The position numbers were made by a program, and so were the translations under genes. DNA of 36,634 nt from Alphaproteobacteria bacterium (GTDB taxonomy: Bacteria; Pseudomonadota; Alphaproteobacteria; Rs-D84), in the NCBI GenBank assembly GCA_017534945.1, contig JAFXVB010000028.1, forward strand, positions 1-36,634, given 5' to 3'. Shown here piece by piece: positions 1 to 36,634 of this stretch (positions are counted from its first letter, which is position 1; every line of letters starts with the position of its first letter). The notes beneath the pieces are model-generated. The model worked only from the letters and a program-made list of their open reading frames with translations. It searched no databases and was not told the DNA's origin.

Positions 1-2
1 AC

Positions 3-1286
3 GATTGGTGGGGACTGTGTAAAAAATTTAATAAAATTAATATTGGCGATACGCTTACCATGGATGATGGCACAAAAATTCATGTCATTGATAAAGACGA
101 AGAAAGTGGATTATTACTGCATTTTAATTGCGACAATATTTTTGATGTGCTGAATAATGTCGGCAAAATGCCATTGCCACCGTATATGAAGCGCGAAGAA
201 GAGTTGTCTGATCGTGAACGTTATCAAACGGTTTATGCAGATCCCTTGGGGTCTATGGCGGCGCCAACGGCTGGGTTGCATTTCACAGACGAATTGATGA
301 GTGAAATTGAAAAACGTGGTGCAAAAATTGTAAAGATTACATTGCATGTTGGTGCGGGAACTTGGATGCCTGTTAAAACAGAAAATTTAGATGAACATAA
401 AATGCACAGCGAATGGTGCTGTATCACACCCGAACAAGCCGATATAATAAACGATGCTGCGCGCGTAATTGCCGTCGGTACAACATCAATGCGTACATTG
501 GAATCCGCCCACCAGTTGGCATTAAAAAAAATGGCGTGTAAAAATAATTGTTATGCAGATATTCAAAGTTCCCCTCTGGCTAGAGGGGTGCCCGCAGGGC
601 GGGGTGTCGTTTATACACAACTTCAAAAGAACCCAAAATTGAAAGAGCGCGCAAAAGAACTCCGTAAAGCCGGTAGTTTGCCCGAGGCATTGCTGTGGAA
701 AGAAATAAAAAATAAAAAAATAAACGGATTAAATTTTAATCGCCAAACAGTGATAGGAAATTATATCGTTGATTTCTTTTGTCCAAAAACAGGTTTGGTT
801 ATCGAGATTGATGATAAAACACACGATTTCAAGGGTGATTATGACGAGAAACGCGAAGCGTATTTATTATCGTTGGGCTTAACCACGCTGCATATTCCTG
901 CAAGTGATGTTTTACAAGATGCGTTTAGTGTTGCAGAAATGATTAGACGACACCCCGTCGTTTCACGCCACCCCTCTAGCCAGAGGGGAACTCTGTTCGG
1001 TTTTCACAATATCAAAAAGTATGTAAATAACACAAAAATACCTCGCGTTGTTCCAATTTGCCAATCTACAAATATATTTATAACCCCAGGTTATAAATTT
1101 GGTGCGGTGGATGTGTTGCTGACTAATTTTCATTTGCCAAAATCAACACTCTTTATGTTGGTGTCCGCGTTCGCGGGGCTTACCGAGATGAAATCTGCAT
1201 ATGCCCACGCGGTTGCCGAAAAATACAGATTTTTCAGTTATGGCGATTGTTGCCTATTGTTCAAAAAGGACGCACAAAATGATTGA
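3..1286 (+). CDS. queA: S-adenosylmethionine:tRNA ribosyltransferase-isomerase QueA (5' end outside window), carrying an in-frame endonuclease insertion
   Basis: Motifs MPLPPYM, RYQTVYA, AAPTAGLHFT, TLHVGAGT, AVGTTSMRTLES, TNFHLPKSTL, YRFFSYGD. Frame is open back to position 3. Lies upstream of tgt. Confidence 0.96.
   Translation, partial: DWWGLCKKFNKINIGDTLTMDDGTKIHVIDKDEESGLLLHFNCDNIFDVLNNVGKMPLPPYMKREEELSDRERYQTVYADPLGSMAAPTAGLHFTDELMSEIEKRGAKIVKITLHVGAGTWMPVKTENLDEHKMHSEWCCITPEQADIINDAARVIAVGTTSMRTLESAHQLALKKMACKNNCYADIQSSPLARGVPAGRGVVYTQLQKNPKLKERAKELRKAGSLPEALLWKEIKNKKINGLNFNRQTVIGNYIVDFFCPKTGLVIEIDDKTHDFKGDYDEKREAYLLSLGLTTLHIPASDVLQDAFSVAEMIRRHPVVSRHPSSQRGTLFGFHNIKKYVNNTKIPRVVPICQSTNIFITPGYKFGAVDVLLTNFHLPKSTLFMLVSAFAGLTEMKSAYAHAVAEKYRFFSYGDCCLLFKKDAQND
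567..992 (+). mobile_element. Putative REP-like inverted-repeat cassette encoding a DUF559 (Vsr-like) endonuclease domain, inserted in frame in queA
   Basis: 567-590 (agttcccctctggctagaggggtg) is the exact reverse complement of 969-992. 600-610 pairs with 947-957. Interior 612-947 encodes ERAKELRK..PEALLW..FNRQ..IGNYIVDF..LVIEID..H..D..R, the DUF559 pattern. Confidence 0.8.
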
Positions 1287-1677
1287 AAAAGAAGAGTTGT
1301 TGCCCATTACACGAGAACTTCAAAAGCGACTTGGTTTGCCGTTTGCAATCGCTGAAAAATGTTTTAGCATACGTTTTTCCGAAGCAGACATTAAATACAT
1401 TGAAACAAATATAAAAAAACATAAATTATACAGAGCGTTATACAAACAGGGGTATAATAAGGGTAAACACAGTAAATATGACAAGCTTTACAGATGGCAA
1501 ATTGAATTAAATTTTTGCAATATGTTTTTGAAAGACCAAACGATACCGATACGGGTTAAAGATTTTCTAAATGCTTATATAGGGTTAGGTTTAGACACAT
1601 TGGAAAACTACAATTATCTGCAGTATTATGTTGGACAAAGATTTTTAATAGAAAAATGGATGGAAACATGTCGTTAA
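1279..1677 (+). CDS. Hypothetical protein (132 aa) between queA and tgt
   Basis: ATG at 1279 preceded by AAAGGA; overlaps the queA stop and the tgt start; no family recognised. Confidence 0.7.
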   Translation: MIEKEELLPITRELQKRLGLPFAIAEKCFSIRFSEADIKYIETNIKKHKLYRALYKQGYNKGKHSKYDKLYRWQIELNFCNMFLKDQTIPIRVKDFLNAYIGLGLDTLENYNYLQYYVGQRFLIEKWMETCR

Positions 1678-2777
1678 AATTTGATTTAATTGCAACCGAT
1701 GGAACTGCACGTCGCGGACGTGTCCATACGGCACATGGGGTTTTCGAAACCCCGGCATTTATGGCGGTGGGTACGGCCGCAACGGTCAAGGCATTAACAA
1801 TGGACCAGGTTGCCGCGACCGGTACCCAGGTAATATTGGGCAATACATATCATTTAATGATGCGCCCCGGTGGTGATTTGGTTGAAAAAATGGGCGGTTT
1901 GCATAAATTCAGTGGTTGGCATGGGCCAATTTTAACTGATTCCGGTGGGTTCCAGGTTATGTCGCTGTCGAATCTGGTTAAGATGAAGGAAGAAGGGGTT
2001 GAGTTTACATCCCATATTGACGGTGGTATCAAACATTTTATGCACCCCGAAGATTCTGTCCATATTCAACATCAATTGGATTCTAATATAACAATGGTGT
2101 TGGATGAATGTTTGCACTTGCCAACAACGCGCGCACGTGCGGAAAAAAATGTAGATATGGTGACCCGTTGGGCACAGCGTAGTAAAGACGCCTTTATCGA
2201 CCGCGATGGATATGGAATTTTTGGTATTGTCCAAGGTGCCGATTTTCCGGACTTGCGTGAAAAGTCAGCGCGGGCATTAACCGAAATCGGTTTTGACGGT
2301 TATGCGATTGGGGGACTCGCGGTTGGTGAACCCCAAGATGTAATGTTTAATATGATTGCAACCGTTGCACCAATGTTGCCAACGGATAAACCGCGTTATT
2401 TAATGGGTGTTGGAACACCATTGGATATATTGGGTGCGGTTGAACGCGGTGTTGATATGTTTGATTGCGTTATGCCAACACGTGCCGGCAGAACGGCTCA
2501 GGCGTTTACAAGACATGGCACAATGAATATGCGTAATGCAAAATTCCGCGATGACCCCGCGCCATTGGATGACAGATGTGGTTGTCCGGCATGTAAATTA
2601 TCGCGTGCATATTTACATCACTTGATTAAATGCAACGAAGTGTTGGGCGCAACTCTACTTACCCAACACAACCTGTGGTTCTATCAAGATTTAATGCGCG
2701 ATATTAGGGAAAGCATAGAGCAGGGGCGTTTTCAAGAATTCAAAGATGAATTTATTAAAAATTATAAAGGTGAATAA
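1668..2777 (+). CDS. tgt: tRNA-guanine transglycosylase (preQ1-inserting type)
   Basis: TPAFMAVGT, GNTYHL, TDSGGFQV, VLDEC, GIVQG, GGLAVGE, PRYLMGVG, DMFDCVMPTR, Zn site CGCPAC...H. Confidence 0.97.
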   Translation: MSLKFDLIATDGTARRGRVHTAHGVFETPAFMAVGTAATVKALTMDQVAATGTQVILGNTYHLMMRPGGDLVEKMGGLHKFSGWHGPILTDSGGFQVMSLSNLVKMKEEGVEFTSHIDGGIKHFMHPEDSVHIQHQLDSNITMVLDECLHLPTTRARAEKNVDMVTRWAQRSKDAFIDRDGYGIFGIVQGADFPDLREKSARALTEIGFDGYAIGGLAVGEPQDVMFNMIATVAPMLPTDKPRYLMGVGTPLDILGAVERGVDMFDCVMPTRAGRTAQAFTRHGTMNMRNAKFRDDPAPLDDRCGCPACKLSRAYLHHLIKCNEVLGATLLTQHNLWFYQDLMRDIRESIEQGRFQEFKDEFIKNYKGE

Positions 2778-2778
2778 A

Positions 2779-3135
2779 ATGGCAGATAAAATAACGAAAA
2801 AAAACAAAAAACCAATAAAACCAGTAAAACGTGTTATCGATTGGGAATGTTATAATCCATATACCAAATTGGGACAAGATATATGCTCTCTGCGGGTGAC
2901 ATACATAATAGATACCGGCAATTTAATCCAAGATGTGCAAGTAAAACACACAGAAATTGTTGGTGAAGTCACCACAGAACAAAAAGCAGCCCAAATTCAA
3001 AAATATGCTAAATCAAAAGAAAATGTTCAACGCAGATTGGAAAATTTGATATACAGAAATGGTGCAACCGACTATACCGCTAAAAAAACAGCACACAAAC
3101 TTTTAACCGAAAACAAAATGGTTGCAGTCAGGTAA
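2779..3135 (+). CDS. Hypothetical protein (118 aa, basic)
   Basis: ATG 1 nt after the tgt stop, AAAGGTG upstream; no family recognised. Confidence 0.65.
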   Translation: MADKITKKNKKPIKPVKRVIDWECYNPYTKLGQDICSLRVTYIIDTGNLIQDVQVKHTEIVGEVTTEQKAAQIQKYAKSKENVQRRLENLIYRNGATDYTAKKTAHKLLTENKMVAVR

Positions 3136-3204
3136 AAGTTTATCTCTTGAAATAACTGTGCGAAATATGATAATATTTCAAGCATAAATACATAGGAGAA
3201 AAAT

Positions 3205-4194
3205 ATGGCCAAAAAAGTTAAAGAAGTCGAAGTTATCGATATGCATGGCGCAAAAACTGTTGCAAAAAAACCGTCTGTGATAAAGGGTGCAAAACGCGTT
3301 TTTGCAATTGTGACTGTTATTTGGTTGTCTTTTGTTGCGGTATTTCCGTTGTATGTAAAAAATCATTATGCGGGTCCAATTAAAAAATCTATGGTTGTAT
3401 CCATGTTTTTTGATTTGCAAAGAAATATCCAAGAACAATATGCAAAATTATTATCCGGAATCAAGGATGCAATCAATATCGAAAAGCCGGTAATGATGGC
3501 TGTGGACAAGGTTAAAATTGCACAAAAACAAGTGGGCAAAGTGACCGACACAACGGCCAAGGCCAAAGAAACAACGACCAAGGCGGCCGAAACAACATCT
3601 GGGGTTAAAAAATTGACGGGCTTGGCAAATATGTTTGGTGTAAAAACAGATTCTGTTGATAAAGCATTGGATAAGGCAAACGCCGGCATAGACCAAGCAA
3701 ACAAAGGTATTGCAAAGGTTGATGATACCGCGAAAATGGTCAATGAAAAATTGGATAAAGTTCAAACAGATTTGATAAAATTAACCCAAATTGAAATTGA
3801 TAAAGTTATCGATGCCGCAATCAAAAAAGAACTGGATAAAAATTCCGGCGGCTTGGGGACTACTTTATTGACTAATTATGGAATCAAACATGTGTATCCA
3901 TGGCGCCCGTCCAGTTGGCCTGTGGCGGTTAAAATCTATAACGATTTGGAAAAATCAAATTTGGGTGTGGTGCAAATTTTAACACGCACAGTTAACAAAT
4001 ATTTCGGCTATGTTGCATGGGGTTTGGTAATTGCGGCATGGGCGGCGGGATTGTTTATCTGGTCTATGATATACAAGAAATATAAAATGGTAATAGCGCC
4101 GTTCTTGGTATGTCCGCGTTGTGGTCATACATATGCAGACAAACGTACCGCAATGAGTTTACTGAAAGCATTGCAACCATGGAAATGGTTCTAG
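3205..4194 (+). CDS. Hypothetical membrane protein: two TM segments flanking a long coiled coil, C-terminal CPRC
   Basis: AGGAG RBS; hydrophobic segments VFAIVTVIWLSFVAVFPLY and VAWGLVIAAWAAGLFIW; K/D/A-rich helical middle. Confidence 0.8.
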   Translation: MAKKVKEVEVIDMHGAKTVAKKPSVIKGAKRVFAIVTVIWLSFVAVFPLYVKNHYAGPIKKSMVVSMFFDLQRNIQEQYAKLLSGIKDAINIEKPVMMAVDKVKIAQKQVGKVTDTTAKAKETTTKAAETTSGVKKLTGLANMFGVKTDSVDKALDKANAGIDQANKGIAKVDDTAKMVNEKLDKVQTDLIKLTQIEIDKVIDAAIKKELDKNSGGLGTTLLTNYGIKHVYPWRPSSWPVAVKIYNDLEKSNLGVVQILTRTVNKYFGYVAWGLVIAAWAAGLFIWSMIYKKYKMVIAPFLVCPRCGHTYADKRTAMSLLKALQPWKWF

Positions 4195-4208
4195 GAATTA
4201 AAAAACAT

Positions 4209-4246
4209 AAATAAAAATACCGCCCAAATGGGTGGTATTTTTATTT
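4209..4246. terminator. Bidirectional intrinsic terminator
   Basis: aaataaaaataccgccc-aaat-gggtggtatttttattt between convergent genes. Confidence 0.85.
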
Positions 4247-4250
4247 CAAT

Positions 4251-6326
4251 TTACTCTGCTAAATTACCCACAGACATAGTAATCCTGCGGATACCTGATG
4301 CCACAGATTTTTCTTTGTTGATACGTGCTTTGATGATTTCTCCTGTATGGTAAACATGTGTTCCACCACATAATTCACAGGATACATCACCCGCGGTTAT
4401 AACACGTACTACATCACCATATTTTTCACCGAATAACGCCATTGCACCACGTGATTTAGCCTCGTCAATACCCATTTCTTCATGTTTAACAGGCATGTCC
4501 GCAGCAATCCAATCATTGACCAGTTTTTCAACCTGTGTTTTTTCGTCATCGGTCATTGCGCGACCAAATGAAAAGTCAAAACGCACAGAGTCCGGTGCAA
4601 CACGTGAACCGCGTTGTTCAACATCGGTATTTAACACTTTACGCAATGCAGCCTGCAATAAATGGGTTGCTGTATGTGCGCGCGCGGTTTGTGTGCGAAT
4701 ATTGTTGTTTATAACCGGTGTGACAATATCACCAACATGAATTTCTTTGGTGACGATACCTTTGTGGATTACAATGTTGTTTGCGCGTGCTGCTTCACTC
4801 ACATTAACAACTGTGTCGCCATTAATACGCAATTCGCCCATATCACCAACTTGACCACCTTGGGTGCCGTAAAATGTTGTTTTATCCAAAGCAACTTCGA
4901 CATTATCGCCAGATTCAGCGGTTTCAACAAATTCACCATTGCGCAAAATTGCCAAAACTTTTGATTGCATATTATCAATTGGCGCATATTTGCTTTTGTC
5001 GTCTGTTTCTGGTAATTCGCCGCGTGATTCCCACAAAATTTTGGTACCACGTGTGTCGGCGCGACTGCGTTCTTTTTGTTCAGTCATGCATTTTTCAAAA
5101 CCATCAACATCGACATTTAATCCGCGTTCACGTAAAATCATCTGTGTCAAATCCAACGGAAATCCATATGTATCAAACAATTTAAAAGCCACCGCCCCCG
5201 GCAGAATTTTATTTTCTAATTTTGGCAATTCTGTTTCTAATAATTTCATACCACTTTGCAACATATCGCTAAACGCGTTTTCTTCGTTTTTGATAATTTC
5301 GACCACATGCGCTTGTTCGCGAGCCAATTCTGGATACGCCGCACCCATCTCGTTCACCAATGCGGGATATAACGCAGACAATAATGGGCCACGATGTCCC
5401 AACATTTGACCATGCCGCATAGCGCGCCGCAATATACGACGAATAACATAGCCGCGGTCAGTGTTTGACGGTATTACGCCGTCTGCAATTGCAAATCCCA
5501 CAGACCGCAAATGATCCGCAATAACTTTGAACGATGCAACATTAGAATCGTTTTTTTGCACATGCACAACATCGGCAATCGCATTCATTAAATGCCGGAA
5601 TAAATCAGTATCATAATTATCGCGCACACCTTGTAATATAGATGCCCAACGTTCCAATCCGGCACCGGTGTCAACATTTTGTTTAGGAAGCTCGGTTAAA
5701 ATTCCGTTTGCATCACGATTATACTGCATAAATACATCGTTCCATAATTCGACATAGCGATGACCTTCATCCGGTGAACCGGGTAATCCACCATCTAAAT
5801 CCGCACCCATGTCATAATGCATTTCCGTACAAGGCCCGCAAGGTCCCGTATCACCCGCAGACCACCAATTATCTTTATCCAAACGAATTGCGTCCTTGCC
5901 AGAAACTTTTTTCCAAATTTTTGTTGCTTCGTCATCGGTTATATGTGTTGTCACAACAATACGATTTGGATCCAATTTCAAAACATTGGTCAACAAATCC
6001 CAAGACATCGCGATTGCTTCTTCTTTGAAATAATCACCAAACGACCAATTTCCAAGCATTTCAAAGAAAGTATGATGACTGCCATCAAAACCGACTTCGT
6101 CCAAGTCATTATGTTTACCACCGGCGCGAATACATTTTTGAACATCGGCAACGCGTGGTGATGTTGGTGCAACTTTTCCTAAAAAAATATCTTTCCATGG
6201 TACCATACCCGCCACAGTAAACATCAAAGTCGGGTCGTCCGGAATCAAAGAAGCCGAAGGTACAATTTTATGTCCATGTTGTTCAAAATATCCCAAGAAT
6301 AATTTTCTTATATCATCATATGTCAT
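4251..6326 (-). CDS. alaS: Alanine--tRNA ligase (691 aa, lacks C-Ala domain)
   Basis: DPTLMFTVAGM, QKCIRAGGKHNDL, HHTFFEMLGNWSFGDYFK, DTGAGLER, YDT-like FDTYGFPLDLT, editing motifs HTATH and ELCGGTH. Start chosen at ATG 6326 with AAGGG upstream. Confidence 0.97.
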   Translation of the reverse strand: MTYDDIRKLFLGYFEQHGHKIVPSASLIPDDPTLMFTVAGMVPWKDIFLGKVAPTSPRVADVQKCIRAGGKHNDLDEVGFDGSHHTFFEMLGNWSFGDYFKEEAIAMSWDLLTNVLKLDPNRIVVTTHITDDEATKIWKKVSGKDAIRLDKDNWWSAGDTGPCGPCTEMHYDMGADLDGGLPGSPDEGHRYVELWNDVFMQYNRDANGILTELPKQNVDTGAGLERWASILQGVRDNYDTDLFRHLMNAIADVVHVQKNDSNVASFKVIADHLRSVGFAIADGVIPSNTDRGYVIRRILRRAMRHGQMLGHRGPLLSALYPALVNEMGAAYPELAREQAHVVEIIKNEENAFSDMLQSGMKLLETELPKLENKILPGAVAFKLFDTYGFPLDLTQMILRERGLNVDVDGFEKCMTEQKERSRADTRGTKILWESRGELPETDDKSKYAPIDNMQSKVLAILRNGEFVETAESGDNVEVALDKTTFYGTQGGQVGDMGELRINGDTVVNVSEAARANNIVIHKGIVTKEIHVGDIVTPVINNNIRTQTARAHTATHLLQAALRKVLNTDVEQRGSRVAPDSVRFDFSFGRAMTDDEKTQVEKLVNDWIAADMPVKHEEMGIDEAKSRGAMALFGEKYGDVVRVITAGDVSCELCGGTHVYHTGEIIKARINKEKSVASGIRRITMSVGNLAE

Positions 6327-6446
6327 TGTGATAATCCCTTTGTAAACATAATTCACCGGACATTTTATAAACAAAGGTCGCGTTTTTCAATCATAAATTG
6401 AATTTTTTTATAAATCCCAATCATATTTTATGATATAATAGTCTAC

Positions 6447-6962
6447 ATGAAACCACTTATGGTATTTTCAATGGCAATGTTGGCATTAATAGTGTTAATG
6501 GCGACATTTGATGTGCATTTGGGTGAAATTGCACCGACGGTGCATGTTGCACCCGACATGTTGGGCAATGTTTTGTATGTGTGTCCTGCGGCATCTTCTG
6601 GGTGGGATTCTGCCGCCGACATATTACGAACGGTTCGCACACCAATATTGATAATAATGTTTTTTGCATTGATAATGTTGTTGTTTGCGTGGGGCTGGGC
6701 ATTGTATCAAAACTTATTAAAGGATAAATTCAACCAAAATGCATTTGTAAAGCCATGGGGATTCACAAAATTATTCTTTTGGGCGGTTGTGATATTGATG
6801 CTGGCGATGCACACGCCTAATTATTATCGTACGGTTCATATACGCGGTGTTGATGGCAATTTTGTCTTATGTGAAAACAACACACCGAATCGCGGTGCAT
6901 GGCAAAATGTTTTAGATGGTCGTTGGCCCAAGGCTGCAAAATACACATCTGTGACGCAATAA
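6447..6962 (+). CDS. Hypothetical multi-pass membrane protein (171 aa)
   Basis: Three hydrophobic segments; TGATATAAT 7 nt upstream of the ATG. Confidence 0.75.
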   Translation: MKPLMVFSMAMLALIVLMATFDVHLGEIAPTVHVAPDMLGNVLYVCPAASSGWDSAADILRTVRTPILIIMFFALIMLLFAWGWALYQNLLKDKFNQNAFVKPWGFTKLFFWAVVILMLAMHTPNYYRTVHIRGVDGNFVLCENNTPNRGAWQNVLDGRWPKAAKYTSVTQ

Positions 6963-7025
6963 ATTCTACTTATTATAAAGACAAACAAAAAAAACGAACA
7001 AATCCAATTGATTTTTCGTTTTCAC

Positions 7026-7054
7026 TTGACTTAAAAAGCGGGATTCTCTATGAT
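7026..7054 (+). promoter_or_regulatory. Sigma70-type promoter for hup
   Basis: TTGACT-17 bp-TATGAT. Confidence 0.7.
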
Positions 7055-7062
7055 TCGGTTGA

Positions 7063-7164
7063 ACAGGACGAGCAATGTCCTTGGAATAGGCGGGTCTGGC
7101 GATTGATAAAAACGAAAAGACTGGATTTCCGGGATTGATTCCAAAGACATTGCTCGACAACTGT
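7063..7164 (+). ncRNA. Candidate structured 5' leader of hup (long stem-loop)
   Basis: 7069-7087 pairs with 7138-7156 at 18 of 19 positions; begins just after the predicted transcription start. Confidence 0.45.
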
Positions 7165-7205
7165 GAATTACCTTGAAAACAAAAATCTATGAAAGGAGAA
7201 ATTAC

Positions 7206-7478
7206 ATGAACAAACAACAATTGATTGAAGCTATTGCAAACGAAGTCGAAGTTACAAAAGCAACTGCTGCTTCTTGCTTGGATGCATTTATCAACACTGT
7301 TACAAAAGTTTTGAAAAAGAAAGGCGAAGTTCGCTTGGTTGGTTTCGGTACATTTACATCTGCAAAACGCAAAGCAACAACTGGCCGTAACCCACAAACT
7401 GGTGCTGCTATTAAAATCCCAGCATCTGTTCAACCAAAATTCAAACCTGGTAAAGCTTTGAAAGACGCTTTGAACTAA
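7206..7478 (+). CDS. hup: DNA-binding protein HU
   Basis: MNKQQLIEAIA, LVGFGTF, GRNPQTG, PKFKPGKALKDALN; AAAGGAG RBS. Confidence 0.97.
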   Translation: MNKQQLIEAIANEVEVTKATAASCLDAFINTVTKVLKKKGEVRLVGFGTFTSAKRKATTGRNPQTGAAIKIPASVQPKFKPGKALKDALN

Positions 7479-7500
7479 ACCGAACTTTTGGTAAATATAG

Positions 7501-7532
7501 AAAACGCCGGACAATTGCCCGGTGTTTTTTTA
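7501..7532 (+). terminator. Intrinsic terminator after hup
   Basis: aaaacgccggacaattgcccggtgttttttt imperfect stem plus T run. Confidence 0.75.
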
Positions 7533-7689
7533 CCACAGAAATTACCCAAGGTGCCGATATACAGACACATATGGCGGTGTAATATAAACTTCAAATTATG
7601 TTCATATCAATCAAATAAAAATTTTCTTTACTTAAAATTTTTTATTCTTTAAAATACGGATGTCGAATACAAAACAAAGGAAGGGAAAA

Positions 7690-8205
7690 ATGCCAAAAAA
7701 AACAATTAAAAAAAAGGCTGTAAAAAAAGCTGTTGCAAAAAAAACTGTCGCGAAAAAGATGACAAAGCCAGTTGCTAAAAAATCTGCTAAAAAATCCGTT
7801 GCAAAGCGTGCTGTGCGTCCTGTGGTTGTTGAAGCGCCGGTTGTGACACAATGCCATTGCGGTGGAAATTGCTGTTGCGGATGCGGTCATCGCTTTATTC
7901 ATTTCTGCATTAAATTGATTTTATTATGCTTGGTGTTTTTTGCCGGGGCATTGACTGCACCATATTTTATGCGTGGCGAACATCACGCCATGATGCGTCA
8001 TGTACAATTTGACAATAATGGTTGTTTGGTTTATGACTCTGTTAAATGCCCAAAAATGTTGGAAACTTTAAAAGAAGCATATCCAGATATGAATGCTTGC
8101 ATTACTCGCGATGCTTTTCGTGCTGTGATAAAACATAAACATCACATGCCAAAGCATGAACAAATGCAAGTTGAAGATACGGCTGTCGAACCAACAATCG
8201 ATTAA
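7690..8205 (+). CDS. Hypothetical membrane protein with K/A-rich histone-H1-like N-terminus and a Cys cluster
   Basis: KKAVKKAVAKKTVAKK repeats, CHCGGNCCCGCGH, TM segment LILLCLVFFAGALTAPYF; purine-rich RBS before 7690. Confidence 0.75.
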   Translation: MPKKTIKKKAVKKAVAKKTVAKKMTKPVAKKSAKKSVAKRAVRPVVVEAPVVTQCHCGGNCCCGCGHRFIHFCIKLILLCLVFFAGALTAPYFMRGEHHAMMRHVQFDNNGCLVYDSVKCPKMLETLKEAYPDMNACITRDAFRAVIKHKHHMPKHEQMQVEDTAVEPTID

Positions 8206-8214
8206 AAGAAAATC

Positions 8215-8240
8215 AAAGGGAACAAAAATTTGTTCCCTTT
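8215..8240. terminator. Bidirectional terminator hairpin
   Basis: aaagggaacaaa-aa-tttgttcccttt between convergent genes. Confidence 0.8.
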
Positions 8241-8255
8241 ATATTTATAATAAAA

Positions 8256-8726
8256 TTATTTGCCTTTTAAAATTCTGGATTTATTTTTATCCCATTCGCG
8301 TTGTTTAATTGTTTCGCGTTTATCTGCGCGATTTTTACCATAACCAATGCCCAGCAAGACTTTTAATTTACCACGATTTGTAAAATATAATTTCAATGGA
8401 ACAATTGTCGCACCTTTTTCTTGCAATTTACCAATCATGCGATTGATTTGTGCACGATGTAATAACAATTGGCGCGACCGTCGCTCATCAAAATTTACAA
8501 TGCGTGCCGCCGTTGGTAATTTTTGAATTTCGACACCCGCCAAGAATAAATTGTTTCCGCGCCTTTGCACAAATCCATCAACAATTGATACCAAACCATA
8601 ACGCACAGATTTTATTTCTGCACCTGTTAACGAAATGCCGGCCTCTATCGTATCATCAATAGAATAACTGAATCGCGCTTTGCGATTTTCGGAAACCTGA
8701 CCAACTTTTATAATATTGCGTACCAT
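8256..8726 (-). CDS. smpB: SsrA-binding protein
   Basis: NRKARFSY, EAGISLTGAEIKSVR, RQLLLHRAQI, TIVPLKLYF, DKRETIKQREW. Confidence 0.96.
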   Translation of the reverse strand: MVRNIIKVGQVSENRKARFSYSIDDTIEAGISLTGAEIKSVRYGLVSIVDGFVQRRGNNLFLAGVEIQKLPTAARIVNFDERRSRQLLLHRAQINRMIGKLQEKGATIVPLKLYFTNRGKLKVLLGIGYGKNRADKRETIKQREWDKNKSRILKGK

Positions 8727-9553
8727 TATTCGCCGTCGCTTTCTGTGCTATTTTTGATATTATTTTTATTATTACGCTTACGTGGGCGTTGCACTTCTTC
8801 TATTTTGATTTTTGGATATAACCGCATAGTATTTTCAAACAAAATATTTTCCAATTCTTCAATCGGCATATTTTTGATTGCCGCCAACATAGCCGCAGTT
8901 TTCTTTACCATAAAACATTCGCATTGTTTGCCACGAAAAGGTATTGGTGCGCAATATGGTGCATCTGTTTCAACAACGATTCTGTCCACCGGTATTTTTT
9001 CGAAAACTTCGCGAACTTTATCTGCGCTTTTAAAAGTCAAAATACCACTTGCAGAAAAATAAAATCCACGATCCAACATAACCTTTGCTAATCCCCATGT
9101 GGATGTAAAGCAATGCAACACACCATGGTTTTTATCGGTTAAATATTCGCGTGTATCATCATCTGCATCGCGTGTATGAACCGCCACAGGCAAATCATAT
9201 TGACGTGCAATTTCAAGTTGTTCTGTAAATAATTTTATTTGGCTTTCTTTGTTATCATTGTGTACATGATAATCCAATCCAATTTCACCGACACCAACAA
9301 CCGCATTATCTGTTAAAACATCCGCAGTTAAAAATTCTGCTGGATTGACCGTACCTGCACAATCTGGGTGAAAACCGAGTGTACAAAACACATTTTTATG
9401 TCCACGTGCAATTTCCAATGTCGGGGCAAAGTTATCAGGTTCGGCGGATGAACAAACAATCACGCCAACATTTTTACGGCGCGCACGACCAATAACATCG
9501 TTTGTACCGCCGCGATATTTTTCTGTTAAATGACAATGTGTATCTATAAACAT
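8726..9553 (-). CDS. tatD: TatD family deoxyribonuclease
   Basis: FIDTHCHL, GFHP, VGEIGLDY, VHTRDA, VLHCFT, VETDAPY. Confidence 0.95.
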   Translation of the reverse strand: MFIDTHCHLTEKYRGGTNDVIGRARRKNVGVIVCSSAEPDNFAPTLEIARGHKNVFCTLGFHPDCAGTVNPAEFLTADVLTDNAVVGVGEIGLDYHVHNDNKESQIKLFTEQLEIARQYDLPVAVHTRDADDDTREYLTDKNHGVLHCFTSTWGLAKVMLDRGFYFSASGILTFKSADKVREVFEKIPVDRIVVETDAPYCAPIPFRGKQCECFMVKKTAAMLAAIKNMPIEELENILFENTMRLYPKIKIEEVQRPRKRNNKNNIKNSTESDGE

Positions 9554-10443
9554 TTTTTTATATCCATTATTATTTTAAATATTCCAAGTTCTGGTTCAAG
9601 GTGCAAATTCGTTATATCCGCAATGGACTTTGTTGCGTTTGGATATAAATCCGCCAACCCAAAATAAGAAATTGCATCCAATAATATACTATACAATTCT
9701 GGTGCCGGTGCAACCTTTTTCGCAATCATCATCAAATCAGACGATGTTGCCCGCGGATTTTGCAATGTTTTAATCAAATCATCATAAATTGCATCACCGC
9801 CAGTGCGTTTCATATCTGCGATTTTTCCAAAACTTCCATTACTTAATCGCAAAACTTCTGTGCTGATATCTGCCCCGGGCATAAAGCGTATACACAAATC
9901 GCGCAATTCGTTTATTGATAATGGATGCATTTTTTCAACGCGTGCGCGCGACCGAACGGTTGGCAAAACATTTGCCAATTGGTGTACAATCAACAAAAAC
10001 AGTGTTTTTTCTGGTGGTTCTTCTAATAATTTCAAAATTGCGTTTGATGCGGCCTTGTTCAATTCATCCAATGAATCAATCAAAACTACGCGCCATGCAC
10101 CCGACATAGACGATAACTGCATTTTTTCAATCATTGCACGCACAGTATATACAGAAATTTCTTTACCATCGGGTTTGTTTTTACCGTCTTTATCAATATT
10201 GCGCGTTATATCAATTATAAAGAAATCGCCAACATTTCCGTAAACCATGCGCGCCAATTTATATGCCAATGTTGCTTTTCCAATACCGCGTGGTCCGGTC
10301 AACATCCAAACCGGATGAATAGGGTGGTTTGCACGATTATTCCATGCATCCATAAAATTTTTCACTGTTCCCATATGACCAACCAAAGTGTCATTATCCA
10401 TTGGATGCGGAAAATCATAAATTGGTGTATTTTTCTTTGCCAT
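9544..10443 (-). CDS. holB: DNA polymerase III delta-prime subunit
   Basis: GPRGIGKATLA, WRVVLID, ASNAILKLLEEPP, LPTVRSR; context between dacA and tatD. Confidence 0.88.
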   Translation of the reverse strand: MAKKNTPIYDFPHPMDNDTLVGHMGTVKNFMDAWNNRANHPIHPVWMLTGPRGIGKATLAYKLARMVYGNVGDFFIIDITRNIDKDGKNKPDGKEISVYTVRAMIEKMQLSSMSGAWRVVLIDSLDELNKAASNAILKLLEEPPEKTLFLLIVHQLANVLPTVRSRARVEKMHPLSINELRDLCIRFMPGADISTEVLRLSNGSFGKIADMKRTGGDAIYDDLIKTLQNPRATSSDLMMIAKKVAPAPELYSILLDAISYFGLADLYPNATKSIADITNLHLEPELGIFKIIMDIKKCL

Positions 10444-10455
10444 ATTTCCTTACCT

Positions 10456-11631
10456 TTACAGATTACCTGTTAAATACATAATATTATGCCAAATTCTACG
10501 GATCAATTGAACGCGTTTAACAGTATCGCGCGCAACCAAATCTGCACTTGCGATGACCTTGCCATCACGTTGTGCAATTAATTGTCCAATTTTATCGCCC
10601 GCATGAATTGGTGCCGCCACAGGACTGTCATACACTGCAATAATACGAACCCCAGATAAACCGTCGGCTTTGCGTGTCGTAATTGCAAAAGGTTTTGCGA
10701 CCGTTGCCACAACAAAATCGTCTCGTCCATACCATGTTGGCATCTTGGCAACCACATCCCCCGGGCGATAGAAAACTTTGTTTGAAGTATTGGTGTATCC
10801 ATAGTTTAACATTTTCTTCATCTCGTTTGCTAATGCTTCGTGTCCTTTGCCATGAAACCCGTTCATAACACCGATTAAACGCCGACCGCCAACCTTTGCA
10901 CTTGCAACGACACCATAACCCCCATCGTCTGTATGTCCAGTTTTTAATCCGTCTGCGCCCGGCATAATAAATAATAATTTATTGTAATTCAGTGTATGTG
11001 TTTTTCCCCAATCGCGACACCAATCTGTTGTATATTCATTAAATTCAAACCGTCGCGTCGCAAACAAAGGATAAATGTCAGGATAATCTGCAATAATATG
11101 TTTTGCCAATATCGCCAATTCGCGCGATGTCATTAAATTAGCCGGGTGGGGTAATCCACTTGCATTACCAAAAGTTGACTTTTCCATACCCAATGCTGCT
11201 GCTTTGCGTTGCATCAATCCAGTAAAAGAATTTTCATCGCCACCTAATTTTTCAGCCACAACAACGGATGCGTCACCACCCGAAAGCACGATTAAACCCA
11301 ATATCAAATCGCGGACTGATACGGTTTGACCTGTGGTTAAACAAATTTTAGATGCCGGATACCATAACGGATTTTTATAGTCCGCATTTTCACTGACCGG
11401 AAACCGGTCGGTCATTTTAATATGTCCTGATTTAATCTCGTCAAACAAAACCGCCAATGTCATCAGTTTTATCATAGATGAAGGTGGCATCAAAACATCG
11501 GCGTTTTTTGACACAATTTCCGCCCCAGAATCATAATCAATTAAAAAAGCAGATTTGGCATTTGTCGTAAAATCCGCGTTTGCCGCAGATGTAATAATTG
11601 ATAACAAAAAAGCAAACACAACTTTCTTCAT
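10456..11631 (-). CDS. dacA: D-alanyl-D-alanine carboxypeptidase (peptidase S11)
   Basis: Signal peptide, SxxK (SMIK), SGGDA, KTG (GLKTGHT), PBP5-type C-terminal domain. Confidence 0.92.
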   Translation of the reverse strand: MKKVVFAFLLSIITSAANADFTTNAKSAFLIDYDSGAEIVSKNADVLMPPSSMIKLMTLAVLFDEIKSGHIKMTDRFPVSENADYKNPLWYPASKICLTTGQTVSVRDLILGLIVLSGGDASVVVAEKLGGDENSFTGLMQRKAAALGMEKSTFGNASGLPHPANLMTSRELAILAKHIIADYPDIYPLFATRRFEFNEYTTDWCRDWGKTHTLNYNKLLFIMPGADGLKTGHTDDGGYGVVASAKVGGRRLIGVMNGFHGKGHEALANEMKKMLNYGYTNTSNKVFYRPGDVVAKMPTWYGRDDFVVATVAKPFAITTRKADGLSGVRIIAVYDSPVAAPIHAGDKIGQLIAQRDGKVIASADLVARDTVKRVQLIRRIWHNIMYLTGNL

Positions 11632-11682
11632 ATCGTCTTAAACCTTAGCAATTTTTAAGAGATTTGCCACAATTATTTTTAT

Positions 11683-11710
11683 AAAAAAATCCCCGCACAA
11701 TTATGCGGGG
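11683..11710 (-). terminator. Intrinsic terminator of small membrane paralog 1
   Basis: ccccgca-caatta-tgcgggg followed on the minus strand by a T run. Confidence 0.75.
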
Positions 11711-11721
11711 TGTAATTATTT

Positions 11722-11997
11722 TTATTCACGTTCTTTTGTTTTTTTTGCGCACATTAACATTCCGGCTCCCATAACACCAAGCCCCAATGCGGCATTAGCG
11801 GTCGCGGCGGCAAATGCGGCTTTATCTGCAGATCTAAAATTATCAGTTATCGCGCCAGGGTGTTCTTTTCGATTTTCATCGAAAACTTTTCTCCAAGTTT
11901 CGGTAAAAGTCATTGGTGATACCCATGTCACCAAAATACCTAACAGCATTACATAAAGCCATAAGTCAGATTTTTTGAGCAACTTTTTGTTTGTCAT
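11722..11997 (-). CDS. Small two-TM orphan protein, paralog 1 (91 aa)
   Basis: AAGGAGG RBS; TM, FDENRKEHPGA, Ala-rich stretch, TM, basic tail. Confidence 0.75.
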   Translation of the reverse strand: MTNKKLLKKSDLWLYVMLLGILVTWVSPMTFTETWRKVFDENRKEHPGAITDNFRSADKAAFAAATANAALGLGVMGAGMLMCAKKTKERE

Positions 11998-12034
11998 CAC
12001 GGTCCTCCTTAGTCTCATTATTACACTTGCAATA

Positions 12035-12088
12035 TAATACAAAAATATAAAATGTCAAGATTTTTTTGGTGCTTTTTTACAAAAAAAT
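12035..12088. repeat. Intergenic direct repeat, copy 1 (promoter plus terminator tail)
   Basis: Matches 12456-12508 apart from 2 substitutions and a 1-nt indel; contains TTGACA on the minus strand. Confidence 0.9.
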
Positions 12089-12123
12089 ACCCCAGATATT
12101 TCTGGGGCGCTTATAATATTTTT

Positions 12124-12426
12124 TTAACGCTTTCTGGTTTTTATGAGGGCAGATGCGCCTGCTACAGCAAAAAGCGTTCCAAGGCCAAAAGGATATATTG
12201 CTGTGTTACGTGCTTGTGCTTTGGCTTTTATATCTGCATTTTCTATTGCTTTTAAATTCACAGCAGGCCCAGCGGTTGTCATAACAGGAAGAGGCGCTTC
12301 TTTCTTAAAGTTGTAATCATATATTGCCTGATAAGTAACCGCACTTCCTAAACTTGCTAACAACAATCCACCAGATAAACATGTAATGAATACTGCTTTT
12401 GGAGATATAATATTTAGATTCGACAT
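12124..12426 (-). CDS. Small two-TM orphan protein, paralog 2 (100 aa)
   Basis: AAAGGG RBS; same layout as its neighbours; followed by hairpin ccccaga-tatt-tctgggg (12090-12107). Confidence 0.75.
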   Translation of the reverse strand: MSNLNIISPKAVFITCLSGGLLLASLGSAVTYQAIYDYNFKKEAPLPVMTTAGPAVNLKAIENADIKAKAQARNTAIYPFGLGTLFAVAGASALIKTRKR

Positions 12427-12455
12427 TAAAAACCCTTTGTTTTATTTTTATAGTG

Positions 12456-12508
12456 TAATACAAAAATGTGAAATGTCAAGATTTTTTGGTGCTTTTTTAC
12501 AAAAAAAT
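12456..12508. repeat. Intergenic direct repeat, copy 2
   Basis: Near-identical to 12035-12088. Confidence 0.9.
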
Positions 12509-12536
12509 CCCAACAAAAATTGTGGGTAATATGTTG

Positions 12537-12821
12537 TTATTCGTATTGTTTTTCTTTTTTACGCCACATGGCCAATCCACCGAATATAACTGTCGCACCA
12601 ACAGCGGCCTGTGCGGTCAGGGCATTTTTTGCTGTGTTTTTCGCAGCCAAACCATTTTCCAGGGCGGCTCCAGGGTTTTCTTTTTGTTTTTTGTTAAATG
12701 CTATCTGGTTGACCACAGGATATGTACCCAATGATGAAAAAAGTACCAAATACCCAATAATAGTTACTTTTACCCAAAAATTTGCAGGTTTATCTAATAA
12801 TTTTGTATGTTTTTGTGGCAT
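12537..12821 (-). CDS. Small two-TM orphan protein, paralog 3 (94 aa)
   Basis: AAAGGA RBS before ATG 12821; FNKKQKENPGA motif resembles paralog 1; TM plus WRKKEK tail. Confidence 0.72.
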   Translation of the reverse strand: MPQKHTKLLDKPANFWVKVTIIGYLVLFSSLGTYPVVNQIAFNKKQKENPGAALENGLAAKNTAKNALTAQAAVGATVIFGGLAMWRKKEKQYE

Positions 12822-12825
12822 AAGT

Positions 12826-13107
12826 TTATCCTTTAATTTTTGCATTTAGACCAGATACAATTTTATGAATTTCTTCTGAGTTGTCATGCATCATCTTTTG
12901 ATATCTTGCTTGTGCGATACTAATCAACAGCAAACCTGTCATAAAGGATGCCCCCGCGGGTATTCCCAATAATAATTTTAATTCAGGTTTTAATTCATCG
13001 TTTAATGCCAGAGTCGTGCCACCAACCACAAAACCAGAAAAAGCCAAGATTTTACCCGCTTTTGCTATTTTGTCCGTTTTGTTCATATATGTCGCATAGT
13101 CTTTCAT
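12826..13107 (-). CDS. Small two-TM orphan protein (93 aa)
   Basis: AAAGGA RBS; two hydrophobic segments; stop lies 4 nt before the next start. Confidence 0.7.
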   Translation of the reverse strand: MKDYATYMNKTDKIAKAGKILAFSGFVVGGTTLALNDELKPELKLLLGIPAGASFMTGLLLISIAQARYQKMMHDNSEEIHKIVSGLNAKIKG

Positions 13108-13153
13108 TATAAATCCTTTTTCATAATTATTGTTGCATAAGCAAATGATGATT

Positions 13154-14377
13154 TCAAATTATTTCGCCAATAAATTGACCGTTTTTAATATCAACCAACC
13201 TGACATCGCAAATCGTTTTTGCTGGGATTTTTGTGCCACGAATTATTACATCTATATCATCGGGCGTACGACCAATATTTTTGTTCTCTACCAATACAGA
13301 TACGGTTTTACCGGTCTGGGTTGCCATATATGTATCCTTGTTTTTATCGGCTAATTTTGTGATTTTATGAACGCGTTCTTTGGAAATTTTGTGCGGAATT
13401 TGATTTGGCATAGTCGCACCAACGGTCCCAGGGCGGGGCGAAAAAGGAAACGCATGAATTTTGATTGGTTTAACCTCGGCCACTAAATCCAATGTTTCAT
13501 TGAATAATTCATCTGTTTCGCCTGGGAAACCACAAATAATGTCCCAACTGAATGTAATATTATGTGCGTATGCGACAATTTTGCGTATTAAATCCGCATT
13601 ATGTCGCCGACCCATCGCCGATAAAATGGTGTTTGACCCTGATTGCATGGACAGGTGTAAATGTGGCATCATGCGCGGTTCGGCATGAATTAAATCAATA
13701 ATCTTGAAAATCTCTGGCGATGCCGGGTCCAACGAAGAAATTCGCAAACGTTTAATTTCTGGTACATCACACAGCAACATTTTACAAACATCACTGATAA
13801 ATATGAATTTATCACCTGTGTTAAATGCGTACGATGCGCTGTCAACACCGGTAATCACAATTTCATAAAACCCGTTAGCCACCGCTTTGCGTGCATCCGC
13901 CAAAATATCGTCATACGGAAAAGACACCGCCGGTCCACGAAGCAAGCGTGTCACACAATAAGTGCATTTATGATTACATCCATTTTGAATTTGAATAAAT
14001 TGCTTTGATAATTCTGGGGTTTCGTGTGGAAAACTGACAATATCGCCACCATTATTTAATTTTGCCAATCCATTGATATATTGCACAGCATCTGTCTTGT
14101 TTGTGTTTGGAATAACCACAGTATTTGGGATTTTTTCAAACAGTTCGGGATTTCGTGTTGCGCCACAACCCGTCACAAAAATAGGAACATTTGGATTTTC
14201 GCGTGCAATACGCCGTACACTTTGTGCAGATTGACGTTCTGCCTCGGCTGTGACAGAACAAGTGTTCACAATAATCGCCGTATCAACATGCGGTGCGACA
14301 ATGTTTTTTATCTTTTCGCACTCTAATGCATTCAAACGACATCCAAAAGACAAAGATTTTATATTTTTTTCTTGCAT
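13154..14377 (-). CDS. mtaB: tRNA t6A37 methylthiotransferase MtaB (radical SAM)
   Basis: [62 protein letters not shown]. Confidence 0.9.
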
Positions 14378-14436
14378 TTTCAATATCCTTGGGGCATTAT
14401 ATATCAGCGAAAAAATTTTTCAACAAAGGATTTAAA

Positions 14437-14814
14437 ATGGCTCGTACAACAAATTCTGATACATTACCATACGTAGACAGTCGTTATGAATTGGGCATGT
14501 TGGCATCGCAACGCGTTCGTGATTTGAACGGTGGTGCGGAACCTGTGGTGGATGCCGGTCGTGATAAATTGACGGTTGTCGCATTGCGTGAAATCGCATC
14601 TGGCAAATTAGATGTTGCAAATGTTCGCCATGAATTTGTTCAATCTTATAAAGATACCCCAATTACTGATTCTGCGGAACAGTCATTAGAGGTTGAATCA
14701 ACAGATCCAGAATTGCGTGAAATTGACGCGGAATTGGAAAATGCATTGATGGACGAACCAATCGTCGCCGAAAGTGACGATGACGACACACCCGATGCTG
14801 GTGAACAAGAATAA
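14437..14814 (+). CDS. rpoZ: RNA polymerase omega subunit
   Basis: [26 protein letters not shown] with acidic tail; AAAGGA RBS. Confidence 0.92.
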
Positions 14815-14834
14815 TTAAAATCATCAAAAAATCC

Positions 14835-14925
14835 GGAGTCGTCGCATAGTTGGTCTAGTGCGCCACATTGGAAATGTGGTATACCGGCAACGGTATCAAG
14901 GGTTCGAATCCCTTCGACTCCGCCA
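14835..14925 (+). tRNA. tRNA-Ser (anticodon GGA)
   Basis: Acceptor GGAGTCG/CGACTCC, anticodon arm CCACA-TTGGAAA-TGTGG, long variable arm, T arm AAGGG-TTCGAAT-CCCTT, G discriminator, encoded CCA. Confidence 0.97.
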
Positions 14926-14926
14926 C

Positions 14927-15101
14927 AAAAATCAAACGCCCAAGCGGGCGTTTTATTTTTGTGCTGTGGGTCGCGGGATTTGAACCCGGGGTTCAAGGGT
15001 TCGATCCGCAGGCGAAAGGCAGACGTTAGTATGCCGGTGAGCATAGCGAATGAGCCAAGGGGAATGTAGCGAAGCGAAATCAATCCCTTCGACTCCGCCA
15101 C
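14927..15101 (+). repeat. tRNA-linked repeat unit 1
   Basis: Terminator 14934-14960; antisense T arm 14975-14987; 14993-15004 equals tRNA 14896-14907; 15082-15101 equals tRNA 14907-14926. Confidence 0.85.
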
Positions 15102-15112
15102 GAAATTTTGTT

Positions 15113-15136
15113 AGCCCGCACAAAAAAGTGCGGGCT
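15113..15136. terminator. Terminator-like hairpin
   Basis: agcccgcac-aaaaaa-gtgcgggct. Confidence 0.65.
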
Positions 15137-15211
15137 TAAAAAATTTCAGTGCCGCGCCGTAGCATTGTTCATAATTACACCGCGGGTTTAACACTTGTCG
15201 GCGAAGGCGGG

Positions 15212-15399
15212 CACAAAAATCAACGCCCACAGATGTGGGTATTTTTTTATCCTACCGTCGTCGAAAACGGTCCAGAATGCCCTTTGGCAAACGCTAGTTT
15301 GCCGGTTGGGTTCGAAAACAAGTAGATTTCGCAAGTATAACGCAGCGAAATCGTTACGGTTTCCCCGCAGACACGAAGTGGCGAGGGAATCCCTTTGAC
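15212..15399 (+). repeat. Degenerate tRNA-linked repeat unit 2
   Basis: cacaaaaatcaacgccc resembles 14924-14941; GGGTTCGAA at 15308-15316; GAATCCCTTTGAC at 15387-15399 matches the tRNA at 12 of 13. Confidence 0.6.
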
Positions 15400-15502
15400 A
15401 AGGTTGAATTAAAAAAAACAATAACCTTTTTCATGTGCTTTCGTTCTTATTGTGTTATTGGTAAAACATAATAGTATAAAAACTGTAAACATGGAGTAAA
15501 AC

Positions 15503-16057
15503 ATGAAATCTACAAAAATATTGGCTTTTGCTTTCCCTTTGATGGCGGGTGGGTATGCAAATGCTGAAATCACAAATCCAAATATTTTGGTTGCTTATTA
15601 TTCGTTAACCGGTAAAACAGAAAAGACCGCCACAGCAATCGCGGATGCGACCGGTGGCACGCTATATAAAATTCAGGTCGCCAAAGATTATCCAACAGAT
15701 ACCAAAGAACGCCGCAAAATTCTTGAAAAAGAAATAGAAGAAAATTTCATGCCACCTTTGGCACCAATGGACACAAACCCAGAAAATTATGATATTATAT
15801 TTTTGGGTTCGCCTGTTTGGGCAAATCATATATCATTACCTGTTAAAAGTTTTTTGGCAAAATACAACCTGTCTGGCAAAAAAGTAATTCCATTTGTCAC
15901 GCACAGTGGCGGTGGTCGTGGGCAAAGTTTTAACGATGTCGCATCGCTTTGCATAAATTGTATTGTTGATATGGACGGTTGGTCGTCTTGGGGTGCATCC
16001 ACCGGACGAGGTGTAAAAAAATGGGCAACCCAACAACTCGCAGATATGACTAAATAA
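15503..16057 (+). CDS. Flavodoxin-like protein with signal peptide
   Basis: ILVAYYSLTGKT, YDIIFLGSPVW, KKVIPFVTHSGGG; GGAG RBS. Confidence 0.88.
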   Translation: MKSTKILAFAFPLMAGGYANAEITNPNILVAYYSLTGKTEKTATAIADATGGTLYKIQVAKDYPTDTKERRKILEKEIEENFMPPLAPMDTNPENYDIIFLGSPVWANHISLPVKSFLAKYNLSGKKVIPFVTHSGGGRGQSFNDVASLCINCIVDMDGWSSWGASTGRGVKKWATQQLADMTK

Positions 16058-16062
16058 AATTT

Positions 16063-16872
16063 TTATCGTGTGCGCTGTAACACGTTTATGGCGCCACTTT
16101 GCAATAATTCCCAATTATTCAATTTGTTTGGCACTTGTATAAATAATTCGCTGGCATTAAAAGTGTTTTGTTGGTCTGCGAATATGCGTCCGCCAATATT
16201 GGTATGTTGAATCAAATGTGATAAAATATTGCCAAAATTTTGCCATGACATATAGTCTGCGATATTTGACAGGTGTATAAAATCATAACTTTCGGTCAGT
16301 TTCAAATCCACCGCATCAGACCAAATAAAATCAAACGGCTCTTTAATTACATTTCTTAATTGTTCATATTCTTTGGCATTTATCGTATATTTTTCTGTTT
16401 TTTCTTCTATTTCTTGACCAGACGAAAATAAATTTAACCGTAATTTTGAATCTGCGGCATCTGCCAAGTATTTTTGAACATTTATTGGTAAATGCCCAGC
16501 AATATTATCCATTCCGGGCACATTTAATACATTTGTGCTTTTATGTAAATTATTCAATAAATTACGATATTGTTGAATGTCAAAACCTTCTTGTATTGCA
16601 GCAATTTTAATGTCTGTTATAATTTTCGCATTACATGTAATATCAAATGTTGTCACATGTTTTGCACCATACAATTTGCAAAACAAAGGATGATCCCCCG
16701 ATGCCGCCACAGTCAGCACTTTGTCGCGTTTTGCAGGCATAAATTCCATGCTTTTATGTAAATTTTCATTTGTTAAAATATACGCGGGCGCATAGCGCAA
16801 CCAGCGTTTGTCGCTTAAAGTACTTATGCTTTTTAAGTGTAATGCCTCGGCGGCACTTGGTTTAAAATCCAT
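16063..16872 (-). CDS. SAM-dependent transferase-like protein (DUF3419/BtaA-like)
   Basis: TNENL..KVLTVAASGD..VTTFDI and YDFIHLSNIADY resemble this family; GGGAG RBS. Confidence 0.65.
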   Translation of the reverse strand: MDFKPSAAEALHLKSISTLSDKRWLRYAPAYILTNENLHKSMEFMPAKRDKVLTVAASGDHPLFCKLYGAKHVTTFDITCNAKIITDIKIAAIQEGFDIQQYRNLLNNLHKSTNVLNVPGMDNIAGHLPINVQKYLADAADSKLRLNLFSSGQEIEEKTEKYTINAKEYEQLRNVIKEPFDFIWSDAVDLKLTESYDFIHLSNIADYMSWQNFGNILSHLIQHTNIGGRIFADQQNTFNASELFIQVPNKLNNWELLQSGAINVLQRTR

Positions 16873-16989
16873 TTAATACTCCCTGTCTTACTATATGTAA
16901 TATAATACAAATAATAAAATTGTCAATATTTTATGTCTTTACATTATGGTTTTATTTGTTGTATCTTCGCCCCAGGGGAAGGATAAAAA

Positions 16990-17718
16990 ATGATTTATCA
17001 TGTTTATGACAAAACAAAATTAACAGATGTGCCGTCAAACGATGCAAATAATCAATGGGTTGATTTTAATGATTTCTATAAAATTGATGGGGTGGGGGCA
17101 AATGATATTGTTGTCAAAGAACTGATAAATTCGGACGATTTTCTGCGTATGATTTTGCGTCGATTAAATCCAAATAAAAACTTTATAAGTCATTGTTTTT
17201 ATTTTGAAAAACCAAAACGCGCACCGGAATTTATGTCAAGTTTTATTGTGACAGATGCGGCTTTGAACCAATTTCCAACATTGCAAGACAGGGTTAAAAT
17301 CGCACAAAATGCATTGGATTTTTGTGCCAAAACAAAAATTTTTGGCGAAATTCGTCCGTTGGTCACATTTTTAAATCACTCTGGTCACTTTAATATAAAA
17401 AATCCAACCGCATGTGCCAGTCATTTGCTTGTTCACGAATGTGAACGCACGATGGCTGAACTGGGCGATTTTTGCGATTATCAATTGGATTGCTGCCTTT
17501 CACAAAATGCCCGTGATATTAAAAAAGTGGGGCAAAACCGTAATACCAACATAATTGTTGCAAATGATATAAACGAAGGGAATTCTATTGTTAAATCATT
17601 TTTACTTAATGGTTGGGCGGGATACGGATACTTGACTGGTCTGGATTTGAAAATTGTTATGAATTCGCGTGCAAACCTGGGGGATAACCAACTTGCTATT
17701 GCCAAAATAGTGAAATAA
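16990..17718 (+). CDS. Divergent phosphate acyltransferase (PTA/PTB)-like protein
   Basis: IVTDAALNQFPTLQDRVKIAQNA, QLDCCLS..A..K, IIVANDINEGNSIVK, IVMNSRA align by eye to the PTB C-terminal portion. Confidence 0.65.
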   Translation: MIYHVYDKTKLTDVPSNDANNQWVDFNDFYKIDGVGANDIVVKELINSDDFLRMILRRLNPNKNFISHCFYFEKPKRAPEFMSSFIVTDAALNQFPTLQDRVKIAQNALDFCAKTKIFGEIRPLVTFLNHSGHFNIKNPTACASHLLVHECERTMAELGDFCDYQLDCCLSQNARDIKKVGQNRNTNIIVANDINEGNSIVKSFLLNGWAGYGYLTGLDLKIVMNSRANLGDNQLAIAKIVK

Positions 17719-17760
17719 TGTAGTCCCGAAAAATTTCATGATAAAAAATAAAAAAATTGC

Positions 17761-17789
17761 TTGAAAATAGGCTTGTTTTGCGCTATATT
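17761..17789 (+). promoter_or_regulatory. Sigma70-type promoter for trcR-rpoD
   Basis: TTGAAA-17 bp-TATATT, with GC immediately before the -10. Confidence 0.55.
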
Positions 17790-17816
17790 GCATGGCGTTA
17801 CAAAAAAGGATTTTTC

Positions 17817-18350
17817 ATGAATTACCCGTATATGCCAAAATCTACCGCGTTATGGTTGATTGAAAATACATCGCTTACATTTGAACAAATTGCTGATTTC
17901 TGCGGCATGCATGAATTAGAGGTTAAAAATATCGCCGACGCTGAAAGTCATAAAATGCAAGGGCTGGACCCTGTATTGAACGGTCAATTGACTCGCGAAA
18001 ATATTCGTGCGGCCGAAGCAGATCCATCTGTGCGCCTTGTTTTGACCGAAACAATTGTTGCAGCCCAGGAAAAAAATAAACGCAGTGGCGGCTATACACC
18101 AAAATTACATCGTCAAAATCGCATGGGTGGTATTTTGTGGATTTTGAAAAATTATCCAGAATTATCAGATGCCCAGGTTGCCCGCCTGATGCGCAGTACG
18201 AATCCAACGGTTTCATCTGTTCGTAACAAAACACACAAAGATTATGCGGATATTCATGTTTGCAACCCAATCACATTGGGATTGGTGTCCGAAGGTGTTT
18301 TAAAGGAAGAAGTGACCAAGGCTCAAAAAAAAGCGCAGAAAAACAAATAA
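17817..18350 (+). CDS. trcR: DUF1013 family / TrcR transcription regulator
   Basis: MPKSTALWLIENTSLTFEQIADFCGMHELEV, GLDPVLNGQLTRE, YTP, PELSDAQV. Confidence 0.88.
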   Translation: MNYPYMPKSTALWLIENTSLTFEQIADFCGMHELEVKNIADAESHKMQGLDPVLNGQLTRENIRAAEADPSVRLVLTETIVAAQEKNKRSGGYTPKLHRQNRMGGILWILKNYPELSDAQVARLMRSTNPTVSSVRNKTHKDYADIHVCNPITLGLVSEGVLKEEVTKAQKKAQKNK

Positions 18351-18377
18351 AAATCTTTAATTGAAAAAGGTTTGTTG

Positions 18378-20468
18378 ATGACTAAAAAATTGGATGACGC
18401 AACCAAAATGTTGGTTGATTCATTGCCAGAAAATCTTCAAAAACTGGCAAGTTCGGCAATTGAAAACGGCTATTTTTCGCAAAGCGATTTTCAAGAGGCA
18501 AGTACCTTGGACGAAGTTCCAAATGATGAACAGGCCGAAGTTCTGGATTTCTTTCAGCAAGATTTGGGACTCGAAGTTGTCGAATCCGAAAGTTATTCCA
18601 AGGATATGGACCGTTATTATCATGCCGAAGAAGATGATGACGAACCACGCGATAAAAGTCGTGACCTGTTAAATGCCGAAGCAGAACAGGTTGATGTCAA
18701 TGATGAAGATTATGACCATTACGCAAAACAATTGGAACGCAGTCAAACCGGAACATTGGTCTTGGGTGTCCAAGATTCTGTCCAATCTTATTTGAAACAA
18801 ATTGGTACAGTTCAATTATTGACCGCTGCCGGCGAAGTCGCAATTGCCCAAAGGATTGAGGCTGCATCGCGTTTGATGGTTTATGGCTTGTGCGAAAGTC
18901 CAATGACGATTCAGGCTATGTTGGATTGGTATCAACAACTGATAAACGAAGATATTCGTTTGCGTTATATTATCAACTTGGAAGTAATGTATTCTTCCGA
19001 AGCGGAACAAAAATCACTTGCCGCGATTTCTGAAACATTAAAATCCAAGGGCGTGGACCAGGTTGACGAATTAAACGATGATGATTTAGATGATTTAGAA
19101 GAATCCACCACAATCGAAGATGATGAAGATGATGAAGAAGATGAAGACGAAGACGGTATAAAAAAGGAAGAAACCCCACGTGGTTCTTCGGGTGTGCCAA
19201 TTCCTGTTATGGAAGATGCGGTTATGCCGTTGGTTGTGGATTTGTTTACAAAAATTAAACGCATCTTTAACAGCATGCAAAAATTACAAGCAAATCGTTT
19301 AGCAAACTTACTGGTATCCAATAAACCGGACGAAGAATTGGAAAAGAAATATAACAAAATGCGTCTGGAATTATTCGAAAATGTCAGCAAAATCCGCCTT
19401 AATGATGACCGTATTGCGGAAATCTTGGAACAATTGACCAAACGCGACCAATTATTAATGGGACTTGAAGGTAAGTTATTGCGTCTTGCCATGGCGAACA
19501 AGGTTAAACGCGAAGATTTCTTGGCGGAATATACTGGTAATGAAATCAATCGTAATTGGGTTAAAAAATTACAAAAACATAAAAATCCAGTCTGGGCAAA
19601 TTTTGCAAAGAAATGTGAAAAAGAAATTTTAAAAATCCAAGAAGATATTACGAATATCGCAAATGAAACCGGTCAACCAACTGCGGAATATAAAAAGGTC
19701 GTGGAATTGGTTCGTCGCGGACAAAGCGAGGCCGCACGTGCAAAACGCGAAATGATAGAGGCAAATTTGCGTCTTGTTATCAAATTTGCGAAAAAATCCA
19801 GCAATCGCGGCCTGGGACTTGATTTTTCGGACTTGGTCCAAGATGGCAATATCGGTTTGATGAAGGCTGTGGATAAATTTGATTATCGTTTAGGAAATAA
19901 ATTTTCAACATATGCAACAAATTGGATTCAACAGGGCATTTCGCGCAGTATTGCCGACCAGGCGCGCACGATTCGTATACCTGTGCATATGATTGATAAT
20001 ATACATAAAATCCAACGTGCAACGCGTCAATTTATGCATAAATATGGTCGCGCCCCAACGGCTGAAGAATTGTCAAAAATTATCTACTTGCCGGTGGATA
20101 AGATTCACAAGGCTATGAAGGTGAACTTGAAACCAATATCACTCGAAGCGCCTGTGGGAACCGAAGACGACAGCAGTCGTATTGAAATTATCGCAGATGA
20201 AACAGCCAAGAATCCATTTGTATCTGCGGCACAAAAGAATTTGCGTAAAATTGTCACACAAATTTTGTCGGAATTGGATCCAAAAGAAGAAACAGTCTTG
20301 CGTCAACGTTTCGGGATGAGTACGAATAAAACCAGTACCCTGGAAGAGGTTGGTGAATACATCGGTGTGACACGTGAACGTATTCGTCAAATCGAACAAA
20401 AGGCGTTGAACAAGTTGAAACACCCAACTCGTGCCCGCAAATTACGCAGTTTCTTGGAAGAAGATTAA
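18378..20468 (+). CDS. rpoD: Primary sigma factor RpoD with atypical region 2.3
   Basis: Region 1.2 (YLKQIGTVQLLT), long acidic NCR, MIEANLRLV, GNIGLMKAVDKF, IADQARTIRIPVHM, TLEEVG..VTRERIRQIE. Confidence 0.96.
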   Translation: MTKKLDDATKMLVDSLPENLQKLASSAIENGYFSQSDFQEASTLDEVPNDEQAEVLDFFQQDLGLEVVESESYSKDMDRYYHAEEDDDEPRDKSRDLLNAEAEQVDVNDEDYDHYAKQLERSQTGTLVLGVQDSVQSYLKQIGTVQLLTAAGEVAIAQRIEAASRLMVYGLCESPMTIQAMLDWYQQLINEDIRLRYIINLEVMYSSEAEQKSLAAISETLKSKGVDQVDELNDDDLDDLEESTTIEDDEDDEEDEDEDGIKKEETPRGSSGVPIPVMEDAVMPLVVDLFTKIKRIFNSMQKLQANRLANLLVSNKPDEELEKKYNKMRLELFENVSKIRLNDDRIAEILEQLTKRDQLLMGLEGKLLRLAMANKVKREDFLAEYTGNEINRNWVKKLQKHKNPVWANFAKKCEKEILKIQEDITNIANETGQPTAEYKKVVELVRRGQSEAARAKREMIEANLRLVIKFAKKSSNRGLGLDFSDLVQDGNIGLMKAVDKFDYRLGNKFSTYATNWIQQGISRSIADQARTIRIPVHMIDNIHKIQRATRQFMHKYGRAPTAEELSKIIYLPVDKIHKAMKVNLKPISLEAPVGTEDDSSRIEIIADETAKNPFVSAAQKNLRKIVTQILSELDPKEETVLRQRFGMSTNKTSTLEEVGEYIGVTRERIRQIEQKALNKLKHPTRARKLRSFLEED

Positions 20469-20493
20469 TAAGTCTGGGTGGCCAGAATAATAA

Positions 20494-20528
20494 TTCCCCT
20501 CCTGTGGAGGGGTGCCCATAGGGCGGGG
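20494..20528 (+). repeat. Solitary REP-like double-hairpin repeat, same family as the queA cassette arms
   Basis: ttcccctcc-tgt-ggaggggtgccc-ata-gggcgggg versus ttcccctct-ggct-agaggggtgccc-gca-gggcgggg at 569-604. Confidence 0.85.
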
Positions 20529-20571
20529 AGGGTGAATTACCCGAGAGAGAATAAATCAATAAGGAAACCTG

Positions 20572-21165
20572 ATGAAAAATATTCTCTTGTTTTGTAACGG
20601 ATTATCCGGCACAGGGAAAACTACATTTATAAATACATATGCGATACCGAATGGTTATCATAATTTAATTTCTGCGACAACGCGTAAAATGCGTGAAGGC
20701 GAACTTGACGGCGTTTCATATTATTTTCGTGATGAAAAGTATTTTGAAACAGAAAAATTCGCAACATACCTATTTGTGAACGAGGCTTTTTGGAAACCCG
20801 GCGAACCAAAATGGTTGTACGGTGTTCCTGAATTTGAAATTGAACAAAATTTAGGCAAAAATTTGATATATGATGTGATTCAGCCACGTTATACGCGTGA
20901 ATTGATGAACTGGTTTGTTGCACATAAATTGGATGAACAGTATGAATTCAAGGTTGCTTATTTCACCACTAAACAAGATAACTTTGAAATTGCCGAACAA
21001 CGCGCGGTTATGCAAAATGATTTGGCTGTCCGGCGTGCAAATACTTGCACATGGGACGACTTTGCTCGGGCGCGTGTAAATGTCGATTATGTCACAATGC
21101 CACGCGATAATAAACCAAATGTGGATTTAATCAAACTTGTCCAATCCGCCCAAAACATAAAATAA
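20572..21165 (+). CDS. Guanylate kinase-like P-loop protein (divergent)
   Basis: GLSGTGKTT, ISATTRKMREGELDGVSYYF; the C-terminal half is not canonical Gmk. Confidence 0.75.
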   Translation: MKNILLFCNGLSGTGKTTFINTYAIPNGYHNLISATTRKMREGELDGVSYYFRDEKYFETEKFATYLFVNEAFWKPGEPKWLYGVPEFEIEQNLGKNLIYDVIQPRYTRELMNWFVAHKLDEQYEFKVAYFTTKQDNFEIAEQRAVMQNDLAVRRANTCTWDDFARARVNVDYVTMPRDNKPNVDLIKLVQSAQNIK

Positions 21166-21182
21166 TTTCGTGTATAAAGGAT

Positions 21183-21647
21183 ATGTGTATGCCCCAAGAA
21201 ATTAGATTTTGTACACCCGATGGCCCATATTGGTTTTTAAGCCCTTTGGCTAAATTTCCAATAAAAATGTCTGTTGATGGTGGGGATTATATTTTCCCCA
21301 GTACGGAACATTATTATCAAGCGATGAAATTTTATGCAACCGATATACGGTTTAGCACAATTATTAATTTGGAAAATCCAGACGACGCGCGTTTGCTGAC
21401 AAAAACACCAAAATACAAAATAAATCGCAGGGATGACTTTGATAAGAATAAGTTTGATATTATGGAACGCGGATTGCGGGCGAAATTTGCTCAAAATCCA
21501 ACGGCTGCTGAAATGTTAAAACAAACAGGGGATGCGATATTGATAAAATCTTGTCCTGTATGCTATAAATGCGGCTTTGGTATCGGCAGTGGCACAAATC
21601 GTATTGGAAAAACTTTAATGCAAATAAGGGCGGAATTGCAAAGATAA
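21183..21647 (+). CDS. NADAR (YbiA-like) family protein
   Basis: FPSTEHYYQAMKF, LRAKFAQNP, LKQTGDAILI, GTNRIGKTLMQIR. Confidence 0.88.
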   Translation: MCMPQEIRFCTPDGPYWFLSPLAKFPIKMSVDGGDYIFPSTEHYYQAMKFYATDIRFSTIINLENPDDARLLTKTPKYKINRRDDFDKNKFDIMERGLRAKFAQNPTAAEMLKQTGDAILIKSCPVCYKCGFGIGSGTNRIGKTLMQIRAELQR

Positions 21648-21736
21648 CACAAAATCATTCAAATCGAATATAAAGCGAAATGTGTTGACAAAACGATGTG
21701 TTGTGCTATTGTTTTGGTCAGGGTACAGAATATTAT

Positions 21737-23440
21737 ATGACAAACGATTTTATTGAATTTTTACCTGATATGCAAAGCGTAAATTCTGAGATAACAACAG
21801 GATTTACACTGTTTTGCGACAATGAAAAGCTGGCAAATGCAATTCGTTTGAATTTGTTATGTGATTTTCACATACATTCTATGATTGATTTTGATGATAA
21901 TGGTGCTTATTCTATTATTCCACTTGAAACGCCAGACGATAAAACTATGCAAAACTTTATCTTTCGTGGTTGGAATTGGGATAAAAGTCAAAAATTTATA
22001 CATTATGCAATCACGTTATATAATCAAGATGCCACAATTAAATTATATAATATGCTGGTTGCGCGCGGGTATGATGCGATTTTGATAAATAATAATATGC
22101 AATTAACAGTAAAATGTTTAGACGATTCTCCGCGAAATACTGAAATCAAAGCATTAACCCAAGAATTAATAAAGTTCCAAAAATCATCTCCTGTATCTTT
22201 GGATAATTACTTTAATAAATTATTATTCTGTGGCAAAATAGAAAAAACAGAATATCGCCAAATTCGCAAACAAGAGTTCAGTCTTGATGAAGTGGAACAA
22301 GAGCGAGATATAATAATTCGCGGAATGTTATATCAATATTTTTATAAACGTATTCGTTCTTATTTGATGCCTACGGTATTTTCAAAAAAATTTGATGCAA
22401 ATAAATTAGATGATAAAACGAAAAGAAATATAAATTTAATTCGTGACTATTTGTATGCCGTTGCAGAAAAATATATAGATATGCAAATGATGAATGCAAT
22501 CAGGACAAATCACTCTATTTTTGTGCGCTTTGACTATTTGAAAAGTTGTAATCAGTATAAAGATTATCGTTCGGTACTGAAATTAGCAAAACAGTGGTAT
22601 AAAGAAAAATTACAAAAGGAAAAAATCAAAGAATACAATCTCAGGATGTCTGAAAAAGGCACATATAAAATAATGAATTGTGGTCCTGATTATTATGTCG
22701 TCCAATTATTTACCCCAAAAGCACCGGATTTTGAAGGTAGTATGCTAAATCATTGTGCTGGTGATGGTTATTATGATAATCAAGTACACAAAGAAAATGT
22801 ACAAATATATTCTATACGTGATTATCGTGGTATTCCGCACCTGACTCTGGAAGTAAATGATGGTAAAATAGTTCAATGTTATGGTTATAAAAATCATGTG
22901 CCGTGCGATGCAAAGTTAAGGCAGGTCGTACGTGCGTTGATGCGTCAAGAAAAATTGGACTTGCCAGATATAAACAGTTGGAATAAATTGATTGCATATA
23001 TAAAGCAAGATGGTGTTTTATATGATCTATTTGATTTGCCAAAAGATTTTATAGCACAAAGTACTATAAATTTAAGCGGTATGGATTTACATCAATTGCC
23101 TGATATGTCGACAGTAAAAGTCAAGGGTGATTTTTGGTGTCCAACAAATCAATTATCCACCATTGATGGCGCGCCCTATTCGGTTTCGGGGCATGTTAAA
23201 CTTAGTTATAATCCAATTACATCATTACGCGGATTTCCTCGGCATGTTGGGGGCAAGATTTATTTATCGCATACAAATTTAACCGCCAAATCATTTGTGC
23301 CACTTTATATCGAAAACAAACTTGATGATATTATCGGTTTGGACGACAAAACCATTGCTGCATGGAAACAACAAATAGCACAAAGAAAACACAAATTACA
23401 AACAATTATTACGTCGTTGAGTCAAAGAATTTCAAAATAA
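21737..23440 (+). CDS. PcfJ-domain protein with C-terminal leucine-rich-repeat-like region
   Basis: EGSMLNHCAG..IYSIRD..PHLTLEV..IVQCYGYKN; repeats GDFWCPTNQLSTIDGAP and SYNPITSLRGFP; TTGACA-16-TATTGT at 21685-21712. Confidence 0.7.
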   Translation: MTNDFIEFLPDMQSVNSEITTGFTLFCDNEKLANAIRLNLLCDFHIHSMIDFDDNGAYSIIPLETPDDKTMQNFIFRGWNWDKSQKFIHYAITLYNQDATIKLYNMLVARGYDAILINNNMQLTVKCLDDSPRNTEIKALTQELIKFQKSSPVSLDNYFNKLLFCGKIEKTEYRQIRKQEFSLDEVEQERDIIIRGMLYQYFYKRIRSYLMPTVFSKKFDANKLDDKTKRNINLIRDYLYAVAEKYIDMQMMNAIRTNHSIFVRFDYLKSCNQYKDYRSVLKLAKQWYKEKLQKEKIKEYNLRMSEKGTYKIMNCGPDYYVVQLFTPKAPDFEGSMLNHCAGDGYYDNQVHKENVQIYSIRDYRGIPHLTLEVNDGKIVQCYGYKNHVPCDAKLRQVVRALMRQEKLDLPDINSWNKLIAYIKQDGVLYDLFDLPKDFIAQSTINLSGMDLHQLPDMSTVKVKGDFWCPTNQLSTIDGAPYSVSGHVKLSYNPITSLRGFPRHVGGKIYLSHTNLTAKSFVPLYIENKLDDIIGLDDKTIAAWKQQIAQRKHKLQTIITSLSQRISK

Positions 23441-23456
23441 AACTCCAAGGCGTTTT

Positions 23457-25373
23457 TTATTTTCCTTTCAAATGTGTGTAAATAATACCTGTATCTGTTT
23501 TCAACAGTTTTGCTTTTACTGTATCCGGGTTATCGGTTTGTAAACCTGCCTCTAAAATCTTGTCAAAACCGCGTACAAATTGGGACGCTTGGGACCGGAA
23601 TATAGCATCATTTTTCAACAATTCACGAACCTGTTTCTTATCAGATGCGTTTAACATTTTTGCCAACCATTTTGAAAATATAGTTTTGTCCCCATCGTGG
23701 TATTTTTTCCAAACAACATCTGGAATTTCTGCGCCAACCGCGCGTGTTAAATCCATAGATAATTCATGCAGTTTATCAAAATCCACAGTTTTTAAAAAGT
23801 CAACGCCTGATGCCGCCGCAATCGGTGCTGCCGGGGCAGACTTAATTGCTTCCATTGGGGCGGTTGCGCGTGCAACCATCATTTGTTTATTTAATGTTTG
23901 CAATGTATTCACAGCCTTGGCATAGTCTGCCATTAAATCAATCATTTGTTGACGTGATTGACCCGCCAAATCTTCCATTTTTGCGGCGGATTCTGCAATT
24001 GCACCGGTGGAATCAGCAACCGCCTGTTTAATCAATGTGATATTTTTATTCATATTCGTGACAATCTTGTTCAAATTGTCATTTGTTTCAATCGATGTTT
24101 GCGACAAATCGGGCAGGGCGGCATAATATTTTTCAATCAGCGCAGACAACGGTTCTAATTGTGCTGTGGTATCGGCGGACAACTTAATTAAATTCTGGGA
24201 TTGACCTGATAATTGCGTGTGTGCCGTATTCATTTCTATCAGTGTTTCACGCACACCGGTTGCCATTGTTTTAACAGATTCTGAAAACGCGTTTGCCGCG
24301 GTCTTGGTGTTTTCCAATGTCACATTTGCAACCCCGGATACTGTTTTTATCTCAGAAACAACAGATGTTGCAAAATCTTTGATTTCATCATTAAAGTGAT
24401 TGGTTAATCCTGATAATTCATTTGAAACGCCACGAACCGAAGCCTCTGTTGTGGTGGCGGATGTCATCAAAGCGTCAACCGCATCGGTCAATTTGCGTGT
24501 TTGTTTATCGATTGAAGATTCTGCTAATTGAACTTGGCTTGCCACTACATTTGCGGTATTGGTAAGTGTATTTGCTTGGGCAACCAATTGTTTTTTTGCC
24601 TGTTTTCCATATGCATCCAATTTGACCAAATGATCGTTCATAAATTTGTCGTTTGTGCGTAAAACTTCTTCATATCCAGCGGCCGAAGTTTTAATACCAT
24701 CAAATCCGTCGGCCACAGATTTATTCAATTCGCCCAAAGTGTTTTTCATGGCTTCGGTTTCATCGGTTAACGTTTTTATCTGGTTCGCATTATTTTCAAA
24801 ATTAGTATTCAATTCGCTATTTAATTTTTCCCCAGATTCAATCCAATTTGCCATCTGGGTTTGAATATTATCAACACGTGAATTTACGTCCGCGGTGGTT
24901 GTATCAATCTTTGTCAATATATCATTTAAATTCGCAGAAAAATTATCTGCGGAATTTGCGACATCCACCCAAGAATTTGATTTGACAATGCTTTGTAATC
25001 CATCAACAGTATTTTCTAATCTTTGTGACATATTGGCAACTTTCTTGGTGGCATCATCCGCCATATTCACCAATGTATCATTTTGTTCGGTCAAAGTTTT
25101 GTTCAGGTTTTCTGCTGTTTGAATTTGATATTGCAAAGTTTCTTGTATCATTTGAAACCCGGTGTGAATTTTGGCAATTTCATCCGCCAAAATTTTGCTT
25201 AAAACACGTGATGCATCTGCAATTTGTGCGCGTTCTGGTTGGGTTAATATGGTCAACAAAGATTCCATAACGCGTTGACTTTTATGTGATATAAAAAACG
25301 ATATGCCCAACGCAACCAATAATAAAAAGCAAATTGAACACAGTATAATCAATAAAATATTTGTGATTGGCAT
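23457..25373 (-). CDS. Membrane-anchored coiled-coil protein, TipN/GPR(RgsE)-like pole organiser
   Basis: N-terminal TM, about 480 aa helical region, C-terminal LHELSMDL..WKKYHDGD..F..FRSQASQFVRGFDKIL..LLKTDTGIIY pattern typical of these proteins. Confidence 0.65.
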   Translation of the reverse strand: MPITNILLIILCSICFLLLVALGISFFISHKSQRVMESLLTILTQPERAQIADASRVLSKILADEIAKIHTGFQMIQETLQYQIQTAENLNKTLTEQNDTLVNMADDATKKVANMSQRLENTVDGLQSIVKSNSWVDVANSADNFSANLNDILTKIDTTTADVNSRVDNIQTQMANWIESGEKLNSELNTNFENNANQIKTLTDETEAMKNTLGELNKSVADGFDGIKTSAAGYEEVLRTNDKFMNDHLVKLDAYGKQAKKQLVAQANTLTNTANVVASQVQLAESSIDKQTRKLTDAVDALMTSATTTEASVRGVSNELSGLTNHFNDEIKDFATSVVSEIKTVSGVANVTLENTKTAANAFSESVKTMATGVRETLIEMNTAHTQLSGQSQNLIKLSADTTAQLEPLSALIEKYYAALPDLSQTSIETNDNLNKIVTNMNKNITLIKQAVADSTGAIAESAAKMEDLAGQSRQQMIDLMADYAKAVNTLQTLNKQMMVARATAPMEAIKSAPAAPIAAASGVDFLKTVDFDKLHELSMDLTRAVGAEIPDVVWKKYHDGDKTIFSKWLAKMLNASDKKQVRELLKNDAIFRSQASQFVRGFDKILEAGLQTDNPDTVKAKLLKTDTGIIYTHLKGK

Positions 25374-25464
25374 TTTTCTCCCCGTATATTTATATATATC
25401 CTTGCAGTGCATTTGAATATATACTAAAATAAAACGCAGAAAGCAAGACTATAAATCGTATAAA

Positions 25465-28107
25465 ATGATAAAAAAGAAAGAATTTTCATCGGCCCAGAAT
25501 ATTGCTGCAAATCCACAGGAAAATGTGTGGGTCCAGGCAAATGCTGGAACCGGAAAAACCAGTGTGTTAACCGAACGATTGTTGCGTATTTTATTTCGTA
25601 CGCATGATGTGACTGCGTCTGGTATCTTGTGTTTAACATACACAAACGCTGGGGCGGGCGAAATGCGTAATCGTATTTTGCGTGAACTGAAAAAATGGGC
25701 ATTGTTATCAAATGAGGATATGCGAATATTGCTGGATGGTGTTGCAACAAACAAAAAAATAACCGATAACGATATTGCACATGCGCGGGAAATATTTTTC
25801 ACATATATTGATAAACCAGATATGTTAAAAATAAAAACTGTACATGGTTTTTGTGAAGAAGTTTTACATCGTTTCCCAATAGAGGCACATATATCCCCCG
25901 CATGGAAATTGATAATGGATGCCGACCAAAGGGCGTTGTTATGGGACGCTTTTAATGACATGATTTTAAACCCTGCAAACGAACATGTGGAGTTAGCTTT
26001 TTCACATCTTTTAAATCGCGTTTCTGAATACACAATTGACAATTTATTGGGAATTTTAAGTGAACATTACAAAGATTTCTTTGATATAACAAATTATATT
26101 AAATATCGCAAATACTTTGTTGACACAACGACGAATTTTTTAAAAATCAATAATGAAATATCTATGGAAAAGCCGCTTCAAAAACTTGAAAATATTGTGG
26201 TGGTTGCGCGTGAAAAGCAATCCAAAAAAAATCCGCCAAAATATTTACAAGATGTCATCGATTTAACCACAAAATATATTAAAAATTTGATTAGTTTTGA
26301 TGAATATAAATCTGTATATTTGACCAAGGCCGGCACTAAAAATTCGAACATATCAAAACAAGATTTTTTGGTGGACGAACAATCGCGTGTCTTTGCATTG
26401 AACGAATATATGGAAAATAAAAAGATATTTGACGATACGATTGCTTTGTTTGATTTGTCTGGGGCATTCGCACAAAGTTATATGGGCATCAAACGCGCCC
26501 GTAATATTTTGGATTTCGAAGATTTGATTTTGTACACGCGCAAATTATTCAGTAATCCTGATACTATGGGGTGGATATTATCACAAATGGATGTGTCATT
26601 GTCGCATATTTTGGTTGACGAAGCCCAAGATACAAGTCCGGCGCAATGGGATATTATCCGCATGTTGACCGGCGATTTCTTTGATAATGGGGATAATACA
26701 GATTTGCCACGTTCGTTGTTTGTTGTTGGTGATACAAAGCAGTCTATATACGGTTTCCAGGGGGCCGATCCGGTTGCTTTTATTAAAAGTCGTGATGATA
26801 TTGCGGCGCAAATTGAAAACAATTATCGGGTTATTCGCGATATTCCGTTGGATCAAAACTTTCGTTCTTTGCCGTCTGTGCTTTACGCGGTTGATACATT
26901 TTTCAAAGATGATATCGTAAAAGGTACCAGTGGTTTTATCAATCAAACTCATAAATGTTTTCGCGTGCACGACGGTACCGGTGCGGTTGAATTGCATCGA
27001 TTAAATGCCAAAGGAATCAGTGGCGACGATGTTCGTGATTATGTAAAAACGATTGCAGATAAAATATCCAATCTTGTTGGTTCTGGGGCATACAGACCAG
27101 ATGATATAATGGTTTTGGTGCAAAATCGTCGTCCGTTTGTAAATCCATTGGTTGCGGAATTAAAAAAACGCAATATCGATGTCGCGGGCAGTGATCGCAT
27201 AGTTTTACCAAATTTTCCGGCAATTCGTGATTTATTAAATTTGACTCGGTTTTGCCTAAATACCGCTGATGATTATTCTTTGTGTTGTGTGTTAAAAAGT
27301 CCATTATACAGGTTTACAGAAACCGACATTTATAAGCTATGCAAATTAAAAAACGATGCGGTGCGTGCGATAAAACAATCTGGGGATACGACAAATATTC
27401 CGTCTATTTATAATTTATTGCCGACATTTAATATGGATGTGTATAACGATTTAACAAATCTTGTTAATGTGGCGGCAAAACTTGCACCTTATTCGTTTTT
27501 CAGTTTTGTTTTGCGTAATAATAACACGCGTCAAAAAATGATTTCGGCGTTGGGAAATCAAATTTTGGATCCATTGGAAGAATTTATGACAATATGTTTG
27601 GCGTACGAAAGGACGCAAAGCGGCACATTGCGCGAATTTTTGAAATGGTTTATAACCGGTGGTGCCGAAGTGAAACGCGATATGGATGCGACATCTGGGG
27701 TGCGTGTTGTGACTGTGCATGGCAGCAAAGGTCTGGAAGCACCGGTTGTGTTTTTAATTGATACGGTGCGCACACCGGATGCAGATAAAATCGTTAAATT
27801 GCCATGCAATCCAAACCCAGAATTTAAAACACCATGGATTTGGATGGTTGCGGGCGCAACAAAAACAGAAAGCGCACAAACCGCTTTGGATAAACAATCC
27901 CAAGAACAAATTGCCGAATATTATCGGTTGTTATATGTTGCGATGACGCGTGCCAGGGATGAATTATATATCTATGGATACACACCCAACAAAAATCCAA
28001 CATCTTTGTCATGGCATGCAAATTTGTGGCGTGTATTTGGCGGTATTTATAATGCAACCGAAAACCAAGAATATATCAGGATAGAATATGACAAATCAAA
28101 TAAATGA
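25465..28107 (+). CDS. addA: AddA-like UvrD helicase (helicase moiety only)
   Basis: VWVQANAGTGKTSVL, CLTYTNAGAGEM, HILVDEAQDT, VGDTKQSIYGFQGA, TVHGSKGLEAPVV, RLLYVAMTRA. Confidence 0.92.
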   Translation: MIKKKEFSSAQNIAANPQENVWVQANAGTGKTSVLTERLLRILFRTHDVTASGILCLTYTNAGAGEMRNRILRELKKWALLSNEDMRILLDGVATNKKITDNDIAHAREIFFTYIDKPDMLKIKTVHGFCEEVLHRFPIEAHISPAWKLIMDADQRALLWDAFNDMILNPANEHVELAFSHLLNRVSEYTIDNLLGILSEHYKDFFDITNYIKYRKYFVDTTTNFLKINNEISMEKPLQKLENIVVVAREKQSKKNPPKYLQDVIDLTTKYIKNLISFDEYKSVYLTKAGTKNSNISKQDFLVDEQSRVFALNEYMENKKIFDDTIALFDLSGAFAQSYMGIKRARNILDFEDLILYTRKLFSNPDTMGWILSQMDVSLSHILVDEAQDTSPAQWDIIRMLTGDFFDNGDNTDLPRSLFVVGDTKQSIYGFQGADPVAFIKSRDDIAAQIENNYRVIRDIPLDQNFRSLPSVLYAVDTFFKDDIVKGTSGFINQTHKCFRVHDGTGAVELHRLNAKGISGDDVRDYVKTIADKISNLVGSGAYRPDDIMVLVQNRRPFVNPLVAELKKRNIDVAGSDRIVLPNFPAIRDLLNLTRFCLNTADDYSLCCVLKSPLYRFTETDIYKLCKLKNDAVRAIKQSGDTTNIPSIYNLLPTFNMDVYNDLTNLVNVAAKLAPYSFFSFVLRNNNTRQKMISALGNQILDPLEEFMTICLAYERTQSGTLREFLKWFITGGAEVKRDMDATSGVRVVTVHGSKGLEAPVVFLIDTVRTPDADKIVKLPCNPNPEFKTPWIWMVAGATKTESAQTALDKQSQEQIAEYYRLLYVAMTRARDELYIYGYTPNKNPTSLSWHANLWRVFGGIYNATENQEYIRIEYDKSNK

Positions 28108-28528
28108 TTTTATTAAAAATGCGACTGCAACCGAATTTGCTACAAACGCAGGGCGCGCAATGCATGTTAAATTACAACATGTGCGCATTGGTGCGATACC
28201 TGTGGGTGACGCTGAATTAATCGCCAAGATTGAAAAAAATGAAACTTTAAAATCTTTTTTTGGTGAAAATTCGCGTGCCGAAGTCCCAATTGCCGGAATT
28301 ATAAACGGTCATTTTGTATCTCGGCGTATTGATAGGTTGGTTGTGGACGACGCGGCAAAAACTGTGCGCGTTTTGGATTATAAAACAGATGTTGATACAG
28401 AAAAATTCCGTCCAAAATATATTGCACAAATAAAAGAATATATTGAATTACTGAAACAGATTTATCCGGGTTATAAAATTTCTGGGGCGATTTTATGGTT
28501 GCGTAATTGGACAATTGAAAATATATAA
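28088..28528 (+). CDS. PD-(D/E)XK RecB-family nuclease, the AddA nuclease domain as a separate ORF
   Basis: GRAMH, AEVPIAG, RIDRLVV, VLDYKTD, QIKEY..IYPG; AGGA upstream of the ATG. Confidence 0.88.
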   Translation: MTNQINDFIKNATATEFATNAGRAMHVKLQHVRIGAIPVGDAELIAKIEKNETLKSFFGENSRAEVPIAGIINGHFVSRRIDRLVVDDAAKTVRVLDYKTDVDTEKFRPKYIAQIKEYIELLKQIYPGYKISGAILWLRNWTIENI

Positions 28529-28569
28529 AAAACTTGAAATTTTGCGTTTTATACGATTATAATTCGGGT

Positions 28570-30228
28570 ATGCTGATAAACCTTAATATTTCTAATATAG
28601 TTTTAATTGAAAAACTGAATCTGGAATTCGGTGGGGGCTTAAATATTTTAACCGGTGAAACAGGTGCCGGTAAAAGTATTTTGATGGACGCGTTATCGTT
28701 GGCACTTGGCGCACGCAGTGATATTGGTTTAATCCGTCATGGGTGTGATATGGCATCGGTTGCCGCTGAATTTGATAATGTTGGCGATTTGGTTAAAACT
28801 ATATTGGATGAAAACGGTTTGGAATATGATGAAACGCTTGTGTTGCGCCGAACACTTGGCGTGGACGGTAAAAGTCGGGCATGGATAAATGATATGCCGG
28901 TGTCTGTTCGTGTGTTAAAAGAAGTTGGCGATGCATTGGTTGAAATTCATGGTCAATTTGCAAATCATACATTATTGAATCCTGGGACGCATCGTCCAAC
29001 ATTGGATGCGTTTGCGGCATTGTATAACCCAAAGTTTATTGAAACGCAAAACGCAACCCGCGCGGCATATAATAAATTGCATGCGGTTGAAACAAAAATC
29101 ACAGAATTACAGGATTTAATATCGCGTGCGGCGGCTGAACACGATTTTTTGGAACATAATGTTGCGGAACTTCGTGCGTTAAAGGTTCGTGTTGGTGAAG
29201 AAGATGAATTGGCGACTGCGCGTGCAAATATGATGAACGCCGAAAAAAATGCGGCGATATTAAATGATGCGATTGACGCATTAAATCCAAATGGAAATTC
29301 TTTGGAATCGCAAATTTGTACTGTGGCGCATATACTTGAACGCGTGCATGGTGATGGTGGTGAAAATCCGTATAGGGCGCAAATTGATAATTTATACGAT
29401 GCTGCGCAAATTGTTGCGAATATATCTGGCGAAATAAAACCTGAATCCACCGATATTGGTACAATTGATGAAATCGAAGAAAGATTATTTGCAATTCGTG
29501 GGTTGGCAAGAAAACATCGGGTTGCGGCGGACGAATTGCCAAATAAATTGATTGAAATGGAAAGTGCGCTAAATAAAATCGATAATTCCGCCGCCGAATT
29601 ACAAAAACTACAGAAAGAATTGGGTGTGGCAAAACAAGAATTTGATGCGTGTGCCACGAATTTAAGTCAAATGCGTGTGGATGCGGCCGCGGCAATGCGC
29701 GAACGAATTTTGGCTGAATTGCCGGATTTAAAACTTGGCTCGGCCGATTTTATGGTTGAAATAACAAAAGTCGCCCCAAACGCGAACGGCATTGATGATG
29801 TATTGTTTATGATAAAGACGAACCCCGGCACCCCATTTGCGCCGTTGAACAAATCGGCATCTGGCGGCGAATTGGCGCGTTTTATGCTGGCGTTGCGCGT
29901 GGTATTGGCGGGCGGGGCGGATTCGCATACTTTTGTGTTTGATGAAATTGATACCGGTATCAGCGGCGCGACCGCATCTGCGGTGGGATTGCGATTAAAT
30001 AAATTGGCAAAATCGTCCCAGGCTTTGGTGATAACCCACTCGGCCCAGGTTGCAGGCTATGCCGATCGTCATTACAAAATTGCAAAGCATGTTGATAATG
30101 ACAAAACGATAACAACGGTTAATGAAATCACCGGTGATGACCGGTTAAATGAAATTGCCCGAATAATCAGTGGCGCCGAAATTACCGACGCATCATTAAA
30201 TATGGCCCGCACACTTATCAAGGATTAA
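28570..30228 (+). CDS. recN: DNA repair protein RecN
   Basis: LTGETGAGKSIL, EIHGQ, ASGGELARFMLAL, VFDEIDTGISG, VITHSAQVA, EIARIISG. Confidence 0.97.
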   Translation: MLINLNISNIVLIEKLNLEFGGGLNILTGETGAGKSILMDALSLALGARSDIGLIRHGCDMASVAAEFDNVGDLVKTILDENGLEYDETLVLRRTLGVDGKSRAWINDMPVSVRVLKEVGDALVEIHGQFANHTLLNPGTHRPTLDAFAALYNPKFIETQNATRAAYNKLHAVETKITELQDLISRAAAEHDFLEHNVAELRALKVRVGEEDELATARANMMNAEKNAAILNDAIDALNPNGNSLESQICTVAHILERVHGDGGENPYRAQIDNLYDAAQIVANISGEIKPESTDIGTIDEIEERLFAIRGLARKHRVAADELPNKLIEMESALNKIDNSAAELQKLQKELGVAKQEFDACATNLSQMRVDAAAAMRERILAELPDLKLGSADFMVEITKVAPNANGIDDVLFMIKTNPGTPFAPLNKSASGGELARFMLALRVVLAGGADSHTFVFDEIDTGISGATASAVGLRLNKLAKSSQALVITHSAQVAGYADRHYKIAKHVDNDKTITTVNEITGDDRLNEIARIISGAEITDASLNMARTLIKD

Positions 30229-30256
30229 AATAAACGCCCGATTGGGCGTTTGTTTT
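30228..30256. terminator. Bidirectional terminator
   Basis: aaataaacgccc-gatt-gggcgtttgttt between convergent genes. Confidence 0.85.
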
Positions 30257-30578
30257 ATCTGCGTTTGCCACTGCGAACTGCGTTGTTTACATCTGTGGTC
30301 AATCGAGTTATCAATAAAGATAAAATAAAATTTAATTGTTTTAGTTGACCCATATTCGTTCCAAATGTTGCAGAATCAGCAATAATTTCGCCATTATATT
30401 TAATCACGCGCCGTTGGTTATTGTATGCTTCGATAGAATAATTATTACCACCGCGCACCAAAGTATATTCGCGCATATCTTTACGATACATGACATCTGG
30501 TCGATATTTTTTGTCATTTATCGCGTGAATTAAATCTTCTTTTTGTTCTTGTGTCAAAGTAATCATTTCAGGGCTCAT
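30255..30578 (-). CDS. Hypothetical protein (107 aa)
   Basis: AAAGGAGG RBS and a promoter at 30609-30637; no family recognised. Confidence 0.75.
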   Translation of the reverse strand: MSPEMITLTQEQKEDLIHAINDKKYRPDVMYRKDMREYTLVRGGNNYSIEAYNNQRRVIKYNGEIIADSATFGTNMGQLKQLNFILSLLITRLTTDVNNAVRSGKRR

Positions 30579-30657
30579 AAAGTCCTCCTTTGGTTATCTT
30601 CAATATATAATGTAATACAAAACAGATGCTTTGTCAATGTATTGTGTGCGACAAAAT

Positions 30658-30685
30658 AAAAACGCCAAAATCGGCGTTTTTTTTT
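30658..30685. terminator. Terminator downstream of xseA
   Basis: aaaaacgcc-aaaatc-ggcgttttt. Confidence 0.7.
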
Positions 30686-30740
30686 ACAGACACATTTGTA
30701 CATGGTTTTGTTTTTATTTTTGCCCAATATCCTGTATATA

Positions 30741-31973
30741 TCATAATTTGATTACTCCGTCTTTGAATTCTATGCTTGCGGGGACGCCCGTATTAGAACT
30801 TATAATTTTACCCGCCTTATTGCGAACAATTGCATACCCGCGTGCCAAAACATTTTTATAACTCAGCGAATTTAACATTGTTCCCAAATGTATAATTGCC
30901 TGATTTAACATATTCATTTTGTTTGCCAAAATATTTGGAAAAGTTGCCACGACATCGATTTTCTGGCGCGCCATTTTCATTTTATTTGATATAATTAAAT
31001 CCATGGTACGCGCGACATCGTCAATTCTTTGTCCCCATTCCATAACAACTTGTTTTGGACTTTTAATAGAAATATTTTCTATTTTTTGTTTTATGCCGAC
31101 CAAACGTGTTGCGAATACAGTATCTAAACGATGCGACAAATTATCTAAATCTTGAATCAGTGATAACTTTGTTGGCACAACCATTTCGGCGGCACCGGTG
31201 GGTGTTGGTGCGCGTACATCGGCGGCAAAGTCAATCAACATCCAATCAGGTTCATGTCCCACCCCAGATATCAATGGAATATGACTTGCGGCGGCGGCGC
31301 GAACGACTATTTCCTCACTAAATGGCAACAAATCTTCCAATGCACCGCCACCACGTGCCACGATAATTACATCAACATTATTCATTTTGTTAAAGTATTC
31401 GATACCGGCTGCGACCTCACGCGCGGCGGTTTCACCTTGGACGGTGGCCGGATACAATAAAACATGCACAGGGAATCTTTCGCGCAGGCGATTTTGAATA
31501 TCTTGGAAAGCGGCACCGGTTGGGCTTGTCACGACACCAATAGTTTGTGGCAATTTCGGTAAAGGCTTTTTACGGGATTCATCAAACAGTCCTTCTGCGG
31601 CTAATTTGCGTTTGCGTTCTTCCAACATTTTAAGAATTGCACCGACACCCGCCATTTCAATGTCGTTAACAATTAATTGATAATTACTGCGCGCGGGATA
31701 TGTTGTGAATTTCCCAGTGACGATAACCTCCATCCCTTCTTCTAATTTAAAAGGTACCGGTGTACTGCGCCAAATAATAACATTTATAACCGCGCCGGCG
31801 TCTTTGACCGACATATAAATATGCCCCGATGTCGCACGTGTAATACCCGACAATTCGCCGCGTATGCGTATGGTTGGAAATGCGGTTTCAACAACGGTTT
31901 TTAACAAAGCCGATGCGTCGCTGACGCTGAAAATCATATCTGGTTTAACAAAAGGTGCGGGTTTTTCGAGCAT
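30741..31973 (-). CDS. xseA: Exodeoxyribonuclease VII large subunit
   Basis: IRGELSG..SGHIY, IGVVTSPTGAAFQDI, IIVARGGG, ISGVGHE, DFAADVRAPTPTGAAE, VLARGYAIV. Confidence 0.96.
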   Translation of the reverse strand: MLEKPAPFVKPDMIFSVSDASALLKTVVETAFPTIRIRGELSGITRATSGHIYMSVKDAGAVINVIIWRSTPVPFKLEEGMEVIVTGKFTTYPARSNYQLIVNDIEMAGVGAILKMLEERKRKLAAEGLFDESRKKPLPKLPQTIGVVTSPTGAAFQDIQNRLRERFPVHVLLYPATVQGETAAREVAAGIEYFNKMNNVDVIIVARGGGALEDLLPFSEEIVVRAAAASHIPLISGVGHEPDWMLIDFAADVRAPTPTGAAEMVVPTKLSLIQDLDNLSHRLDTVFATRLVGIKQKIENISIKSPKQVVMEWGQRIDDVARTMDLIISNKMKMARQKIDVVATFPNILANKMNMLNQAIIHLGTMLNSLSYKNVLARGYAIVRNKAGKIISSNTGVPASIEFKDGVIKL

Positions 31974-31984
31974 ATCTTTTAACT

Positions 31985-32497
31985 TTATATTCTTGGGTTA
32001 GTGGCACGAATTGCTTCTATAAAACGATGTGCCATCATATCATCTTTGTATCCTTTTGGAACGATGCGTCCAATATCATACGGAATCTGAGAAACACCGT
32101 CAACACTAAATTGATCAAAGGTCAAATCAAATACAGTCTTTGACGGTTTATGGTATAAAAAATGATGTGGGCCATATGTCCATAATTCATCAATATACCG
32201 CAATTGCCAATCTTGTGGTTTATTATTACCACTGTTCATAATATTGGCAAAAGCCATACTGGATGCGCGACAAAAACTGGTTGAATCGTATCGAAATATA
32301 CGCGATACATCGCCAAATTGTTGAAGTTCCGGCCCCAATGTCGCTTGTTTAATTGCCGGCCATTGAAAAGCATCACGAAAAATCCGGGTCAAATGTGTTG
32401 CCAACATTTTGTCATCGGGTGTCATCTTCATTTTGGAAATAGATTCCAATAACTTTTGTGTCGCTTGTTTATATAAAAATTCTTTTTCAGGTAACAT
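31985..32497 (-). CDS. Hypothetical protein, possible Cys-His-Asp (transglutaminase/papain-like) fold
   Basis: FCRASS ... HHFL ... VFDLTFDQF spacing. Confidence 0.55.
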   Translation of the reverse strand: MLPEKEFLYKQATQKLLESISKMKMTPDDKMLATHLTRIFRDAFQWPAIKQATLGPELQQFGDVSRIFRYDSTSFCRASSMAFANIMNSGNNKPQDWQLRYIDELWTYGPHHFLYHKPSKTVFDLTFDQFSVDGVSQIPYDIGRIVPKGYKDDMMAHRFIEAIRATNPRI

Positions 32498-32565
32498 ATC
32501 AATCCAGATTTTATCAAACTGTAAACAAATTGCAATTTTATAATTTGTATAGTATAATTTACACT

Positions 32566-33495
32566 ATGAATATCAAAGGAAATCTTATAAATACGAATAA
32601 ACCACGCGACAGTATTGTTGTTGCGGATTCTGGTACGGATGGTGTTGTAAAAATGCCAAATACAACCCGTCCGGCGTATATATCAAATTGGTTAAACAAA
32701 CAACGTCATGCGCGAACAGTTGTTAATTTTATATACGGCAATGAACACCGGTGTGGCGGCTATTTTGTACCGAAAATTAAAGAAATTGGTAATTCTATTA
32801 AACATCCATATGTTCTTGAACAGCGGGCGCCGGGTTATGCATTGACCAAAGATTTTTTTGATTCTTTATCACCAAATGCCCAGGACAAGATTTATCAAAG
32901 TTTGGCCAACTTTGTTTATGATATGAATCATTGTCGTCCGGTTTTAACATTGCAACAAAAATTATCAATGCCAAACGAATCCGGATTTGATTTTAATGAT
33001 GTGTTAAAAGGTGTGGAATCATATCTTGATGAAAAAGAAATTGCACAAATTAATAACGCATATAATTTCTTTGAATCACACCCGGAACTTACATCTTCGG
33101 TTGTGTTTTTTCATGGTGATATGAACGAAAATAATATTTTTTATGATGTATCAACCGACACTGTGTCTTTTCTTGATTTTGCAGAGGCCACATACGAAAC
33201 GATTGAATATATTTTTAATCATGATTTAATAAAATTGCCATGGTTGGATACTGATAAATTATTAAAGATATATCAAAAAATATCTATAAACGATAATGTT
33301 CGTATTAAATCTCATCCGGCAATGATTGGTTTATACGATGCTTTGCGTGCATTTAGATGGACGGGCGAATCCATGATTGCAAATGCAAACGCGGCAAAAA
33401 TGTATGAAAATATTTTACATGAAAATGTCAAAAAGGTGACAAACGCATATGGCGCGGTTGTTGCCATGTTCCGTCAAAATATACAAACTTTATAG
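32566..33495 (+). CDS. Aminoglycoside phosphotransferase/choline kinase-like protein
   Basis: Brenner motif FFHGDMNENNIF and LDFAEA; start at 32566 follows TTGCAA-17-TATAAT. Confidence 0.8.
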   Translation: MNIKGNLINTNKPRDSIVVADSGTDGVVKMPNTTRPAYISNWLNKQRHARTVVNFIYGNEHRCGGYFVPKIKEIGNSIKHPYVLEQRAPGYALTKDFFDSLSPNAQDKIYQSLANFVYDMNHCRPVLTLQQKLSMPNESGFDFNDVLKGVESYLDEKEIAQINNAYNFFESHPELTSSVVFFHGDMNENNIFYDVSTDTVSFLDFAEATYETIEYIFNHDLIKLPWLDTDKLLKIYQKISINDNVRIKSHPAMIGLYDALRAFRWTGESMIANANAAKMYENILHENVKKVTNAYGAVVAMFRQNIQTL

Positions 33496-34617
33496 TTCTG
33501 TAAGCGGCCAACGGGGGCGGGGTGCAATGGGTTCTTGAACAATATTCCCAATGCGCCAATTTTCAATACCGGCCCACGCAATCATTGCGCCGTTATCTGT
33601 GCATAAATTCATTGGTGGTGCCGCAAAAATCATATTTTTTGTTGTGGCCAATTTTTCCATTGCTGCGCGTATTGCACTGTTTTTCGCAACGCCACCCGCA
33701 ACAACTAAAGTTTTTGGTTTAACCTGTTTTACAATTTCTGTGTCCATTGCGTGATTTAATCGATTGATAATACAATCAACGACCGCCGATTGAAAAGACG
33801 CACAAAAATCATTTATAAATTCATCGTTGACCTGTTCTGTATTTTTATCCAGCATAATGCGTGCCGCAGTTTTTATACCACTGAACGAAAAATCACAGTT
33901 TGGTTTATCACACAATGGGCGCGGAAAGTGAAAACGTTTTGGATTTCCCATTTGTGCGCGTTTATCAACAATTGGGCCACCTGGATATCCCAATCCCAAC
34001 ATTTTTGAAACTTTATCAAATGCTTCGCCGGCACTATCGTCAATTGTTTGACCAATCAATTCGTATTTTCCAACACCGCGTACCAATAAAATCTGGCAAT
34101 GTCCACCCGATGCCAACATCAAAAGGTAAGGGAAATCCACAGATGCACCTTTGCCAGTCCCATTTGCCGCTGTTGCAGACAAACGCGGTACCAATGCGTG
34201 TCCTTCCAAATGATTTACTGCAACAAGTGGTTTGCCCGTTGATTGTGCAATACCAGTTGCAGCCATCCAGCCGACCAAAACCCCGCCAATCAATCCGGGT
34301 CCCGCTGTTGCTGCAATAACATCAATGTCATCAATGTTTTTGCCTGCCGCATCAAGCGTTTGTTTTACAACTGTATCAATCGCCAAAATATGTGCGCGTG
34401 CCGCTAATTCAGGCACCACACCACCGTATTTTTGATGTTCCGGAATTTGAGAATAAACGATATGCGCCAACACATTACGATTTGAATCCACAATCGCCGC
34501 CGATGTTTCATCACACGAAGATTCAATACCTAAACACAAAACAGGTTTGCCCGCCGCGTGTGTATTGCTCTGCATGGTGCCCATATCCATTTTAATAATA
34601 GTGTTGTTATCTGTCAT
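33490..34617 (-). CDS. tsaD: tRNA N6-adenosine threonylcarbamoyltransferase TsaD
   Basis: LGIESSCDETSAA, GGVVPELAARAH, NHLEGH, SGGH, DDSAGEAFDK, GYPGGP, CTDNGAMIA. Confidence 0.97.
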   Translation of the reverse strand: MTDNNTIIKMDMGTMQSNTHAAGKPVLCLGIESSCDETSAAIVDSNRNVLAHIVYSQIPEHQKYGGVVPELAARAHILAIDTVVKQTLDAAGKNIDDIDVIAATAGPGLIGGVLVGWMAATGIAQSTGKPLVAVNHLEGHALVPRLSATAANGTGKGASVDFPYLLMLASGGHCQILLVRGVGKYELIGQTIDDSAGEAFDKVSKMLGLGYPGGPIVDKRAQMGNPKRFHFPRPLCDKPNCDFSFSGIKTAARIMLDKNTEQVNDEFINDFCASFQSAVVDCIINRLNHAMDTEIVKQVKPKTLVVAGGVAKNSAIRAAMEKLATTKNMIFAAPPMNLCTDNGAMIAWAGIENWRIGNIVQEPIAPRPRWPLTEL

Positions 34618-35311
34618 TTTTTATTTCCAGTAATGTTATACCAAGATTATTTTTATTTTTCATAAGTTTACTAATATATTCTTGAAAATCAACATCTATA
34701 ACGCGCTTTTCTTTACGCGATGCATGCCGCAGAATTCCGTTTGGTAATAAAAATCCCATATGGCGCACCGCCAAATCTGTGCCGATTTTTTTACGGATTT
34801 TTTCGCTGTCGATAATGAACAGAACAACCACAGGTTTTGATACTTTTATATCATGCACATTTGCATATGGGATATATTCCATATTTATATTACGTGGCAC
34901 AAAATTTGTATCAATATTATGAAGTGTTTTAAACCATTTTGCCTTATCTATTGTGATATTGCGTGTGGTGGTTGCCGCATATTGATTGCTTACATTTTCT
35001 ACAAAGTTTGAATTATTTTCTAACCAATCTGTTTCAATAAAGTGATTACGATTTACAAAATCTGGATTTCCATCACGATACCTAATTTTATTCAGTTTAT
35101 TGATATTGCCGCCCGATAAAGATGTTTCAACAAATGTCACGCAATCAAAGGCGTCAAACCGAATTAATGGGTCGAAATCTGGGGCTTTTTCTTCGCCCAA
35201 TGGATTATCTTTATAATGCGCGCCTAAAAAATTCGCACCAATATCATCGTATGAATTATGACCAGAACAACCAACCAATACAAAAATAACAGGTAATATC
35301 AGCCGGCGCAT
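34607..35311 (-). CDS. DUF1460 / NlpC-P60-like amidase lipoprotein
   Basis: Lipobox LVGC, FDCVTFVET, NRNHF, VRHMGF, LRHAS. Confidence 0.82.
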   Translation of the reverse strand: MRRLILPVIFVLVGCSGHNSYDDIGANFLGAHYKDNPLGEEKAPDFDPLIRFDAFDCVTFVETSLSGGNINKLNKIRYRDGNPDFVNRNHFIETDWLENNSNFVENVSNQYAATTTRNITIDKAKWFKTLHNIDTNFVPRNINMEYIPYANVHDIKVSKPVVVLFIIDSEKIRKKIGTDLAVRHMGFLLPNGILRHASRKEKRVIDVDFQEYISKLMKNKNNLGITLLEIKNDR

Positions 35312-35312
35312 T

Positions 35313-35633
35313 TTAATTGTTTTCCCGTAACTGAATACCCATATTGCATAATTTAACAGCATCACGTACGGCAAATTCGCCAGAATCATTGAAAGTTGAC
35401 ATTTTATCAACGCATCCCACAATTAATTCTGTGTTTTGCGTGCTGTCTGTTAAAAGTTGAACAGTTGCAGTTTTGCGTTCAATTGAACTTTCTGTCCATT
35501 TTTGCAAATCTGCATTTTCCAAACTTGCTGACCTGTATTGCAACATAAAGAACAAAGGAATCACAACAATCAAAACGGCAATACCAATAATCAACTTAAA
35601 ATTTTTCTTTAAATAATCAATAATTTTATCCAT
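35313..35633 (-). CDS. Hypothetical single-TM protein (alternative start 35654)
   Basis: GGAGG RBS before 35633; TM LIIGIAVLIVVIPLFFML; operon-like packing. Confidence 0.7.
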   Translation of the reverse strand: MDKIIDYLKKNFKLIIGIAVLIVVIPLFFMLQYRSASLENADLQKWTESSIERKTATVQLLTDSTQNTELIVGCVDKMSTFNDSGEFAVRDAVKLCNMGIQLRENN

Positions 35634-35646
35634 TTCCCCCTCCATT

Positions 35647-36000
35647 TTATTCACAATTTACCAACCAAACATCCCAATCCGGATTTTGCAATGGGTTTTT
35701 ACCCGGTTCATTTCTATTCATCCATCCGCCAAAAATTTGTTTTTGTTCGTTTATTTCTATAAAAGCGAAATAGTTTTCAGCATCAAAAGGATCGGATTGC
35801 ATACATTTGCGTGCCACAATATTCAACTTTTCAAATTCAACAGAATGTCCAACCGGAACGCGCACAACATGTACTTTGCCGGCCGCCTTGTTTAACACGC
35901 GTAAAACCGCAGTATTGTGTTCAATATATGCATGCGATGCACATGTGAAACCAAATACCGCAACAACAAAAATTGCCAAAAACCTTGCTAAACATTTCAT
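35647..36000 (-). CDS. DUF2155 family exported protein
   Basis: Signal peptide, AVLRVLNKAAG, IFGGWM, PDWDVWLVNC. Confidence 0.8.
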   Translation of the reverse strand: MKCLARFLAIFVVAVFGFTCASHAYIEHNTAVLRVLNKAAGKVHVVRVPVGHSVEFEKLNIVARKCMQSDPFDAENYFAFIEINEQKQIFGGWMNRNEPGKNPLQNPDWDVWLVNCE

Positions 36001-36059
36001 ATAACATATATTACAAATTGATTAAATACATGTCAAATTATTAAATTAAAAATACAAAC

Positions 36060-36097
36060 AAAAAAAGAACCGCGTAAAATACGCGGCCCCTTTTTTA
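36060..36097 (-). terminator. Terminator after rplS
   Basis: ccgcgta-aaa-tacgcgg flanked by A and T runs. Confidence 0.8.
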
Positions 36098-36112
36098 TAT
36101 TCAAAAAACGAA

Positions 36113-36502
36113 TTATTTTGCAGATTTTTCTGCACTTGTTGCAGCCAAATCTTCAACGATACGCGCCTTTTTACCAGACAATTTGCGTAAAAAGAACAAC
36201 TTTGCACGGCGAACACGACCGATACGAATTTTTTCAATTTTTTCAATTGCTGGTGAATAAAGTGGAAACTTGCGTTCAACGCCAACACCATAAGATTCAC
36301 GACGCACAGTGAAAGAAGCATTGTTGCCATTTCCACCATCACGTGCGATAACGACGCCTTCAAACATTTGGATACGGAATTTATCGCCGTCTTTAATTTT
36401 TACATGAACCTTTACAGTATCGCCGGCTTTGAAATTAGGAATAACGTTGTTTCCCTTTAATTTAGCGACCTGGGCTTCTTCGATTTTTTTTAATATGCTC
36501 AT
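36113..36502 (-). CDS. rplS: 50S ribosomal protein L19
   Basis: [46 protein letters not shown]. Confidence 0.98.
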
Positions 36503-36633
36503 TTTTTATTTTCCTTTATTAAGTCCGGACGACGCGCTTTTGTTATGTCGACCGATTGTTGTTTCCGCCACCGTTCAATATTCCCGTGGTGACCGGACAG
36601 CAGGACTTCTGGGACATTTCGTCCACGCCATAC
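36499..36633 (-). CDS. trmD: tRNA (guanine-N1)-methyltransferase, 3' end only
   Basis: My translation: [44 protein letters not shown]; ATGA overlap with rplS. Confidence 0.93.
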
Positions 36634-36634
36634 T

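Follow-up and report, generated by a model that had tools for sequence, protein, structure and literature searches.

An in-frame DUF559 nuclease cassette with hairpin-bearing terminal repeats in queA: a candidate non-splicing mobile element

In the window, the whole 36,634-nucleotide stretch of DNA analysed here, the housekeeping gene queA contains a cassette (positions 567-992, plus strand) that encodes a DUF559 nuclease between inverted, hairpin-bearing repeats and is open throughout in the frame of its host. With a probability of roughly 65%, we interpret the cassette as a non-splicing, in-frame, homing-type nuclease element that is tolerated as an inserted domain of QueA and spread by repair. 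We infer production of the fusion protein, activity of the nuclease, its target and the copying of the element by repair. A preliminary description of this DNA had proposed an undescribed mobile nuclease-plus-repeat unit lying in frame in a housekeeping gene, and this core proposal gained support from relatives, from other loci and from contigs.

Anatomy of the cassette

Inspection of open reading frames identified positions 3-1286 of the plus strand as a single open frame, the 3′ 427 codons of queA, and a Pfam search split the Queuosine_synth match (PF02547, E 7.2e-88) into two stretches around a DUF559 match (PF04480) at residues 212-315. With the frame starting at position 3, position 567 is the first and position 992 the last base of a codon; the cassette thus comprises 426 nt or 142 in-frame codons, from left repeat to right repeat, without a start or stop codon of its own, exactly the core delineated in the preliminary description. 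The wide gap that it had noted within QueA was also recovered, with 186 residues between LESA and IFITPGY, but its typical spacing of about 15 residues was slightly low, as the empty alleles of relatives have about 22-25. The cassette termini were identical in G007, G012 and further congeners. The element may extend into positions 993-1012 (plus strand, read LFGFHN), judging from a near-identical tail 3′ of the right repeat that recurs among cassettes of this subfamily, both at the two queA sites and in one other host gene (L041, L042, L044-L048; P0009, P0010, P0018). The presence of tgt downstream (queuine tRNA-ribosyltransferase; 1656-2777, plus strand; PF01702, E 4.6e-154) shows that the queuosine pathway is retained.

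The DUF559, or Vsr-like PD-(D/E)XK, nuclease core occupies positions 636-947 (plus strand). Its PF04480 match scored 93.1 bits against a cut-off of 20.6 (E 1.2e-25 to 1.2e-26), no other Pfam family reached its cut-off in the cassette, and the core matched the PDB entry 3hrl in sequence (E 3.8e-16). A predicted structure (pLDDT 81.2) was matched by Foldseek to 3hrl (TM 0.80, rmsd 2.4) and, at TM 0.71-0.74, to the homing endonuclease I-Bth0305I (3r3p), suggesting a shared fold. The full-length QueA fusion model (P0006, 36 aligned sequences; mean pLDDT 56.5, pTM 0.47) was too poor to place the domain on QueA. Residues D69, E80, D82 and H86, putatively catalytic by analogy with the family, were invariant in 50 cassette copies, and the median dN/dS of 0.14 over 272 pairs points to a nuclease that is maintained under purifying selection. 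Selection of this strength is equally expected of a useful domain, and counts against a selfish reading. Copy number is low, with three DUF559 copies in this genome and a range of one to five per genome.

Both ends of the cassette carry terminal inverted repeats of about 44 nt with two hairpins each, as is characteristic of transposons. The left repeat (566-609, plus strand; DNA fold −12.9 kcal/mol, z −3.3) consists of an outer AAGTT, hairpin 1 (571-588, 7-bp stem), TG, hairpin 2 (590-600) and a GGGG-TG tail, and is translated as SSPLARGVPAGRGV. The right repeat (948-992, plus strand; fold z −3.8), the reverse complement of the left unit with hairpin 1 at 971-988, is translated as RHPVVSRHPSSQRGT; re-translation gave the same read-through peptides for both repeats as had been reported before. 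A repeat search yielded outer arms at 564-590 and 969-995 (27 nt, 96%) enclosing a perfect 24-nt pair (567-590/969-992), and inner arms at 600-626 and 931-957 (74%) enclosing a perfect 11-nt pair (600-610/947-957), recovering both inverted pairs of the preliminary description. A solo unit of hairpin 1 and hairpin 2 lies at 20492-20538 (plus strand; DNA fold z −3.2), in intergenic DNA directly after a stop codon.

Two survival routes had been envisaged for such an insertion, a tolerated fused domain and precise removal. We favour the tolerated domain because the frame is open in all copies, queA is strongly constrained and signatures of inteins and introns are absent, whereas precise removal found no support. 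Removal after transcription or translation, whether by a so far unrecognised intron, by excision of an RNA stem-loop or by an atypical intein, so that mature QueA would lack the cassette, is barely credible in our assessment. It would suit a cassette length that is an exact multiple of three and a predicted mRNA stem that brings the cassette ends together by pairing of the two repeats (−150.5 kcal/mol, z −6.5, 0 of 100 shuffles). The stem-loop that had been anticipated is thus real as a prediction, but inverted repeats force it by construction, and it offers no evidence of removal. Moreover, there were no Rfam matches at E ≤ 1 in window positions 1-2000, including group I and group II intron ribozymes; Pfam detected no intein, Hint or other splicing domain in the cassette, and the residue following it is Leu rather than Cys, Ser or Thr. 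Pfam likewise returned no DDE, HUH, serine or tyrosine transposase there, and both searches agree with the earlier description that intein, group I/II intron and transposase signatures are absent. Homing genes reside in self-splicing introns or inteins, or stand free between genes; this element instead lies in frame within coding sequence. Its nuclease, having no start codon of its own, would be made by read-through only, which counts against removal, and across copies the repeat stays open in all three frames, as if translated. A joint of 566 to 993, expected of an empty or precisely deleted allele, was absent from the contigs of four runs, although contigs drop rare variants.

Misassembly, which the preliminary description had raised as a concern, was not seen at the repeat ends in the contigs examined. 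A 1245-nt contig from run X1, possibly the source sample, was identical to window positions 1-1244, and contigs from runs X2 and X3, from other studies, spanned both junctions, with breaks only within palindromes. An artefact is ruled out by contigs of three studies over both junctions, together with more than 98 independent protein clusters. Loose ends at position 503 in run X5 agree with empty alleles that belong to other species of the sample. The assembly places the 5′ portion of this queA at the end of contig C2, where the gene harbours a second cassette, with C2:3556-3648 and C2:4066-4188 matching PF02547 model positions 1-31 and 32-72; an X2 contig joins this upstream cassette to window positions 1-588. 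A free-standing, repeat-flanked DUF559 copy is present on contig C26 of the assembly.

Occupied and empty alleles, transfer and loss

The relatives are recorded as Candidatus Enterousia, gut bacteria with reduced genomes. Empty queA alleles had been suggested as a point to look for in close relatives, and they were abundant: in the 24 congeners first sampled, queA was uninterrupted in 20, occupied at the window's site in two and occupied at the C2 site in two. Of 257 genomes of the genus, at least 38 have a cassette in queA, and most congeners are empty. Related genomes thus differ sporadically in whether a given site is occupied or empty, as with homing genes. Among the best 120 longer protein matches, 98 were QueA-DUF559 clusters, distributed as 48 with site 1 only, 40 with site 2 only, eight with both and two N-terminally cut; none of these 98 had an insertion elsewhere in QueA, leaving two loops only. 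Junction positions in queA vary by several codons between alleles. Around the cassette, the host gene remains under strong purifying selection, with dN of 0.03 against dS of 0.68 in occupied alleles.

Every one of the 41 queA cassettes included in the tree is in sense orientation. This observation bears on a possible invertible switch, in which recombination between the repeats would flip the cassette, truncate the host and thereby confer phase variation on queA and restriction-modification genes. A flipped cassette does contain six in-frame stops, and the predicted targets of programmed inversion show an enrichment of DUF559 domain-containing proteins (odds ratio 14.3; PMC9881135). Nevertheless, the uniform orientation, together with the lack of any strand-changing joint in the contigs examined (a weak point, given that contigs drop rare variants), makes a switch highly improbable.

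Comparison of species pairs revealed that the cassette has a history separate from that of its host gene. Between G065 and G158, cassette dS was 0.032 (147 codons) against 0.68 (211 codons) and 1.25 (73 codons) for the flanking queA; the corresponding values were 0.032 against 0.65 and 1.12 between G158 and G131, and 0.021 against 0.23 and 0.30 between G192 and G131. A cassette dS some 10-40 times below that of flanking queA argues for recent horizontal spread. The near-identical tract ends sharply, about 25 nt to the left and about 12 nt to the right of the repeats, and the cassette protein of P0006, from another species, is 100% identical to that of the window while the rest of QueA differs. 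As judged from these sequences, the cassette has been transferred horizontally and independently of its host gene, in the manner of homing genes.

The cassette has also moved between the two loops. A tree of 51 cassettes needs nine changes between site 1 and site 2, at least eight of them forced by well-supported branches, and the sister of the window's cassette is a site-1 cassette. Classical homing is site-specific; the junction shifts, the at least eight site switches and the entry into unrelated genes therefore indicate that at least some moves were not simple homing. Loss has left footprints as well, namely a solo hairpin at queA site 2 in P0010 and a partial left repeat at queA site 1 in G015. 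We also considered whether the nuclease targets solo palindromes made of two outer half-ends as landing pads, and found no support for this as the main route given the rarity of such palindromes: solo perfect palindromes occurred at 16 sites in 13 of 257 genomes (0 in the reversed control).

These data weigh against a useful module, for instance one for repair, defence or nucleic-acid handling, that was recruited and fused repeatedly, with the repeats as linkers or recombination scars. A module of this kind would account for the dN/dS and the invariant putative catalytic residues described above, and for hosts that are almost all nucleic-acid enzymes (QueA, QueH, TsaD, KsgA, PriA, XseA and restriction-modification proteins). 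We regard it as improbable, however, in view of the patchy distribution among congeners with queA intact and conserved in cassette-free genomes, the 10-40-fold lower dS of the cassette relative to its host gene, the loss footprints, repeat DNA that is conserved while its reading frame changes, and the existence of free-standing flanked copies.

Hairpin repeats and relatives in other genes

The association of DUF559 with these repeats extends well beyond queA. Hairpins were found on at least one side in 72 of 80 DUF559 loci from other genomes, and across these 80 loci the density of the hairpin motif was 6.8 per kb up to 110 nt from DUF559 cores but 0.17 per kb at distances above 300 nt, a contrast indicating that the pairing of motif and nuclease exceeds chance. 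Together with the C2 cassette and the flanked copy on C26, these loci answer the earlier suggestion that the same repeats should accompany DUF559 elsewhere. The hairpin-plus-DUF559 unit flanks or interrupts genes, mostly restriction-modification genes, under 12 phylum-level labels, and a tally of in-frame insertions in unrelated genes, which had also been proposed, returned several hosts beyond QueA: QueH, KsgA, TsaD, PriA, XseA, a tRNA m5U methyltransferase, HsdR, Type ISP enzymes and DNA methylases. Free-standing relatives have their ATG just inside the left repeat, and their stop codon lies at the outer limit of the right one; neither codon is retained in the in-frame forms. Repeat units, solo or in tandem, accumulate beside cassettes and also occur in intergenic DNA.

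The hairpins are conserved as structures. Pairing was seen in 98.6% of cells across 19 repeat units, a level that none of 500 shuffles reached, and hairpin 2 showed two-sided changes; perfect stems of at least 4 bp were present in 22 of the 33 different hairpin-2 segments, where shuffling gave a mean of 0.36. Pairing in hairpin 2 is thus kept through compensatory changes; under the 12 phylum-level labels, hairpin 1 is conserved in sequence and hairpin 2 in structure. Hairpin-2 loops are mostly GAA, GCA or AAC, and GNA loops closed by C-G form unusually stable DNA mini-hairpins. Copies of this repeat unit in different queA alleles are not all read in the same frame; each of the three frames is used and open, as would be expected if the unit is translated. 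We know of no terminal inverted repeats in classical homing endonuclease genes, and the conservation of the repeats under 12 phylum-level labels suggests that movement depends on the ends themselves, as it does in transposons.

A hairpin-ended transposon is an alternative. The DUF559 protein would recognise the two-hairpin ends, perhaps as single strands at replication forks in the way of IS200/IS605 or REP/RAYT elements, and would excise or copy the element and insert it, the in-frame survivors being those insertions that selection lets through. The conserved terminal repeats, the many unrelated target genes, the site switches, the solo and tandem repeat units beside cassettes and in intergenic DNA, and the recurrent hairpin-2 loops all speak for it. 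On the other hand, no target-site duplication was evident at the junctions inspected, where one of 1-2 nt could hide; the cassette has no DDE, HUH, serine or tyrosine transposase domain, and to our knowledge a PD-(D/E)XK nuclease alone does not join strands. In addition, copies are few, and the replacement at the same site across species, with an identity tract reaching slightly past the repeats, fits recombinational repair. On balance, we consider such a transposon unlikely, although the apparent lack of target-site duplication, the low copy number and the rarity of solo landing palindromes also count against our preferred homing-type element.

Proposed life cycle, known systems and meaning

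For the homing-type element, we envisage that an in-frame seat in a variable queA loop would make the element part of the queA transcript and, on translation, an internal QueA domain, with the Gly/Pro/Ser/Arg-rich peptides encoded by the repeats serving as linkers. A frameshift or stop codon in the element would destroy the host gene, and selection on the host would thereby keep the nuclease frame open. Spread between genomes at the same site could proceed by nuclease-initiated recombinational repair, a homing-type gene conversion following DNA uptake, with occasional relocation to the second permissive loop of queA or into a different gene; the element would be lost by deletion, and repeat footprints would remain. 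More tentatively, and with some doubt, DUF559 proteins may be the engines of pan-bacterial mobile elements of about 430 bp, each consisting of the nuclease and two conserved two-hairpin ends that it recognises, and either free between genes or, after shedding its start and stop codons, translated as a domain of a host protein.

The cassette partially resembles several known systems. RAYTs are relatives of HUH tyrosine transposases, and REP/RAYT elements are extragenic with abundant repeats, unlike the cassette, which has a PD-(D/E)XK nuclease rather than HUH and few copies, many of them in frame within genes, and so falls outside that class. The likeness to the REP/RAYT (REPIN) system lies in one small gene between inverted GC-rich hairpin repeats, with solo repeats elsewhere (PMC3116915). 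Inteins are likewise in-frame selfish insertions in conserved genes, often with a homing nuclease; the cassette has no splicing domain or junction residues, and the insert is expected to stay in the protein. I-Bth0305I and the endonucleases of "fractured genes" share the Vsr-like (EDxHD) fold, the sporadic alleles and the horizontal spread (PMC3239194, PMC2677866), but their genes lie inside a group I intron or between the two halves of a split intein, so that the host product no longer contains them, whereas the cassette has no intron or intein, leaves its nuclease in the host polypeptide and carries structured terminal repeats. In the ShiLan-type insertion in a phage DNA methylase, the nuclease is of the HNH type and is read in another frame than its host, from a start to a stop codon of its own; the available text does not mention terminal hairpin repeats (PMC11855218); the cassette differs in having DUF559, in using the host's own frame and in residing in bacterial chromosomes.

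A parallel in coding context is offered by Rickettsia palindromic elements (RPEs), which, in the part of PMC10969869 available, are palindromic repeats in frame in housekeeping genes of reduced-genome alphaproteobacteria, translated into additional peptide that the host protein apparently tolerates. The cassette shares this hallmark of a palindromic repeat in frame in protein genes. Compared by description, RPEs measure about 150 bp and no enzyme of their own is mentioned in that part of the source (PMC10969869), while the cassette holds a conserved nuclease between its palindromic ends and its kind occurs far beyond one genus. Our literature search, covering abstracts and article passages, found no description of hairpin-ended DUF559 cassettes or of QueA insertions; Table S4 of PMC9881135 may list inverted-repeat-flanked DUF559 loci. 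Apparent "DUF559" matches in the literature proved to be DUF5591 and DUF5590.

If the homing-type reading holds, DUF559, a large family of unknown function, would acquire a function and a lifestyle, and nuclease-driven selfish DNA would be seen to persist in frame by a non-splicing route, the host's need for an open frame shielding that of the parasite. The cassette would rank among the smallest candidate self-mobilising bacterial elements, and we know of no smaller one. It would also provide a candidate enzyme partner for palindromes of the RPE kind, none being named for RPEs in the available part of PMC10969869. The annotation of odd restriction-modification and tRNA-modification architectures would change, with QueA here at about 670 rather than about 345 residues, and the permissive loops, the natural linkers and possibly a hairpin-specific nuclease could find practical use. 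Should the broader, pan-bacterial interpretation be true, hiding in frame would join introns and inteins as a third strategy by which a homing nuclease can reside in a gene that stays functional. Many DUF559 "fusions" (HsdR, Type ISP enzymes, methylases, QueA, QueH, TsaD, KsgA and PriA) would then be parasitic insertions, solo repeat units would be their non-autonomous derivatives, and RPE-like protein-coding palindromes would gain their first enzyme partner.

An in-frame DUF559 cassette in queA

The queA gene of the window lies in a single open frame of 427 codons (3..1286, forward strand) that runs off the window's 5′ end. Pfam matched this frame to Queuosine_synth in two stretches, residues 2-176 (model positions 86-254) and a C-terminal piece, and to DUF559 at residues 212-315. 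The cassette spans 426 nt at 567-992 on the forward strand, starting on the first base of a codon and finishing on the third. Its outer arms, at 564-590 and 969-995 (27 nt, 96% matching), include a perfect 24-nt pair and each fold as a hairpin whose stem is 7 bp long (571-588, 971-988); its inner arms include a perfect 11-nt pair, 600-610 with 947-957. Rfam returned no match in window 1-2000 at E ≤ 1. The assembly across the cassette is sound: a contig from run X1, possibly the source sample, was identical to window 1-1244 with zero differences, and both junctions were covered by contigs from runs X2 and X3 of other studies, with breaks only within the palindromes.

The genome (909 kb in 46 contigs, 38.8% G+C, 89.6% complete) contained three DUF559 matches. 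The second is an in-frame queA cassette with the same ends, located after the RMLVV motif on contig C2 (3644-4079). The end of C2 encodes the first ~236 codons of queA, the QueA alignment placed it ~8 codons from the window start, and the X2 contig spanning window 1-588 also has cassette-like sequence ~216-440 nt upstream. C2 and the window are adjacent parts of one queA; with a cassette in each, the QueA product would thus reach ~670 residues, compared to the usual ~345. Hereafter, site 1 denotes the QueA loop filled on C2 and site 2 that filled in the window. The third copy, on contig C26, is a free-standing gene between related hairpins, and solo repeat units were present at window 20492-20538 and on contigs C17 and C23.

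Two further inserts were observed at this locus. A third, small in-frame insert in QueA, GC-rich, ~20 codons long and without DUF559, lies near QueA reference position 70-72 (C2:~4170-4235), just ahead of the break that separates C2 from the window; this insert recurs at the same position in locus L036 of congener G018 and in protein clusters P0046, P0055, P0072 and P0073. Some contigs bypass a 132-codon ORF (window 1279-1677) without a Pfam match that lies between queA and tgt, joining 1270 to 1664 (X1, depth 3) or 1277 to 1641 (run X5); this insertion between the queuosine genes is thus variable.

Conserved hairpin ends and nuclease core

From the outside inward, each end unit consists of AAGTT, hairpin 1, TG, hairpin 2 and GGGG-TGGT, the right end being the reverse complement. 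Hairpin 1 has a constant CCCCTCY/RGAGGGG stem and a variable loop, and hairpin 2 keeps its pairing despite differences in sequence and length. Across 19 end units, each 43 nt long, pairing held in 98.6% of cells, with two-sided changes at two pairs, and the covariation score was reached by 0 of 500 shuffles. Furthermore, perfect stems 4 bp or longer occurred in 22 of 33 distinct hairpin-2 segments (shuffled mean 0.36, maximum 3). Different copies translate the same repeat DNA in different frames, three in all (SSPLARG..., VPLLRRG... and FPSLEG...), so the constraint acts on the nucleic acid and not on the peptide. Folded as single-stranded DNA, each end formed its hairpins (z -3.2 to -3.8); folded as RNA, the two ends paired as one long stem (z -6.5), a product of the inverted repeats themselves. 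Post-transcriptional or post-translational removal of the cassette is a less likely reading. We likewise give less credence to an invertible switch, which would fit the six stops of the flipped cassette and the appearance of DUF559 among the predicted inversion targets in Table 1 of PMC9881135.

Repeat units also gather elsewhere in the genome, where dense clusters at C17:1600-2300 and C23:7600-7720 mix other palindromic units with cassette-type units and include a large hairpin-1 variant bearing a further hairpin inside its loop. A solo perfect palindrome lies at C23:7695-7717.

The DUF559 core was strongly conserved across 51 copies, and a 50-sequence alignment showed no variation at positions including D69, E80, D82 and H86. 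Among 272 pairs with 0.05<dS<2, the nuclease had a median dN/dS of 0.14 (maximum 0.41), and the host queA around it was also under strong constraint (dN 0.03 vs dS 0.68). The nuclease's closest solved relative was 3hrl (E 3.8e-16), which the structure model of the cassette (pLDDT 81.2; repeat-encoded ends below 50) matched at TM 0.80; a further match of the model was to the homing endonuclease I-Bth0305I, in its catalytic domain (TM 0.71-0.74). Another DUF559 type, divergent from the window's (~33% identity) and flanked by different repeats, was found at loci L078 and L079 (genomes G113 and G117) and L036, L063, L080 and L081; it lies in frame in QueH and at both queA sites, so that two unrelated cassette lineages use the same loops.

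Gain, loss and transfer among relatives

All 24 congeneric genomes first sampled contained queA, which was uninterrupted in 20; site 2 was filled in two (G007, G012) and site 1 in two others (G018, G021). Of the 257 genomes of the genus, 93 had a DUF559 relative at E ≤ 1e-10, and at least 38 had a queA cassette, seven of them at both sites; this count covers fetched long-frame matches, and one more candidate, lying where a contig begins, is outside it. At E ≤ 1e-25, matches occurred in 81 of the 298 other genomes from the window's family and in none of the 29 genomes representing the order's five other families. Close relatives are labelled in their records as Candidatus Enterousia or as animal-gut Alphaproteobacteria MAGs. 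Enterousia (order Rs-D84) has been described as gut bacteria with genomes below ~1 Mb, in an account whose available part mentions neither queuosine, palindromes nor endonucleases. In a large protein collection, 237 longer proteins matched the cassette, and QueA made up 98 of the best 120: 48 clusters were filled at site 1 only, 40 at site 2 only and eight at both, and two were N-terminally cut fragments. No insertion elsewhere in QueA was seen in these 98 clusters.

When three species pairs were compared, dS was 0.021-0.032 for the site-2 cassette (147 codons) vs 0.23-1.25 for flanking queA. Alignment of G065 with G158 revealed near-identity from ~25 nt before the left repeat to ~12 nt past the right repeat. 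Moreover, QueA cluster P0006, from another species, carries a cassette protein identical to the window's in a QueA that otherwise differs and has site 1 empty. A maximum-likelihood tree of 51 cassette cores, built without duplicate loci and copies below 100 bits, required nine changes between sites 1 and 2, at least eight of them forced by well-supported branches, and placed the site-1 cassette of G161 as sister to the window's. Footprints of loss were a solo hairpin in site 2 of P0010 and, in G015, part of a left repeat within an otherwise empty site 1. Junctions varied by up to several codons among alleles; the cassette takes the place of the loop in one group, and the window's group has a longer loop. 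Collectively, these results show that a nuclease-plus-hairpin element has been gained, lost, passed between species and shifted between sites, while being kept open and conserved. That the cassette is instead a useful recruited domain is less likely.

In locus L024 (G023, 759-1500), a rearrangement at a repeat unit was apparent: a duplicated queA 5′ fragment of 33 codons, terminating in a left repeat unit plus a stop, is joined to what by eye appears to be the 3′ end of the upstream gene and is followed by a small gene and an intact, empty queA.

Wider relatives and comparison with known systems

Scanning one genome per species yielded 566 relatives, the best 80 of which were examined. Hairpins lay within 110 nt of the core on both sides in 48 of these 80 loci, on the left only in 20, on the right only in four and on neither side in eight; motif density was 6.8 per kb near cores vs 0.17 per kb more than 300 nt away. 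The complete two-hairpin architecture was identical in all 14 loci read. These best 80 bore 12 phylum-level labels, including Bacteroidota, Pseudomonadota, Bacillota, Armatimonadota, Thermodesulfobacteriota, Chloroflexota, Cyanobacteriota and candidate phyla; these labels come from the records themselves, and some may reflect binning errors.

Of the 80 loci, 59 fell within frames 250 residues or longer. Among the 29 of these 59 scanned for host families, most hosts were HsdR (where the cassette separates the N-terminal nuclease from the motor), HsdS, Type ISP enzymes, and Eco57I/MmeI-type and N6/N4 methylases; PriA, a radical SAM protein and a TIM-barrel protein also occurred, and four frames had no family besides DUF559. 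Closer relatives were in frame in QueH, KsgA, TsaD, XseA and a tRNA m5U methyltransferase, the host Pfam match being split in four of the five. In-frame cassettes lack an ATG start and a stop of their own, whereas free-standing copies have their ATG directly inward of the left repeat and their stop codon at the right repeat's outer end. A transposon-like step in cassette movement, with which the conserved ends, variable junctions and variety of host genes agree, appears unlikely to us, though likelier than the removal, switch and recruited-domain readings.

Several individual loci merit record. In L112 and L124 (records titled Bacteroidales and Chitinophagales), HsdR carries a GIY-YIG domain as well as the DUF559 cassette between N-terminal nuclease and motor; this position may be a permissive site common to two kinds of homing-type nuclease. 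Seven congeners (L082-L088) share one conserved locus with a free-standing DUF559 gene, a close relative of the queA cassettes, upstream of a small gene judged by eye to be tsaE, with repeat units on its 5′ side only and a stop codon directly after the core. L071 and L072 (G125, G168) hold an in-frame cassette in a ~300-residue protein without a Pfam family, conserved in these two congeners.

The literature searched contained no published description of the cassette. Rickettsia palindromic elements (RPEs) are likewise in-frame palindromes, and the available part of PMC10969869 mentions no enzyme of their own; Vsr-like homing endonucleases are housed in introns or fractured genes (PMC3239194, PMC2677866); and the ShiLan insertion in a phage methylase (PMC11855218) is also in frame and does not splice, and it conceals an HNH in another frame. 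REP/RAYT systems are also among the closest known things. Compared by these partial descriptions, none of the four kinds combines a translated in-frame nuclease with conserved two-hairpin ends. We propose that a QueA-cassette fusion protein would be made and tolerated in two variable QueA loops, that the nuclease would make a break from which recombinational repair copies the element, and that the repeats may act as linkers while also providing modules for recognition or recombination.

Follow-up and report, generated by a model that had tools for sequence, protein, structure and literature searches.

The rpoD gene of Alphaproteobacteria bacterium GCA_017534945.1 is followed by a 42-nt element that probably (we put the probability at about 0.68) represents a solo, non-autonomous copy of a small selfish triplex-hairpin repeat, whose inverted pairs form the ends of DUF559 cassettes. 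Unless a contig is named, positions refer to the window, that is, the whole stretch of 36,634 nucleotides that was analysed, which corresponds to contig C1 of the assembly (909 kb in 46 contigs, ~39% G+C, 89.6% complete); this genome is denoted G000 and the other G-numbers stand for its congeners. The element, AATT-CCCCTCC-TGT-GGAGGGG-T-GCCC-ATA-GGGC-GGGGAGG-GT, consists of the leader AATT, a triplex-hairpin core and a tail of 2 nt, and lies 24 nt behind the rpoD stop codon and 38 nt ahead of the start codon of a kinase-like gene (Table 1).

Table 1. Positions of the element, its parts, the neighbouring genes and the related copies in G000
Feature	Position	Strand	Basis
rpoD (sigma-70)	18372-20468	+	Pfam Sigma70 regions 1.2, 2, 3, 4 and non-essential region
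Weak 5-bp hairpin TCTGG-GTGG-CCAGA between rpoD stop codon and element	20473-20486	+	DNA and RNA folds; passes loose terminator filter only
Solo repeat module, whole unit	20492-20533	+	Covariance model R1 (this copy included in training), 58.2 bits, E 2.5e-14, model positions 1-42 of 42
Pyrimidine arm Y, CCCCTCC	20496-20502	+	Sequence; paired with 20506-20512 in DNA fold
Purine arm R, GGAGGGG, behind 3-nt loop TGT	20506-20512	+	Sequence and DNA fold
Mini-hairpin hp2, GCCC-ATA-GGGC, turning the chain back	20514-20524	+	DNA fold
Third strand H, GGGGAGG, mirror of purine arm, predicted reverse-Hoogsteen strand	20525-20531	+	Triad analysis
P-loop kinase-like gene	20572-21165	+	Weak Guanylate_kin match
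Left arm, queA DUF559 cassette (AGTT/GGGGTGT subtype)	567-609	+	R1, 58 bits
DUF559 (Vsr-like PD-(D/E)XK nuclease) domain, in frame inside queA	636-947	+	PF04480, E 1.2e-25
Right arm, queA DUF559 cassette	948-992	-	R1, 57.5 bits
Cassette arms	C1:567, C1:948, C2:3643, C2:4036		R1
Solo copies	rpoD copy, C17:1648, C17:2108, C23:7605		R1

When folded as DNA, the two arms of the core pair across the loop of 3 nt into a first hairpin (hp1) with a 7-bp stem, six pairs of which are GC. The linker between the purine arm and the third strand measures 12 nt, comprising a T and the 11-nt hairpin hp2, whose ATA loop is outside the favoured GNA type, and all seven triads of the rpoD copy are isomorphic or allowed (7/7; C:G·G, T:A·A). 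The spacer folded as DNA contains hp1 and hp2 (z -3.18), whereas the minimum free energy fold of the corresponding RNA shows a different pairing that uses a downstream G-run (z -1.72; 15 of 200 shuffles equally stable); both folds were computed with ViennaRNA, which considers only Watson-Crick and wobble pairs. The original prediction included an alternative pairing of 20491-20502 with 20527-20539, which does appear in silico in the RNA fold but gives way to the two hairpins in the DNA fold. This pairing is a by-product of the design, because the 3' heptamer mirrors the purine arm and the palindromic AATT is present on both sides.

Across the family, the unit of ~42 nt comprises, in this order, the leader A(A/G)TT, pyrimidine (Y) and purine (R) arms of 7 nt each with a loop of 3-4 nt between them, a GC mini-hairpin whose loop is usually a GNA triloop, and a G-rich 7-nt third strand (H) that mirrors the purine arm. 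In an alignment of 102 R1 matches, representing 79 distinct sequences from G000 and eleven congeners, 74 of the 79 distinct copies could be parsed, and the G-rich heptamer behind the second hairpin proves to be an integral component that changes in step with the first hairpin. Five isomorphic Y/R/H types, which differ by matched changes in all three strands at positions 2, 6 and 7, were distinguished: CCCCTCC/GGAGGGG/GGGGTGG (22 distinct copies), CCCCTCC/GGAGGGG/GGGGAGG, to which the rpoD copy belongs (16), CTCCTCC/GGAGGAG/GAGGTGG (6), CCCCTCT/AGAGGGG/GGGGTGT (5) and CCCCTTC/GAAGGGG/GGGGTAG (3). The third strand is a mirror, not a complement, of the purine arm and hence matches the rule of the antiparallel purine-motif triple helix (G·G:C, A·A:T, T·A:T). 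Over the 74 distinct copies, this rule is obeyed by 490 of the 518 R-H triads, compared with 243-306 of 518 (47%-59%) after displacement of the third strand by 1-3 nt, and the observed triad score was reached by 0 of 2000 permutations. The linker folds with at least 3 bp in 45 of its 48 distinct versions, with very different stems, and the hp2 loops are mostly GAA (13) or GCA (10); C-GNA-G triloops are exceptionally stable in DNA. As far as can be judged from sequence, the covariation supports a class II purine-motif intrastrand triplex layout similar to that of BoxC/PIT/TMECO, and we infer that the unit could form such a triplex. Structure is thus conserved over sequence, as had been proposed, but the conserved form is a three-part triplex motif and not merely two hairpins.

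The resemblance of the rpoD copy to the left arm of the queA cassette, from which the original prediction started, was borne out both by direct reading and by the R1 match. Positions 20494-20528 read TTCCCCTCC-TGT-GGAGGGG-T-GCCC-ATA-GGGC-GGGG and positions 569-604 of the left arm TTCCCCTCT-GGCT-AGAGGGG-T-GCCC-GCA-GGGC-GGGG. The claim that the changes are limited to the two loops and one stem pair (T-A to C-G) holds inside 20494-20528 but not over the full unit, which extends past this span to include the leader and the 3' G-rich heptamer: the leader is AATT in the rpoD copy versus AGTT in the queA arms, the heptamer is GGGGAGG versus GGGGTGT in the queA arm, and the full-length identity to the left arm is 32/43. 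The rpoD copy therewith belongs to a subtype other than that of the queA arms, which have the third strand GGGGTG(G/T) and the leader AGTT. Chance similarity was rejected, given that a degenerate pattern matches twice in the window (queA arm and rpoD copy) against 0.00 matches expected from 100 shuffles, and that the R1 match has an E value of 2.5e-14. R1 was trained on six arms, the rpoD copy included, the other five scoring 54-62 bits, and two untrained copies in G000 score 38-39 bits; the rpoD copy is alignable with five cassette arms and one other solo copy.

A scan of the genome with R1 recovers eight copies in G000, all with E values below 1e-7, split evenly between four solo copies and four cassette arms (Table 1). 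The queA cassette in the window, situated in an open frame that spans positions 3-1286, is bounded by a 27-nt inverted repeat (96% complementary). A second in-frame DUF559 cassette (C2:3643-4079; locus L002:1417-1853) occupies an N-terminal position in queA, at the terminus of contig C2. Since the sequence of this contig seems to run on into the first part of the window, one queA gene appears to hold two cassettes with arms differing in their loops. The arms of one cassette are near-perfect inverted copies of each other, loops included, and are unlike those of the other cassette. The third DUF559 gene stands alone and has a start codon of its own (C26:24954-25265; locus C26:24810-25415, L001); it is flanked by the variant CCCCTTC/GAAGGGG/GGGGTAG with the pyrimidine ends pointing inward, opposite to the queA cassettes. 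The residues D...E-x-D...H, which we take to be the catalytic motif of Vsr-like nucleases, are kept in all three G000 copies of DUF559. Compared with the uninterrupted queA of G041 and G059, the surrounding host loop of the G000 gene also differs (36 versus 11 residues), leaving no clean cassette boundary from which a target-site duplication might be read. Most of the 60 congeners have queA open frames of 340-360 aa, and longer ones are present in G057 (626 aa), G018 (571), G021 (543), G042 (518), G062 (516), G012 (509) and G007 (503); the occurrence of long frames in several congeners marks queA as a recurrent host of in-frame insertions.

The stretches C17:1630-4000 (L004) and C23:7600-7760 (L005) are repeat-dense and apparently non-coding, with other hairpin repeat families arranged in tandem modules; CGTCATACCG(C/G)C is present 18 times and GGTATCCAGTT nine times in G000, and the two stretches are reminiscent of BIME-like mosaics. 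At C17:2108-2190, C23:7605-7687 and in the rpoD spacer of G020, other sequence interrupts hp1 exactly between its pyrimidine and purine arms. The insert in C17 and C23 is a 27-nt palindrome, CCCCGCGAAATTGCAAAATTTCGTGGG, which occurs five times in G000, and that in G020 is ~270 nt long. The hairpin loop of hp1 may be an insertion hotspot.

How such units could multiply is illustrated by G007, where three loci can be aligned to a full cassette (arm, DUF559, arm; C11:77345-77865) of the same genome. Each consists of both arms and the first ~50 nt plus the last ~60 nt of the inner sequence, the middle of the DUF559 gene being missing. Since the DUF559 coding sequence is still present at its 5' and 3' ends, these loci are deletion derivatives of the cassette rather than empty sites. 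Two of the three have an identical deletion junction and unlike outer flanks, which indicates that one deletion derivative was copied to new places and, by implication, that the arms suffice in cis while something acts in trans. At the level of sequence comparison, this pattern supports non-autonomous spread of the repeat family and, together with the eight copies in G000, four of them solo, it agrees with the earlier description of the rpoD element as a dispersed, non-autonomous family member. The trans-acting factor could be the DUF559 nuclease. In the mechanism that we propose, the Y and R arms would pair into a hairpin on single-stranded DNA, and the mini-hairpin would fold the third strand back along the purine arm; two inverted units would constitute the ends of a DUF559 nuclease cassette, such as the two lying in frame in queA of G000, and units would be moved in trans by the cassette-encoded nuclease recognizing the folded ends. 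Against this mechanism, PD-(D/E)XK nucleases are not known to perform strand transfer.

In the genus, R1 matches were found in 14 of 24 congeners, at 0 to 51 copies per genome (51 in G007, 41 in G006 and 30 in G015); these counts are lower bounds because many of the G007 copies sit at contig ends. Sixteen genomes of the order that belong to other genera gave no matches. DUF559 was detected in 12 of the 24 congeners, nine of which also contain the repeat, whereas five have the repeat only, three DUF559 only and seven neither. The association between the repeat and DUF559 is accordingly loose to moderate, the related genomes not being independent; G015, for instance, carries its 30 copies with no DUF559 found in an assembly of 79% completeness. 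Beyond the genus, at least 124 stretches from many phyla contain the pattern CCCCTCC-N3-4-GGAGGGGTG-N9-16-GGGG(A/T)GG, the matches listed including Bacteroidota, Cyanobacteria, Verrucomicrobiota, Firmicutes, Patescibacteria, several proteobacterial classes and others, compared with a rough random expectation of ~1 match to this exact architecture in the same amount of sequence. Among the matches listed, 80 loci were taken with their flanks, and a DUF559 ORF lies within 700 bp in 10 of them, with none nearby in the other 70; the commonest leader among the distant matches listed is AATT (44/103), as in the rpoD copy.

Congeners also contain close inverted pairs of the unit, and copies are found inside genes, behind other genes and in both orientations. 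Several G007 copies (L007, L051, L054 and L057) adjoin canonical terminator hairpins such as CCGCCCGTTTGGGCGG, which, together with the placement of the G018 and G020 copies behind rpoD (see below), suggests a preference for gene 3' ends or for the neighbourhood of hairpins. A broader, tentative proposal, which we consider possible though not favoured by the odds, is that the unit would be the cis end of a pan-bacterial, so far undescribed class of mobile elements, with a DUF559 nuclease that recognizes a folded three-stranded end; solo copies, doublets and possibly BoxC/PIT/TMECO would be its non-autonomous offspring, comparable to REPs in relation to RAYTs.

To trace the rpoD copy itself, 30 congeneric rpoD loci, that of G000 included, were compared. 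An R1 copy straight after rpoD was found only in G000 and G018; in G020, the 3' part of a copy lies behind ~270 nt of other sequence in the same spacer, and the reading of G020 as an empty site was rejected on the basis of the alignment, which shows this partial copy. G018 and G020 are the nearest species by the downstream gene (81%-82% protein identity). The G018 copy abuts the rpoD stop codon (0 nt versus 24 nt in G000), has AGTTCC on both sides and differs from the G000 copy in hp2. The G000 copy is flanked on both sides by AATT(C/A)CC and is a singlet devoid of terminal inverted repeats, with no clean empty site, as would reveal a target-site duplication, found among the loci compared. Behind the element, AATTAC...ATCAAT...AAGGAAA is common to the spacers of G000 and G018, and a hairpin with a T run is kept in G018 but absent from the G000 spacer. 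Both G018 and G020 have a terminator-like hairpin on the side of the element that faces away from the rpoD stop codon. The nearest relative of the rpoD copy is a copy in G023 (37/42), whereas its best matches within G000 range from 32/42 to 34/44; in G023, arms of the AATT/GGGGAGG type flank a DUF559 gene.

Within the species, conspecific contigs from four gut metagenomes (goat, sheep and two bovine) span the rpoD copy with neither indel nor joint (4/4), a comparison in which a minority empty allele would be missed, as assembled metagenome contigs drop rare variants. The strains differ from G000 at 6, 8 and 28 of 1001 positions and, in the fourth case, at 5 of 421, and none of the differences listed for the four strains is a substitution in 20373-20591. 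The rpoD copy is old and fixed in its species; the lack of presence/absence polymorphism makes its own mobility historical at best. It had been taken as support for the mobility of the queA cassette, a conclusion that we do not retain: being of another subtype, with its nearest relative in another species, and invariant in 4/4 strains, the copy documents past activity of the family and not present movement of the queA cassette. Presence behind rpoD thus does not vary among the conspecific strains and varies among species, with copies in the two nearest ones. The spacer (20469-20571) lacks any listed substitution although one strain differs at 28 of 1001 positions. Only ~3 differences would be expected there, so this invariance is a weak hint of constraint.

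The three genes downstream of the element had been described as accessory-looking, which does not apply to the first one: a homologue of the kinase-like gene follows rpoD in 18 of the 29 other congeneric loci. The NADAR-domain and PcfJ-like genes (21183-23440) have same-position counterparts in 0 of 29 loci, and only these two of the three look accessory; they may be a recent acquisition.

The site behind rpoD raises the question of whether the element has been co-opted, as a terminator of rpoD or as a 3'-end hairpin that protects the mRNA from exonucleases, in place of a lost canonical terminator. It does occupy the place where a GC hairpin with a T run stands in 23 of 27 other congeneric loci under a loose filter (of the remaining four, one has a hairpin with a 9-nt loop missed by the filter and three run directly into the next gene), no other strong terminator precedes the next gene in G000, the 7-bp stem of hp1 with its six GC pairs would be stable, and the spacer has no listed substitution in four strains. 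Yet, as already pointed out in the original prediction, this terminator-like position comes with no T run: none follows the element in the sequence, and a terminator scan of the + strand over 20000-21300 revealed no terminator-like site. Moreover, the spacer RNA is of ordinary stability and differently paired (see above), and the hairpin with a T run persists downstream of the copy in G018 and, by eye, apparently in G020 too, so that the element is not the terminator there. PIT elements, likewise, have neither promoter nor terminator activity according to an earlier study cited in the available text of Holder et al. (2015; PMC4666352), which also states that RNA does not form purine-motif triplexes; conservation of the third strand, like the GNA triloops, would make sense for DNA. 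Co-option of this kind therefore appears improbable to us. A role as a cis-regulatory RNA, namely a 5' leader of the kinase-like gene, or as a small RNA is hardly credible. A weak promoter-like site (9/12 matches) ends at 20494, just before the element, and the next start codon is near (38 nt), but the five promoter-like sites found are not above the 3.0 expected from shuffles, the identical unit type occurs inside genes, behind other genes and in both orientations, and in 26 of the 29 other congeneric loci the kinase-like gene does without such a leader. Membership in a known RNA family was rejected, all Rfam scores being far below gathering: no family matched the element, the best hit having an E value of 2.9 and 12-15 bits against gathering scores of 37-58.

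A rival of a different kind concerns the family as a whole, whereby the units would be host-level or self-propagating structural DNA, acting as hotspots of recombination or replication pausing in the manner of TMECO and lacking a dedicated enzyme, with DUF559 inserting beside or between them. This is consistent with the 70 of the 80 distant loci listed that are far from any DUF559, with the five congeners that have repeats but no DUF559, and with the sequences nested in the hp1 loop (C17:2108, C23:7605 and the G020 rpoD copy), which fit a fragile or targeted site. The available text of Holder et al. (2015; PMC4666352) reports no mobility genes near TMECO, a motif that it ties to local rearrangement, and counts 23 TMECO copies in E. 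coli; the PF04480 profile has no match in our E. coli control genome, so the nuclease is not needed to keep such repeats. On the other hand, the arms-only units of G007 contain both ends of the DUF559 coding sequence, the arms within a cassette are near-perfect inverted copies including the loops and differ between cassettes, and the presence of DUF559 within 700 bp in 10 of the 80 loci listed would be far above chance for a rare gene of 330 bp. We regard repeats independent of a dedicated enzyme as unlikely, and a neutral selfish insertion as the best reading of the rpoD copy at its site. Such an insertion into the spacer between rpoD and the kinase-like gene would be old, dating to an ancestor of G000, G018 and G020, or the spacer would have been hit repeatedly; the copy would do nothing essential and, rather than an intrinsic terminator, would be at most a stable hairpin on read-through rpoD transcripts.

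Repeats with the potential to form intrastrand triplexes (BoxC/PIT/TMECO) have been known since the 1990s, and we know of no explanation of their function or of the mechanism by which they multiply. Holder et al. (2015; PMC4666352), whose available text cites earlier work by Bachellier and by Hoyne and Maher, describe class II motifs in the order pyrimidine arm, purine arm and reverse-Hoogsteen arm; in E. coli, BoxC/PIT/TMECO have 9-nt arms and a second loop of 3 nt, their copy number differs strongly between close strains, and they form inverted pairs of two subtypes. The repeats described here share with them the class II order, GC-richness, loops that are less conserved than the stems, a dispersed distribution with variable copy number, inverted pairs of two subtypes in some cases and the lack of a transposase or integrase nearby. 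They differ in having arms of 7 nt versus 9 nt, and CCCCTCC/GGAGGGG/GGGGAGG does not fit the TMECO consensus CCCTCNCCC N3-6 GGGNGAGGG N3 GGGNGAGGG. Furthermore, the second 'loop' is a hairpin of 10-16 nt, beyond the loop limits of 1-6 nt (ITxF finder) or 0-10 nt (Hoyne et al.) given in the available text of PMC4666352; once folded, hp2 would act as a short connector. Copies of the present repeat also lie in frame inside genes and at the ends of DUF559 cassettes, for which the available text of that paper makes no mention, the word 'endonuclease' being absent from it. In the portions of the DUF559 literature available, we found no description of cassettes with hairpin or triplex ends, and the link between DUF559 and the repeat is apparently unpublished.

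Other families of small repeats offer partial parallels. REPs and REPINs are likewise short, GC-rich and structured, occur as singlets and inverted doublets and have more repeats than genes, and inverted REP copies flank a low-copy nuclease-type gene (RAYT). In the present case, however, the flanked gene encodes a PD-(D/E)XK (DUF559) nuclease, the third strand has no counterpart in REPs and the REP tetranucleotide differs from the leader A(A/G)TT. With the Y1 transposase profile PF01797, which matched 10 of 14 known genomes, there were 0 matches in G000 (89.6% complete) at E values up to 1; a RAYT-driven REP was accordingly rejected, and the parallel drawn in the original prediction amounts to an analogy. 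With Rho-independent terminators, the rpoD copy shares the position just after a stop codon and a stable GC-rich hairpin, but it has no T run and possesses an extra hairpin and a G-rich tail, and the unit can also lie within coding sequence and in either orientation. Rickettsia palindromic elements and MITE-like repeats are similarly small, structured and non-autonomous, reside in reduced alphaproteobacterial genomes and lie in frame inside genes, as do the queA arms. By description, the Rickettsia palindromic elements, which measure roughly 100-150 nt, are set apart from the much shorter unit of ~42 nt, which as a singlet has no terminal inverted repeats and follows a triplex design. Finally, the ShiLan HNH insertion in phage methylases, an in-frame homing-endonuclease insertion, resembles the queA cassettes in that a nuclease domain lies in frame in a host gene as neither intein nor intron; it differs by its HNH fold, and the available text describes no hairpin or triplex end-repeats (PMC11855218). 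This likeness concerns the cassette, not the solo copy.

For annotation, the rpoD copy implies that a GC hairpin behind a gene in reduced gut Alphaproteobacteria need not be a terminator, and such repeats break assemblies, many copies being located at contig ends. The covariation of the third strand with the hairpin provides evolutionary evidence that the three-stranded fold matters. Taken together, the presence of the triplex unit at the ends of nuclease cassettes and the multiplication of arms-only derivatives provide a family of this kind with a candidate enzyme, DUF559, and a candidate substrate.
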